NCBI GenBank assembly: GCA_010909165.1
Contig: MU008160.1
Coordinates: forward strand, 310,001-374,000
Direction of reading: 5' to 3'
Source of the DNA: Anthoceros angustus
Taxonomy: Eukaryota > Plantae > Anthocerotophyta
DNA: 64,000 nucleotides
Shown: positions 1 through 64,000 of the stretch, piece after piece
How positions within the stretch are numbered: position 1 is the first letter of the stretch
How the letters are laid out: each line of letters opens with the position of its first letter
The notes under the pieces: generated by a model
Told to the model about the DNA's origin: nothing
The model's input: only the letters and a program-made list of their open reading frames with translations
Databases searched by the model: none
Position numbers and translations under genes: made by a program

Positions 1-684
1 AGGTGCCCCAAGCTAGGTGGTGGGCCAGCTCCACAAAGTTTTCTGCTCCACACAAATGTTTTCCTCCAAACTTTTTGGTGACGAGATTGGTATGCTACAT
101 ACTATGTGTAACGTATGCAAATAAGTTTGATGACATTTATACAAAGGAAAAACCAATGACATTTGATAGATATGGTAGATGAGTAAGAGGATAGTATGGC
201 GTACCGATTTGCACTACCTCAATTTTTGAGTTATCGCTCAGGTGGAGCTCCAGCTCCGCGCATGGAGGGAGCTAGAGCTGGAGCCTTGCCCCCAAAGAAA
301 GCCAGTGGTCGATCCGTTGCGATCGGCTTGATTGATTCAATTGCCTAAGGCCAATCTAAATCAAGCTTAAATCAATATGCATATGAACTAATTCGGGCCT
401 AAGAGGTAGCACTTGCAAGATCGAGGAGATGGTGCATGTTTTTGAGAGGATTTGTAGCAGAGTGTGAAGCTGATGCCGCATTCTACAAGTTGTGGCTGGC
501 AAGTAGCATGCAGTATGCTGCGCTGCCATGCCAATTCTTGCAATGACACCATTGTTTCAGGAACAGGGCCTCATGACTTCACGATCTAGTCACTAACTGG
601 GTCATGTTCCTCTTACTTCCTTCCTTCCCCATTCTAAATTCAAACCCCCAATCACACCTTAGGACATCGATCGAAAGCACTCTT

Positions 685-746
685 GGTTCATATATGGTTC
701 ATTGCATTGGAGGAAGGTTCATATATGGTTCATTGCATTGGAGGAA
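685..746. repeat. 31-bp direct tandem duplication
   Basis: ggttcatatatggttcattgcattggaggaa occurs at 685 and 716. Confidence 0.9.
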
Positions 747-1084
747 TCAGCAGAGGCTGAGATGAATGGATGGAGCTTATATTCATTTTAAGCACAACTT
801 AATGTTAGCTTGATCGATTCATGTGCATGTGTAAATCATTTCAAGCTTAGATTTAGGTCTAAACGTTTTAGGCAATTCAAGCCTGAATGTATCATGCAAT
901 TCAAGTCTAAACACTTGAGATTTGTTCAGCATCATAATCAGCATAAATCACGCGGAGGTGGAACTTCAAGTGGCTCCATTGGCCAAGGTGTAGTTTGAGC
1001 TCCACGTCGGGTAAGAAAAAACGAAGAAAACTTTCGAGTGTTATAAGGATAAAAGTAAAAGAAAACAAACCTAGTAAAAAATAA

Positions 1085-1374
1085 AATAAACATGACGACT
1101 TTATAAATGTACAAAGATGGGAAGTCCGATCTACACTGGGGCGATGGGCAGAAACAACCCTCTAGAACGCCCCGGGTCAGGGGGGACTAGGCCCCCCAAT
1201 GTTTAAAAAATAATACATTAAGATTAGAGAAAAAGGTGGAGGACTAAACAAAAATGAAAGAGGAGTAATGGGATGGATAGAAGTAGAAAAGAAGAGTAGG
1301 AATAATGGATCCCTCCGCATTGCGAGATTCGAACTCGCGACCTCCTGCACTTGGCTACAACTGAGCAGGAAACC
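1085..1374 (-). mobile_element. Putative SINE: tRNA-derived head plus tail shared with a non-LTR retrotransposon 3' end
   Basis: Minus strand 1374-1315 reads GGGTTTCCTGCTCAGTTGTAGCCAAGTGCAGGAGGTCGCGAGTTCGAATCTCGC: degenerate A box, intact T-arm/B box, no anticodon arm. A CT-rich linker follows, then about 100 bp (1097-1200) that aligns by eye at roughly 75% to 28859-28958. Confidence 0.4.
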
Positions 1375-1382
1375 CTTGTACG

Positions 1383-1388
1383 AAAAAA
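1383..1388 (-). terminator. Pol III oligo-T terminator of tRNA-Gly
   Basis: T6 run on the minus strand about 29 nt after the tRNA 3' end. Confidence 0.7.
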
Positions 1389-1416
1389 GGGCCAATATTT
1401 GTCCACTCAAGTGAGG

Positions 1417-1487
1417 TGCACCGGCCGGGAATCGAACCCGGGTCTGTACCGTGGCAGGGTACTATTCTACCACTAGACCACCGGTGC
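1417..1487 (-). tRNA. trnG-GCC: tRNA-Gly (GCC)
   Basis: Reverse complement GCACCGGTGGTCTAGTGGTAGAATAGTACCCTGCCACGGTACAGACCCGGGTTCGATTCCCGGCCGGTGCA: full cloverleaf, GCC anticodon, canonical plant cytosolic tRNA-Gly with a compensatory change in the acceptor stem. Confidence 0.97.
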
Positions 1488-2103
1488 CCACGGCTACGCA
1501 TGGACACATAATTTAAAAAAAAATTAAACTTTGCACGTCATGTGCTGCTCCTCGCTGCCCCTGACGATAACACCCTCCACCCTCCGCGGTGCCCCCGCTC
1601 TATACCTAGTCTGGCATATGGAACCTCCCGCTCCACCGATTCCCCAGACTATGCAGCATACGTCTCGAAGACCTCTGTGGCTAGGCTGTGTTGAGCTCTG
1701 CTCCCAGACGCAGACGGAGACGCAAAATGCTTCTGCCTGTTCTCATGTGGCAGACTCCACTGCCCTCTTTTGAAAACACCAGAAACCAGAGCTTTCACAA
1801 TGAGACTGCCACCAAACATGGGTCACAGGATCACGCGACAACTAAGTGTTGATGCTACCAAAAAGAAGCTGATGTACACCCCTACATCGATGCTGGCTGA
1901 TAAGCGCAAGCTTCTGAGCTCGTTGCTAAAGATATGAACCCTATCATGAGACTAGTGCATGTGCAGAGGCACCTTGTCTTGCAAAAGGTTGCTTCCCAGT
2001 TACAGCAGACCTAACTGCGTACTTCAGCTGCTTGTAACTCGCCATGCTTCTATCCCTAACTCAAAACACGTCACTCGTGTGCACAAGGTGCGGACATAGT
2101 TCC

Positions 2104-2300
2104 AGGCCATTTGACCTCCTTGCGCAGGTTTTGCCTGCAAAACAGTAGGCCATTTGACCTCCTTGTGCAGGTTGCCTGTAAAATAGCAGGCCATTTGACC
2201 TCCTTCCGTAAAATAGTAGGCCATTTGACCTCCTTGCGCAAGTTTTGCCTGTAAAATAGTAGGCCATTTGACTTCCTTGAGCAGGTTTTGCCTCTAAAAC
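2104..2300. repeat. Tandem array, about 5 units of 30-43 bp
   Basis: Core aggccatttgacctcctt recurs at about 2104, 2147, 2188, 2218 and 2261, with related (not unique) linkers. Confidence 0.9.
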
Positions 2301-2492
2301 AATTCGTACAATAAAAAAAATTATATTCAGTAAAAAAGAAAAAAATTATATATAGTAATAAAAAGCATGCACACAAACCTGTATGTACTTGTTATTTTAT
2401 ACTTTTCATATTTGATGAACCATAAATCCTAAACACTTCCTTCCAACACTTGCTTAAGATAATCTTTATCACTTCAAATCCTAAATACTTGC

Positions 2493-2627
2493 ACAATAGC
2501 TCCACCGCGCTAAGCGTTGGTGCACTTCATGGTTCGTACAATAGCTCCATCGCGCTAAGCGTTGGTGCACTTCATGGTTCGTACAATAGCTCCATCGCGC
2601 TAAGCGCTGGTGCACTTCATGGTTCGT
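2493..2627. repeat. 45-bp tandem repeat x3
   Basis: acaatagctcca(c/t)cgcgctaagcg(t/c)tggtgcacttcatggttcgt in three near-identical head-to-tail copies. Confidence 0.95.
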
Positions 2628-2921
2628 CGATATTTGTCAGCTATTGATGACTGAAGTCCCAGGGTAGGGTTCCATTGCCAATGTGAGCTTTGTCTCGGTT
2701 TCCTTTGTATGTGGATCCTTGAATGTCTGGCAGTTCCTACTAGTAGGTTGTTGGGTTGTAAGGGTCGTGAGCTTTGTGCAATGCTTGTGACATGGTTTTC
2801 GCGATCAATACGGCGCGATGGGATTATGAAGAAGAAACTGTTAAAGTACTTGCGTTTTCCTCCTGAGCCCTTTAGAGCGCTCGTGTCACTTTCCTGCTTC
2901 ACAATCACATATGTTTGATGT

Positions 2922-3593
2922 TTGATACATAGACTTGGATACAGGCTTGGCGAGAACCATTCGAGATACACACAAGCCCACACGGGATGCACATGGAACA
3001 AGGGCCTATATTTGGTTGCTGATGATGTATCAGAGGCATTGTTTGAGGAGTGGTTGACAGGCCAACGGTCTGACAGGCGCTTAACATGGGAGCCCAGCCC
3101 TACTCTAGATGATGAGAGGGTAGCACATTTGCCTGATTATAATGTGATCCTACTGTTATTGATGAAGTTTTTATTGGGGAGTTGAGACATGAAGTTGGGC
3201 AAAAGATAAAAAAAAGAGCCCGATCGCAGTATGGTGCCCGATCGAGAGGCCGTGCGATGTTGCCCAATTGTGGTTCTGGAAGTGGCTCACAAGAATGAGT
3301 CGCTCCGAGAACGGAAACGAGAGATTGCAGAATGGGTGGAAGGGAGCACCCTGGCCCGTCTGGCCATAGGAGTAGCCATCACTGCAAGTGAACCCACCCA
3401 CTCTCGACCGGGGCAGGTGAAGCTGAAGATCTTTCACATGCGGAGAGGGGATACTTCAATGTCTGAGATACAGGATTTTAGCGACATCAAACAAGTCGGA
3501 GAGATGAAGCTGACCATCAGGGGGAAGACACTTTTGCAGACAATGTACCGGAAAGTGTTGCACCTTTGCTCGAACTCGACCTCTTTCCTTTGA
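2922..3593 (+). pseudogene. Uma2/DUF820-like PD-(D/E)XK restriction-endonuclease-fold gene, disrupted
   Basis: ORFs 2922-3185 and 3231-3593 share one frame, separated by TGA (3183) and TAA (3207). Read-through gives KKEPDRSMVPD...CPIVVLEVAHKNESL...EW...LAIGV, matching the xPD / P-hh-h-EV / S pattern of Uma2-type nucleases. Confidence 0.55.
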
Positions 3594-3849
3594 AAGAGAA
3601 TTTTGTACGGTTGTTGGGTTTGCAGATTTAGACTAGACCAGTGCTTTTGATCATTAGGCCTTCGCTTTGGAATATTCACTTGGCCTCTCTGAATTGACCA
3701 ATTCGGGTCATTGGCAAGCTGGCGGGGCGGACATACCTTGCCACATTCAGTTCTCTTGATCACAGCTAAATACAGCAATGGACTTAGTTCTGATACATGT
3801 CTTCAGAAGAAGAAAATAACTGTTCTCCACGCTGTGCTGGTCTTTGCAG

Positions 3850-5525
3850 TGTAAGGTATCCAAGACCATGTCAAGCTGTCGAGCTTGCATTGGTCCTCCA
3901 AATCATGATTTCAGCATCATTAGCCTTCCCCTCCCCTCCTGTCGAGCAATTGCCTTAATCCGCTGCCCATCGTGAACTGAGTTCTTCTAGTTCCGCAGGG
4001 CCACCACATGCTGTGAGCACAGTGGAAAAGGTCCACACATCTGGTCTGATCCCTTGTTCCTGCATCTGGGCATAGAGTTGCAGAGACTTCTTCACCTGGC
4101 GTTGCAGAGACTTCTTCACCTGGCGTTGCAGAGCATATCCTGCCATCATAGCGTTCCAGGAGATCACATTCCGCTCCAGCAAGCCATCAGACACCTGTTG
4201 AGCGTCCTCCATGCTCCCACACCTGGCATACATGTGGATCAGAGAGTTGCCCTCGAATACATTTGATCCATAACCCCTTCGAAAAGCTTCAGCATGAACA
4301 GTTCGTCCCTTATGCAAAGACTTTTACTTCACAAGTAAGCTTCAAGGTTCCTCTCTTTGATGTGCGCCTGTACCTGCAATCCGTTCTCTACAGCTGAATC
4401 ACCTACAGTTGCACATGCCTGCAGGATGCAAACAAATGTTACTGCATCAGAACAACACCACTTTCTTCCTGCATCTTGTTGTGCAGGCAAGGAGCTTCCG
4501 TGGCCCTCCCTTCTTGCTGTGCATATGATTCTAAGTGATCACACTTTTCTCAATGAGTCCATAAAATTTTTTCTAAGTGTCCCACACACTTTGCGTACAT
4601 GTTTACCAAGCTGCCACCCACCACCATATCAGCCTGAAGTCCCTGCTCTTCAATCTTTGCATGAAGTTGTTTCCCATGTATAAAGCTGACACACACCCCA
4701 TAGCACATGCCTGAAAGAGGCACACAAAGGTCACAGAATCGGGAACAGCAATGCCTCCTTCCAGCATTTTAGTGTAAAGAAAAGGGCTTCCTGGCACAAG
4801 CCCTCGTGCTGTAAAATATCCTGCAATCAGGGAATTCCAAGTTGCCACACTTTTGCCACAAAGACTGTCAACACCCTCTGTGCATCCTTCAACTGCCCAC
4901 ACCTTGTATACATGTTTACCAGGCTGCCACTAACAGCTACATCAGTATCTATCTTCAATCTGTGCATGAAGCTGTTTCCCCTTCCGTATGGCTGTGGCAC
5001 CGCTGTTGCACAGGCCTGCAGGAGGCAAACATAAGTCACAGCAGTCGCAAGTATAACCTCTTTCGACATAGTACTGTGAAGGGCTTCCAGGCCCAAACCC
5101 TCTTGCTGTGCATACCCTGTGATCATGGCAGTCCAAGTCACGACATTTTTTCGTGAAGTCTGTTAAACACCCACTGCGCATCATTTAGGCTCTCACACTT
5201 AACGTACATGTTTACCAAGCTGCCACCCAAAACAACGTCAGCTCTGAGTCCACGGTCCACAAGTTGCACGTGTCGCTGCCTTCCTTCTGTAACCCTGAGA
5301 CACCCAGACTTGAACATGCTTGCAACATGCAGATAAATGTTACTGCGTTAGGAGCAACTTCACCTTCTTCTTGCATAGCCTCATAACGGCGGAGGCTTCC
5401 TGACCATTTTCTCCTCCTGAGCATATCCAGCAATCATCGCATTCCAGGATACCACATCCTTGATAGGGAAATTGTTCAAAACACGTTGCGCATCCTTAAT
5501 GTTCCCGCACTTCAGTGCATGTCAG
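3850..5525 (-). pseudogene. PLS-class pentatricopeptide repeat gene, degenerate
   Basis: Motifs in shifting frames: [71 protein letters not shown]...NVISWNAMMAGYA. Many stops and frameshifts, plus an internal 24-bp duplication (QRQVKKSL x2). Confidence 0.85.
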
Positions 5526-5540
5526 TAACTATTGAAATTG

Positions 5541-5680
5541 AACCCGGTGCAGGCCAAATGGATACACATTTATAAGAACGCCGTTTATTAAGCATCCTTC
5601 GCTCACATCGGTACTTAGATGGGGTGAGTGGATGCTCTTGGTTACTGCACCAAGGCACACCAGTGTACAAGTTGTTAACT
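5541..5680 (+). repeat. Dispersed repeat, homologous to 50253-50511 (possible Helitron-like end)
   Basis: Collinear shared blocks acacatttata-gaac-ccg, ttaagcatc, gtacttagat, tggatgc-cttggt and gtacaagttgttaa. Confidence 0.6.
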
Positions 5681-6440
5681 ACCAAGTTGTATTGACCACG
5701 GATGCGAAAGAAAAAACGAAGGAAGCATTATTTAAATTATTGTTAATAAAGTAAAAGAAAATAATAAAGGAAGTATTATTTAAATGATTGTTAATAAAGT
5801 ACATGAGTGCCAAGTACCTAAGTGAAGGAAGCCTGAGAAAGAAATAATGATTTATATTTCTCTACGATAAAGGATGAGTACGAACTACCCTTCTTGAAAA
5901 CAAAATAACGCTATCTAATATCACATTAACTAGTTATTGATTATTAATATGAGTTTATATCACAAGATACTAAAGTAATGATTCTATTATTAACTGACTC
6001 TAACTAATACTAAAAATATAAGAAGAACTATATAATAATTATGAGAAAAAATAAAAACAAGGAAGATATTTAAATAATGAAAAAATAAACCATGAAAAAA
6101 CATGAGCTACACCTCGACCACACTCTTAAAATAACTTGAATAACTATCATTGGGCTAGACCACTATTTATTTCAAAGAGTTAGGTAAGGATTAACAGGTC
6201 ACTTGTTAATAGACTTCTTCTGCTTCGAATGCTTGCCACAAATTAAAAATTGGCTGTAGAATTATCGAATTCTATCAAAAATAGAGAACATAAAGAAGTG
6301 ATAAAAAAAGGTTCTATACATAAAGATTATCTTCTCCTTTTTCGTTGTCCAATAACAAAAGAGCCCTTGGTCAACAAGTTTGATCTGCATCCAAGTGACT
6401 ATCAGTCGGGACATGGAGATACTTGATCGAATCCCTATCT

Positions 6441-6563
6441 ACCTAATGTACCAATATGTACCATAAGACAAACCCTAATGAACCCAAATGTATTAAAAGA
6501 TAAACCCTAATGAAGATAACTATTGAACCCTAATGAACCTAATGCACTTAATGAACCCTAACT
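6441..6563. repeat. Degenerate telomere-like AACCCTAATG repeats
   Basis: aaccctaatg and variants occur at least 5 times in about 120 bp of AT-rich DNA. Confidence 0.5.
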
Positions 6564-6710
6564 AGCAAAAATAACTTTTAACTTTCTTACTTTTTATATT
6601 TTGCATATTAGTCTAATTGCCACGCTTTGGACACACATAGAAGCGACCATGTTTGATTCGATTAATCAAATCGATTGTAGAAGCGATTATGTTTCCATTT
6701 GATTAGTCGA

Positions 6711-7290
6711 GTAACTTGGCACTAGTGAAACAAGGTAGAAAGGTGAAAAGTTGAAAAGGTAAAAGCTAAGTTAGTAGCCTATTAAGAAGATGCATGTGTT
6801 GCATGCTTCATGCAATCTCTTGTTAGAGAGGTGCTACTGACCACAAATGAAGAGCTGCCTAGAGAGGACTCTTAGTGATTAGTGGTGCAGTAGAATCCCT
6901 AGATTTAACTGCCTAGTTAAGGTCGGGATATATAAGGGCTAGAGCAAGGGCTTTGAGGAACAAGTTACAAGTGGGACTCACTCTTTGAGAGGCGAGGCAA
7001 GTGTCTTGTGCAAGCCTGTGTTGAGAGGCTGTGGAGAGCTAGCTAGTGAGCTTGTCATGGAATCAAGGCGTGCAGTTGGGCGTGAGATAGCATTCCATCG
7101 TTGTATTCTTGTAATAAAGGCGGCACCTCGAGGAGGTGGCTGCGTCGTCGATGGGCGGCGGGCTACTTGGAGCCTAGTCGTGTTGTGAGGTTGAGGCGTT
7201 GAGAATCGTGCAAGTCTCTTGTGGAGTGAATTGGCGAGGTCCTAGACTGGGAAGCCCGACCGCGCTTCCTTCTTGGGTGAGGGGTGTTAC
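6711..7290 (+). repeat. 5' LTR
   Basis: Near-identical to 14050-14610 (cactagtgaaacaaggtagaaaggtgaaaag...); ends ggggtgttac just before the PBS. Confidence 0.9.
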
Positions 7291-7295
7291 TTGAG

Positions 7296-7307
7296 TGGTA
7301 TCGGGGC
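7296..7307 (+). other. Primer binding site (tRNA-iMet type, degenerate)
   Basis: tggtatcggggc, versus the TGGTATCAGAGC consensus, directly after the 5' LTR. Confidence 0.65.
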
Positions 7308-9699
7308 AGTCCATTCCTCCGAGTGACTAGAGAGTGCACAAGATGGTCAATGAGAAGCGTAAGGAGGCTGAAGAAGCGGCGGTCTCCCCGATCATCCGCC
7401 TCAACCTTTGAAGATTCATCGTCGGAACAAGAGGAAGTGAGCGCCCGAGCACACGAGCCCATCTCGAGAGAAGTCGGAGAGGAAGAAGCGGATGGTGGAA
7501 GTACTTTATCAAGTTCTTCCGGTGTCTTAGGCGATGTAATGACTTCAAGGAAGAAGACAAAGCGAATCCAGCCACACTCAACAAGGCGAAGATCACGGAA
7601 GACAACAAGAAATCTTCCGAATTCAGAGCATCTTCAAAGTGGCTCAAATCGAGCATGAAGCTAGCCCTACAGATAAGTATGAGGGAGAAAGAGATCGCAA
7701 GTCATTGATTCTTGGATCTATTCTATTGAGACTTATCTCGCCTCATCGGTGTTGAGGAGTACTACTTAGGTCTTGTTGGCAATTTCTTAAAGGGCTATGC
7801 TTTGGTCTGGTTATGGTGCTAATGTTGCCGGGTAGCAGCACATACCATCACTGGTGGGCATCCTTCAAAGAAGCCCTCAAGAAGCGGTTCAACAGATGGC
7901 GTCTAAGTAGGCGACGACAATATCAAACAAGCAGTCATGGAGATTATGTAAGTACCGGTGAAAGTCATGCACTACCATGAGTGAAGATGACAAACGCATC
8001 GCTTCATGGGTGGTTTGAAGGATTGGGTGCTATGATTGAGTTGCAGTCCAACTACATTGGCGGAGGCCATTCAGAGATGCCATCCAGATACTTTCCATTC
8101 TAGTACATCCAACTCCTCCGGAAGATTTCGATGCAGGTGGTGGTATGCCCGGACTAGAGGAAGCTCTAGTAGTGTTGGGAGGGAGGACACTGGCGGAAAT
8201 GGTTGCAAGAGGCAATTCAAGAGGAAATTTCAGGAAGAAATCGAGGAGCGGAGGCCGCGCGGAGCAGCGATATGGGTTCTCGAAAGGAGTATGCTACTCA
8301 TGTGAGGCCGGGACATTATGCAAATGAATGCCGAATGTTGAACAAGACTCTCAACGTAGAAGGAGATCCACGGCCAGACTCGGGATTACGGAGTGGCGGA
8401 TCCGAGGATCCCAAATGACGGATCGGCCACATGCGAAGGCGCATGTGGTGAGTCTCGAGTCTTGAGGGGCACTATTCGGAGGCGGGTGGAGAGCTCATGT
8501 ACATACATGGATGTATAAATGGAGGGAGCGAGGATGTTGCTTGACTTAGCAAAGAACACATAATTTCATTTCTCCTAGCAAGGCAAGCAAGCTTGGTTTG
8601 ACATGGGCTAGTACATCGAGCCATGTAGAGTGAAACAAGCTAAAGGAATGCAACACAAAGGTGAATTGCAAGAAGTGCCGTGCAGATAGGGAATTGGAAT
8701 GGAGCGAGCTTCAGCTTGTAGATATGGATGATCATGAAATCATCTTGGGCTTAGAATGGATGAAGGCCAACAAGGTATGTGTGAACGTGGACTCACGCAC
8801 TACAGATCTTAGGAGATGAAGAGCACAAAGTGAGTTGTGCGCCTCAAGCGAGAGAACAACATTGATGATATCATCTCTAAGAAAAGCTCAAATGTTGTGT
8901 AAAGGATGGAGAGGAACTCTTTACTTGCTGCAAGGACTAGAAGATGGTCTTGAGATGGAGTCTCGAGACCAAAGATTCCAAGGAAGTGCAGCCGCCTTGA
9001 ATGAGTTCAAGGACTTGATGCCCGATGAGTTGCCTCCTTTACCTCCTAGAAGAATTGTAGATCATGAGATTGATCTCAAGCCGTGAAGTACACCGCCTTC
9101 AAGAGCGCCATATAGATTATCGCAGGATGAGCTACAAGAGAAGAGACGGATGTCTAACACCTAGCCAAGGGCTATGTGAGAATCTCAAAGTCCCCATTTG
9201 GTGCGGTTGTTCAGAAGAATGGAGGATTGAGATTATGCTTGGATTACGAGCACTCAATCGGATAACGATGAAGAATTCTTATCCTTTGCCAAGGATGGAT
9301 GACTTGTTTGTGATTGAGAGGTGCTAAGTATTTCACCAAGATCTAATGGCGAGCTATTACCAGATTCGCATCGGAAGGACATGAATACAAGACGCTTGTA
9401 GAACAAGGTATGGATCTTTTGAGTTCCTTGTCATGCCATTTGGACTCACTAATGCACACCACGTTTGAGACTCTCATGAATACTATATTCGGAGATCATT
9501 GGATGAGTGTGTTGTGATATACTTGGATGACATCATGATATCTGATTCTACCTTGGAAGAGCATGTCCAACACTTGAGGAAAGTGTTAGAAAGGTTAAGA
9601 GCAAATTCTTTGTTCTTAGCTATAACAAAGTGTGACTTTGTTAAGGAAGAGATAGACTTCCTAGGATTCATTGTCTCTGCGGATGGTATCAGGATGGAT

Positions 9700-12081
9700 A
9701 ACACGATAATTTTTGAAGGGGGATATAACCCCTTGGAGAACGACACCCTTGTCACAAGAACACCTTTCCTAGAGCGACATATGTGCCTTTGATAATGCAC
9801 ACACCCTTTACGGTCATACAGATAAAAGGCACTTTCAAGTCTACACCCGAACTGGAGCACAATAGGGTGTGGGCCCGTCTGCGTTTTGTAGAATGCATAG
9901 AGGGCTGCCATTTTCATATGTTTATTACAATAAAACTTTTACTTTCAAGTGGTGGAACACAATGAAAACAATCTTGTACTAGCGGAGTCTTATTTCAATG
10001 GTCGTGAGAACATTGCAACAAACAATGCTAAAGGAGAAGTGGTCATCGATCGACAATAGTCATTCAAGAGTGCGGCCCGACGACTCATCCATGCCTTCAA
10101 AGCGAGTCAAGTACCACCATATTCGAGGCGGTCCATATCCTCCGCCTCGAAGTTGTCGTTCTCCTCCATTGCTTGCTCGTCTTCAATAGTACCATTCTTG
10201 GGCCAGCGGTGTCGATGCCACCTGACATCTAGCATCTGACCCTCATCCAAAAGGTCGCATCGTGGTCTTCAACCTTCGGCACTCAATGCAACCACTTGGG
10301 CTTTAAGGCAATGCTAGCGTCCTTAAAATGAACAAAGTTAGTTGCCCATGCGCCCATGCAAGCATCCTTAAAATCAACAAAATTGAGTTGTTAGGAAGAC
10401 GGGTTTGAACACAACCTATTCATTACTACACTTATTTCCCAAACACTTGACCAACAATCCCAAGTTGCAACTCTTGAGGCGCTAAATATATATTTTTTTG
10501 ACAGCCTATGAGGAGCATGGGGCGCTGCCGGCCGGCGCCATGGTGAGGGGCGCAGGCCGGCGCCATGGGCAGGCGTGGGGGGGCGCGGCCGGCGCCATGG
10601 GCGGTGGTGTGCTGGGGAGGCGCGGCCGCCGGTGCGCAAGGTGTTAGGGGAGGCGCCGGCCGCCGGCGCCCATGGGCGGTGTGCTAGGGGAGGACGCTGG
10701 CCGGCGCCCATGGGTGGTGAGGGGGAGGCGCCGGCCGCCGCGCCATGGGGGGCAGGAGGGGGCGGGCGGCCGGCGCCATGGGCGGTGGTGTGTTGCGGGG
10801 GGAGGCGCCGGCCGGCGCCCATGGGGTGTGTGTTAGGGGAGGCGCCGCCGGCGCCCATGAGCAGGCATGTTGGGAGGCGCCGGCCGGCGCCTCCTTAGCA
10901 CCATCCTACGGTGCATGCGGTGAAGCTAGGGGGACAAGAAGGAACGCAGTATCCTATCACCGATGGAAGGTGTGGCCCATTTGGTGAAGGGTTAAAAGAT
11001 TTGCGTCCATAAGTGATTGAAGAGTACAAGTGGTGGGAAGCCTTTTGGGTGGACCGGAAGGAGATTGCTATCATTGTGGAGAATAACATTGGGCTAGTGC
11101 TACATTCCTTGGAAGTGGTTTTCACGCAGAAGTGGATCATACAAGATGACCACTTCAAGTGCGGATGAAGCTTTGCTAGATGAGGCATTATTGAGGGACC
11201 TCCACGTGATATGTACTTGGGGCATATCAAAATGCGGAAGGCAAGGGAAATGGCACGATGAATGGGGACATAACAAAACCGAGAGGGATGTCGCGCTGCA
11301 ATACACGCATACTAGGCCATTCGGATTGGGAGGTCATTGACGTGAAGCTAACGCACCACGACCTCACTTTCTTATCCACTATCGGACCGAGCATAGATGC
11401 GTATGAAGGAGATATGTGCAGAACATAGTCCGCCAGAGTGGTAACCCATCCGTCCAATGCCGAGGAAAAAGGGAATAAGGTCCATTACCTAAAAACATAC
11501 AGGAGGTATTTGTGAATGAAATACCATCCAGATGGGTTTGTGTTGAACGACGGAAACATCTGTGTGGACAAAAAGCGATAAGGGATAAGCTCATGAGGCG
11601 TGGTTTTCATACAACCCGCGATGAAAGTGTCATCAAGATAGTGATGACAATGGAGGAGAAGTCGACCAAGTGATGACGATGGATTGAACTCGGGATGAGT
11701 GAAATCAAATCTCGCTTTTCCCGGGTCCCGAGTTAATGTTGTAAGTCCGGCTTCGATGTTTCGTGTTAGGAAATACCGTCTGCGGGCTTTTGTGGTGTCA
11801 TAACAAAACCACATTTCCATCCCAAAATCGAAGTTTACAATGCCCCCGCAGAACGGCCTTCCTCACCGCTCCTACTTTGCATCATTCCCTAGGTTCGAGT
11901 TTCATACCACCATTCGACACAAACATTGCCGGATGGAAAAGTAGTAACTTTACCGGTGACACCTTTTTTCGAGTCGTTTTCCAATGCCTTCAAAACTGCT
12001 TTAGGGCCCATCAAAACCCCTTCGTAGATTATTTATGAAAACCCCTCTCGAGATTATTAACCCCTTCAAAATTATCGTGTT
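9700..12081. mobile_element. Unclassified 2382-bp TIR element nested in the RT gene; 4-bp TSD GGAT
   Basis: Left end aacacgataatttttgaagggg (9700) and right end ccccttcaaaattatcgtgtt (12061-12081) are inverted repeats. GGAT flanks both sides (9696-9699, 12082-12085). Removing the element restores RT GFIVSADGIRMD-PDK. Confidence 0.88.
10515..10894. repeat. Extremely GC-rich palindromic repeat array inside the TIR element
   Basis: About 8 units built on gccggc(c)ggcgcc(c)atggg; ends in the perfect 22-bp palindrome ggaggcgccggccggcgcctcc (10873-10894). Confidence 0.9.
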
Positions 12082-14040
12082 GGATCCCGATAAAAGGTTA
12101 TACAGAGTTGGTCACCCAACGAATGTGCACGAGGTGCGTATGTTTTTGGATTGGCTGGAAGATTTGTAAGATTATGTTTGCCAAGATTCGCCCCATTAAT
12201 CGATCTCAAGAAGGCGAAGGCTTGGAAGTGGATGATGAATGTCGAGGGCATTCGAAGCTCGGTTGAAACTCAAAGACTACCCCAAGATTGGCAATCTATG
12301 ATCCAAAGAAGGATATAGAAGTATATACCGCGCCGATATTGCAATTGAGGAGTGCTCATGCAAGAAGGTAGGCCGTGGCTTACGAGTCAAGGAAGCATGA
12401 ACATGAAAGGAAGTACCCCACTTATGAAAAGGAGATGATCCATCAATTGTCTCAAGATTTGGAGACATTATCTTCTAGGAAGATCTTTGGTATACGATAA
12501 TGTAAGCACGAGCTTCTTTACAATCGCGACTAAGCGCAAGATAGTTAGATGGCAAGATTTCCTAGCAATGTATGATGTGTCTATCAAGTACAAGCCGGAA
12601 GGAGAATCTCGTATGCTTTGAGTCGCAAGCGTAGTTTAAGTTTGATAACCGCTTACGTCAAGAGGCCTAAGCTAGTCAAATGATGGTGATTGAGCCAAGG
12701 ACACTCACACGCATCAAGGAAGCTTATCCGCGAGATCCATTAGTGCAGTGATTGGATCAATGAAGTGGAGCAACCGGATCTAAGTTTAAGCTTAGAAATG
12801 GCTTGTTGATGTTCAAGCAAAACAGATTGTGATTCCCGATTCTCATGTGTTGAGAAGGAAGTTGCTTGCAGAGTGTCATGATGTGCCAAGTGCAGTCATA
12901 GAGGAATTGACCCAACTTATGAGAAGTTGAGAAAGCGCTTTATTGGCCGATGTACAAGCATACGTTGAGTATGTTAAGTCTTGTAGACCGTCAGGGATAA
13001 GGTGGAGCGCATAAATCCACGAGGTTTGTTGCAACCGCCTATTCCAAGTGGGCCTTGGAAAAGTATATCAATGGATTTCATTATGCCATTGCCACCAAGA
13101 ATGGACACAGCCTATCATGTTGGTTGATAGATTCAGCAAGCACACTTCATCCCTACAAAGAAGCGAGTGAAAGCTTCAAGTTGCTCATTGTTCAAGAAGC
13201 ATGTATACATGTATATATTATACATATGATTGTGAGTGACAGAGATCCCGTAAGCAGAGTTTTGGCAACATTATGAAGAGCTTAGAGTGCAATTATGTAT
13301 GAGCAGTACCACCCGAGGATGGATCAGAGAGGGTGAGAATCCAAGAAGAATACTTACGACACTATGTATGGATGGACCAAATGAGATGGAGTAATCATCT
13401 TGAGGATGCGTAATTTTGTTATAATAACATCGACATAGCTCCTGTGCTACCTTTTTTCGGATGATGTAACGAAGCAATGGACGAGTTTCCATGTTGAATG
13501 CTAGCGTGTTGAGACAGAGCAAGAGAACCACGTGAATTCATTGAGTAGTTAAGGGCATGAAGTTGCTAAGAAGATATTGGCCAAGGCTCGTGAGCAAAAG
13601 AAGTCACGCATGGCAAGAGGCAGTTTCAAGTAGGAGACAAGGTGTGGGTGAAATTGAAGAATTTCCCACCGCCAAGGGCCGACCTCAAAGTTAAGGCCTA
13701 AGTATGGAGGACCTTCGTAGTTCAAGCGCATTGGAAATGTGGCTTACAAACTACATTGCACGAATGGATCTTCTCTCATAATGTGTTTCATGTCTCTTTC
13801 TTTGAAACCATTTGTGATTTCGAAGAGAATGAAGATATGAGCAGGAAGGATTATGTCATCCGGTTCAACACAATCATGGTCTGCGGAAATTGTTGAATTC
13901 TGGCAGAGAGAAGTGCCTCGTCGTAATGTACAGTGTCTGGTAAGGGTGGTTATCGGATCCAGGTTTCACTTGAAGATGTGCAACAAGGATCATGGATGAT
14001 CTCGCGTTACCGAGGTCATTGAGGACAATGACATCTTCCT

Positions 14041-14050
14041 GGGGAGAGAG
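14041..14050 (+). other. Polypurine tract
   Basis: ggggagagag immediately before the 3' LTR. Confidence 0.7.
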
Positions 14051-14610
14051 TAACGCACTAGTGAAACAAGGTAGAAAGGTGAAAAGTTGAAAAGGTAAAA
14101 GCTAAGTTAGTAGTCATTAAGAAGATGCATGTGTTGCATGCTTCATGCAATCTCTTGTTAGAGAGGAATTGCTCTGACCACAAATGAAGAGCTGCCTAGA
14201 GAGGACTCTTAGTGATTAGTGGTCCTAAGAATCCCTAGATTTACTTTGCCTAGTTAAGGTCGGTGCGGATATATAAGGGCTAGAACAAGGGCTTTGAGGA
14301 ACAAGTTACAAGTGGGACTCACTCTTTGAGAGAGCGGGCAAGTGTCTTGCAAGCCTGTGTTGAGAGAGCTGGAGAGCTAGCTAGTGAGCTTGTCATGGAA
14401 TCAAGGCGTGCTTGGGCGTAGATGGCATTCCATCGTTGTATTCTTGTAATAAAGAGCGACTCGAGGAGGTGGCCCAGTCGTCGATGGGACGGCGGGCTAC
14501 TTGGAGCCTAGTCCGTGTCGTGAGGTTGAGGCGTTGAGAATCGTGCAAGTCTCTTGTGGAGTGAATTGGCGAGGTCCTAGACCGGAAGCCAAGACTTGAC
14601 GCTTCCTTCT
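14050..14610 (+). repeat. 3' LTR, truncated by about 17 bp at its end
   Basis: Matches the 5' LTR up to gcttccttct (14610), then unrelated sequence; no TSD can be assigned. Confidence 0.88.
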
Positions 14611-14613
14611 GCC

Positions 14614-14835
14614 TTAATGGATCGATTGATTAGAACACGGATAAATAAGCAAATTGTACAAATTTGTATACTTAGAAGGAGAAGCACTTCTCATGGTCAC
14701 TCCTTTCAACTGCAGCAACCTTTTGCGAATCTCATGCGAATCAATGCACACAGTACCCATGATGGCCCTTACTACAATGTCTCTCTGTTGACAGCCGATC
14801 TCACCGCAGAGGTGTGCCATTAGGAGTTGTGCCAT
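14614..14835 (-). mobile_element. Possible retroelement gag remnant
   Basis: CGEIGCQQRDIVVRAIMGTVCIDSHEIRKRLLQLKGVTM resembles the RD-h-V-G-h-D-x-IRKRLL-x-LTL pattern of Gypsy gag; short match only. Confidence 0.3.
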
Positions 14836-15165
14836 TAGGAGTGTTCAAGAGACCAAACGCTAGATTCTCGGCCCTCTCAAAGCACTTCTTCCTGTTCCTT
14901 CTAGATTCTCAGCATGACATTAGGAGTGTTCTGTTGAAGAGACCAAACGCCATGCCATTAGGAGTGTTCAAGAGACCAAACGCTAGAGCTAGATTCTCAG
15001 CATGCCCTCAAAGCACTTCTTCATGCCCTCAAAGCACTTCTTCCTGTTCCTTCTAGATTCTCAGCATGCCCTCAAAGCACTTCTTCCTCATGCCCTCAAA
15101 GCACTTCTTCCTGTTCCTTCTAGATTCTCAGCATGCCCTCAAAGCACTTCTTCCTGTTCCTTCTC
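14812..15165. repeat. Modular repeat array of shuffled short modules
   Basis: Modules gccattaggagtgttcaagagaccaaacgc, tagattctcagcatgccctcaaagcacttcttc and ctgttccttc recur in varying order. Confidence 0.9.
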
Positions 15166-15431
15166 AGACATTGGCTTCAGGACTAACTTTCCTGCTTTAG
15201 ACGTGCATTCGTGCTCCCTACCTTGAGGGCAATCTCGTCTCGTGGGGGCACATCGCTGGGACTCCATCCTCCGCGGCACTCCCGCCTCTACGTGTGCATA
15301 ATCACGTATACGGTATGTTCGAACTTTCCTCGTATAGGCTTATCGCGTAGAGCTACGCATCGGCCGAGAGTCGAACCCGAATCAGCGCTGGAGGGAAAGA
15401 TCATGCTACCAACAAACCACCGGGCCCATCT

Positions 15432-16310
15432 TTACAAGAAAACGCGCTCCATCTCCGCGGCAACCCGCATGCCGGCTGCCCGGACAGCAAAAGAGGCATG
15501 GGAGAACGGAAACCGGGCGGGATTGGACCAGTTGAGATGGATGAAGCGCACCTTGGACTGTTCCTCTTCCGGCAGACTGATGGCAAATCGGGCCATGGAA
15601 GACGCGATGGTGGGGTGCGGGATATCGCTCATATCCCGCCCCGGGAGCTCGCCCTGGTCGAAGAACGTCCCGTCCAGGTACGCCACATCCACCTCCCGGA
15701 TTTCATCTTCAATCCGCACGCCTTCCTTGTCCCAGTCCTCCCACCGGTCGATGTCCGGGATGAAGAGCGCCCGTCGGCTGGGGCCTTCCACCGAAACCCA
15801 CCACCTCCGAGAACTCCTGCCGGTGGGGCACCAGGAACGGCGTGACCCGCAGCCGGGGTGAGCTCCACAGTTTGCCTATCCGCCATCTCCCGGATCTCGA
15901 TGTTGCGCAGGCCAGCTGGCTCCACGGCCCGTTGGTCGCCAGGAAGCTGCCCATGCGCGGCATGGCGTGGACCGGGACAGAGGATGTTCCCATGGCCTCC
16001 CGACCCAGGAACATGAGCCCGGTGTAGTGCCCTATGTGGCGTGGGTGAGCAGGATTCCGGACAGAGGAAGGTCCGTGGTGCGGAAAACGGTGGAGAATCG
16101 GTGCAGCTGGTCGCGGAAATCCGGTGTTGCTTCCAGCAGAAATCGCTTCCCTGCGATCCTGTCCACCACGCCGATGCATGTCGCGGTGCGGCGGAGGGTT
16201 GGGTCGGCCCAAGCTGGGTCGTCGTCGTGGCCTGCCTGCGGCGCGCCCCCGTCTTGTCCCGACCCGAGCACCACCAGCTCCACCGCGCTAGGATTGTCAG
16301 AGTCCGCCAT
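15432..16310 (-). CDS. pqqB-like: Bacterial-type PqqB-like metallo-beta-lactamase-fold hydrolase, intronless, about 290 aa after indel correction
   Basis: Joined frames: VVLGSGQDGGAPQAG...FLLEATPDFRDQL...LLTHAHIGHYTGLMFLGREAMG...NGPWSQL...VTPFLVPHRQEFSEVVGF.VEGPSRRALFIPDIDRW...YLDGTFF..GELPGRDMSDIPHP...FIHLNWSNP. About four frameshift points (near 16035, 15905, 15850, 15790), all at C/G runs. Confidence 0.85.
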
Positions 16311-16414
16311 CGCTCACGCAAAGACAGCTCCTTGGAGCTCGGCTATGGAAGACGAAGAAGTTGGTACAGAGCTAAAATTATTCACTAAATATCTACTATA
16401 ATGCTAAAATTGAA

Positions 16415-17529
16415 TCAAGCCCCGCTTTCAGCCATGCGCTTGGAGATGGCCTTGGCAGCCTCCTTCGTCTCCCTGCTGATGATGCGGAGTTGGGTCAGGA
16501 GCTTGAGCCTCTGTGGGTTGTTCTTCTGCCGATCCACGTCTAGAATCATCCTGTTTAGAAGGGTGAAGAAGTAGCTGTCTGGAGCCAGGTAATCGACTTG
16601 GCTCTTCATCGTTGCCACTCGGTCCGAGGGAGTTTTGTCTCTCATCAGCTGCACAAGCACCGGGAGATTCTTTGTTTGATGAAGTTTTGGTTCTTGAAGA
16701 GAAGCAGACTTTTGATTCTCGATTTGTCTGGGAGAGGCTTACCTGATTCAGAAGCCGGATCTCTGGCCGGAGGGTCCTCTCCTTCTCTGACATGGCTATT
16801 CGGAGGGTTGTTTCGATTTGGTTCATCACCTGGAGGTTACCTTCCTTCTTGGCCTTTCTACCAATGCAGCAAGTGTTAGGTCAGATGTAAGGCGGTGAGG
16901 AACATGAAAGAAGACAGCATGCTTGGATGAGGACAGAGAGAAAGAAAGAAGGGAATGCGTAGTACCAGCTCCAGATAAGTCGAGGCCACCATGAAGAAAT
17001 CCTCAGTCAAGAACTCCACGTACTTCTGAGCTGCCTGCTCCTTGTCCTCGGCTTTGAGGAGTTCAGCCAAAACCTCTGTGGCGTGCAGCTGGAGCTGCCT
17101 CAGTTCGGTGACCTTCTCTGCGAGCCAAGGACGAGCCGGCTCAGGAGAGCAGCTCTGGACATGAATTTTGGTGCTGAGAGAAGGAGGAGCTCACAGTTTC
17201 CTTACCTTTGTCTGACGCCTGGCACACAACTTGTGATGTCCTTACTCTCCGATGACAGAGATGGTTGTTGAGCAGCAGTCTGGCACTTCCACTTGCATTG
17301 ATTCGGCTTCCCAGAGATCCTGAAACGGATTGCAGCAAGAATGCACGTTTGTCAGGACCGAAGCTTGCAATCCATCCCGCCACGCACGCAAGACAGACAG
17401 CGAGACAGCCAAGAGTGTGAGCCTACCTGAGGGACTGAATGAAGCGGAGAAGGTGGAGGAACATGAACGGTGCACCGCCATAGCCGAAGGCGGTACTGAC
17501 ACTACCGCGAGCGCCATTTCCACGACCAT
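16415..17529 (-). CDS. Multi-exon protein of unknown function, probably plastid-targeted
   Basis: Ser/Ala-rich N-terminus MVVEMALAVVSVPPSAMAVHRSCSSTFSASFSPS; helical exons AQKYVEFLTEDFFMVASTYLEL / QIETTLRIAMSEKERTLRPEIRLLNQ / LMRDKTPSDRV...KRMAESGA* bounded by GT-AG introns. Exon limits approximate. Confidence 0.7.
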
Positions 17530-17586
17530 GGTGTAAAACCCTGCCGGAAAACTGGAAAGACGGCAGAGTTTTTTGGGTTGGCAAGG

Positions 17587-19121
17587 ATGCAGGCCAGAGG
17601 ACCGCTCTTTGATGCGCACTGCCACCTTCAGGATGCCCGAATCGCCCACTGTACCCCCCGGCTGCTGCAGTCTGCCAAGGAGGCGGGGGTGCAATGGTTT
17701 GCTGTCAACGGAACGTCTCAGGTTTGTGACCCATCAAGCCCTACCATGCTGACGCATGTCATTCTGCTCCTCTAACTGCAGGTTGTGACGGTGATTTGGT
17801 TGTGGGCAGGAGGACTGGGAGGACGTGAAGCAGCTTGGTGAGAAGCACCCATCTGTGATTCCATGCTTTGGTCTCCATCCTTGGTATGTGTGTGTTGAAG
17901 AAGGAACATGCGAATTGTGTCACGGATTAAGTTCGGATGTTCACGATGTGATGCTCGGATATCCACTATGACGTTCTCATCATCTTCCTGCTGGAAGAGC
18001 AGGTACCTTGAGAAGCGTTCTCCAGATTGGTTGTCCAGTTTGAGAGCCATGCTTGAGGCTGTCCCGACGGCTGCCTTGGGAGAGGTACGTTTCACACAGG
18101 CTCACTTTGGCCAGGGCTTTGGCCTAGTATGTTTTCCTGCTTCTGCCAGCTTTCAGTGCTTTGGTAATTTGATCTGCTACTATCGTGTTTCGCACCGGTC
18201 TGTCTGACTTGAGCTTGCATGGCAGGCGGGGCTTGACAGGAGCCCTCGTGGCAGTGCTTCGGATGAAGCAACACAGGTCTGGTTTACACCACTCTGTGCT
18301 GCCCTTTCCAGGCAACTCCGAGGTTGCATTTTGAACTGTCTGTACCTGTACTCAAACTGAGCTTCTATACCCAACAGGCAGAGATTCTAAGGCAGCAGCT
18401 TGAGCTAGCCAGGGAGCTCCATCGACCTGCTGCAATCCATTGCGTCCGAGCTTTTGGCGCTCTTCAAGAGCTTCTTCGGTAAGCTCCACATCTCACGATC
18501 CATACATTTCATCCTCTTCCACCTTCAGTCACCACTGATCCTATCACTTCCATGACTGGCAGAGACTTGGGCCCCTTTCCTCCTGGACTCATCCTCCATT
18601 CATACAGTGGTTCCGCGGAGATGGTCCGTGCTCTCTCCAATCACAACACATACTTCTCCTTCTCCGGCTTCATCACTGGCATGAAACCCAACAAGGCCAA
18701 GAACATCCTGAAAGCGGTATGAACATCACTCCATCACTTCATGACTTACACTCACTTACTCCTCTCACCTGGCAGGTACCCTGGGACAGGCTCCTGCTAG
18801 AGACAGACTCTCCAGACGCACTGCCCAACGTGGACCCCAACTCCTTGTCACCCATTCCAGAGCCCCTGCCGACAGCAACACAGTCGTGAAGACTCTGAAC
18901 CATCCTTCAAACATCCGATCTGTGAGCCTTCTGACCAGCAACTCTTCCTCCTCAGCCAGTCCCCACAACAGGGCATAAACAACCCTCATTCTTCTCCTGT
19001 TTTGCAGGTTCTTTCCATCGTTTCCTCTCACCTGGGGAAAAGCGAAGAGGAAGTCGGTGCTGCCACTTACCAGAATGCCATCCGTCTCTTCTCGTTCCCT
19101 GGCTCCAAGCTGCTCTCGTAA
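17587..19121 (+). CDS. TatD: TatD-family deoxyribonuclease / metal-dependent hydrolase (multi-exon)
   Basis: FDAHCHLQD, FGLHPW, ALGE, IHCVRAFG, LHSYSGS, FSFSG, LLLETDSPD, NAIRLF; GT-AG introns; stop TAA at 19119-19121. Confidence 0.92.
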
Positions 19122-21276
19122 GCTCGTACCCGTTGCACAAGGGGAGAATGTACGGCTCAAATGGCAGGCAGGCAGACTCCAGGCTGGAGCCTGATGGCCA
19201 GATTGATGGGTCCATGTGCATCCAGCAGAAACCAGTCCAGTCTGCAGTACATCCTGCGAGAATTGGCGATGGGCCCGGGGAGTCGTCATCGATTATGCTG
19301 CACAGCCATCATCATCGCCGGGCCATCATATCCCGTCCCTGTATTTACTATTTCATAATTCAGACTCGTTTAAGTTCAATGCTCGTATAACGCGCGGTTA
19401 ACTGACCGCGGTTAGCCTAACCGTGGTCGCAGGCATAGGATTCGAAGATGGCGACCGTTTCTGCAGGTCATTCATGGCGAACGACTTCCAATACTCGACG
19501 GTCAGCATTCGTGCAATCCTCCCTCCAGTTCATTCAATTTCCGCTCCGTTCCGGTCGTGAAACGTTAACACGCCTGCCATCCGCATGCGCAGCTTGTTGG
19601 GCGATAGCGATGGCGATGGCAATGGCAATGGCGATCCATGTTGTCCCCATCTTTGATTCGCGATTTCCGTCCGCCCTCAGGATGCGCTCGCACGGAGCGT
19701 CCTCAGCTTGGCAGGCTCGTGGATTACTATGGAGTTTTGCGCCTTGACGTTTCCTCTCAAGGTGGGTAGCAATGCAGAAGCCTGGCTATGGCGGAGGAGT
19801 CACAGAGACGTCAGGACAGGAGGGTGTAAAGTGCAAACCTTGCTGGGAGCTGTTGGGACCTTGCTGGTCCGCATGCCGCATTCCCCTTGGAGCAGTGGAG
19901 CTTCATGTGTACATTTGTAGTTAGCTAGCTGCCTTGTCTATTCCTCTCTGACTTTGTCTGCCTGGAAGAGAGCGTGATCTGGCACGCTGGCGACAGTCCT
20001 GCGGTGTCCTTGCTCTGCTTGGTTTTGGGTGCGAGCTGCTGTTTTCTGGTCCCGTGCATTTGGTCTAGGGCTGGTCAGTGGTCAGTGTGTCACTCAGTTG
20101 GTGAGCGGCGTGCGGAACATCTGCTATCAGTTTAGCTTTGGGCAGGTACGTCGCAGAAAAGCAGGCAACGGGGAATGTGGTGATGCCGGGCTTGCTGTGA
20201 CTCTGCCCAACTCCAGCAGCTGCCTGGAGAATTCCCGGACGGCAGGCTAGCATTGCAGGCTGGAGTCCGGGGTGCCTCGTTAGTCTCTCTCTCGTTCTCC
20301 TTGCTTTTCACGCCAGAGTGCAACGAATTCCTTCGGTTTGTGTGAGCTTATCTGGCCTTACAACAGTGTCCTCTGCTCCGTGTTCCAGCTGCTGCTGGGC
20401 CTGCTATCTTCTGGGCTGCGATGAATTTGTGAGGTTTCAGACTTGACTGGCAGCGGCCACATCTGTGGTGCCGTCGCTGGTCCACCTCGGCGGAAGTACC
20501 TGACCTTGTGGGTCCTGCCTTCTTGCATCGGACTGCAGCATTCTTTGTCGTATTCAACTCACCCCTCCGGCCACCTCTGTCGTCCACACTCTCTCTCCCA
20601 ACTTTTGAATCAGTCCCTGTTCTCACTACTGCCCGACAGCAGATCTTCTGCCCCTGCTTCCCAGTCTCCTGCCGTCGCACCATCTCCTGCCGTCTCTCCT
20701 CATCTGCTTTCCATCGACGCTGTATGTGTGACCAGTGCTTGGTACCTGTAGCTGCAGCTTGGTATTTTTGCTTGGTAGTAGGAGGCTGCTGGGACCAGTC
20801 GTGGAATTGGTACAGCCTCTGCCTTCTCCCGAGACCAGAATTTGCTGTTCATGTTGTGGGCTATTTCTATCAGGCGCTTGGGTGGGCGGGCGGAGCTCGT
20901 ACTGCAGCAGAGTGCTGTGTAGGAATAGTTGTCTCGAAAGTGGTCCCACCTGGGTCGCCAATGCGTGGTCTTGCGGGCCTCCCCGCAATGCGAAGAAGGC
21001 TGCAGCTCCGAGTTCGCTTCTTCTAGGTAGGACTCGCAGCTGAGGAAATGCGTGGCTGGAATAGCTGCAGAAAAATTCTTGCTCTTGCAACTGGGATGAT
21101 TTTTGTACTGGGTTGTGTTGGGCGTCCGGGATCGCAGCTTTGTGTTGAAGGCTGGGCCAGTGAAGTGGGTGGGAGATGGCGTCATGTCGTGAAGTAGTGT
21201 GTGAAGTGCGTATTGGGTGACTAGAAAGCTCTCGCAATGTGCAGGGATTTGTTGTGGGGTAGATCAGCTTGAGACC

Positions 21277-24200
21277 ATGCCTCTCGTAAGGTATGAGATT
21301 AGGAGCGAGCATAGCTTGGCAAATCCGGACTTGTACCGGGCAACGAAGGATGAGCCAGAGGGACTTTTGGAAGGTGTTGCCACGGCAGGCCTCGTTGGAA
21401 TAGTCAGGCAAATTGGTGATCTGGCAGAGTATGCATACTGCCCCTGGAATGAAGCCCAAAATGGAGCTGAGGAAGGGTCTCTTTGCGTGCTTGGTATCGC
21501 GTTTGGTGATTGTATTGTTGCCGGTGTTGCAGATTTGCAGCGGACATCTTCCGTGACCTTCATGAAGAAGTCATGGCGGTTTCTGCGAAAGGGCATGATT
21601 TGGCCATCCGAGTGCAGCAGATCGAGGCGGAGATGCCGTCAATTGAGAAGGCATTGCTGTCTGAGACGAACCAGCTGAAGTATGCATACAACGCAGGTAA
21701 AATAGCTCGCTCTCACGCTTGTCTTGCTTCTCCGTCCATGTCAGCTTCCATGCATGATGCTTTGGGCTCTTCAGGTACCGAGTGGCATGCGAGCATTCGA
21801 ACCGATCAAAATCACTGCACTCAAGGAGATCTACCTCGGTTTATAAGGAATTCGTACGAGGAATGTAGAGGACCTCCAAGGCTCTTCCTGTTGGACAAGT
21901 ATGTTGAATGTGTCAAACACAGTCTTAATAGCTTCCTTCAAGTTCTGCTGTGGCTCCATTGTCCTTCAAGGATACTGGGCTATGGAATCCGTCTGTCCCA
22001 ATTCAAACAATCTCTAAATTCTTTGCCTCCTACGAGAGCAGGTTTGATGTGGCCGGTGCTGGAGCGTGTTTAAAGAGGTACACCGACCCATCTTACTTCA
22101 AGACAGAGTGGGCTACCTCTGAGCTCATGAAAGCAGAACGTGAACAAAAGGCCAGAAAGAAGGTACTTTCTCAGCTCGTACTTATGCCAGTAGAGCTGCA
22201 GGTTCCTCAACAGCTTGGCGTCCCTGATTTTCTTGCTTCGTCACTGTGCTGTAGAAAAAGGGTAGGCGTCGGAAGGACAATCCTAACTCTGTGGACACTA
22301 TGCCTGTCACACAGATAAATTCGAGGTATTTAGTTCACCTCATGCATCCATTCCCGTTTATGCAGTGGGTTGAGATTTTTTTGATGTACAAGGTTAGGCT
22401 CACGCTGCCTGTCCTTGATTCTGTAGAGTGCGCTATTCTTCACGAGGTGTTGAGACAGATGGCCCTCCAGGACCTTCTGCCTCCTTAAATTCTGAATATT
22501 TATCAAAGCAGTCACGGGAAGCCCAACCCCCCAGTCGAAGACCAGAAGCAGAGACGCAGACAAGGGTAGCTCCACCAGCTCGCCGAGGTACAGAATCAGC
22601 TTCCAAGACGGAATATTTAAAACAGCCCCGGTTAGGTCTGCCTCCTGGTCGAACTATGGAAATTGGGGGTGGAAAAGGATCTGCTAAAGCAGAGCAGCAG
22701 GGTAAGACATCAAAAGATGTGCCCCAGTGACTAAAGGTGGGAACAGATGCTCTGGCCAAACGTCAAATTTCTCCAATTCCAGAACAGTTAGCATTGCAGA
22801 TAAGGGAAACCATTGCAAGAGGAGCTGGTGACAACTCCCAAGTTACATCTGCAAAGTTGCCTCCATCAAGACATACAAGGCAACCATCTGGATCTGATAC
22901 TTTAAGTTCTCCGAGTGTAGTGTCCGCAGTCCAGGTGGACGAGCCACTCAAACTCAATGCGAAGGAGATTGAAGCTGAAACACTGTCTGGTAGATTTGTG
23001 AGGGTCCACCCAAAATTAGATTTGATTTCAGAAACAAATGTGGCTAACTCAAAGGGCAGGTCAGCAGATTTTATCAGGTTGACGACAAAGCTCAGTCGAT
23101 ACCTCCATTGGATCGACCGACTGGGCATGAGCAGGTCCAAACTTCTACTAATGACGAGCAGGAACTGCTTGTCAAGCCCCTATCAAACCGCTTTGAGAGC
23201 CAAGGAGTAGAGCAGATTCCACCAGCAGATGCAGCAGAAGATCTTACAGGTGATGCAGATCACTTTTTGGATGCACTTGCAACCATGGAGTCAGACGGGG
23301 AGACAGATGCAGAACCCAGGACTTCTGGAGCACAGCCACCTCTGGACGCTCAAGCTACTTCTGCTCCCAGCAGCCAAGATACTGTGGTTCATAAAACCTT
23401 GACAAATGAAGAGGACTCAGAGACACACGCTGTCGACAGTCCTAAGGGAATTGCGGCCCTGGATACAGAGGCATCAGCAAACAGCCCGGCAGACTCATTG
23501 GCATCTCCAAGACCAACTACCTTTAATGAGGCCCTTCCATCACCTTCACTAACTGTGGATTCTTCTGAATTGATGAGTCCGTCTAGTGAAGGGACATATT
23601 TAGTTGACGAAGGTGAAGAGTCCGTCTTGACTCCAACAGGACAGGGTCTAGCAAGGGTTGCAGAGGAGCTGCCTAGTTCCAGTGAAGCAGCCTTGCCAGG
23701 TGAAGTCCAGCCCGGCTCTAAAGTCAGTGAACCGTTGATTTCGAGTGGAACAGCTCAAGGACCTCCATCCTCTAGTACCCAGTTTGCTATGCCTTCTAGA
23801 CAGCCGCCAAGTCCACCTAGTTTTAGTAAACCAGTCATCTCTCCCAGAGAGGTTGTAGGACCTCCCAGAGATGCAACTGGATCCCTTGTCAACAAGATTC
23901 ATCTACCCGCAGTTGACCCACCAAGTCCCTCTGGGACAGTCGTAGTGCTTCCTTCACCTGTTAATGCTCTGGGCTCTCCTTGGGATCTCGTAAGTCCAGC
24001 TGGGTCTACATCTGACCTCTCGTCTCCTCGGAGGTTTGAGGGTTCTGCTAGAGAAGTTTTGAGTCCCACCGCATCTAACGCCTCTGGAGAAGATCTTGCA
24101 CCCAAGTTAACGAGCCCTGATGTAACCGCTGAAATTGCGTTGCCTGCAGAGGACCTGCCAACGGTTCTGAAGCCCCTTGGCAGCGAGTTGTTGAGTCCCT

Positions 24201-25941
24201 CTAGAATTGGTCCTCCTCTTTCTTCTCCAAGCACAACTGTGTCAGAAGAAGCTGCTGAAGTTGTGACAGAGTTACCTGCAGTTAGCTCTACTCCAGAGAC
24301 GTCCCTGCCAGATGAGTACCATGATATGACAGCAAGTTTGAACAAGGACCAAGGAGGTGGTGGAGACTTGAAAGAAGCTGTCGGTACAGATGTTGCAGAA
24401 CAGGAGGTGAAGGACGGAGACGCAGAAAAACCCGAACAACTCACAGAAGGTGACCAGCTGGCTGAGGAAGTATTGTCCCAGGACTTTGAAGGTCACCAGG
24501 ACCAGCACATCACAAAGGAATATCAGCTAAGGCGGAGGAACTGACTGCTGGTGTAGCAGATGAACAGGTCACCCATGAAGAAGAGCTCTGCTGTTGACCC
24601 CTTCTCCATCTGCTCTCATCGGAAGACGAAGTTGAGGAGGAACTGGATGAGGAGCTTGCTGAAGCTGCCAGATCTAGCCGTCTGTCTCCTCCTCGTGCCC
24701 CTCCTCCTCGTGCCCCTAGTCCTCCCGTTCCTCCAAGTCCTCCCAGTTCTCAAAGTCCGAAAGCCCATAAATTCTCGGTGTTAGATCCACTGTCCCTTTC
24801 TGACACTGAAGCCAATGATCCTGACCTTTCCCCTGGAGGAAGTGATGGATCATCTCCCAAGTCTTCTATTTTCAGTGCCTCCATTCACCCATGTCTCCCC
24901 ACTCCATGGTCGAAAGTTACTGGATTCACCAGGGTCTCAGGTGCCAGGAGCTTTCGTGCCTCAGATGTCTTAGATCCTACATCCCCGACCCATAGTCCAA
25001 GACCGGAACTCCAAAGATCACCAACTGCGAAGTCATTACCGGAGATAATGCCGCCAGTTCCCCCCTTGAATCCTGGTCAGTGGCACGAGAGGAAACCGAG
25101 TATCCCTTTAGAGTTCGGGAGATCTCCTTCTAGAAACCCTCCTCCTCCTCCTCCTATTCCCTCGACCCGGACTAAACAACCCTCTCCACCTCCTGCACCT
25201 ATGCCAACGAGGCGAGCCCCAATTGCAGGTGAACAAGATGCACTCATGGATGCTATTGCTGCACATGACAGAAGCCAGGTAGGAGGCGGTGAACGGTTTG
25301 TACCTACCAGTGTCATTCCGCAATTGACCCTTCCTATGCTGCCCAATAGTGCAGATACAATCCATTCATGTCTCGTTTTAAAATGCTGGCTCCCCCCATC
25401 TTACGCTTGATGCAGTAGTACTTCACTTGTTCCCATGCAAGCTCTACTCACGGCTGACTTCCGTTTTCTGTCGTTGATCTCTGCAGCTACGAAAGGTTTC
25501 TCTCCCATTGCAGGCCTCCCCAAGCAGGAGCTCTCCAACCCAAGATAGGGAAGGCCTTCTTCAGCAAATAAGGTCGCAGGTTGTGAGCTGAACTTTCCTG
25601 TTTGCCCATCTTGCTGAACTTTCCTGTCTGCCCATGTTGCTACATAATCATGTTCGTGCTACGAGCTTGCTCCTTCATTGTCACAGTCATTCAGTTTGCG
25701 GAAACGAAGTCTTCCCCAGGGTGCAGCCAGAAAGCTTGCAGCGTCCGGTGACAAACATAAACGTAGCAGCCATACTGGAGAAGGCCAATGCCATCCGTCA
25801 GGTAAGGGTTCTTGCCAATGCAAACTTTTGTGACTCTCCTCGTGTTGGAGATACATGGTGACTGACATGGAGTCGTGCCAGGCCTTCACTGGAAGTGACG
25901 ATGAAGACGACGAGGATGACCGGTGGAGTGATACAACGTAG
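21277..25941 (+). CDS. SCAR: SCAR/WAVE family Arp2/3 activator
   Basis: SHD domain [20 protein letters not shown]...[35 protein letters not shown]; long acidic/Pro-Ser middle with apparent indels near 24.5-24.8k; poly-Pro; WH2-like and [13 protein letters not shown] segments; acidic tail [15 protein letters not shown]. Confidence 0.93.
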
Positions 25942-26233
25942 CAGAGAATGAGGCAAACCGTCTTGTTCTTTAGCTCAGTATTTATATAGGCAGCCACAAT
26001 TCTTTCCTCTCAGGTCCTCAGCTTGTGCCCGTGAAGATCATTCTCACAGCCTGGCTGTTTGGGAGCGGCTTGTACCACTTACTTCCTAGATTTCTGGATT
26101 ATTAGGCAGAAACTGCTGTAGTGTAGGTGGGCTGCTGCGGCTATCGCCAAGGGACTCTGCTCGCCTCGCGAAAGCCCTAAGGTGTTGAGCATTTTGAATG
26201 AAATCCCTGCTGAAATGCTGTGATGGTTCATCC

Positions 26234-27277
26234 ATGGCCATGTCTTCGGCAGTGTGCATCTCTTCCTCTCCCGTCTTCCCTTCCTTCTCCAGGGCAGACG
26301 CATTCCAAGCAAAGGGCAACTGGATTCCTGTGCGTTGCTCGGTGAGTGATCGAGAGAGCAGGCCAAGGTTGCATCTTCCGTGCTCTGAACCGGGGTGTGG
26401 AGGCAGGAGATCCGTGCAAGACGGATGTCGCCGCATTTCAGCCTTGCCATTGGGAGCCAGTCCAGCCGATGGCGAGGAATCAGAGGATGCAGAAGGGGGA
26501 TTGGGGGAAGGTGCCGTGGTGTTCAAGCGCGGCGCAACTCGGCAGCACTACGAGGTGGAGAGCTCGCTGGAGAGCTTGGGGTTGCCGGCTCTGTCCTCGG
26601 AGCTCTCCAGAACAGCCGCCATTTCAATGGGCCTGAAGGCGGCAGAATCCGACTCCGCCACCCCCGTCTCCATCTCCTGGAACGTGAGGAAGGAGGGCAG
26701 GGATCTGCGGCTCAACGGAGTGGCCAGAACCGCCATCTCCGCCATATGCAACAGGTGAGTGTCGGGTTGTTGCTGTGCAAGCCCTTGCAATGCAGGACGG
26801 GATAGGGAGGATGGAAGTGCAGTGAATGTGCGTTCTTGTGTTGTGTGTGTGTGTAACAGATGCTTGGCTCCGATGGCGGAGCGGATTTCTGGAGAGTTCT
26901 CCCTTCTGCTGACGGAAAAGCCTGTGGAGGAGCCGACACAGGAGAAGCTGGGGGTGGTGCTGGGAGCGCTGGGGCAGGGGCAGGACCTGGATGAAGAGGC
27001 GCTCGGCATGCTGGACCTGGATTTGGATGACAAGATGCATTTTCCGCGGGAGGCGTCTCAACTGGACATCTCCAAGTACATCCGAGACACCGTGCATTTG
27101 GAGATTCCAGCCAAATCGATCTGTGTGGAAGCTTGCAAAGGACTGTGCCTGAGCTGCGGGGTCAACCTCAACAGGTCTTCCTGTAAGTGCGTGCTGAAGG
27201 AGAAGGACGATGGCAGGTGGGATGCTTTAGAGCAGCTAAGGAAGCAATTGCGGGAGCAGGAGGGGAGGGCGGATTAG
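26234..27277 (+). CDS. YceD: DUF177/YceD-family large rRNA accumulation protein, plastid
   Basis: Transit-like N-terminus; CNR/CL split by intron 26755-26859; LDISKYIRDTVHLEIP..ICVEACKGLCLSCGVNLNRSSCKC...RWDAL. Confidence 0.9.
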
Positions 27278-27892
27278 TGACTCGTGTTTGCTCATTCCCG
27301 CAAGTACCCCGCTGTATCCTTGAGTTGAGGATACCTGTGGTTGAGGCTCACCTTGTTCTGCTTCCTCTGCACTTGCGGACTGAAGTGTCATCGTAGGGTC
27401 CTTGTCCTCCTTGGATATTCAAGCCACAAGCTGAGGGCTGAGGGCTGAGGCTTGAGGAAGAGTCGGAGGACTGGGATGGATGGAAAATTCGTGGCTTAGG
27501 CGCTGGGATGCTACAACGGCAGCTGGTCTGGATGGGATAGACCAACTAGGATAGTGGAGGCCTCCAATGTGAATGCAACTCAAGCTTGATTGATAAAGGG
27601 AATTATGGAGCAATACCACCGGGACTGCCGGGCAATGCCTGCTACATTGAGCGGGCAGGCTTCTTCCGCCCATATCCAAGCTTCCTTATTCCGTTTGACC
27701 CTGTTTGACTGACTCACCGAATCTGTCCAACATCAACACCCATGAGGAATCTCGTCTGAAATACCGTGCCATTTTGTGCGCATTCCACAAGAAATGCCAA
27801 ATGTTAACCTTCTTGGACCTCTGTTTAAGTAGCCTTTCGAACTTACGAGCTCTTTAGTAAGACAGGCTTGTTTGTAACGTATTTTCTGAGAG

Positions 27893-28414
27893 ATGATGAA
27901 ACGCATTTTCCAGTACATTATTTTGGTTTTGGTACTATTGTGGCGTTCTGCAGATCAAGACCACGTTGATGCACTTTGTGTGCCTGATGAACTGCCTGAT
28001 GAATCGGATTGGGCAGTCATCTTTTATGCTTTTGCAGAATGTACCTTGATTTCAGCATCCTTGTTTGGAAATAGTGGCAATTCTTGTGGGTCATGTTATG
28101 ATGTTGGGAGTGAAATCACCAAAGCATCTGCTCAAATAATAATAAGGCCTGAGTCTTCAATCTCATTAGTTTTTTATGAATTAAAATCTTGCAATGGCAA
28201 TGTGAAATTTGTCGCTCCACAACCGAAGAATGATGGTCCAAATCTTTCACAAGCTGAGGATGCACCACCAAGACCTTCCAATCTACCTCCAAATTCTTTC
28301 TTTGTGAAGTGTATAAGAAATGTTGGACTTCCAAATCCAGGTAAATATCCAAGTCCGTTTTCAAAGCTTCCATGGCAAAAAACAGGCTTTATGAAAATAA
28401 ATTGGGATGTTTAG
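27893..28414 (+). CDS. Orphan 173-aa ORF with signal-peptide-like N-terminus and 6 Cys
   Basis: Uninterrupted 522-bp ORF in AT-rich DNA; MMKRIFQYIILVLVLLWRSA (basic then hydrophobic); Pro-rich C-terminal half; no recognisable family. Confidence 0.4.
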   Translation: MMKRIFQYIILVLVLLWRSADQDHVDALCVPDELPDESDWAVIFYAFAECTLISASLFGNSGNSCGSCYDVGSEITKASAQIIIRPESSISLVFYELKSCNGNVKFVAPQPKNDGPNLSQAEDAPPRPSNLPPNSFFVKCIRNVGLPNPGKYPSPFSKLPWQKTGFMKINWDV

Positions 28415-28849
28415 GATGACGGACAATTCATATTTATTCTCATCATTCAATAAATATTCTCTTTGTATCATCTACTTTTAGGAAGAAATATTATCTACAC
28501 CTATTTACATGTACTATAATAATACAAGTGAACTATCAATGTAAGAAGAAAACATAATTATTTGATATGTATAAAAAAAATTCTTTCTTTGATGTTATTG
28601 AAATCCATATAAACAATAGGGAACCTAAGATTCTTTCATTCCATATATTTCCTTAATGTGAACACATTCTACAGTATCTGCGTGATTTATGCGGAGAGGT
28701 GATGTACCAATTCTTCATACATTTTGAGTACATGCTGATTTCAAATAAACATTGCAGAATATACTATAGCCACTTAACAATAGAGTTTTTAATCTCATCT
28801 CTTAATTTTTTCGCGCGATACTTTATGACATATATAAATATAAATAAAT

Positions 28850-29135
28850 ATACATGGAGACTTTATAAATATGCAGAGATGAGAAGTCCCATATACACCA
28901 TGGCTATGGGGAACAGCCCTCTAGAGGGTCCTGGGCTAAGGGGGACTAGACCCCGAATGATTACTTTGAACTTACCTACAGCTCCGAGGATGTCATAGTT
29001 TAGAATAGGGAAGGGCCTATTGACCATCGGAGCTGAAGATGTTATGTTCATCACCTTCAAAGTTGTCTTGAAAATTGCGTTTGGCAATAGCCTTTGCAGA
29101 GCAATTGATGCTCGTTGCTGGAAGAAAACCACCAC
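28850..29135 (-). mobile_element. 3' remnant of an RLE-type (CRE/NeSL/R2-like) non-LTR retrotransposon
   Basis: VFFQQRASIALQRLLPNAI resembles the C-terminal F-QR-S-ALQR-NA motif of RLE-bearing elements; followed by a 3' UTR-like segment also present at 1097-1200 and, more diverged, 60952-61042. Confidence 0.5.
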
Positions 29136-29138
29136 ACA

Positions 29139-29340
29139 GGAATGTCATCAATACCTATATAAATTTCTTATAAGCTCAAAGAAATCTTTCTTATCTAGAT
29201 TTGAGTCTCTAAGAGTCCAAATCACTTGTGTTATAGTAGGAATGTCATCAATACCTATATAAATTCCTTATAATCTCAAAGAAATCTTTCTTATCTAGCT
29301 TTGAGTCTCAAAGAGTCCAAATCACTTGTGTCATAGTAGG
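29139..29340. repeat. About 100-bp tandem duplication
   Basis: aggaatgtcatcaatacctatataaatt...gagtccaaatcacttgtgt(t/c)atagt occurs twice. Confidence 0.9.
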
Positions 29341-31548
29341 TTCATATGTACATCTATTTCTATGATAAGTACTACAGAGTAGAGGTTGTTTTAGAGGCTT
29401 TATGGCTGGTCTGGTGCCGAATAACTCCATTGAGAGAGTCCAGCCCGCGCTCAACAAAAGGCCAACATTGTTTCTCACTCAAGCCACAGTAGTGGTGATT
29501 TGCCCGCCTAGTATGTGGCTTAGTGATAGTGAAGGGCTCACCTAAATGGATCAATGATAGTGATATAGGGCAACAGTACACTCGACCCGGGAAGGTCAGT
29601 GAGAGTAATTCAGTGCACTGAAGTGGCACCCCAATTGGGACTTGCCTACCCTAGAATCACAAAGTCAATGAAATCTCATTACTAGGGTGCTTTTTATCTT
29701 GCGACTTAGTTTTTTTCTTGCTGAAAAATTTGTACACACTTTATAAAAAAGAGATATTACAATATAGTTCATCAAGGGAGTGTAATAAAAGGAGAACAAG
29801 CTTAGTTTTTCCTTGCTGGAAAAGTTTGTACACACTTTATGAAGAAGAACATCATCAAAGGAGTGTAATAAAAGCAGAACAAGTATATGAAATGTGTGAA
29901 ATGAACCTCCAGGAGGCAAACAAAAGGAACTCTCGGCCAACAACCTAAGCAAAGGAAGACTCAAAAAGACCCAAAAAGCGATAGAGATTGCACTGAGTCA
30001 TCCTAAGCATATATTCGCAAAGTTCTTATTTTCTCAAGCTTTGGTCTAAACTCCCCTGAATACACCAAGCATGAAATTTATGGTACTCAAATGATCTCTA
30101 AATATGGAAACATAGACGAAGAAAGAAACAAAAAAGGAAGGTACATAAATAGTGGGAACAGGTCAAATCCTAGAAGAGAAAAAAAAAAAGGTGATATAAA
30201 AAAAACAAAAAAAAACAAGAAGTTATTTTCGTCTTTATGGCTTATCAGCGAGTTATTGATGATAAGAGTTGGTAACAGTGATCCATGCCTTAACCAAAGC
30301 TCTAATACATGAACATACCAAGGTAGTTTTGTACACTCCACATGCCACCCGTGTGTTCTGTAAGAGTGTCGATCCAACCTTATGACATAGCGTTGCCACT
30401 TGAACTTCAAAGAAAATTAGTAAAAGAATAAATTACCTAAAATATATTAAAATTTTATAAATAAATAAATAAATTTTCAATCTCATACTTTTAGGTTCTT
30501 TGAGCCCTGATACCTTGAACTAATTACCAAATATACTAGACTAGTATTAGTAGAATATTGTATATCATCGATATTAAGTGCATAATCCTCGATATTATAC
30601 TATACATGTAGTGTTCCTACATACCAAATTGTGGTGCCGAGTAAAGCTAGGTATTGAGATATCTTATTAGGAGTAGTTGTGTGCTGTGTGTTGTGGTATC
30701 TTTTTAAGTTTTGTGAGTTTGTTGTATTGTTTATCATAGATTTAATTTATCCTCTTCCATGGTTTAACCCTTGCGAGTTCAGATGGAAGCTTGATAGCTG
30801 TAGAATTTCAAAGTGAATGCTTGCAAAAGACGACCAAGCTTCCGTGATTTCGTAGCACTTAGCTCTTGCTAAGTTCTACGAATGGGCGGAAGCTTGGCCG
30901 TCTCATATCTGCACATGGAGAATCAACGCGCGTAACACATTAGCGGGACTGACCCTCATGCGGCTTGTTTTTCTAATTAGATTTCTACATACAAGCAGAG
31001 CTGCATTTATGCCGGTGTTTTCGCATGAGCATCGACCCGACGCGACGATCGGCTCCCGTTCTTTCACTGCGATTCTTCTTACAATAGGCATTTCAGTCTG
31101 GTTTGTTATCAATTCTCAATCACATCCTTTGTCTTACCCTACAAACGATCCGGCAGACTGTGCGCAAACCCATGAACCAAAAACCAGACTCCCATCCACA
31201 CCGGAATCCCATTACACAACGAAATCGACCTCACTGAGGCTTGAAGGAAACAGGAGCGGGCAATCCCGCTTCTCAAAAAAAAAAAAGCGGTTTTCTGCCG
31301 CCGTGCCCTGATCCCCTGATCACCATGGGCAGACTGCAGCCTTGGCGAAACCAGCCTTATTAGAATTATTCGTGTAGAAAATTAAGTAAACTGACTTAAC
31401 CTTCATTAACTAACGTCATACTCGAACAGCCCTAAACCTCGACTGGCTTTCGGTTTGTCGCTTTGCAGTGCGAAGGAGGTGGAGGATGGCGTCTGCGTAG
31501 CGCTTTGCAGACTGGACTCGGCCTTCGGGGCCTCCGTTGGGGGGAGGG

Positions 31549-32427
31549 ATGTCGAAGGTAGTGAAAGCGGTATCGAGGGTGCCAAGGAAGAATCGTTTCG
31601 GATCCCACGAGAGCCTGCTTCGATCTAGCGGCTGGCTGGCGGCCAAGCCGTCTGCAGAGTCAGGTCCGGGAGAAGCAGATGCTGGAAGCAGGTCCACGCC
31701 GTCCTTGACGTACTTGGCCATGCTGCATTATTTCCGTTGTAAGAACCACCTGGGGTTCAACGCGGATTCTGTTCTACAGTCTGTTAGCCAATTTGTGAAG
31801 GATGGCGGCGATCCGCCGAGTGTTTCCCGGGCAATCACGGGTGCTGCAGCGGTGAGAAGAGAAGCCAATGTTGCTGGCGGCGCGAGCTATTCCAGATTGC
31901 TGCATCAGGATGTGAACTTGAAGCAGTATTTGAGCACGGTACAGCCTCCAAGGAAAAACTTCACCGGGTTACGTCCCGGTAGGGTTGTTGTTCATCACTA
32001 CCCGCAGAAGACGGCTGTCCATGTTTTCACTCCGGATGAAGTCGCGCCGCAAACCTTGAAGCAAGTGGCGTCGGTGTTGTCGGCTGCTTCGAATTGTAGT
32101 GTCGTTTTGAGAGCTGTGAAGATGCAGTCGATCTACCAGAGTGCTTCCTTGATCGCGCAGGACATCTGTTTGCAGTTAGAGCAGAGGAAGCAGTTTCGGA
32201 GCATCACGCAAGCACTTTTCAGGCAGTTGAAACGGGAACCGTATGTGGAGGGAATCCGAGTGATATGCTCAGGTAGGATTAACGGTGCGCTGATAGCTCG
32301 GAGTGAAAGACGAGGTTATGGTCCTCTTACTTTGCAGTCTTTCAGCGCCAAGGTCGATTACGCTCAGGCTCAAGCCCAGCTTCCTTACGGTATCCTTGGA
32401 ATCAAGGTTTGGGTGAGCTATGTGTAG
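31549..32427 (+). CDS. rps3: Nuclear-encoded mitochondrial ribosomal protein S3
   Basis: YSRLLHQDVNLKQYLSTVQPP..TGLRPGRVVVHHYPQKT matches the plant mt Rps3 N-terminus; GIRVICSGRINGA.IARSE..G...KVDYAQA...YGILGIKVWVSY matches the S3 C-terminus. About 110-aa N-terminal extension; intronless CDS. Confidence 0.92.
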   Translation: MSKVVKAVSRVPRKNRFGSHESLLRSSGWLAAKPSAESGPGEADAGSRSTPSLTYLAMLHYFRCKNHLGFNADSVLQSVSQFVKDGGDPPSVSRAITGAAAVRREANVAGGASYSRLLHQDVNLKQYLSTVQPPRKNFTGLRPGRVVVHHYPQKTAVHVFTPDEVAPQTLKQVASVLSAASNCSVVLRAVKMQSIYQSASLIAQDICLQLEQRKQFRSITQALFRQLKREPYVEGIRVICSGRINGALIARSERRGYGPLTLQSFSAKVDYAQAQAQLPYGILGIKVWVSYV

Positions 32428-32921
32428 CGAGGAATAGGGAAATTGACAATTCCAGTGAGGGCAAAATGTGCGTTGAGTATGGCGGAGGGGATGACAGGGC
32501 GAGTGGACACAAGCATCTTGTTCTTGAGGATAGATGGTGTCAGCCCACGTTTAGGTTGACGTGGAGATGTATAAGCCAGTGTGATGCTGTCCGTAAATTT
32601 TTCTCACCCTGTTGACGCGGTTGCCGCACAAAGCTACAGGTTACAAGGGAGTAGGCAAGTATGGGCAAAATGTTTACCATGTCAAGCTTCTGTAGAGCAA
32701 GAAACTGAGTGCTGATTGGTAGCAAGTATACAATGTATAGATGGATGAACCACTGCCTCACTCAGAATTCTTGCACAATTTGAAATACACATGTTCACGT
32801 GCCAACAAGTAACTGAGTGACAAGCACAATATACAGGTACCTTGGAGCTTAAAACGTTTGGCCAACCCGACGGAAATATTAGACAAGATTTCCCAACCAA
32901 CACTCAATCTGCCATTCTTGG

Positions 32922-35900
32922 TTAATCGACCTCCTCCTGAGGCTTGACAAATCGCACTGGCACGGCTGGTATGCTATACCACCATTCCCTGAACCTGCGA
33001 ATCAGTCGCTCCGTGTTTTCCTCTCGGAGTTGCAGCTGCCTGGTGAAGAGGTCCCAGAATGCCACCAAGAAGATGAATCTAAAGGGGACTAAGGCGAAGA
33101 CTAGAGCTAGGCCCAACAGGACAGCAGACACAGTGTTCGTTGCCTGAAGAAAATTCGAAGGGTGCAATTAGGGACATCCTAGATTACAGGTAATGCCTAC
33201 AAGAGTAAAATCATAAATCAGCATGGTTTATACCTGTGGGTACGCCGATAAGCCGATAGACCGTACTTTCAACAGCAAAATGTTGGCACTCTGGAGTAGT
33301 CCTTCAACTTGTGCGAGAGCTTGCTGCAGTGCCAACAACTGCTGGACACCGTTCTGCCCCTGAGGAGTTGATACCACGAGCTCCACATTTCCATGATGAC
33401 GGCCCAACCGAAGCCAAACAATCAAACCCACAGCTGATAACAACAGTAAAGGGACACAGTAGTCCAACCAATCCCTGCACCAAAATTCAAGTTAGAGTCC
33501 ACTTGCTACAGCAGCATACGATTCAGAAAAACAAACACTCTTGAAACGGCTGCAAAATTTCATACCTGTAGACAACATATGTAACAAGTCCACAAAAGCC
33601 TAAAGTCTTGCTTGGTTCCTCCCAAGCGAGCAGTTCTTGAAACCATGTTAGTACACTGACGAGAGGTAGAAGTAACTCCTGTACAGAGCAGTTATCAGTT
33701 AGCCCAAACATGAGAAGCTATGCAACACCCTCAACAAACATCACACTCGTGCAGCTGACGTTGCATTTTGACAGATCTGGGCATACCCGGACAGGCAAGC
33801 AAGCGGGAATGGGAAGACATCTCTAATGGCTTACCTGCAGTACGGCAAAATTTGTACCAATGCCCTTGGCATCGACTTTTAATCCGTCAACACTAGCTTT
33901 AGCCAGCTGCACCTTCCGATGGCTGTCCCGTGATTGGATTACCGCTTTCTCCAAAGGTGTCAGCTCGCCAATCAGGACCTCTCCCACACATACTGGCTGC
34001 TCCTTCTGTGACCTTTTCGGATTTTTCACAGCTAAGCTGTCAACAGCATGCACTGCTGACGTGGAGGAAATCGGATAGCCATCTTGCCGGGTGAAGTAAT
34101 TGTCCATGTAATCATTGCTACCAATCTCAGCTGCATGAAGCCTGTCAGCTAATGCTTTCAACACCAGATCCCCACCTGGTATCTCTTCTGCCAATGAGAA
34201 AGTTAGGAGTTTTTCTGGTCTTACAGGCAATGTGCGAAAGACCTCTTTTGTCGCTCGTAGGCGAGCAATCCCAAGGACAGCCTTTGCAAGGGCCTCTGCT
34301 CTACCCACGCTTTCAAGCTGATTGCCCCTAATGAACTGATGTACAAAGATAACTTCTCGAATGATGGACAACCAATATTCACGCCTGGTTCTTCCTACCA
34401 GTTCTGGAAACTCCAACACAACCGGCTCAGGGCTGCAAAAAAGGTTTTCACTGTCTTAGAAGCTTTCAGCTTAGGAAAGTGTTGAGAAACCGGATAACAT
34501 ACAAAAAAAGCTTACGTAGAAGGAGACTTGTACAACACAGCCTTGTCAAACAGGCGAGCACCCCAAGGACCAGTTAACACCGGCTTGACTGTGTGGCGAA
34601 GGTCAGCAGACAGATCATACTTCTTAGCTTTGTCATAAGATACAACACCCGCTGCTTCAAAGTAAAGTGCTTGATCTGTCAATGTTAGCCGCCCTGCAAT
34701 ACCAGCATGCAACACATTAGTCAAAGGAAATGAAGGCGAAAAGTGAAGTGCGGAAAGACAACTAAGTGCAGTTTCGACCAACAAAAGAAACAGACCCAGA
34801 CCGGGCCAAGTAGAGAGGCCAATATGTTGCAAGACTGGCTGAGTTGTGGCAGTTCCATCAATGTCTATAACTGTCTCTCCTGGTGCAAGTTTAAGAGTTG
34901 CGACCAGATTTGCTGTGACTTGCTTCTTGATCGCCTTTATTGACCTAAGGCAGGAAGAATTCCAGCTTACAGGCTGCAATATGGAAGCTGCGTACAAGGA
35001 AAAACAAAAACACGGCAACGTACAGTTGCATGAAACTGGAATGGCAAAACATCAATAGCCTCACTTGTCAAGCTCTCCCAGGTATTTGTCCCAAACCGGG
35101 AATGCTAGCCGATTGCCAGTAGATGAGGTGAGAGCTTCAAACTGGCAGTGCACACTTATTGTATCCGCAGCCACAGGTATGGCAGGGGCCAGCCTTGCAA
35201 ATGATTCCAAGCCCACTGTGCTCTCAACGTCTACCTGCAAAGGTCAACCATCCAAGTTGCTAAGCGAACGACACAACTCTCGAAAATTACAAGATGCTTC
35301 ACTGCGTGTAGTTCATTGAGCTTCATCCTGCAAGTGTATCTTCCAACAGTTCTGACCAGGGCCAGGGACACCCTCCACATGCAATAAAGGTTTTAGTTCT
35401 AGCTTCCCAAGTCCCAATTACCTTTGCTAGCATTGGCATCAAATCAGTATAGAACAAGGCCGGGTCCTCATCATCATCATCCTCATCCTCATCAACCTCC
35501 AAGGAGCCTTGATTGGATTTGCTGGAATCATCATCAGTCTGTCATGACATGTAGGGGGTGCGGATATTAACGAATCCATGTGATTGAGCAATATTCCCCC
35601 ACCCCCTCGCTGTTAATACAACTCAGCTGCAACAGTTCATGCTCTGCCTAAAGTTCCTTGTCCTCAGAGCAGCTTCTTTGAGCCTGTTAAATATCACATT
35701 CCGTAACTGATATAAACCAGCTAGTATGCAATGCGTGCTACCGTCATTAGAAGTAAACGCTTGCAGGCAATCAGAGAGTCAGCATCGAGCATTAGTCTCT
35801 GACCTTCACAGCCGGCTTATTTGCAACACCAGGGGCGTCCCAGGCTAGCATCATGTCGAACGTGAAGCGCCGAAAATCCCTGTCATGCAAATGGTCTGTA

Positions 35901-36303
35901 ACCGTGGCAATTGCAAGCGCCTTAAAGCAGCAGTACTCCAAAAGATTGCGTGCATATCGTGCTGGCTGCTTAGCCGAAGCAGGTGCCTCATCATCAAAAT
36001 CCCTCTGCAAGTCCTCAGTATCCAACACGAGAATCCTGCAAGCAAACTATCAGCTCCTCTCCAACTCCAATCCTCCTTACTCTGCAGCACACTCCGACAT
36101 CCAACAGCAGAACCAAAAAAAAGCCCTCACCGTGCACATTTTCCCACGACAACGTTTGCCAGCGAAGAAAGTTCCTTGATCCACTTCCGGCCCGACGAAG
36201 TCCGCCCTAGCCTCCCCTGACTGTCGTCCTTGTATGCGCTCTTCACCGACTGGTCTCCCATGAGAGACTCCATGAAAACCCTGCCCTTTTTCAGCAGCGC
36301 CAT
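32922..36303 (-). CDS. DUF639 family plant membrane protein (multi-exon)
   Basis: KWIKELSSLANVVVGKCAR, YARNLLEYCCFKAL..DHLHDRDFRRFTFDMMLAW, GRLTLTDQALYFEA, WGARLFDKAVLYKS, LEFPELVGRTRREYWLSIIREVIFVHQFI, REWWYSIPAVPV. Confidence 0.9.
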
Positions 36304-36990
36304 CTCGAGCTTTCACCACAAACCCCTGATCACACTCTCAATCCCTGCCAGGAGTCTCCCTCTCCATTCACGTCACAAATCCGTCACTCCCGCTCCCGGA
36401 TCATTTCCCGCAGCCGCAAAACTGCTGCAGATTGTCGAGGACATCCCAATTCCCGGCCTCCGCCAGACCTACCAGGCCGGCTTCCCGCACGATTCCACAC
36501 AACCTTCCTCCAGCACCCAATTCCAATTCCGACTGCAATTCGAACAAACTCCGCTTGGAACGTCTCACAGATCCACCCAATTTGAGAATGCAGGCTGCAT
36601 TGCAAAAAAGCCGCGGCAGCCAGGGATAAGGCAGGGGCGTGCCTTGTACAACAGAAGTCGATGCGATTGCGTCACAGGAGAAGGCGAGGGGGAAGCCCCT
36701 TCGCGTAAGCGAGCCCCTTGGCTTTCCAAAGACCCGGCATGCCAAGACAGATGAAATCGTGGTAAATTCCTGACGATGAATCTGCCAGGCACACTTGGCG
36801 TTTGCAGTGCCTACTTCTGCTTGCGTGCTTCTCTCTCCTCGACTACTTCAACGTTTCCAAGTTATCCATGAATTCGTCAAGGAATGCGTATTAGTACAAA
36901 TGGTATGGTTTGAATCGAGATTCCAGAATCCACCTCGTTCGATCAAATTTTGTTTCTAGCTGTCCTGATTTACCACAGTTACGAAGTGTG

Positions 36991-37990
36991 TCATTTTTTC
37001 TTCTGTGGAAGTCGTTGGACGACCACCTGCAGCCATAGGGGGTAACAGGTCAGGGTTGGAATCTGGAAACCTTGCGGCAAGACAGAATTGACATGACACC
37101 CACCTTGCCGCTGTTGGTCTTGTCCCCAACAATCGTTTGGCAGGAAAGCCTCCAGTTGTCTGGTTTCTGTGAAAGGGAATAGCAACCGGAATGATCAGCC
37201 CAGGTGTTGTTGCGTGCATACTTTGGACATCCGTTTTAGGAAATTGGACTGACCTTCTTCAAGTACTTGTACTCTGCATCCGTCCTGTCGTTCAGAAGCT
37301 CCTGACCCTCCAGAATCTGCGTCAAAGAAGGGTCTAGAGAGCTCCAGTCAGCTTGTGAGAGGAGGCTTCACTTGATCGAGCCCAGTAAGGCTGAAGAAGA
37401 AAGACCTGAACAATGCAAGTGCCGCAGCTCCCACCTCCTCCACAGTTCATGACTTTCCCCTGGCACGTCCATTGGATGTATCAAACCAGCGATGGAATGA
37501 TCATGTGTCAGATTGCAGGAAGTTGCTTACCCACGTATCATAGAGCTCGAGCTTGCTGTCCTTCATGATGGTTCTCAGCAGTTTGTCCCCACTCACTGCA
37601 GAAGCTGTTTGCACATCGCCACCTGCATCAGGCTACAGCATGTTGCACAAATGGGCATCACAGAATCGGCCCAACCCTAATGCAAATGTGCTGGATTGGA
37701 TGCGCAGACAAGCCCAGGCTCACCGACAGAAATTGAAGCTCGATTATGGGCGGCCCTTGCGGCTGCTCGGCTGTGCCCTCCGGAGAGCTTGTGGAAACGC
37801 CAACATCGGCACTGGACGATTCCAAAGCTACCACACCCCTGTGCCTTTGCCTGTGCCGTTGCCATTGCCTCGGGAGCCAAGCTCTGCTGGTGGACGGAAG
37901 ACATACAGCCTGGAGGGTAACTGGTGTCCTGGGCGCAGTCTGGTGACCGGCAGCCGCGCCTGCTATCGCCATCTGCATGACCATCACCAT
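36991..37990 (-). CDS. Plastid 2Fe-2S ferredoxin-like protein (PnsB3/NDF4-related family)
   Basis: Transit peptide; SGDKLLRTIMKDSKLELY / GKVMNCGGGGSCGTCIVQ / ILEGQELLNDRTDAE.KYLKK / KPESWRLACQTIVGDKTNSGK / VVVQRLPQKKK*. Confidence 0.9.
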
Positions 37991-38230
37991 CCTCCACAAC
38001 CCTCAACCCACAATGACAGATTGCGTCTACGCGCAGGACGGGGACAGTAACGAAGGTCACAGAGGAGTGAAACGGGCAACGATCCCAAGGTTGTTGTTGT
38101 TTTGAGGCAAAGCCTTCCGGTTCACACGTTCGTTCATCATTTCCTTCACGGGATTCTCACGTCCTAATGTTACAAAATCGGACTGGCGATGGCTATCGCA
38201 TGCAAATTCTGTGCCAGCACCAGACGGTCC

Positions 38231-39460
38231 TCATGATCGGATTCTTGTGAACCCGGGTTTAGCCTCCTTGAATCTTTTCTGGTCTTGTATCATGCTGTCG
38301 AAGACGTCCAGGAGGCTGTCCAGGCCCTGGGTTTCTGGTTCCAGCACTCGCAGTGCAAACACAATGCTCTCGATTGTGGACAGGCAGCCAGGCTTGGGCT
38401 GCCGCCTGACACACTGTGACATACTCGGTGCAGCTGATGACAACTTGAAGTGCGGGAGAGAATGGAGCCAGGGATTCTCGCAGTAAATTCTGCGGGCCTT
38501 GGACCAGGTTCCGTCCAAGACGATGAGATGGTTCACTACAGGGAGGTGGGAGATGCTACCTGCCATCTCTGCAAGTCCAGCAAGCTCTGGGGATGATGCC
38601 TCAGCTCCTCCGATGGAGGGTGGCAGATGAGGCAGCAGCTCCACGGCATTGTCAGTGGGATACAGCAGCCCTGTCCCTTCCGGCAACCTAATCCAAGATG
38701 GGACTGCAGACATCTCCCCACTATTCCCCACCCGCTCAGAGACCCCTGCTGCTCCTCCATCATCCAAGCTGCCTGCAGAACGAGCATAGGCAGAAACCCT
38801 AGATCGCCCGGACTTTTTCATGCTCACCTCCTGATATTTCTGCTGCGCCTGCAGCTTCTTTCCTCCCCTTCCTGCAATGCTCCTCTTAGATCCAGGAACC
38901 TTGGGGCGGATCCTGTAAGAAACCTGCTCATCAACCTCCGGGAGGATGATGAGCTGAACGTTCTGAAGACTCAGCATGGCTATCCTGGCGGATCCCAGAG
39001 CATGGTCCCTCTCCTCAGGGTGCTGCAAGATGGTCACCCCAACCTGGTTCTTCACCACATACTTGATCCTTCCACATATGCAAAGAGATGCTGGCTTCCT
39101 GCACATGACACAGAAGGGCCGCCTAGGTCTTGGCTCTCCGCTCAGCTCAACACCGTCTGCAGCATCGCTTCCTGATTCTTCCACAAGGATGTCCTCGCCA
39201 TTTGGACTCCCTCCCCTAATTCCTCGGCTAATCTTCCGTCCTTTCTCTCTTCCTTCCACTGTGGAGATGCTGGGAGTGCAACACCGCTGTTCTTGTCCAG
39301 CCCCGCTTGACACGCTAGCGGACCTGCCTGAGAACTCTGTCCCACCGTTGGCAGAGCTCTGCTCACTCTTCATTCCGAAAGGATCCAAATCACCCAGCGG
39401 TGGTTTCCACAAGCAGGCCCTGGGGCTCAATGCATCCATGCTCAGTCTCAATGACAGCAT
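38231..39460 (-). CDS. DTWD2: DTW-domain tRNA-uridine aminocarboxypropyltransferase (TapT/DTWD2-like)
   Basis: CVMCRKPASLCIC, ILQHPEERDHALGSARIA, LIVLDGTWSKARRIY..NPWL, RRQPKPGCLSTIESI; single ORF; start codon uncertain (39460 or 39439). Confidence 0.9.
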   Translation of the reverse strand: MLSLRLSMDALSPRACLWKPPLGDLDPFGMKSEQSSANGGTEFSGRSASVSSGAGQEQRCCTPSISTVEGREKGRKISRGIRGGSPNGEDILVEESGSDAADGVELSGEPRPRRPFCVMCRKPASLCICGRIKYVVKNQVGVTILQHPEERDHALGSARIAMLSLQNVQLIILPEVDEQVSYRIRPKVPGSKRSIAGRGGKKLQAQQKYQEVSMKKSGRSRVSAYARSAGSLDDGGAAGVSERVGNSGEMSAVPSWIRLPEGTGLLYPTDNAVELLPHLPPSIGGAEASSPELAGLAEMAGSISHLPVVNHLIVLDGTWSKARRIYCENPWLHSLPHFKLSSAAPSMSQCVRRQPKPGCLSTIESIVFALRVLEPETQGLDSLLDVFDSMIQDQKRFKEAKPGFTRIRS

Positions 39461-39886
39461 ACGTGAGGTCCAAACGACCGAAAATACTTGCCCTCTGATG
39501 CCATCTTAGCAGGAGAACGGCGTGACATGAAGGTGAAAACCACAACTTTCAAGACCGCCAGGGCTGACTCTAAAACCCTAGATGTGCAGTCTTCGAGATG
39601 CACAATTTGATTTCTAGTAGAGAGGACTTTGAAGTAGCTGGTGGACTGGTGGTATCAACATGCAACGCGAATGCAGCCAAAGAGCTGTGTGCACACCGAT
39701 CCAGAGTCTGAATCTAGCATCTGCGAGTCCTATCTCAGCTACTAAGTCCATTATGGGCACCCTCAAAGTCTGTTTCCTCGGGCTTGCTATCTGAGTTACT
39801 ATTTGCCTTTGAGGACGTGTTTCGCGAAGGAATGGATGAAGCATAGATGTGAACTGATAAGTAACCCGTCCGAAAAGGAAGCTTCC

Positions 39887-41741
39887 TCAGGTTTCAAGAC
39901 TCTCCGCCAGCTTCAGTTCCTGCGAACAGGAAAGAAGATGTCACGGTTGACAGAAACTTGTGGGGGAAGCAGGCAGAAACAAATGCAAAAAGAGAGCGTT
40001 TGAAACCTGAGACAGAGCAATCCATGCATCAAGAACTTTCTTCGCTTCACCAGACTGGTGAACGTCCCTAGCCAATGTGACCCCACTTTCTAGGTCTCTT
40101 GTGACGCCAGCAGCCATGAGTCCCGCTCCAGCATTCAGAATCTGCATGACAGAAACAAGCGAACTGTCAGCAGAAGGAAGATGATTCCAGGACTAAGCCT
40201 CTGCTTAAGTACCGCACCCATTGACAATCAGAACAGTCAGGACAAGTGGAAAAAAATACCAAGGAATCAGCAATTGGACCCTTCTTTCCAGCAAGGACAT
40301 CTCGTAGAACTTGAGCATTGTAATCTGGAGCTCCTCCTCGAAGATCCTCCAAGGTACAGCGAGGTATTCCAAAGTCCACTAAACAGAGAGATACGGAGAT
40401 GAGTACAACGAGAGGCAAGATGAGAATGGCTATAAAAATTAGAGCTACACATGGGTCAGCTAAGGCGACCTACATGGGTCGAAGTTGAATCGTCGAATGC
40501 TGTCAGGTAGGACTTCCAGCACAAACCCAGGGCCTGCCCAGTATACAACAATCTCACATCACTATCACATGACTCCCGCAAGAACCACAAACTCAACTCC
40601 CACCATAATCTGCCACATACCGAGGGGAGATATCTCATCCAAGCCAACAGAATTAACAACAAGCGCCCTCTGCATCCCGAAAAGCTGCAGCCCCTTCGCC
40701 ATCTTCTCCACCTATACAAGTCAAGACGCATCCATCTCTCTAATGTATGGTTGTCATTCCGCCTGAAGCACAGGTGACTGTGAAACAGGGAAGTACCCTA
40801 GCTTGTCATTCACAACTTTAACGCGTGCTGCATCAAAATCCATAAAACATGCACAGATGATCCAAAAAGGAAGACTCTCGACACCATACGGCAACGGGCA
40901 GGAAACCATATAACTCATGAAGAAAAAGCCAAGGACTTACAAGGCTCTCGGAGTAGACACCAACAATGGCAAAAGGGGACCTGGCAGGATTCAGCATGGG
41001 CCCCAAGATGTTGAACACGGTCTTCACCTTCAACGATTTCCTTACAGGACTCACAAGCTTCATAGCAGGATGGTACCTGGGCCCCATCATAAACCCCACC
41101 TTTACCTCCTCCACGCACCTCCTGATCCCCGCCGGCCCAAGATCCACAGCCACACCCAAAGCCTCCAGGACATCAGCACTCCCACAAGCCGAAGACGACG
41201 ACCGGTTCCCAACTTTGGCAACCTTAGCCCCACAAGCAGCTGCCAAGATGCAAGCTCCAGTCGAAATGTTCACGGTATTGGCACCGTCCCCTCCAGTCCC
41301 CACAATGTCCAGCGTCCCTGACAGCCCAGAAACACGGACGCTCCTCTTCAACATCGCCCGAGCCAGCCCTGTGATCTCCTCATACGTCTCCCCCTTGGCC
41401 CGCAGCAGCACCAGGAATGCGCTGATCTGAGCCGCTTCCGCTCCGTCCAGCAGGCCCTCCATCACTGCCTCCGCCTGGGCGTCCGTCAGATCCGTCTTGC
41501 TCAGCAGAAGCTCGATCACGTGCTGGATCGTGAGCGAAGCCGGGGCCGTCCCCGCAGCAGGAACAGCTGCCCGGCAGAGCAGACCTGAGGCCCTCGAGGG
41601 CAGCCTCCCCGGCATCTGCAGCTGCCCAACACCGGACACAACAGCCGGCCGAGCTCGAGCTCCATATCCCTCTCCGCTCCATCTCCAGACGCCCCGGTTC
41701 GCGGAAGCCGCTGAAGCGGCGTGCACAGCTGCCAATGTCAT
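39887..41741 (-). CDS. trpD: Anthranilate phosphoribosyltransferase, plastid
   Basis: [84 protein letters not shown]; six exons; stop TGA at 39887-39889. Confidence 0.95.
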
Positions 41742-41896
41742 GGGTGCGAGCAAATCGGGGCACAAATCGGACACACCAATCTACATAGCCCAATCCGACT
41801 TGCGAAGAATCGAGGATCGCTAGCTTCTCCGAATCTGTTGTGACTAGTTCTGTCGGGCGGGAACCGTCAGGGAAAACGACAGGGGAGGGTAGAACG

Positions 41897-44598
41897 ATGA
41901 TGGCAGCGATGGCGGCCCCGGCGTTGCAGGAACGCGCATTTCTGCATGGCGGGAGAAACAGGCTCGCCTCCTCCCTTCCCCTGGGGCAGCGGAAGAGGCA
42001 GCAGCAGAGCTGTGTTCAATCCTGCGCTCTTGCGGGCTCGGTGGCGGCGGAGCCGAGCCGGCGAGATGGCGATGCGGTGGAGCAGGCTGGGCCTCGGCTC
42101 TACCACATTGCGACTATGGGGTGCCAGATGAACGTGGCGGACTCGGAGCGGATGGAGGGAGTGCTTTGTGCAAATGGGTATGCGCCTGCTGCCAGCCCCG
42201 AGGACGCCTCGCTCTTCATCCTCAATACCTGCAGCATTCGGGACAGGTCCGAGCAGAAGGTACAGTAGGATCGTCAGGGAATGTGTGGTATGAGCTGCAA
42301 GGGACGATGGCTGGATGGGAATTGTTGGGTGATAGGAGGGCATTTTGTCGGCAGGAATGGCGATGGTGGGAATGTGGCAATGCTGGCACTGACTGGGGCC
42401 AGGTTGGTGTGTCAGGTGTATTCTGCTCTTGGTGTCCAGAAGGCGAGGAAGAGGGCCAACCCCAGCATGAAGATTGTGGTTGCTGGATGTGTGGCCCAGC
42501 AGGAAGGTGAAGCATTGCTGCGGAGAGTGCCTGAAGTGGATTTGGTGATGGGCCCGCAGCATGTAGGCCGGCTTCAGGAGCTGCTGGATCAGGTGAGGGT
42601 CGTCTTTGCTTCTGGTGCAGTGTTGAGATGTGGGGAGGATGTGTGATGGTTGTTATGTGAGAATGGTGGAGCAGGTGGATCAGGGGAGTCAAGTTTGTGC
42701 AACTGAGCCTATGTATATCATGGAAGATATCACAAAGCCTCGCAGGTCCAGCTTCTTCCTTTTCTTTGCAGCAAAGCTGTTGTATATGTCTCAGTTTTCT
42801 GACATGTGGGAAGGGTCTGATCTGTGCGCAGGAGCTCAACTATAACTGCATGGGTGAACGTGATTTATGGTCAGTTTCTGTGAGTCTCTTTTCACTGTGT
42901 GATGCATTGCATGTGTGGTCATCTTATTCATCTTCTGAACATCTGGACATCAATTGTTTGATGTTGCATGCAACAGGCTGTAATGAGCACTGTACATATT
43001 GTGTCGTTCCTGGAGTTCGTGGCAAGGAGCAGTCTCGGGAGCCTGAAGCAATTAGGAAGGAGATGGTTGCCCTCGGAGCTGCTGGGTAAGTGTAGACAAC
43101 AGAGCAACTTCATTGCACCAGAACTTGTGACGATTTGGATGCTGCTGATACAAGCACTTGTTGGCTCAACATGCCAGGTATAAAGAGGTGACTCTTTTGG
43201 GACAGAATATAGATGCTTATGGGCGCGATCTTCCTGGGTTTGCAGCTGATGGATCTGGCCGTAGGCTGTGGACTCTGGCTGACCTATTGAAGTACGTCCA
43301 TGACGTCCCTGGCATAGAGAGGATTCGATTTGCAACATCGCATGTAAGCAGAAAGCATCTGAGCAGGCTGGCTGGCTTTCTGGAAATGCCTTGCTTCTTA
43401 CGCTCACAATCCCTTCGTCTGGTCCCCTGCAGCCACGGTACTTCACAGAACGACTCATCAAGGTCTGTGCCGAGCTGCCCAAGGTCTGCAAGTATTTCCA
43501 CATTCCATATCAATCAGGGGATAATGACATTCTCAAGGTATTCCTTCATAGCTTCTCATTCTGAAGTGTGTTCGCTTCCTCTTCTGACCTGAACCATCAG
43601 TGGCATCGGCCTCGGCACAGGCTATGCGGCGAGGATACACTGCAGAGAGATACCTAGACATCATCAGGAAAGTGGGAATACATGCCCGATTGCTCCATCA
43701 GCCGGATGTCATCGTAGGCTTCCCTGGTAAGGATTCCTTTCTGCCACAAGAAAGGATGCCACTGGTTTGAAGCTTCAAAGCTCATCTTTTCTGAACAGAA
43801 AAAACCATGTGGCAACAGGTGAAACAGAGGAGCAGTTTCTCAACACACTCAAGGTCATGAACGGTGGGTAGAGACTGCCTCCATCCTGTACTCCAAACAC
43901 CCATGTCCACTTCTTCCCTCACACATGATGCCCTCACATCTGCAGAGGTCAGGTTCGACCAAGTAAACACTGCAGCGTACTCTCCACGACCCGGGACCCC
44001 AGCAGCTCTCTGGGACAATCAGGTTGAAGCTTCTCTTCCACATTTCCCTACACATCACCCAATATATCTTCCATTCCAAGTCTCCCCGCATGACAGCATT
44101 GCCCACGATTCCCTCTCAGGTAGCTGAGCTCATCAAGATGGATCGGCTCCACCGCATCAACAGGTCTTCCTCCTCACCCAACATCTCATTTCTGCTGCTC
44201 CTTCCCTCCATGTGCCTCTCTCACCACCACTATTCACGTGCAGCCTTCAACTGGAGCACTCCCTGGAACGAAGCCGAAGATACATCGGTCGACTGGAGAA
44301 AGTGCTCGTAGAAGGACCCAACACCAAACCAGGACACGATCACCAGGTTTACCACCATTTCCCTTCCCTCCTCACATTCCACATCACATCAAAAATGCAA
44401 GAAAGCTCGAAACCAAGACCACAAGAGTACTGAACCTGTATACTGCCACGCCTGCAGGTGATGGGTCGAACAAACGCCAACCGCCTGGTGTTCCTAGAGG
44501 GAGGACCGGATCTGATAGGCAGCATAGTGGATGTGAAAATCCTTGAAGCTCGGGCAGTGAGCCTCAGCGGTGTACTGTGCTCTACCAGTTCCATCTGA
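41897..44598 (+). CDS. miaB: MiaB radical-SAM tRNA methylthiotransferase, cyanobacterial type, with transit peptide
   Basis: [130 protein letters not shown]-terminal TRAM domain; many short introns. Confidence 0.95.
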
Positions 44599-44791
44599 AA
44601 AGCAGAGTGTCGACAGGCCTCCACGTAGCAGAAACGGCCATTGTTCTCGGCACGAGCCGAATTCCTGCTCCCCGTACCTGGAATTTCGTGCTTTCCAAAG
44701 CAAGCCCCATGTGCGAGATCTCATCCCGCAACCCAGGGGGGGCGGTACACCCAGTGAACAAGCTCTGCTCAGCCCTACTCAGCCCGGGGAC

Positions 44792-46667
44792 ATGTCGTCA
44801 GGGCGGTGCTCGTGCGTCGTGTGCAAGACGGACCCGATAGACTTACTATGTCTGTCAGCCCACGAGGACTTTGAGACTGGCCACAGCAGGCTCCCGGAGC
44901 TCCCGCGGGCTCTGAGACGCGACGACAAGCCCGCTCTGGAGGTCAGATCCGACGCCCCGGCTCAAACATCCCCAGATCCACTCCCGGCCCTGAAATCTCT
45001 CCCCGCCCAGGATGCAAGCTTCCCCAGGCAGAGTCTTGTCCCTCACAGATCTGAGCAGAAATTGCCACGTCCACGCTGCAACGATCCCGACACTCACGAT
45101 CCGGACTCTGCCTGCGGGCCCTGTGTTGACGTCACTGGCATCCGTCGGTTCCCGACAGAAGCTGCCAAGGTCTTAACAGGAAGCGCCGCCTGTGCACGCC
45201 CGCAATGCGGGAAGGAGGTCTGCACACAGCAGAGGATGGTCCTCTCTTCCCTCCTCCTCGCAGCCGAAGCTGAGGCCGTCCCGAGACGGAGGAAGACGGC
45301 GTCGGGAAGCAGGGCGCCCGTCGATGGATTGGGAAGAAGGCCAAGATGTGAGGATGGCGCGGGAGCCGAGGCGTGCGAGTTTCGCGACTCGTGCGTCTCA
45401 CGCGACTCGAGCGACTCAAACGAATCCAGCGATTCTTGCGACTCAAAACTGCGTGACTCTGCACATGGCGGACTGCAAGCCGAGGTACCGGGTTCCCGGG
45501 CGGTGAATCTGGTGATCCGGAGCGATTCTCCGAGAGTGGTAGAGACGGAGCCGGAGAATTTCAGGGAGGTGGTGCAGCGGCTGACGGGGTTGCGGAAGAC
45601 GAGGCACCTGCAGCCCAGGAGCAGGCCCCCGAAGCAGAGGCTGCGGAGGAGCTCGGGCTTGAGCCCGACCGTGGGAGTGAAGATGGAGACGGATGTGGCA
45701 TCACTGCCTGCTACGACTCCATTGTTGAAGATGGCGGATGATCGGGAGGAGGGGAGTCATGACCGTCACCATCGTCGGGAAGTTCGGATTGACGTTCCTT
45801 GTGGGTTCGGGGCAGAGTGCAAGCAGCTGGCGCCGCCCACGCTGCGGAGCCCGGACAGCGTGCTGCAGGCGGGCCGGTGCCTGGACGCCGCAGGCGCCGT
45901 GCGGCCGATGCCGCAAGACTTCCGCAGTGCCAATGGCGGGCTGGACGTGGGCTGCCGGCAGCTGCGTACCAGCGCTGCTCCAGCGGTGCCGTCCTGGGCA
46001 GACGCCGTTTCTTTTGGGCTCCTCCCGCCTGCTCGTTCCCTGCAGGTGGGGGCCTGGACCAGGTTTTCATCTTGGTCGATCCACTCTTGTACATGTACGT
46101 GTCGGACATGCACGACGATGTCTGATCTGCAGTTTCCGTGGGAGGGTTTTTTGCAGGACAGCTGTTGTGCTGCTGCAGCGCAGCTGCAGGAGCCCTTCTT
46201 CATCGACCAGAGCGTGAACCCGTGCGGAGCCTCTGGGACAGCGGCCTCGGTCTGCCCGATCAACGACGGCTCCTCCTCCGCCATGGGTGTTGGTAACTCG
46301 GGCGCAGTGGTTGGTTTCCCGTCCGACTTCGACTACGAGGCCTACCTGCAGGCTGCATTCAGAAGTGTGCAAGATTTCTCACCTCCTGGCGACTCCCAGT
46401 CTGAGCTGCTTTTCGAGTACCGCATATGATGCTGTTCCTGCCAAGCTCATGGACGTTGCGTTGTGTCTGGCAGGGCCGGCCGTGGAGTTCGCCACCCCTG
46501 CCGCAGCCTGCAAGGAGACTGCGACTGCGGCTCCTTCCAATTCCTGGTTTTGGGTGGACGGTAACCTCGATGGTGTGCAAGAGGAAGTCGGGTATATGCC
46601 CATGCCCGAGCCTCAGCCTCCAAGCATCTTCCAGCTCCAAACCGCATGCCCCTGGGATGGCATCTAA
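44792..46667 (+). CDS. VQ-motif protein
   Basis: VETEPENFREVVQRLTG (FxxxVQxLTG at 45560-45589) within ORF 44570-46429; start and 3' exon structure uncertain (possible last exon about 46470-46667). Confidence 0.7.
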
Positions 46668-46939
46668 CCCGACCCCCGCGCTATGCGCTTTGTGAATACT
46701 TCCGGACTCGCGTGTGTTACATAAAGGTCTTCCGTCTTCGCGTCTTCTTCCTATCCAAGATAGCCAAACGGGAAATAATGCAATAAAAGCGAAATCCTTA
46801 GCAATGAACTGTTGGGATAGTTCCGGAAAGGGGGCCGCTACGACGGCCGCCGTGGATAACACAAAATGACCAGATGTATTCGTGAGGAACAATTGATACC
46901 ACTACAAGGAGGAAGGATGCGTTTGCCATCACTTCTTAC

Positions 46940-49900
46940 AATATGTATTAATATTATACTTTTATATATTTTATAATAATCAATATCGGATTAGGAACAA
47001 CTTGTACCGAACAACCACTACTACCAAGCTGGCATCCATTGCCCTCCAAAGGGCAAGTGGCAATCTTTCTCATAGGTGATGCATCATGTAGGCCATTTTT
47101 TCTTTCGATGGTGCAGTAGATAACTTTAAAGTCAGTAGTTTAGTTACTACTTCTTTTTATCGTGACCCTCGTGGGACGTAAGTGATCTGACAAAAGTTTT
47201 CAGAGAAGTCCAACATGAGTGGTCATGAATGCGCATCGGTGGTGAGCTGAGCAGCCTTAGCCACCCGTTTTAGTCAACTGGTAGGAGCCGATTTTCTATT
47301 CGCAAGTGTCAAATATTACGGGCGTTATGGGTGCGGATGCTGAAACGTTAATATGTAACCCGGAAGAAAGGCTCTGAGAATATCGCACTGGGTTCGAGTT
47401 ACATGGAACCCAGCATAAGATTGAGACATGCGCACAAGTGGAGATAGAAATCTCTGAAGGAGGTCTAAGCTGATCTCAACTAAGACATCTGGGTTACTCC
47501 TTGCTTAGATGCAAAATGGAATTTAAAAAGAAAAACTTATAATTACCACGAAATTAAGTTAACATTGGTTGGAATACTATTATGTCTGGTGGTACGAGTG
47601 TTTAGGAAACTAAACTTCCTTTACTTCAGTTTTTCATGGGCTGGCATACTAAACCTCAACACAGGGTCCTTAAATCACATTCAATTTCTTTATTAGGTAT
47701 GCTTCAAAACTTTTTATTAGGTATGTTGCAAAACCTTCTTCATACCTTTATTAGGTACGCTGCAAAACCTTTTCTTTTGCAACTCCTGTATCCACATTCA
47801 CGAGGATGCATATATTGAAATGCTTTCATGGGTTCATAAGTTTATATTGCCATATATGCATTTCGAGTAGCGAGAAATTAGACTTTTTGACTTTTTTAAC
47901 TCGGTAATATAATTTGAAGGAAATTGTTTCTGCACTCGTTATCCTAAACACTTGTTATCCTATGGATCCTTGCTACCATAGAAGCAACCAAGGTATTGAG
48001 CCCCATGGAACATCTTGTGGAACATATTGGTGACCGGTACATCAATCCCAAGACGGCTTTGCTCCAAAACATACCTTAGACGCTTGTAGGATGCTAGACA
48101 GTAAGTATATCAACCTCGTAAAAGTTCAAAATTGAAATCAAGAAGGAAATTATGGCTAAAGGTTCAGAAGAAAACCACTTACGTTTGAGGGGAAAACCTC
48201 AAGTTGTCATTCAAGCTTCGCACTTTGTACAAAAATAGACTGAGAATGAGGTTCAGATTGTTTAATAACCTGAAGCAGAAAATATGCTGAATAACTCTAG
48301 TCATATTCGCGATATCCTCAATATTTCTATCCCAATTCCTTACATCACTGACTTTCATAAAAGTTTAGAGACAACTAAGACACCAGTTTTTTACACGCTT
48401 AGACTTAACCTTAATGCCAGTCATAGTATCATCCATAGCACCCGTAGGGACAAAGGGATCTAATCCCTCCTCCTCAAATTGGGTCTCATCTTCGATTTCC
48501 TCCATACCCATGCAAAATCGTCATGAGGATCCACATACCTAAGCCTCTTTAACATATCCAAGCATTCCTGATTAAGTGTGACTTCGAGATTAGGCAACAG
48601 AAAAAAAAAAAAAAAAAACTCACCAACAGAAACATGAGGAACGTGTGCACAATGATCTTATAGCACCGCAAGCAACCACCCCACAAACATTTTTAGTCTA
48701 GAGGCAGGTCTTTGTAGCATTAAGAACCATAGGATCATTAGTGATTTGATACTTCTTTTGAACTACAATATCAACCCCTCTAAAAAAACAGGGACATAAT
48801 TATAATTAGTGATGGTAGTCAAAGGGTCTTCAACCAAAGGCGCAGGCCGGGTATTTTCCCTCTTCCTCCTCATGACAAACTCATCTGCAAGCCGTGCACC
48901 CTGCTTGGATGAGAAATGCCTCGATGGCTTTGCATGCATCTTCTTTGGTACCAAAAATGCCAATGATATTTCTTTACTATGATAAAAAATACGATCAATG
49001 TTGCCGTCATCTGCTAAAAAGTGTGTCACCGTGTGAAGAAAAACTGACTTCACGCGTTGCCTTGTAAAGGGGTTCACCATCACCTCAGAAATATGAATTC
49101 TCTTCTTCCCGGGTTCAATAGGCCCAGTAGGCTTTCTTTTCGGGACCATTTGCAAATATAAAAAAATCAATAAGAATGAGGTATAGTACCTGAAAGTATT
49201 GCACTTACAACAAAAAGAAAAATGCAAATGAAAGAACTTACAAGAAAATGAAGAAAGCCATTCTAAACCCTGTTAGAAGATATGAAAGTTGAGGATCAAA
49301 AAATCCAGGAAGGGGTAAGGAGAGTCGGCGACAAGTTAGCTTAACCTATACATTGTCAATGTCTTCCTTCCCGCTTTCTTTAATTTGTCTAGCAGAGAAC
49401 TTATCCGACTCTGCAAAGATCTTGCTGAACACACACTAGACATTGAGAGAAACATCAACCTAACTACACAACAAACTGACCTGAACTTTGGTTAGTCAAC
49501 TTAAAAACATCTCTGCGATCGTACAAAATAGAGTGTACAACATCACTAACTGGAAATAGCATAACGATAATAACTCCTTTTACACAATTGCTAAGACTGT
49601 GAACCAAACAGATTTCGTCACTAGCAAATAAAAAATAGTAAAATAAATAAAAGTGTTTTTGATCTAAAAGATCAGCTTGAATCACAATTGCATTGAGCTA
49701 GAAACAACGAAACTACAAGTTACGCTTCAAACAAAACTATGGAAAATGATTGCACAAGTATGTCAAGAGGTCAACCCTCTGAAGCATTGTGACTCTAAAG
49801 ATACCTACAACATCATTTAAGTACATCAGGAACAACGAAAATGAAATTGATGATGTAAATTGCTTCCTACACCAGCGTACAATAAATGAAATTGATGATG

Positions 49901-50560
49901 TAAATTGCTTCCTACACCAGCGTACAATAACGGCCCCGACCGCTCTCGGGGGTGGCACCCCTCCGCGTGTCCATTCCCTAATACATAGGTAATGGGTCCG
50001 AAGTCGCAATGAGGTGATTTCATGATATACATAGGTATATAGTAGGTAGTAGATGAAGCGTATCGCATGTCATGAAGGCTAACAAGTTATTTTATAGGAA
50101 GCCTCAAAGTTGGGTTCAGTAATGAATTGGGAATCCGTTTGGATGCGAAATAGGTTATGTGTCCCTATCCGGAGCTCACGAGATGAGACCCATTTCGTGT
50201 GCACTGTTTGGTGCAAATCGGGAACGCCAATTTATAGAATTCCCGTCTCTTGGCACCTGCAAGCCCAAGTGCGTACAAGCACGATAGTCTACTTAAATGT
50301 GTTGTTCACGTAGACACACATTTATACGAACACCGCAGTTAAGTATCCTACATTTATAAAAACTCCGCTGTTAAGCATCTGCACTTAGATCCGTACTTAG
50401 ATAAGGCGCCTAGAGCTGCAATTAGATAAGGCGCCTAGAGCTGCACTTAGATAAGGCGCCTAGAGGGAATGGATGCGCTTGGTGCATTCAGCTTATAGTA
50501 CAAGTTGTTAAGTTAGGGATTCCTCGTCCTTGATCAGGTATCCCGTTTACAAGAAAGACG
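46940..50560. mobile_element. AT-rich TE-derived island, class unresolved
   Basis: Abrupt GC drop; short duplications (45 bp x2 at 49840-49929; 25 bp x3 at 50397-50465); fragmentary ORF 48763-49227; right end homologous to 5541-5680. Confidence 0.4.
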
Positions 50561-50589
50561 ACCTCGCTCAAATGCCAAAGTCCTGTTTC

Positions 50590-50780
50590 CGTTGTTTAGG
50601 TTCGGCCTTTGAGGCCCCTATTGTTGTTTGACAAAATGTCCGATCGCCACGGGGAGGTTCGGCCTTCAACTGTGAGGCCCCTGTTGTTGTTTGACAAAAT
50701 GTCCGATCGCCACGGGCAGGTTCGGCCTTCAAGTGTGAGGCCCTTGCTGGTATTTGACAAAATCTCTGATCGTCACGGAC
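50590..50780. repeat. 63-bp tandem repeat, about 3 copies
   Basis: cgatcgccac recurs at 50641 and 50704; minus strand reads KAEPxRGDRTFCQTTxGASxL repeats. Confidence 0.9.
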
Positions 50781-50781
50781 T

Positions 50782-51710
50782 CTAGCTGAGCTGCGCGGAT
50801 CGGAGGTGCAGGAAATCGGCCATTCTGTGAAGCATGACAGGCGGCCATCGCCGGATGCGGCGCAGCCAGTCCTCGTCCCGGTACAGGGCACAGCCGTCCC
50901 CAGACTCAATCTGGTAGCAGGCAAAGCGCCATTCCTGCTCGGCTAGTCCCTCCAGCCCCCGCCCCCAGTGCAGCGCTGCCAGGGCTGCTCTCGCATCCAC
51001 GCTCCCAGGCGCGCGCCGCGCCACGGCCGCCAGCTCCCGCATCCCGGCCTCCTCCTCCCCGAGCTGCACGCGCATCAGCGCGGCGTTGGCGGCGGCCAGC
51101 GCCGCGGCGTCCCGCTGCCGTGCACGCTCGAACGCGCGCGCGCTCGCGGCGTAGTCTTGGAGCGCGTCCTGGAATCTGGCTGCCGAGGCCAGCGCGTTGC
51201 CCCGGCTGTTGAGCACGAACGGGTCGGGCCGGCCACGGCCAGAGCTTGCGTGTAGTCGGCGATGGCGGCCTCCCAGGCCGCCAGACCCTCGCTGGCCAGC
51301 GCCGCGCGGCCAGAGCGCGGGGTTGCCAGGCTCCGCCGCAGCACCTCGTCCAGATCCGCCACGGCTTCCCGGAACCGCTTCGCGTCCAGCCGCGCCTGGC
51401 CGCGGGCCTCCAGCCAGGCCTCCTGGCTGGGATCAGCTGAGACTGCCGCGTCCCAGAGCTCGCAGGCGCGGTCCACAGATCCCGCGGCCCATGCCTCCGC
51501 TGCCTCCACCGCCAGCCGCTCCGCCTGCCGCTGAGCGGCTGGCGATGGAGATGGCGGTGGTGCTGCTGCCGCGACTGGCCATTGCCCGAACCCTAGCGCT
51601 AGCCCGAGGAGGACTTCCCGCCGGGGGAGAAGGTACGCTTGCTTCACTTGCTGCTGCCGCGGTGACGCTCTGATGCTGCAGGAAAAGGCTGGAAGGAGCG
51701 TTGTAGCCAT
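50782..51710 (-). CDS. Plastid/thylakoid TPR protein of cyanobacterial type
   Basis: Transit peptide with RREVLLGL; TPR motifs ARGQARLDAKRFREAVADLDEVL, NSRGNALAS..RFQDALQDY; C-terminal DARAALAALHW..G..AE.EW...DEDWLRRIRRWPP; intronless, with indels near 51220-51310. Confidence 0.8.
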
Positions 51711-52222
51711 GGTAGTGCGAGCGCTGCAGCACACGCCTCTTGGACAATGGTTTTGTATGAAGAAGCTTAGCGCGGTTTTGTCGTTGCGATCCCAGCCGCT
51801 TTGTGGAAGCTTGCTTTCAAGCGTGCTTATAAGACGTGTATTGGAGCGCATCCTGCGGTGCTTGGGGGAGAGCAGTGGAGGATCATTCGAACGAGGTGAA
51901 ACGTGCAGACACGGGGAGTGGATTTCATAGCTTGTTGCAATGGAACTGAATCACCTTGGAAATGGTTTGCATGGCCTGCTGTTGCAATGGAATTTTGCCT
52001 TGCCACGGTAATGGCTGTTGAGCAACTCTTTGTCTTGCGTCTGTTTTCGTCATATGTGTGATCCCACATGATGTTGCCGAGAGTGCTACATTGGAATATT
52101 TGGAGCTTTCATTGAAATATGTGGAGGACTCTGGTACACGTCCTCAGCTGCAACAAAGGCCATCAAACGTGCTCGGAATATGATATGTCTACATCTTTGC
52201 GCAATCCACCAGTGCTGCGGCT

Positions 52223-53425
52223 CTATTCTGAGTGGATCAGGGAGCTGGGACGAATGACAGCACCATCGAAATAAAGCCCACCCTTCCACTGGTTGGATTT
52301 TGTTTCCGACAGGACAGCCTCCAGCTCCACCACCGCTTGTCCCGGAGATACCGTGAATTGCCCGATATCGCACTCCAGCCATCGACCATCAGCCTGACGT
52401 AGCTTCACCACATTGTCAGCGACAGCTCTCTCGGTACTTACATCAGCCTGGGGTTGCTTCACCTCATTGTCAGCTACAGCTGTTTCATCAATTTCATCAG
52501 CAACAGCTTTTCCATCACGTTTATGAGCAACAGCTTTTTCATCACTTCCATCAGCCTGAGGTAGTTTCACCACATTGCCAGCAACAGCTCTCTCATCACT
52601 TTCATCAGCCTGAGGTTGCTTCACCTCCTTGTCAGCAACATCTCTTTCATCACTTTCAAGAGCCTGAGGTTGCTCCACCTCATTGTCAGCAACATCTCTT
52701 TCATCAATTTCATCAGCCTGAGGTAGCTTCACAAGATTGTCAGCAACAGCTCTTTCATCACTTTCATCAGCCTGAGATACCTTCACCACATTGTCAGCAA
52801 AGAAACTTTCATCAATTTCATCCTCAGGAAGCGGTGCACGCAGATACCCTCTAGTCTCGATGTTCAGGCCATGGTTGTCTTTTAGGCTCAGTGTGACCCT
52901 GTGCTCATCCCAACCTAGCCAGTTGTCTGCAAAGGAAATCCTCAGGGACACAGTGTAAGTTCCAGGGGGCAGAGAGACGCGGATCTTGGACGAGACATCC
53001 AACCAGCACACCTGCCCCAAAAAGGCCGCCTGCTCGAATCTGGAGCCTCCTATTTCCGGTTCCGAGCTCGGTAGCCAGCTCCAGTACAACGGATTAGAGC
53101 CCCAAGCTATGGTAAACGAACTTGCCGACACTGCGCGGCACACGCCACCGGTAGCTGCGTCGATCGAGTAAGCCGCTTTGCCGTCATCCAGCAGAACGCC
53201 AGCACACAGCCGTTCGAACAGCTCCTTCTTCGTCGAGTACTGCAAGGTGGGATCTGGACCTTCGAGAATTGATTGTAGGTCCGTCTTCCAGTTTGCAGGC
53301 AACCGTCGCTCCCACGCCTCATCATCAGACTCCGCCGGTGAGGAACTCGATGGAGGATGCGGTGAAGATTGCGAATTGCAGCAGTTCAGCTTCTCGCCAA
53401 CGATCGGCTTGGGATCTGTCGCCAT
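52223..53425 (-). CDS. Phloem protein 2 (PP2)-like lectin with internal acidic tandem repeat
   Basis: KKELFERLCAGVLLDDG, SFTIAWGSNPLYWSW, AFLGQVCWLDV, LPPGTY, WLECDIGQF, WKGGLYFDGAVIRP; about 8 copies of an 18-aa unit inside the domain. Confidence 0.9.
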   Translation of the reverse strand: MATDPKPIVGEKLNCCNSQSSPHPPSSSSPAESDDEAWERRLPANWKTDLQSILEGPDPTLQYSTKKELFERLCAGVLLDDGKAAYSIDAATGGVCRAVSASSFTIAWGSNPLYWSWLPSSEPEIGGSRFEQAAFLGQVCWLDVSSKIRVSLPPGTYTVSLRISFADNWLGWDEHRVTLSLKDNHGLNIETRGYLRAPLPEDEIDESFFADNVVKVSQADESDERAVADNLVKLPQADEIDERDVADNEVEQPQALESDERDVADKEVKQPQADESDERAVAGNVVKLPQADGSDEKAVAHKRDGKAVADEIDETAVADNEVKQPQADVSTERAVADNVVKLRQADGRWLECDIGQFTVSPGQAVVELEAVLSETKSNQWKGGLYFDGAVIRPSSLIHSE

Positions 53426-54329
53426 CGCGTGAAGGAGGAGAGCTTATTGCTTGGCCTGGTTGCGAGAGCTTGCTGCTTGGCCTGGTTGCATTGCCTTCTT
53501 GGTTCTTTCAAGACATCTGTGACTGGAAAGACAGAGATCTAGACTTAGGGATTGTCGCCATCGGGACCATCGATATGAAGAATGCCATGTGGCGACCAAG
53601 TTGTGACTGTCAGAGGACAGGTGCCACTCCTGAATTTGGCAGGACGTATAGGATTTCTACTGGGATTGCCTACAGCTGGATCACTAACAGAGTAGAATCC
53701 TGAATATTGTGGAGCCTGCTCGCGGGTTAGGTGTGAAGCACCTTGCCTGTCCTCTCTTCGAGGACTGATCCGGACAAAGGAGTTCTTTGGAACTGTCATC
53801 CTTTCGAGGGCGGCGGATCAGGGCTTGGATGGCGTGCCGCCCAACCCCAGCCTCATGGCCCTTGGGGGCCACCTGTTCTAAACATCAGGCCCTCGTCCCC
53901 GAAGGATTCCTCCAGATCAAATCCCATGTGGGACTTCCATGGATACTTTGCAGTCTCTAAAACAAAAGGCACCTTGCTTCAAATTAGATTTCGTAGCGAG
54001 CACGGCTGACTTCTAGCAGCTGGGCATCCTTGGCTTGGAATGGCCGCAGGAAGGATGATTGTAGGTGGCATGTAGGTAAGCGTCTCGATTGCCCTGACGA
54101 GAAGAATCCATGGCCAGATGAGATTGCACAAAGTACCAGCCATCCGCAAAAGCTAGAATAGCCAGAGAAAATGTTTGAGCATTGGTGAAGCGTTCTAAAG
54201 TTCTAGAAAAATCGCCTGGCATATATTGTCGGACTGGCCTACGGGCGTAGATTGCAGTGGTTGGTTTGGGCGGGAGATATGCCCACTGTATGGTATGCAT
54301 CATATCGTGTGCATGTGTGGCAGGATCCG

Positions 54330-55520
54330 CTAAGGATGGAATAGCATGAGAATGTTTTGGAAGTCGTGGTACGGGTTTGTTGTAGTGTGTGCATAGTGTC
54401 TGACCGACTGTTGGATAGCATAGGGGTAGGCAACTGCCGGGTGGACATGTATGCAGGATGTGGTGACATGGAGTGCCCTGATATCAGGATGTGCAAAATG
54501 TAATGCAGTGAGGGATACGGGCCATGGTCTTGACAGCATGAGCAGAAAAATGTGGTGGCGTGGGATGCCCGGATACCGTGGTATGTAGCATGTGGTGAAC
54601 TGAAAGATGCACGCCAGGTTTCTGGCAGCACGGCCACAAGGGACGCGGTGGCATGGACTACCCTGATATCTTGTGATGCACGGCGAGGTGCCTGTCCCGA
54701 GCTGAATGGAGCATGAGGATGTGGTGAACCTGGTATGTGGTGAACACTGATATCTGTGTATGCCCAACCTGCCTTGTGTTCAAGGTTGTGGGAGCCTGTT
54801 ATGTCAGAAATGAAGGCCCTGTGAGGCTGTTGGATTACTGAAATTCCTGGTGCAGATTCTTAGTCTTGTATGAACTACCCTGATATCATAGCAGACTTTG
54901 GACCGGGTGAGTGCAGGCTTCTGTCCAGTCTGTACTGATGCTTCTTGGTGTATGTCCTTTCATACATGTCTCTATACAGATTGCTGTGTGTGAAGGACTT
55001 GTATGGAAAAAGGTAAACTGAAAGATGCACGCCGTGTTTCGAAACACAATGGATGTACTCTTGTTCATAATATTGTGGCTAGCTACCAGCTGATCAGTAG
55101 TCAGCATCGTTCTCTGTTTGCAGGAGTCAGTTCAGGTGGCAGCGATGTCTTGGCTGCTGTCATAGCAGTGATGGACTTGCCAGATAGGGGTGTAGAGCCC
55201 ATCGGCAAGCACCTGAGCATGGGCATTCTGATTGGGGGGTCTTGCAGAAGGGCAGCTGCATTTAGAGATGCTGGATGGAGGACTGATCGATACGATGCTG
55301 GCTGGCACCTTCTGACAACCGTGAAGGTGTGTAACTGCATCGCCTGATTGTGGGATAGGTTTAGGAGGTGCCCAGACACGGAGGTCAATTTGAACAGGAG
55401 GGCCTTCCGTGACTATATTTTGCACTGGACTAGGACTCTGATCTGTATACATTCATGGCCCATGTGGTGAACTGAAAAGTGCAGAAGTGTGAGAAATGCA
55501 TAAGTGCACATGTTTGACAG
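54330..55520 (+). pseudogene. PLS-class PPR remnant
   Basis: GNCRVDMYAGCGD, YVACGELKDARQV...DAVAWTTLIS, KGKLKDARRV fragments with many stops and frameshifts. Confidence 0.7.
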
Positions 55521-56716
55521 GTTCGGGTTGTTGCGTAGGTATTCCTAAACAAAGTCCTGGCCAAAGAGCGTTTTCGCGGCTAGATGACGAAAATGTTTTT
55601 CCGCCTACACAGGTATTTCTGAATGTTTGGCACTACGTGGCGCTGGTTAGCCCAAGCAGCCATGCTGGGCCTTCCCTTTGGCGTGCGAGTTGTGACAACG
55701 TGCTAGGGCTCCTACATATCGTAGTATCACCTCCCATTGTGGCGATGGCGGCTGCAGCCCCATCCGTCCTCACGATCCACCAGCTGCACCTTTTACGCTG
55801 GAGCGCCCGCTCCACTGAAGGTACATGGCTTCAAGCTGCTTTGTTACAAGAGCTTCTGTTGCTTGCTGTTCGCCAATGCTGGATGCATTTGACTCGCGTG
55901 GATTGCGTTCATCAGCGGAGCTGCATTTCCTCTTCGGTGTAGCTCTTTTTGGCAATGTTGCTGCGCTTCTAAATTCAGATGAACTAGTTCCAGTGGTGGC
56001 AAATGTTGTTCGTTCTGAGCCAGAGTGGCAGCTTGGTGGGGAGAGACATTCCGTAGGTCTGGTAGGGGGCACGAGATTGGGAGGGTTTTGCGGGAATGTG
56101 GAATGTCTAGTCTTCAAGTTCTGAAATGTGGGTGGAGCTAGGCAATCTCTGTCCTAGTGCTGTGATTGGTACCCTCTTATGCAATCAATTCTGTTGCAGG
56201 TTGGCCCTTACTCATCAATTGGAAATCGGGGCCAGGACCGCAGTGTCCAACAGGTCTAGCAAGGAATGCTGACTGCCCTCGGCCACATTGTGCGATGAGT
56301 CAATTCTCACGGAATCCTCGGCAGGTACCCTAAGTTTGCTCTCGCCTCCCTGGTGCAGGGAAGCTGTAGGGATGGGTTGGTGGTGGCGATGAGCCGTTGT
56401 AGCGTAACTGCCTTCCTGAGGAACGGGTGACTGCTCTTATGTTTTTTCGCGGATGTGATTGCTGCATTCCTGACTTCAGGATTTGACTCGTGTGTCGTCT
56501 AGCCTGAGAGACTGAGGTAGGTTCAGAGGTTTCAGTCCTTTGTCGACAGAATCGATTTCCTCCGCAATTCACTGGTAATGTGGTTGTCTATCGGTCTGTT
56601 CGCTGATAAGATCTCCTTTCTACTCAAGATCTTCTTGAGTGTTCCCTTGGTGGGTGATTCGCTGATGGAGTAGTTTGCAGTGGTTGGTTAGCTTACCTCT
56701 TTCCTGGGCTCTGCAG

Positions 56717-57004
56717 GTTTTAGCAAAGGGAGTAGCCCGGCGCATGCTCTATGAGGAATCAGACTCTTATGTGCTCATCGAACCGGGCCAGGAAGAGGTG
56801 TTCGTGAACTTAGAAGAGCTGCAGATTAGGCTAAAGCATTGGCTAGAGAATTGGCCAGGCAAGGAGCTGCCCTCAGATCTGGCCAGATTTGAGGCTGTAG
56901 ACGACGCTGTAGATTATCTCACAGACTCTGCATGTGAGCTGGATCTTGGTGGTGGTCGGGGTTCTATGCAATGGTTTCGTGTTCGCCTAGAAAACGAAGC
57001 CTGA
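56717..57004 (+). CDS. CRR7: Chlororespiratory reduction 7 (NDH assembly), last exon; upstream transit-peptide exon(s) unresolved
   Basis: RRMLYEESDSYVLIEPGQEEVFVNLEELQIRLKHWLENWP...LP.DLARF..VDDAVDYL.DSACELD.G...QWFRVRLE; acceptor ctgcag at 56711-56716. Confidence 0.88.
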   Translation, partial: VLAKGVARRMLYEESDSYVLIEPGQEEVFVNLEELQIRLKHWLENWPGKELPSDLARFEAVDDAVDYLTDSACELDLGGGRGSMQWFRVRLENEA

Positions 57005-57616
57005 TAGGCATATTTGCCAAATGCAATGCAGTATGATGCTTTCTTCCTCTGGGGAACATCTGGCAGGACACTTTCAGTCTCTTCACTGTGTTTGATTTTG
57101 ATCTTCTTCCTGTCACTCCACTGTATGTCTTTATCCTGGGTGTGAAGACCATAAACTCATGAATCAGGTACTTCCCTGAATGTGTATCATTGCGATGGTA
57201 TAATCCAGTATAAGCTTAGTATGCGAAGGTCTGAAACTTTGTGTGAATATCGGCCTGTCCAAGCGAGCAATGATACTGAGATCATCCTCAACCAGCTTCC
57301 TGATGTTTCCTTTTGTGCTGCTGCAGTCGTAGATGACGGAGCTACTTGGGGAGCAGCTGCATCTTCATGTTCCTGCCCATGTTAGAATGACCTGGTACAT
57401 CCTCTGTGGCTTACAGGCATCTCGCAATAGCTCAGGTGGGTTCCTGTTTCTGCGGCTTTGTTCTGTTCTGCTCTGTTTCTTTCCCCGTCACTACGTTTTC
57501 AGGAGCAGACAATGCCTCCTCCCCAGTTCCAATGACTAACTTAATTTTACTTTGTGTCAGGGGACAAGAGGTGATCTGTGGCTGAATTGCTGCTCTCGAG
57601 TTACCCTCGAGTTACC

Positions 57617-58666
57617 ATGGACAAACTGTGGGATGCTCATGTCAGGGGTGAACCAATCAAAATGTTCACTGCCAACTATTATGCAGCATGTGCTGCTGGG
57701 GGAATGCTATCAACTGGTGCCACGCACCTGTTAATAACGCCCCTTGATGTGCTGAAGGTCAACATGCAGGTTTGTTGGCCGCGTTTCTTGTTCTTTGAGG
57801 CTCCTTACGTTCGCAGCAGTAGGGTGTTGGGAAGGTCAATTGTTAACAACTTGTCGATCTCTGGCCAGGTAAATCCCCTGAAGTACAACAGCACTCGCAC
57901 GGGTCTGGGAACTTTATGGCGGGAGCAAGGAATGCCGGGGCTCTGGAGGGGTTGGGGCGGGAAGCTGTGTGGCTACAGTGTGCAGGGTGCTTGTAAGTTT
58001 GGGTTCTATGAATACTTCAAGAAACTGTATTGTGATGTTGTGGGCCCGGTGAACGTGGAACGTCGCAAAACTCCCATCTACATGGCTGCCAGTGCTTCAG
58101 CAACACTCATTGCTGATGTTACATTGTGCCCCTTTGAGGCTGTCAAAGTGCGCGTGCAGACCAGGCCAGGCTACGCCAAGGGGTTGCTCGACGGGTTCCC
58201 AAGAATGTTCAGGTCTGAAGGCATCCTTTCATTTTACAAAGGGCTTGTGCCCCTGTGGGGTCGGAACTTGCCCTTTGCCATGATCATGTTTTCTTCCTTC
58301 GAGCACTCGGTGGATCTCCTGTACACCAAGGTTGTGAGGGTGCCCAGAACGGACTGCTCAAAAGGCACGCAGCTAGGGGTGACATGTGTGGCTGGTTACA
58401 TGTCGGGTATCATGGGAACAATTGTGTCAAATCCTGCTGACAACATCGTCACATATATGTACAAGACCAAGACTCCAGCAACGTTTTCTCAGGCGGCCAA
58501 GGATATTGGGCTGGTTGGACTCTTCACTAGAAGTCTACCTTTGCGGATGATGATAGTCGGGCCCATCGTCGCAAGCCAGTGGTTTGCATATGACACACTG
58601 AAGGTGCTTCTAGGCTTGCCTACCAGTGGCGGGGTCGACCATCATCTGAAGGCATCAGGGGAATAG
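57617..58666 (+). CDS. PHT3: Mitochondrial phosphate carrier (PHT3;3/MPT1-like)
   Basis: YYAACAAGGMLSTGATHLLITPLDVLKVNMQ/VNPLKY, WRGWGGKLCGYSVQGACKFGFYEYFKK, ADVTLCPFEAVKVRVQT, PLWGRNLPF, VSNPADNIV; one in-frame intron about 57770-57868. Confidence 0.93.
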   Translation: MDKLWDAHVRGEPIKMFTANYYAACAAGGMLSTGATHLLITPLDVLKVNMQVCWPRFLFFEAPYVRSSRVLGRSIVNNLSISGQVNPLKYNSTRTGLGTLWREQGMPGLWRGWGGKLCGYSVQGACKFGFYEYFKKLYCDVVGPVNVERRKTPIYMAASASATLIADVTLCPFEAVKVRVQTRPGYAKGLLDGFPRMFRSEGILSFYKGLVPLWGRNLPFAMIMFSSFEHSVDLLYTKVVRVPRTDCSKGTQLGVTCVAGYMSGIMGTIVSNPADNIVTYMYKTKTPATFSQAAKDIGLVGLFTRSLPLRMMIVGPIVASQWFAYDTLKVLLGLPTSGGVDHHLKASGE

Positions 58667-58745
58667 CATGGGAATAGTTCGGTCTGGCATCCGGCCGTCC
58701 AATTCGTTGGAATGCTCTATGGGTTAGCTCAAGTTCTGAGATCCA

Positions 58746-58807
58746 GATCAACGGGAGTTCCCATTCTGCCAAATAGGATCAACGGGAGTTCCCATTCTGC
58801 CAAATAG
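58746..58807. repeat. 31-bp perfect tandem duplication in the 3' flank
   Basis: gatcaacgggagttcccattctgccaaatag x2. Confidence 0.95.
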
Positions 58808-59149
58808 CAACCAATTTTAAGGTAGTACGCTTATTCTCGAGTTCTCAAACGTTCGTCCTCCCACCGCCTTGGGAAGGGATGGCGCCAATACGGATGCCTT
58901 TCATGGATGTAGTGGAAGGCATGAATTGGCTGTTAATCTGCTAGTGCGAGTTTTCACGTCCTAGAGTAGACAGTAGAACCCAAACTTCTACTAGAAGAAT
59001 TAAAATTTCGAACTTGAAATTGACAGTGAGGAAGCGTGGAAAGCTTCCAAAAGGTGTGAACACGACTGTCGCAAAACTTCCGCAACAATCAGGAAAGCCT
59101 CAAACAGGCCAGGTACCTACATCGTCCAACAGGGGCAAGGAACACATCT

Positions 59150-59800
59150 TCAAGCCTTGGGAGCGTCCGGTTGGTTCTTAGGTACAGAGTCGCGCACTTC
59201 AGGAAGCTCATACAAGGCCTGCGCAATGCGCGTCAGTGTCGGAAAGTGACTCATGTCCACCCCAAACCGCTCTGCAGTGGCCAGCTGAGGAATCAGTACA
59301 ACATCCGCCAGAGTAAGCTCGTCTCCGAAGCAATACTTCCCTGCAGACAGTCGCACAATCTCCTCCAGGGCCTTGAACCCGGTACTGATCCAATGCCGGT
59401 TCCAGCGCAGCCGCTCCTCAACCCCAAGCTTCTCCTCCACCCATCGTCCAACCCGCAGATTCTGCAGCGGCTGGATCCCGCTGGAAACCACCGCGACCGC
59501 CTGCCTCACACCCGCCCGCGCTTTCGGATCCCGGGGAAGCAGCGGCCTGGCATCCGGGTACCGCTCCTCCAGAAACTCCAGAATGGCGATGGAGTCGGTG
59601 ATGGCAGCTCCCTCCACCTCCAACACCGGCACCATCCCCAGAGGATTGAGCTTGGCGAAATCATCGCGGAACTGCTCCCCGGTCACGATGTTCACGGCCC
59701 GGTACTCGTACTCCAGGCCCTTGAACGCCAAGGCTAGCCGCGCCCGCCATGCGCACGAGCTCTGCCAGAAGGCATGCAACACTAGCGTCTCTTCCGCCAT
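59150..59800 (-). CDS. GSTZ: Glutathione S-transferase zeta (maleylacetoacetate isomerase), intronless
   Basis: FWQSSCAWRARLAL.FKGLEYEY..VN, LNPLGMVPVL, DS.AILEFLEE.YP, SGIQPLQNL, GKYCFGDELTLADV.LIPQ, KNQPDAP. Confidence 0.95.
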   Translation of the reverse strand: MAEETLVLHAFWQSSCAWRARLALAFKGLEYEYRAVNIVTGEQFRDDFAKLNPLGMVPVLEVEGAAITDSIAILEFLEERYPDARPLLPRDPKARAGVRQAVAVVSSGIQPLQNLRVGRWVEEKLGVEERLRWNRHWISTGFKALEEIVRLSAGKYCFGDELTLADVVLIPQLATAERFGVDMSHFPTLTRIAQALYELPEVRDSVPKNQPDAPKA

Positions 59801-60301
59801 GGACACGCACCAGGCTGTGTGATAATTATGTAATGCCGTTCAAGGTCGATATTCACTTACTACCTAGAAAGAGATTAGGTCCTAGATACGCTTTGGAGAA
59901 GATATGTACACAGGTTAGGTGTACGGTGTTCTCACCGAGTACCTTTCAAAAACTCTCTACAATTTTCTTTAGGAGCGGCGCAAATGTCAATTTAATTCAA
60001 AGTGGTCTCACGCATACAACTCTCCAAGTGGAGTCAAGCATGTCCCTAACTCAAGGACGACACCATAGACCACAAGCCATTACCCTTTCTTACTTAGTCA
60101 ATCCACCTGTCGGAGATTTGATAGTCGAGAATTCGGTTTATGTAATCCACTTGCCAGTGTACTGTTTTGATAGTCCAAGAATATTTCCATATCTAGGATT
60201 AGGGTTTGTTACAATAGGGTTTGCATGGAGTTCACATGAAATGTCTAGATCGGGACCTTGTTTGGTCATGCTTTGGGCTGGACAAGATGCTGCTTGCAGG
60301 G

Positions 60302-60478
60302 GATCCACCATTCATTGTGGGCACATATGTACTTCAAATGTCGAGATCCACCATTCATTGTGGGCACTTATATATTTACTTCAAATGTCAAGATCCACCA
60401 TTCATTGTGGGTACTTAAGTACTTCAAATGTTGAGATCTACCATTCACCGTGGGTACTTATGTACTTCAAATGTCGAG
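60302..60478. repeat. 43-47-bp tandem repeat x4
   Basis: gatc(c/t)accattca(t/c)(t/c)gtggg...tacttcaaatgt at 60302, 60345, 60392 and 60435. Confidence 0.9.
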
Positions 60479-60834
60479 AATCACAAGTGAAAATCCTTAA
60501 CTGGCATGCGCACTATGTGAAATCCCTAAACCAATATCTGCACTGTGTGAAAAAGGATTTTTTAAAACAAGATCCAAAACAAAACCCTAAAGCAGTAGCA
60601 AAGCCAAGGAGGCCAAATGGCTCAGGTGCTCGTCTGGCACAAGTGAACGGGGCCCACAAAACTTATGATATATAGATGTACGGTCAAAGGTCGTATGTGT
60701 ATCCATAAAAGTATATATCATATATAAAACTTGGATTTTGTATCATAGAGAGGCGGAAGAAAAACTCAGTACTCAAATAGGATAATGTGCACGCCATATA
60801 GGTAAAGAGTTGAAGTTTATCGAATAGAAAGAGA

Positions 60835-61042
60835 TCGCGTAAACTTCTCCACTGTAAAAAGGAGGAGAGAGACTTTATGTAGAAAGAAAAGAAATTAAAA
60901 AAATACATCTATACATCGCATAAACTCTTCCACTCTAAAAAGGAAGGGAGAGACTTTATGTAGAAAGAAAAAAAGATGGAAAAAATACATCTATACTGAA
61001 AATAAAAAAATCGAGGCACCAGGCCAAGGGGGACTAAACTCC
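60835..61042 (-). repeat. Diverged third copy of the non-LTR 3' tail, with an about 80-bp internal duplication
   Basis: gactttat...aaagatgg...atctatac...ccaggccaagggggacta shares landmarks with 1097-1200 and 28859-28958. Confidence 0.45.
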
Positions 61043-61313
61043 TCTACTGTAAACACTTTCGAGGTATATCAAGTATAAATTTTAATTTATTTTAATGTGT
61101 TTAGTATAGATAAGAGGATGTGATTAGAGATGGTGTTTGGTCATGATGAAGTGGATAGGTACACACGTTATGGATGTGTAAACCTAAAATCGCCATTCCA
61201 TCGGCGTGTCAAAGTAAAGTGGTTTCTCGAAGCTGATGTTTGGTAGATAGTACTTTTCCTGGTGGAGCGGAAATTGAGAAGCAGAGCAATCGGAGCATAG
61301 TTGCAGCGCGACC

Positions 61314-61769
61314 ATGGTGGCTGTCGCAACTCTTGTTGGCGGTGCGCTGGGGTTCGGTGCGCAGATTATTTCCAATGGCGTCCGGAAGCTTCCGTTGAGC
61401 AGACGTATGCATCCCTGCAGTATACCGCTGGATCTGGCTGATGCATTGGATGGTTTGGAGGTTTTGCTCGAGGAAGCTGGCCTCTAGGGTTTAGAGTACT
61501 GATCATCCCAGTGTTGCTTGCTCAGATCCATGGGAGCACGTTCTGGCATTCGGAGTGGGGGCCTACTTTGCAAATGCTGTGGTGAAGTGGGAAGACAGGG
61601 TGCAAGAACGCCTGGAGGAGGCACTTGAGGAAGCCAGGACTTCTAACAAGAGGCGGTTTCGCGGTACACACTAGCTCTTACCCCAAGCCCTTGTGATTCC
61701 CTTTATTTCGTGGCTTAAACCGAAGGCTTATTATCCTCATTCGGCTCTGCTGCAGAGTTACAGCGGTAA
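61314..61769 (+). CDS. NDUFC2: Mitochondrial complex I accessory subunit B14.5b (NDUFC2 homolog)
   Basis: Three exons (introns 61405-61525, 61664-61755): MVAVATLVGGALGFGAQIISNGVRKLPLSRHPWEHVLAFGVGAYFANAVVKWEDRVQERLEEALEEARTSNKRRFRELQR*, matching the plant RKLP..RHPWEH family. Confidence 0.88.
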
Positions 61770-62399
61770 TCTGGCAGCTGAGTGATATGGTAGTCGAGGC
61801 AAGCATGGCTTGTGAGTAGATCCGCAACCAAGTTTGTCACGGAATTGGTGAAATAGCCTCACGCAGCCATGAATGCTCTCTTTGGACAGTGGAGGTGCCA
61901 GCCAAGCACATGGTTCTCAGTCACGTAGAAGATGCAGTGGGGCATCTGAACGGTTTTGTCGTGCGAGTGAGGGTTTTTGTGTGCAAGCTGCCGTGAAACT
62001 GAGCCTGAGCAAGCAACTGTCACTGCTTCTCCTTCTCGAAAGCCAGAGTCCCCACACACGCAGGAGACACACAGAGACATGACTGCCTCGGGTGCACATA
62101 TGTCGTCTTCTTCCGTCTCTCTGCGAAGATTGTGCCCTCTCATGCCATTTTTGGAATACTCGCTTCTATGGCCTCACGTTGTCTAGGGAGCCGCAGTTCT
62201 CGAAGGATGACCTGAAAATGAATAGAAAATCAATATTTAGGTGGCTTTGTGAACGGCACTGTGAGATTATTAGTCTTTCACTGCACTTTGCAACCTTAAC
62301 GGTAGCTTTCTAGCTTTCTTCTGTAGATTCTGGGCTGCCTAATGGATTCGTGTTGTCCAACACTGTGACCAGGAGGAGGAAATAGAGTGCGAGTCTGTC

Positions 62400-64000
62400 A
62401 TGGCGCAGGCGGACCACCTCCTGGAGCAAGCGTATGACGACTCGGTCCTTCTCGCGAATTCTGAAAGGCGCAGCAGCAGGCTGCCTCTCTCGCACTCCGG
62501 TCCGCTCACGAATGGATTGGGATTGTCTTCCAGACACCACGCCCTGAAGTCCCAGAGTTGCAGGTTCACAGCCCGCCAAGCTGATATTGTGCGGGCACTC
62601 GAGGCTCGGGAGCAGAACAGGAGTTTTGGGCGCCACTCGGACCTTGTCAAGGCCCTCGAGGCCCGGCAGAGGAACAGACTATCGTCACAATCCGGGTCGG
62701 CTACCAGCTCCGGGGCCGCGCCCGGGGAGAAGAGTAACGGAGCTGGTTCTGTTCCCATCGTCACCGTCTCCCAGCCGCAACAGCAACAAGAGCAGGAGGA
62801 AGTTCAAGTGCAAGTGCAAGAGAAGACTGCAGTAGCCCAAGTGCAAGTGCAAGAGAAGACTGCAGCAGCCCAAGTGCAAGTGCAAGAGAAGACTGCAGCA
62901 GTGCAAGTGCAAGTGGAAGAGAAGACTGCAGCAGCCCAAGTGCAAGCGCAGGAGAAGACTGCAGCAGCCCAAGTGCAAGCGCAAGACAAGCCTGCAGCAG
63001 GCCAAGCTCCAGCTCAAGCTCAAGCTCAAGCCGTCGCCGAGCCGCCCAAGGAGCCCAGGAAAAGCAACCTGAAGAGTTCCTCCATCAAGCAACCTGCTGC
63101 TGCAGTATCAGATGCTGCTCCGAGGGGTCGGGTGCTCATTCTCACAGCTCCGGAGTTGGATGTGGATCATCATCCAACAGGCAGCAGGCATCATGTTGAT
63201 GGGGATCACCATGCCCGAGCTTCTCCTTCTCAGCCCCTGGACGCCCGGGTTTCTTCTGCTCAGCCCCTGGACGCCAAGGACGAGAAGGAGGGAGGGGAGG
63301 CCGACTCTGCAGCGCCGGGGCCAGGGTCTGAGTTGCCTCGGCTTTCAGAGACCGCGATGGACCATTCTCTTGCCAGCCCCCTGGACCTGGAACACTCGGA
63401 GCTTCTGGGTGCAGACCTCCAAGCCAGGTTTCAACTGCTGAAAGCCGACCATTACTCGGCATCACCATCGTCCTCTCACACTGGACCACCTCCTGCTTCT
63501 CCTACTTTGACACATCAGGTACAGGCCTTGAGATTTGGTTCAACGGGCCCATTAGTCATCCGGCTTACATCGTCTGGATCTCCGTCTGCTTCTCAGTTGT
63601 CTGCCCGAATAGCGTCTCTCCAGCAGTCGTCAGGTAAAGCTCCTCCCGCCGCTCCTGCTGCTGCTGCTCCTCCTCCTCCTTCTGCTCCCGGTGCTGCGAC
63701 TACTGCATCAACACCTTCACCTCTTCCGCATGCTCCTGCTGTATCTCCTTCTTCGCCTCCATCGGATGATGCCTCCTCTGCAAATACTTGCTGCTCCTGT
63801 CTGCCCTCATGTTTGAAGCAAAAGGATCGCAAGCCTTCAACTGCTGACCCTCTCCCAAAATCTTCTCACCCTTCTCCTTCTCACCCGTCTCCTCCCTCAC
63901 CTTTCCACAAGCAGCTCCAAACGCCTATTGCCACTTCAAACAAACACGTGGCCGTGCCGGCTAAGGAGGAGGAGCCTCACAGGCACGAGGTTGACTCGGC
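62400..64000 (+). CDS. Long low-complexity ORF (over 530 aa) running off the window end; function unknown
   Basis: Stop-free frame from ATG 62400 to the end (absent from the ORF track because there is no stop); six 11-aa QVQVQEKTAAA repeats at 62805-63000; Ser/Pro/Ala-rich. Confidence 0.7.
   Translation, partial: MAQADHLLEQAYDDSVLLANSERRSSRLPLSHSGPLTNGLGLSSRHHALKSQSCRFTARQADIVRALEAREQNRSFGRHSDLVKALEARQRNRLSSQSGSATSSGAAPGEKSNGAGSVPIVTVSQPQQQQEQEEVQVQVQEKTAVAQVQVQEKTAAAQVQVQEKTAAVQVQVEEKTAAAQVQAQEKTAAAQVQAQDKPAAGQAPAQAQAQAVAEPPKEPRKSNLKSSSIKQPAAAVSDAAPRGRVLILTAPELDVDHHPTGSRHHVDGDHHARASPSQPLDARVSSAQPLDAKDEKEGGEADSAAPGPGSELPRLSETAMDHSLASPLDLEHSELLGADLQARFQLLKADHYSASPSSSHTGPPPASPTLTHQVQALRFGSTGPLVIRLTSSGSPSASQLSARIASLQQSSGKAPPAAPAAAAPPPPSAPGAATTASTPSPLPHAPAVSPSSPPSDDASSANTCCSCLPSCLKQKDRKPSTADPLPKSSHPSPSHPSPPSPFHKQLQTPIATSNKHVAVPAKEEEPHRHEVDS

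Follow-up and report, generated by a model that had tools for sequence, protein, structure and literature searches.

Is a solitary intronless reading frame of bacterial type, lying among spliced genes in the genome assembly of the hornwort Anthoceros angustus, a bacterial gene that the plant has acquired and kept, and what kind of protein would it encode? The frame is found in a 64,000-nucleotide stretch of contig MU008160.1 (hereafter the window) and had been described in an earlier note as a PqqB-like gene that reached the plant by horizontal gene transfer (HGT). PqqB is the iron hydroxylase of PQQ biosynthesis and has a metallo-beta-lactamase (MBL) fold. The explanation that we favor, with a probability of roughly 0.8, is that the locus is an intact, transcribed, alphaproteobacterium-derived nuclear gene of an Anthoceros-type hornwort and that it encodes a cytosolic PqqB-fold protein of about 295 amino acids belonging to a sister family of PqqB.

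An MBL-fold gene on the minus strand of the window

Translation of the minus strand from 16340 to 15400, frameshift-aware alignment and comparison with homologs confirmed a coding signal for a bacterial-type MBL-fold gene at 15432..16310 (minus strand). The ORF opens with an ATG at 16310 and ends with a stop at 15432-15434, and its translation contains the motifs VLGSGQDGGAPQ, HIGHYTGL, VPHR, FIPDIDRW, DGTFF and HLNWSNP, so the motifs that had been listed for it are present where they had been placed. An in-frame stop lies two codons 5′ of the ATG, which leaves the protein without an N-terminal extension. As assembled, the ORF is 879 nt long and contains four frame breaks, with the frame order running 0>2>1>2>0 along its length; the read-corrected ORF measures 885-888 nt and encodes 294-295 amino acids.

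The frame breaks are assembly errors

Break positions were taken from a frameshift-aware alignment to three relatives (approximately 16039, 15905-15912, 15847-15856 and 15792) and were compared with assembled contigs, rather than raw reads, of four public runs aligned to positions 15160-19400. Two of the runs come from the window's own species (X1, DNA; X2, RNA-derived) and two from a sister species (X22, DNA; X3, RNA-derived). The first break (16037..16040, minus strand) falls within THA/HIGH, where the window is short of one G/C in a run; contigs of all four runs add a G behind 16037, and only once this break is closed is THAHIGHYTGL complete. The second (15905..15912, minus strand) follows NGPWSQL and is complex, with no plain homopolymer slip. 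X1 and X3 contigs have a G>A change at 15911, and X22 combines G>A at 15910/15911 with an inserted CCCA. This break thus consists of a substitution plus an insertion, and an insertion of 4 nt would fit a total of 9 extra letters, giving a protein of 295 amino acids. At the third break (15847..15856, minus strand), where VELTP meets RLRVTPF, the window has too short a G run; GG is added behind 15854 in X2 and X22, and no such insertion is displayed for the DNA contigs of X1. The fourth (15792..15793, minus strand) separates EVVGF from (R)VEGP. Here the window lacks a CG that all four runs add behind 15792, which brings back a conserved Arg (translation VGFRVEGP).

Relative to the window, the net number of extra letters over the ORF span is 9 in X2, 9 in X3 and 3 in X1, all multiples of three. 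With the three insertions in place and a placeholder N at the second break, the frame stays open for 294 codons and THAHIGHYTGL is restored. Because short-read and RNA-derived contigs add the missing letters and the corrected frame is open, the four breaks are errors of the long-read assembly. The earlier note had expected the gene to be intact and had proposed polishing with short reads. The open corrected frame and the length differences bear out this expectation, contig letters close three of the breaks, and no confirmed frameshift was seen in the contigs. Its statement that all four indels sit at C/G runs holds for the sites at 16037, 15854 and 15792 and fails for the complex site at 15905-15912.

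Were the gene a decaying pseudogene, in which a real transfer had been followed by true frameshifts and loss of function, the four breaks could be taken as assembled, and both the X1 contigs without a displayed GG at 15854 and the complexity of the break at 15905-15912 would be in keeping with it. The contig insertions that close three breaks, the length differences of +9, +9 and +3 and the open corrected frame speak against such decay, to which we return with the sister-species comparison below.

In nucleotide substitutions, X1 contigs differ from the window only at 15911, 17527, 18065 and 18319 (three C>T and one G>A). Either errors in the assembly or allelic variation could account for them.

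The gene is linked to spliced plant genes and present in RNA-derived contigs

The longest view of the locus comes from an X2 contig of 2,855 nt (record 10), which runs unspliced over 15418-16648, including the whole MBL ORF, before leaving out four CT..AC intervals of the upstream gene and, beyond them, GT..AG intervals of a divergent TatD-like gene. Since the introns of the neighbors are skipped, this contig comes from spliced RNA. A contig of the sister species (X3 record 19) contains the same run from the ORF into spliced exons. RNA-derived contigs traverse the ORF unspliced, so it has no intron, in agreement with the earlier description.

The upstream neighbor (16415..17529, minus strand) is a spliced plant gene whose five exons (17529-17426, 17318-17206, 17117-16965, 16852-16743 and 16648-16415) are defined by four joints in X2 and X3 that read CT..AC, or GT..AG in the orientation of the gene. 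Across these joints the reading frame stays open for about 237 amino acids, with a Ser/Ala-rich N-terminus, and an exon-by-exon scan of this gene found no Pfam family. Between its stop and the MBL ATG lies an AT-rich spacer of 104 nt (16311..16414, minus strand; 39% GC) that the RNA-derived contigs, X2 record 10 and X3 record 19, cover unbroken. The divergent neighbor (17578..19341, plus strand) has seven GT..AG joints and is TatD-like by a match of its first exon to TatD_DNase (E=0.0014). Further plant genes recognized in the window by Pfam encode VQ, phloem protein 2 (PP2), mitochondrial carrier (Mito_carr), anthranilate phosphoribosyltransferase and DTW proteins, and no bacterial gene flanks the MBL ORF. 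The contig joints and the Pfam scan of the window ORFs thus agree with the claim that the neighbors are spliced plant genes.

As ORF-containing contigs continue into spliced plant exons 104 nt upstream, the MBL gene is part of the plant genome and is transcribed. Its physical linkage to spliced plant genes is observed in two species, and the RNA-derived contigs of both contain the ORF, which bears on the call for RNA data made when the gene was first described. Read-through from the neighbor, or the merging of overlapping transcripts, is a possible route by which the ORF came to be in RNA contigs.

Bacterial contamination, or a chimeric join that stitched the ORF into a plant contig, is exceedingly unlikely given this linkage. 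An identity of about 68% to bacterial proteins, the lack of introns and a GC content above that of the surroundings would all be expected of a contaminant, and X1 DNA contigs do break at 16249-16266, where only a 49-nt piece bridges them. Independent assemblies from two species nonetheless contain the same junction between the ORF and a spliced exon 104 nt away, and no chimeric join with a bacterial contaminant was seen in the contigs. DNA contig depth in X1 is 13.6 over the MBL gene and equals that over its neighbors, bacterial flanking genes are absent, and a high-copy repeat of the plant is located 190 nt downstream. Identity to database proteins tops out at about 68%, which leaves no donor genome as a source of contamination.

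The repeat in question (15189..15241, no strand assigned) is a high-copy dispersed element of plant-genome type that was recognized in both species from summed contig depth and loose contig ends. Depth over it is about 1500 in X1 and about 6,000 in X22, compared with 14-70 nearby (13.6 in X1), and many loose contig ends fall at 15189-15241 in all four runs. A tandem repeat occupies 14989-15155 and comprises 2.5 copies of a 67-nt unit (97% matches) that is itself built from a 21-nt subunit. On the other side of the MBL gene, the upstream neighbor and the TatD-like gene are arranged head to head, with starts about 50 nt apart (17529 on the minus strand and approximately 17578 on the plus strand), and RNA-derived contigs of both species cross the gap between them (17426-17718) without interruption.

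The gene is conserved in a sister species

The sister species has the MBL gene at the same place, with about 93% nucleotide identity over the ORF. At least 29 substitutions separate the window from the RNA contig of the sister species, distributed 9/3/17 over the first, second and third codon positions. Among these 29 listed substitutions, 17 are synonymous, one of them only nominally since its codon contains the placeholder N, and the 12 replacements spare the conserved ligands. The codon-position bias together with the spared ligands makes a pattern unlike that of a pseudogene and, as far as sequence comparison can tell, the gene is probably under purifying selection. For the pseudogene reading, two joints in DNA contigs of the sister species (15909>16050 and 16157>16710) could be cited as deleted or rearranged forms of the gene. 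Set against the third-position bias between the species and the untouched ligands, we consider decay improbable and retain an intact gene as the preferred interpretation.

Contigs of the sister species also contain irregular joints that deserve description in their own right. One (15378>16456) skips the whole MBL gene and is weak, its short side amounting to only 22 letters. A 140-nt skip inside the ORF (15909>16050) occurs in both DNA and RNA-like runs, and the joint 16157>16710 has 23 foreign letters between its two sides. In this species the ORF and the segment 16438-16579 have a greater summed contig depth than the neighbors. The sister species may hold extra, partial or rearranged copies of the MBL gene.

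Phylogenetic analyses support acquisition from Pseudomonadota

An exhaustive HMMER search with a 119-aa C-terminal piece of the window protein returned 675 cluster representatives, the best of them 66% identical to the piece. With 317 proteins at E<=1e-10 from the C-terminal piece alone, the family assignment is far beyond chance. Word-based protein searches used three relatives (P0001, P0154 and P0208) as queries in place of the window gene. With thresholds of E<=1e-20 or 1e-30, each of them retrieved upward of 7,700 proteins, and more than 7,000 relatives fall within E<=1e-30. Among the best 120 matches per query, every named match is bacterial, with examples from Caulobacteraceae, Maricaulis, Parvularculaceae, Rhodothermales and Arenimonas. 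Plant and algal proteins, and named proteins of any other eukaryote, are absent from the best 120 of each of the three queries, and these lists thus contain none of the green-plant orthologs that would have spoken for descent within plants. A scan of GTDB species genomes placed the family in Pseudomonadota, Planctomycetota, Bacteroidota, Rhodothermota, Gemmatimonadota, Acidobacteriota and other groups, and sequence and shape searches of the Atlas returned prokaryotic clusters only, mostly bacterial and one mainly archaeal. P0208 and P0154 come closest to the window protein in its read-corrected form (67-68% identity), and the nearest named bacteria are Caulobacteraceae MAGs (about 65-68% amino acid identity).

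We built two trees, a quick one of 122 rows and a careful maximum-likelihood (ML) one of 63 rows, and their topologies agree. In the careful tree, the window gene is sister to P0208 (support 100/99). Two bacterial subclades, free of signal peptides as well, join the pair in a 12-row clade (96/89). This clade is contained in a 21-row clade (100/97) and then in a 26-row clade (100/99) that holds Caulobacteraceae proteins. The latter in turn lies within a 36-row clade (100/98), in which 10 of the 36 rows carry a taxon label, all of them Pseudomonadota. With lengths of 0.33 and 0.36, the end branches of the pair are near the tree median. Base composition also sets the gene apart: the MBL ORF has 64.5% GC and 80% GC3, compared with 52-62% GC and 50-68% GC3 in the plant genes of the window.

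Deep nesting in Pseudomonadota and foreign composition point to transfer from bacterium to plant rather than to vertical or organellar descent. The proposal of an HGT origin, for which an ML tree had been suggested as the check, is thus supported by nesting four supported nodes deep within Pseudomonadota that both trees recover. We conclude that horizontal acquisition of the MBL gene from Pseudomonadota is supported and that the donor was probably alphaproteobacterial. In the sequence of events that we envisage, a bacterium of the Pseudomonadota, most likely a Caulobacteraceae-related alphaproteobacterium, would have passed the gene to a hornwort, whose nucleus would have kept it intact, transcribed and under purifying selection, with the gene at the same place in the sister species.

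A probable alphaproteobacterial affinity of the donor-like clade could also be expected of a gene inherited vertically, either an old eukaryotic gene or one derived from the (alphaproteobacterial) mitochondrion and lost elsewhere, and the presence of the sister gene on a second, eukaryote-looking contig (L004) would suit such a history. We nonetheless judge it very unlikely. The pair sits four supported nodes inside a shallow bacterial clade, on branches of 0.33 and 0.36 that resemble those of its bacterial neighbors; identity to Caulobacteraceae-type proteins is 65-68%, a foreign GC3 has been kept, and the three best-120 lists are free of named eukaryotic proteins.

A sister sequence on a eukaryote-looking contig

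The sister sequence P0208 is a protein of 292 amino acids without a signal peptide, encoded on Logan contigs L004 and L005 from two consecutive runs (SRR33208241 and SRR33208242). Its ORF has 67% GC amid non-coding flanks of 49% GC and is convergent with a gene for a Tpt1-type RNA 2′-phosphotransferase, the look-alikes of which are eukaryotic clusters. Contig L004 thus looks eukaryotic. A comparison of its flanks with the window found nothing in common.

The pairing of P0208 with the window gene may reflect a single ancient transfer, a pair of transfers from donors that resembled each other, or movement of the gene among eukaryotes. It is conceivable, though we think it rather unlikely, that the hornwort gene and P0208 go back to one transfer. 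This would imply either long retention in eukaryotes or passage from eukaryote to eukaryote, for instance between a plant and a fungus or alga living in association with it, and would make theirs the first eukaryotic members of the HxHxGH family, with a chemistry of their own. If the second eukaryotic holder were named, the pair could put an age on the transfer or uncover passage of the gene from one eukaryote to another.

The protein is best placed in a sister family of PqqB

The earlier note called the protein PqqB-like, and PqqB is indeed the nearest family and the nearest fold. Scores, motif, Cys-rich segment and genomic neighbors all fail to identify it as PqqB itself. The N- and C-terminal pieces of the window protein score 24.5 and 35.1 bits against the PqqB model TIGR02108 (NCBIfam), and for the full-length relatives P0208, P0154 and P0001 the scores are 103-114 bits, all of them under the cut-off of 245. 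Against PF12706 (Lactamase_B_2), the C-terminal piece gives a weak match (16.1 bits, E=0.0087, cut-off 27) and the other pieces give none; the full-length relatives all carry PF12706 in precomputed annotation. A sequence search of the PDB with the 119-aa piece yielded matches to TLR2 only, which we discarded as chance.

For structure, we used a model of P0208 (pLDDT 95.5) as a 68%-identical stand-in for the window protein. Its top seven structural matches are PqqB (TM 0.79-0.82). The next matches (TM by query 0.61-0.70) are a PhnP-family diphosphatase, Apyc1, PhnP, a nucleotide-binding Brucella MBL protein and RNase Z. Residues H88, H90, H93, H163, D187 and H258 (P0208 numbering) are near-invariant in alignments of 11 and 60 relatives, and equivalents of all six are present in the window gene.

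Comparison with PqqB (4z7r, 4z67, 1xto and 6e13) reveals the same fold and a full-length collinear similarity at 21-23% identity to P0208. Common to both are an N-terminal GxxxGGxPQ, the motif-2 His, DGT, a further His ahead of the last helix region and (F/V)HxNxxNP. In the HMMER alignment to 4z7r, LLTHAHIGHYTGL of P0208 stands opposite LLTNGDVDHVAGL of PqqB. The family has HAHIGH (H-x-H-x-G-H) where PqqB has NGDVDH (N-x-D-x-D-H), and P0208 has GHDEDPGW where PqqB has the Cys-rich NCRCSICSLAW; at both of these distinguishing sites the window gene has the residues of P0208. The family furthermore retains two residues that are missing in the aligned PqqB, a His in motif 3 (VPHR) and an Asp in motif 4 (PDID), and in the inspected loci its gene is never beside pqqA, C, D or E. 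THAHIGHYTGL, which had been taken as a mark of the PqqB-like group, is therefore precisely where the protein departs from PqqB.

A true PqqB, an iron-dependent hydroxylase with which the plant would synthesize PQQ or a related quinone cofactor or assist in its synthesis, would explain why PqqB ranks first among both families and structures and why JGI pipelines label the bacterial relatives "PqqB". We give this reading very little credence. The scores of 24-35 bits for pieces and 103-114 bits for full-length kin contrast with the cut-off of 245, HxHxGH replaces NxDxDH, the Cys-rich segment is absent, and no pqq genes lie close by in the window or in the inspected loci. The observation that no other pqq gene is visible here is upheld by a Pfam scan, which found no pqq-type domain in the large ORFs of the window. 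On sequence grounds we thus favor placement of the protein in a large uncharacterized bacterial sister family of PqqB, outside PqqB proper. The motif pattern of this very large family, which pipelines mislabel as PqqB, speaks for another role.

Similarities to other MBL-fold enzymes concern the metal site. The PhnP family, Apyc1 and RNase Z (3g1p, 6b9v, 7u2r and 1y44) also have an H-x-H motif 2 and later His/Asp ligands, and P0154 has weak matches to PhnP and PRK02113 (E 1e-4 to 1e-9, far under the cut-offs). Compared with these enzymes, the protein is built on the larger PqqB plan, at about 295 amino acids. Hydrolytic MBLs carry an Asp in motif 2 (HxHxDH), and this Asp is replaced by an invariant Gly in the family. 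Because the canonical MBL ligands are kept and the next structural neighbors are phosphodiesterases, we tentatively suggest, at somewhat less than even odds, a metal-dependent hydrolase of an anionic ester (of the phosphodiester or sulfate ester type) in place of a PQQ-pathway hydroxylase. The gene product would in that case be a cytosolic protein of about 295 amino acids with a PqqB-type MBL fold, in which the canonical ligands (H-x-H-x-G-H, a later His, an Asp and the last His) would serve metal-dependent hydrolysis of such an ester. Anthoceros is transformable, which makes a knock-out combined with an assay of the recombinant enzyme feasible.

The absence of a transit peptide, as originally claimed, is a trait that the protein shares with neighboring bacterial subclades. 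About 70% of bacterial members have an N-terminal hydrophobic extension, and the subclades adjoining the plant gene lack it. Given that the adjacent bacterial subclades are also without an extension, the missing targeting peptide would have been inherited from the donor subclade and is no plant adaptation.

Genomic context of the bacterial relatives

Clustering of gene neighborhoods from 80 bacterial loci identified no conserved partner and no pqq gene; one cluster of neighbors from 10 loci proved to be an antisense artefact and was rejected. No PqqC, PqqD or PqqE domains were found in eight annotated bacterial loci. As no operon is conserved across the 80 loci, the hydrolase reading is weakly based.

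Context is more regular within individual subclades. In one of the nearest subclades, all three loci have an uptake operon of Porin_O_P and SBP_bac_11-type ABC genes, followed by the MBL gene and then by an RPE65 oxygenase gene. The Porin_O_P/ABC operon stands under an Rrf2 regulator, with the RPE65-type carotenoid oxygenase adjoining, in L088, L089 and the JGI contig of P0195. This Porin_O_P/ABC/RPE65 arrangement around the MBL gene makes up a gene cluster that has yet to be studied. In the second of the nearest subclades, the two loci both have a GFA-family gene next to the MBL gene, and forms with signal peptides are located between Nuc_deoxyrib_tr and MAPEG genes. Together, the bacterial context gives a weak hint of anionic-ester metabolism, weak because the loci are from related genomes.

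Relation to published surveys of horizontal transfer

Bacterial genes in bryophytes are well documented, and one further case alters no picture. The sections of the A. angustus genome paper that we used report 14 HGT families, of which the two alphaproteobacterial ones are a glyoxalase and a peroxiredoxin (PMC7027989), and a 2025 catalogue of streptophytes and bryophytes gives 1,809 HGT families in the sections used (PMC12513842). As described in those sections of the two papers, bryophyte HGT genes are intronless or intron-poor, GC-richer, of bacterial ancestry and expressed (PMC7027989; PMC12513842), and the gene described here has the same profile. The terms "lactamase", "PF12706" and "PqqB" are absent from the portions of the text and supplements of PMC7027989 that were covered, and the larger catalogue (PMC12513842) may already list the family. 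Literature searches on PqqB in plants or HGT, and on hornwort HGT with metallo-beta-lactamase, found nothing relevant, and Li et al., 2020 contains no HGT analysis.

According to the portion of its methods that we drew on, the A. angustus screen required predicted proteins of more than 150 amino acids (PMC7027989). The gene would fail this filter because its model is frame-broken. Intact transferred genes can be hidden in this way from protein-based HGT screens by indel-ridden long-read assemblies.

A further feature of the window

At some distance from the MBL gene, an ORF at 31537-32427 encodes a protein of 296 amino acids with Ribosomal_S3_C and VAR1 domains, of the mitochondrial rps3 type. 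An AT-rich block (28-31 kb, 34-39% GC) lies beside it. The region of this ORF may be an insertion of mitochondrial DNA in the nuclear genome.
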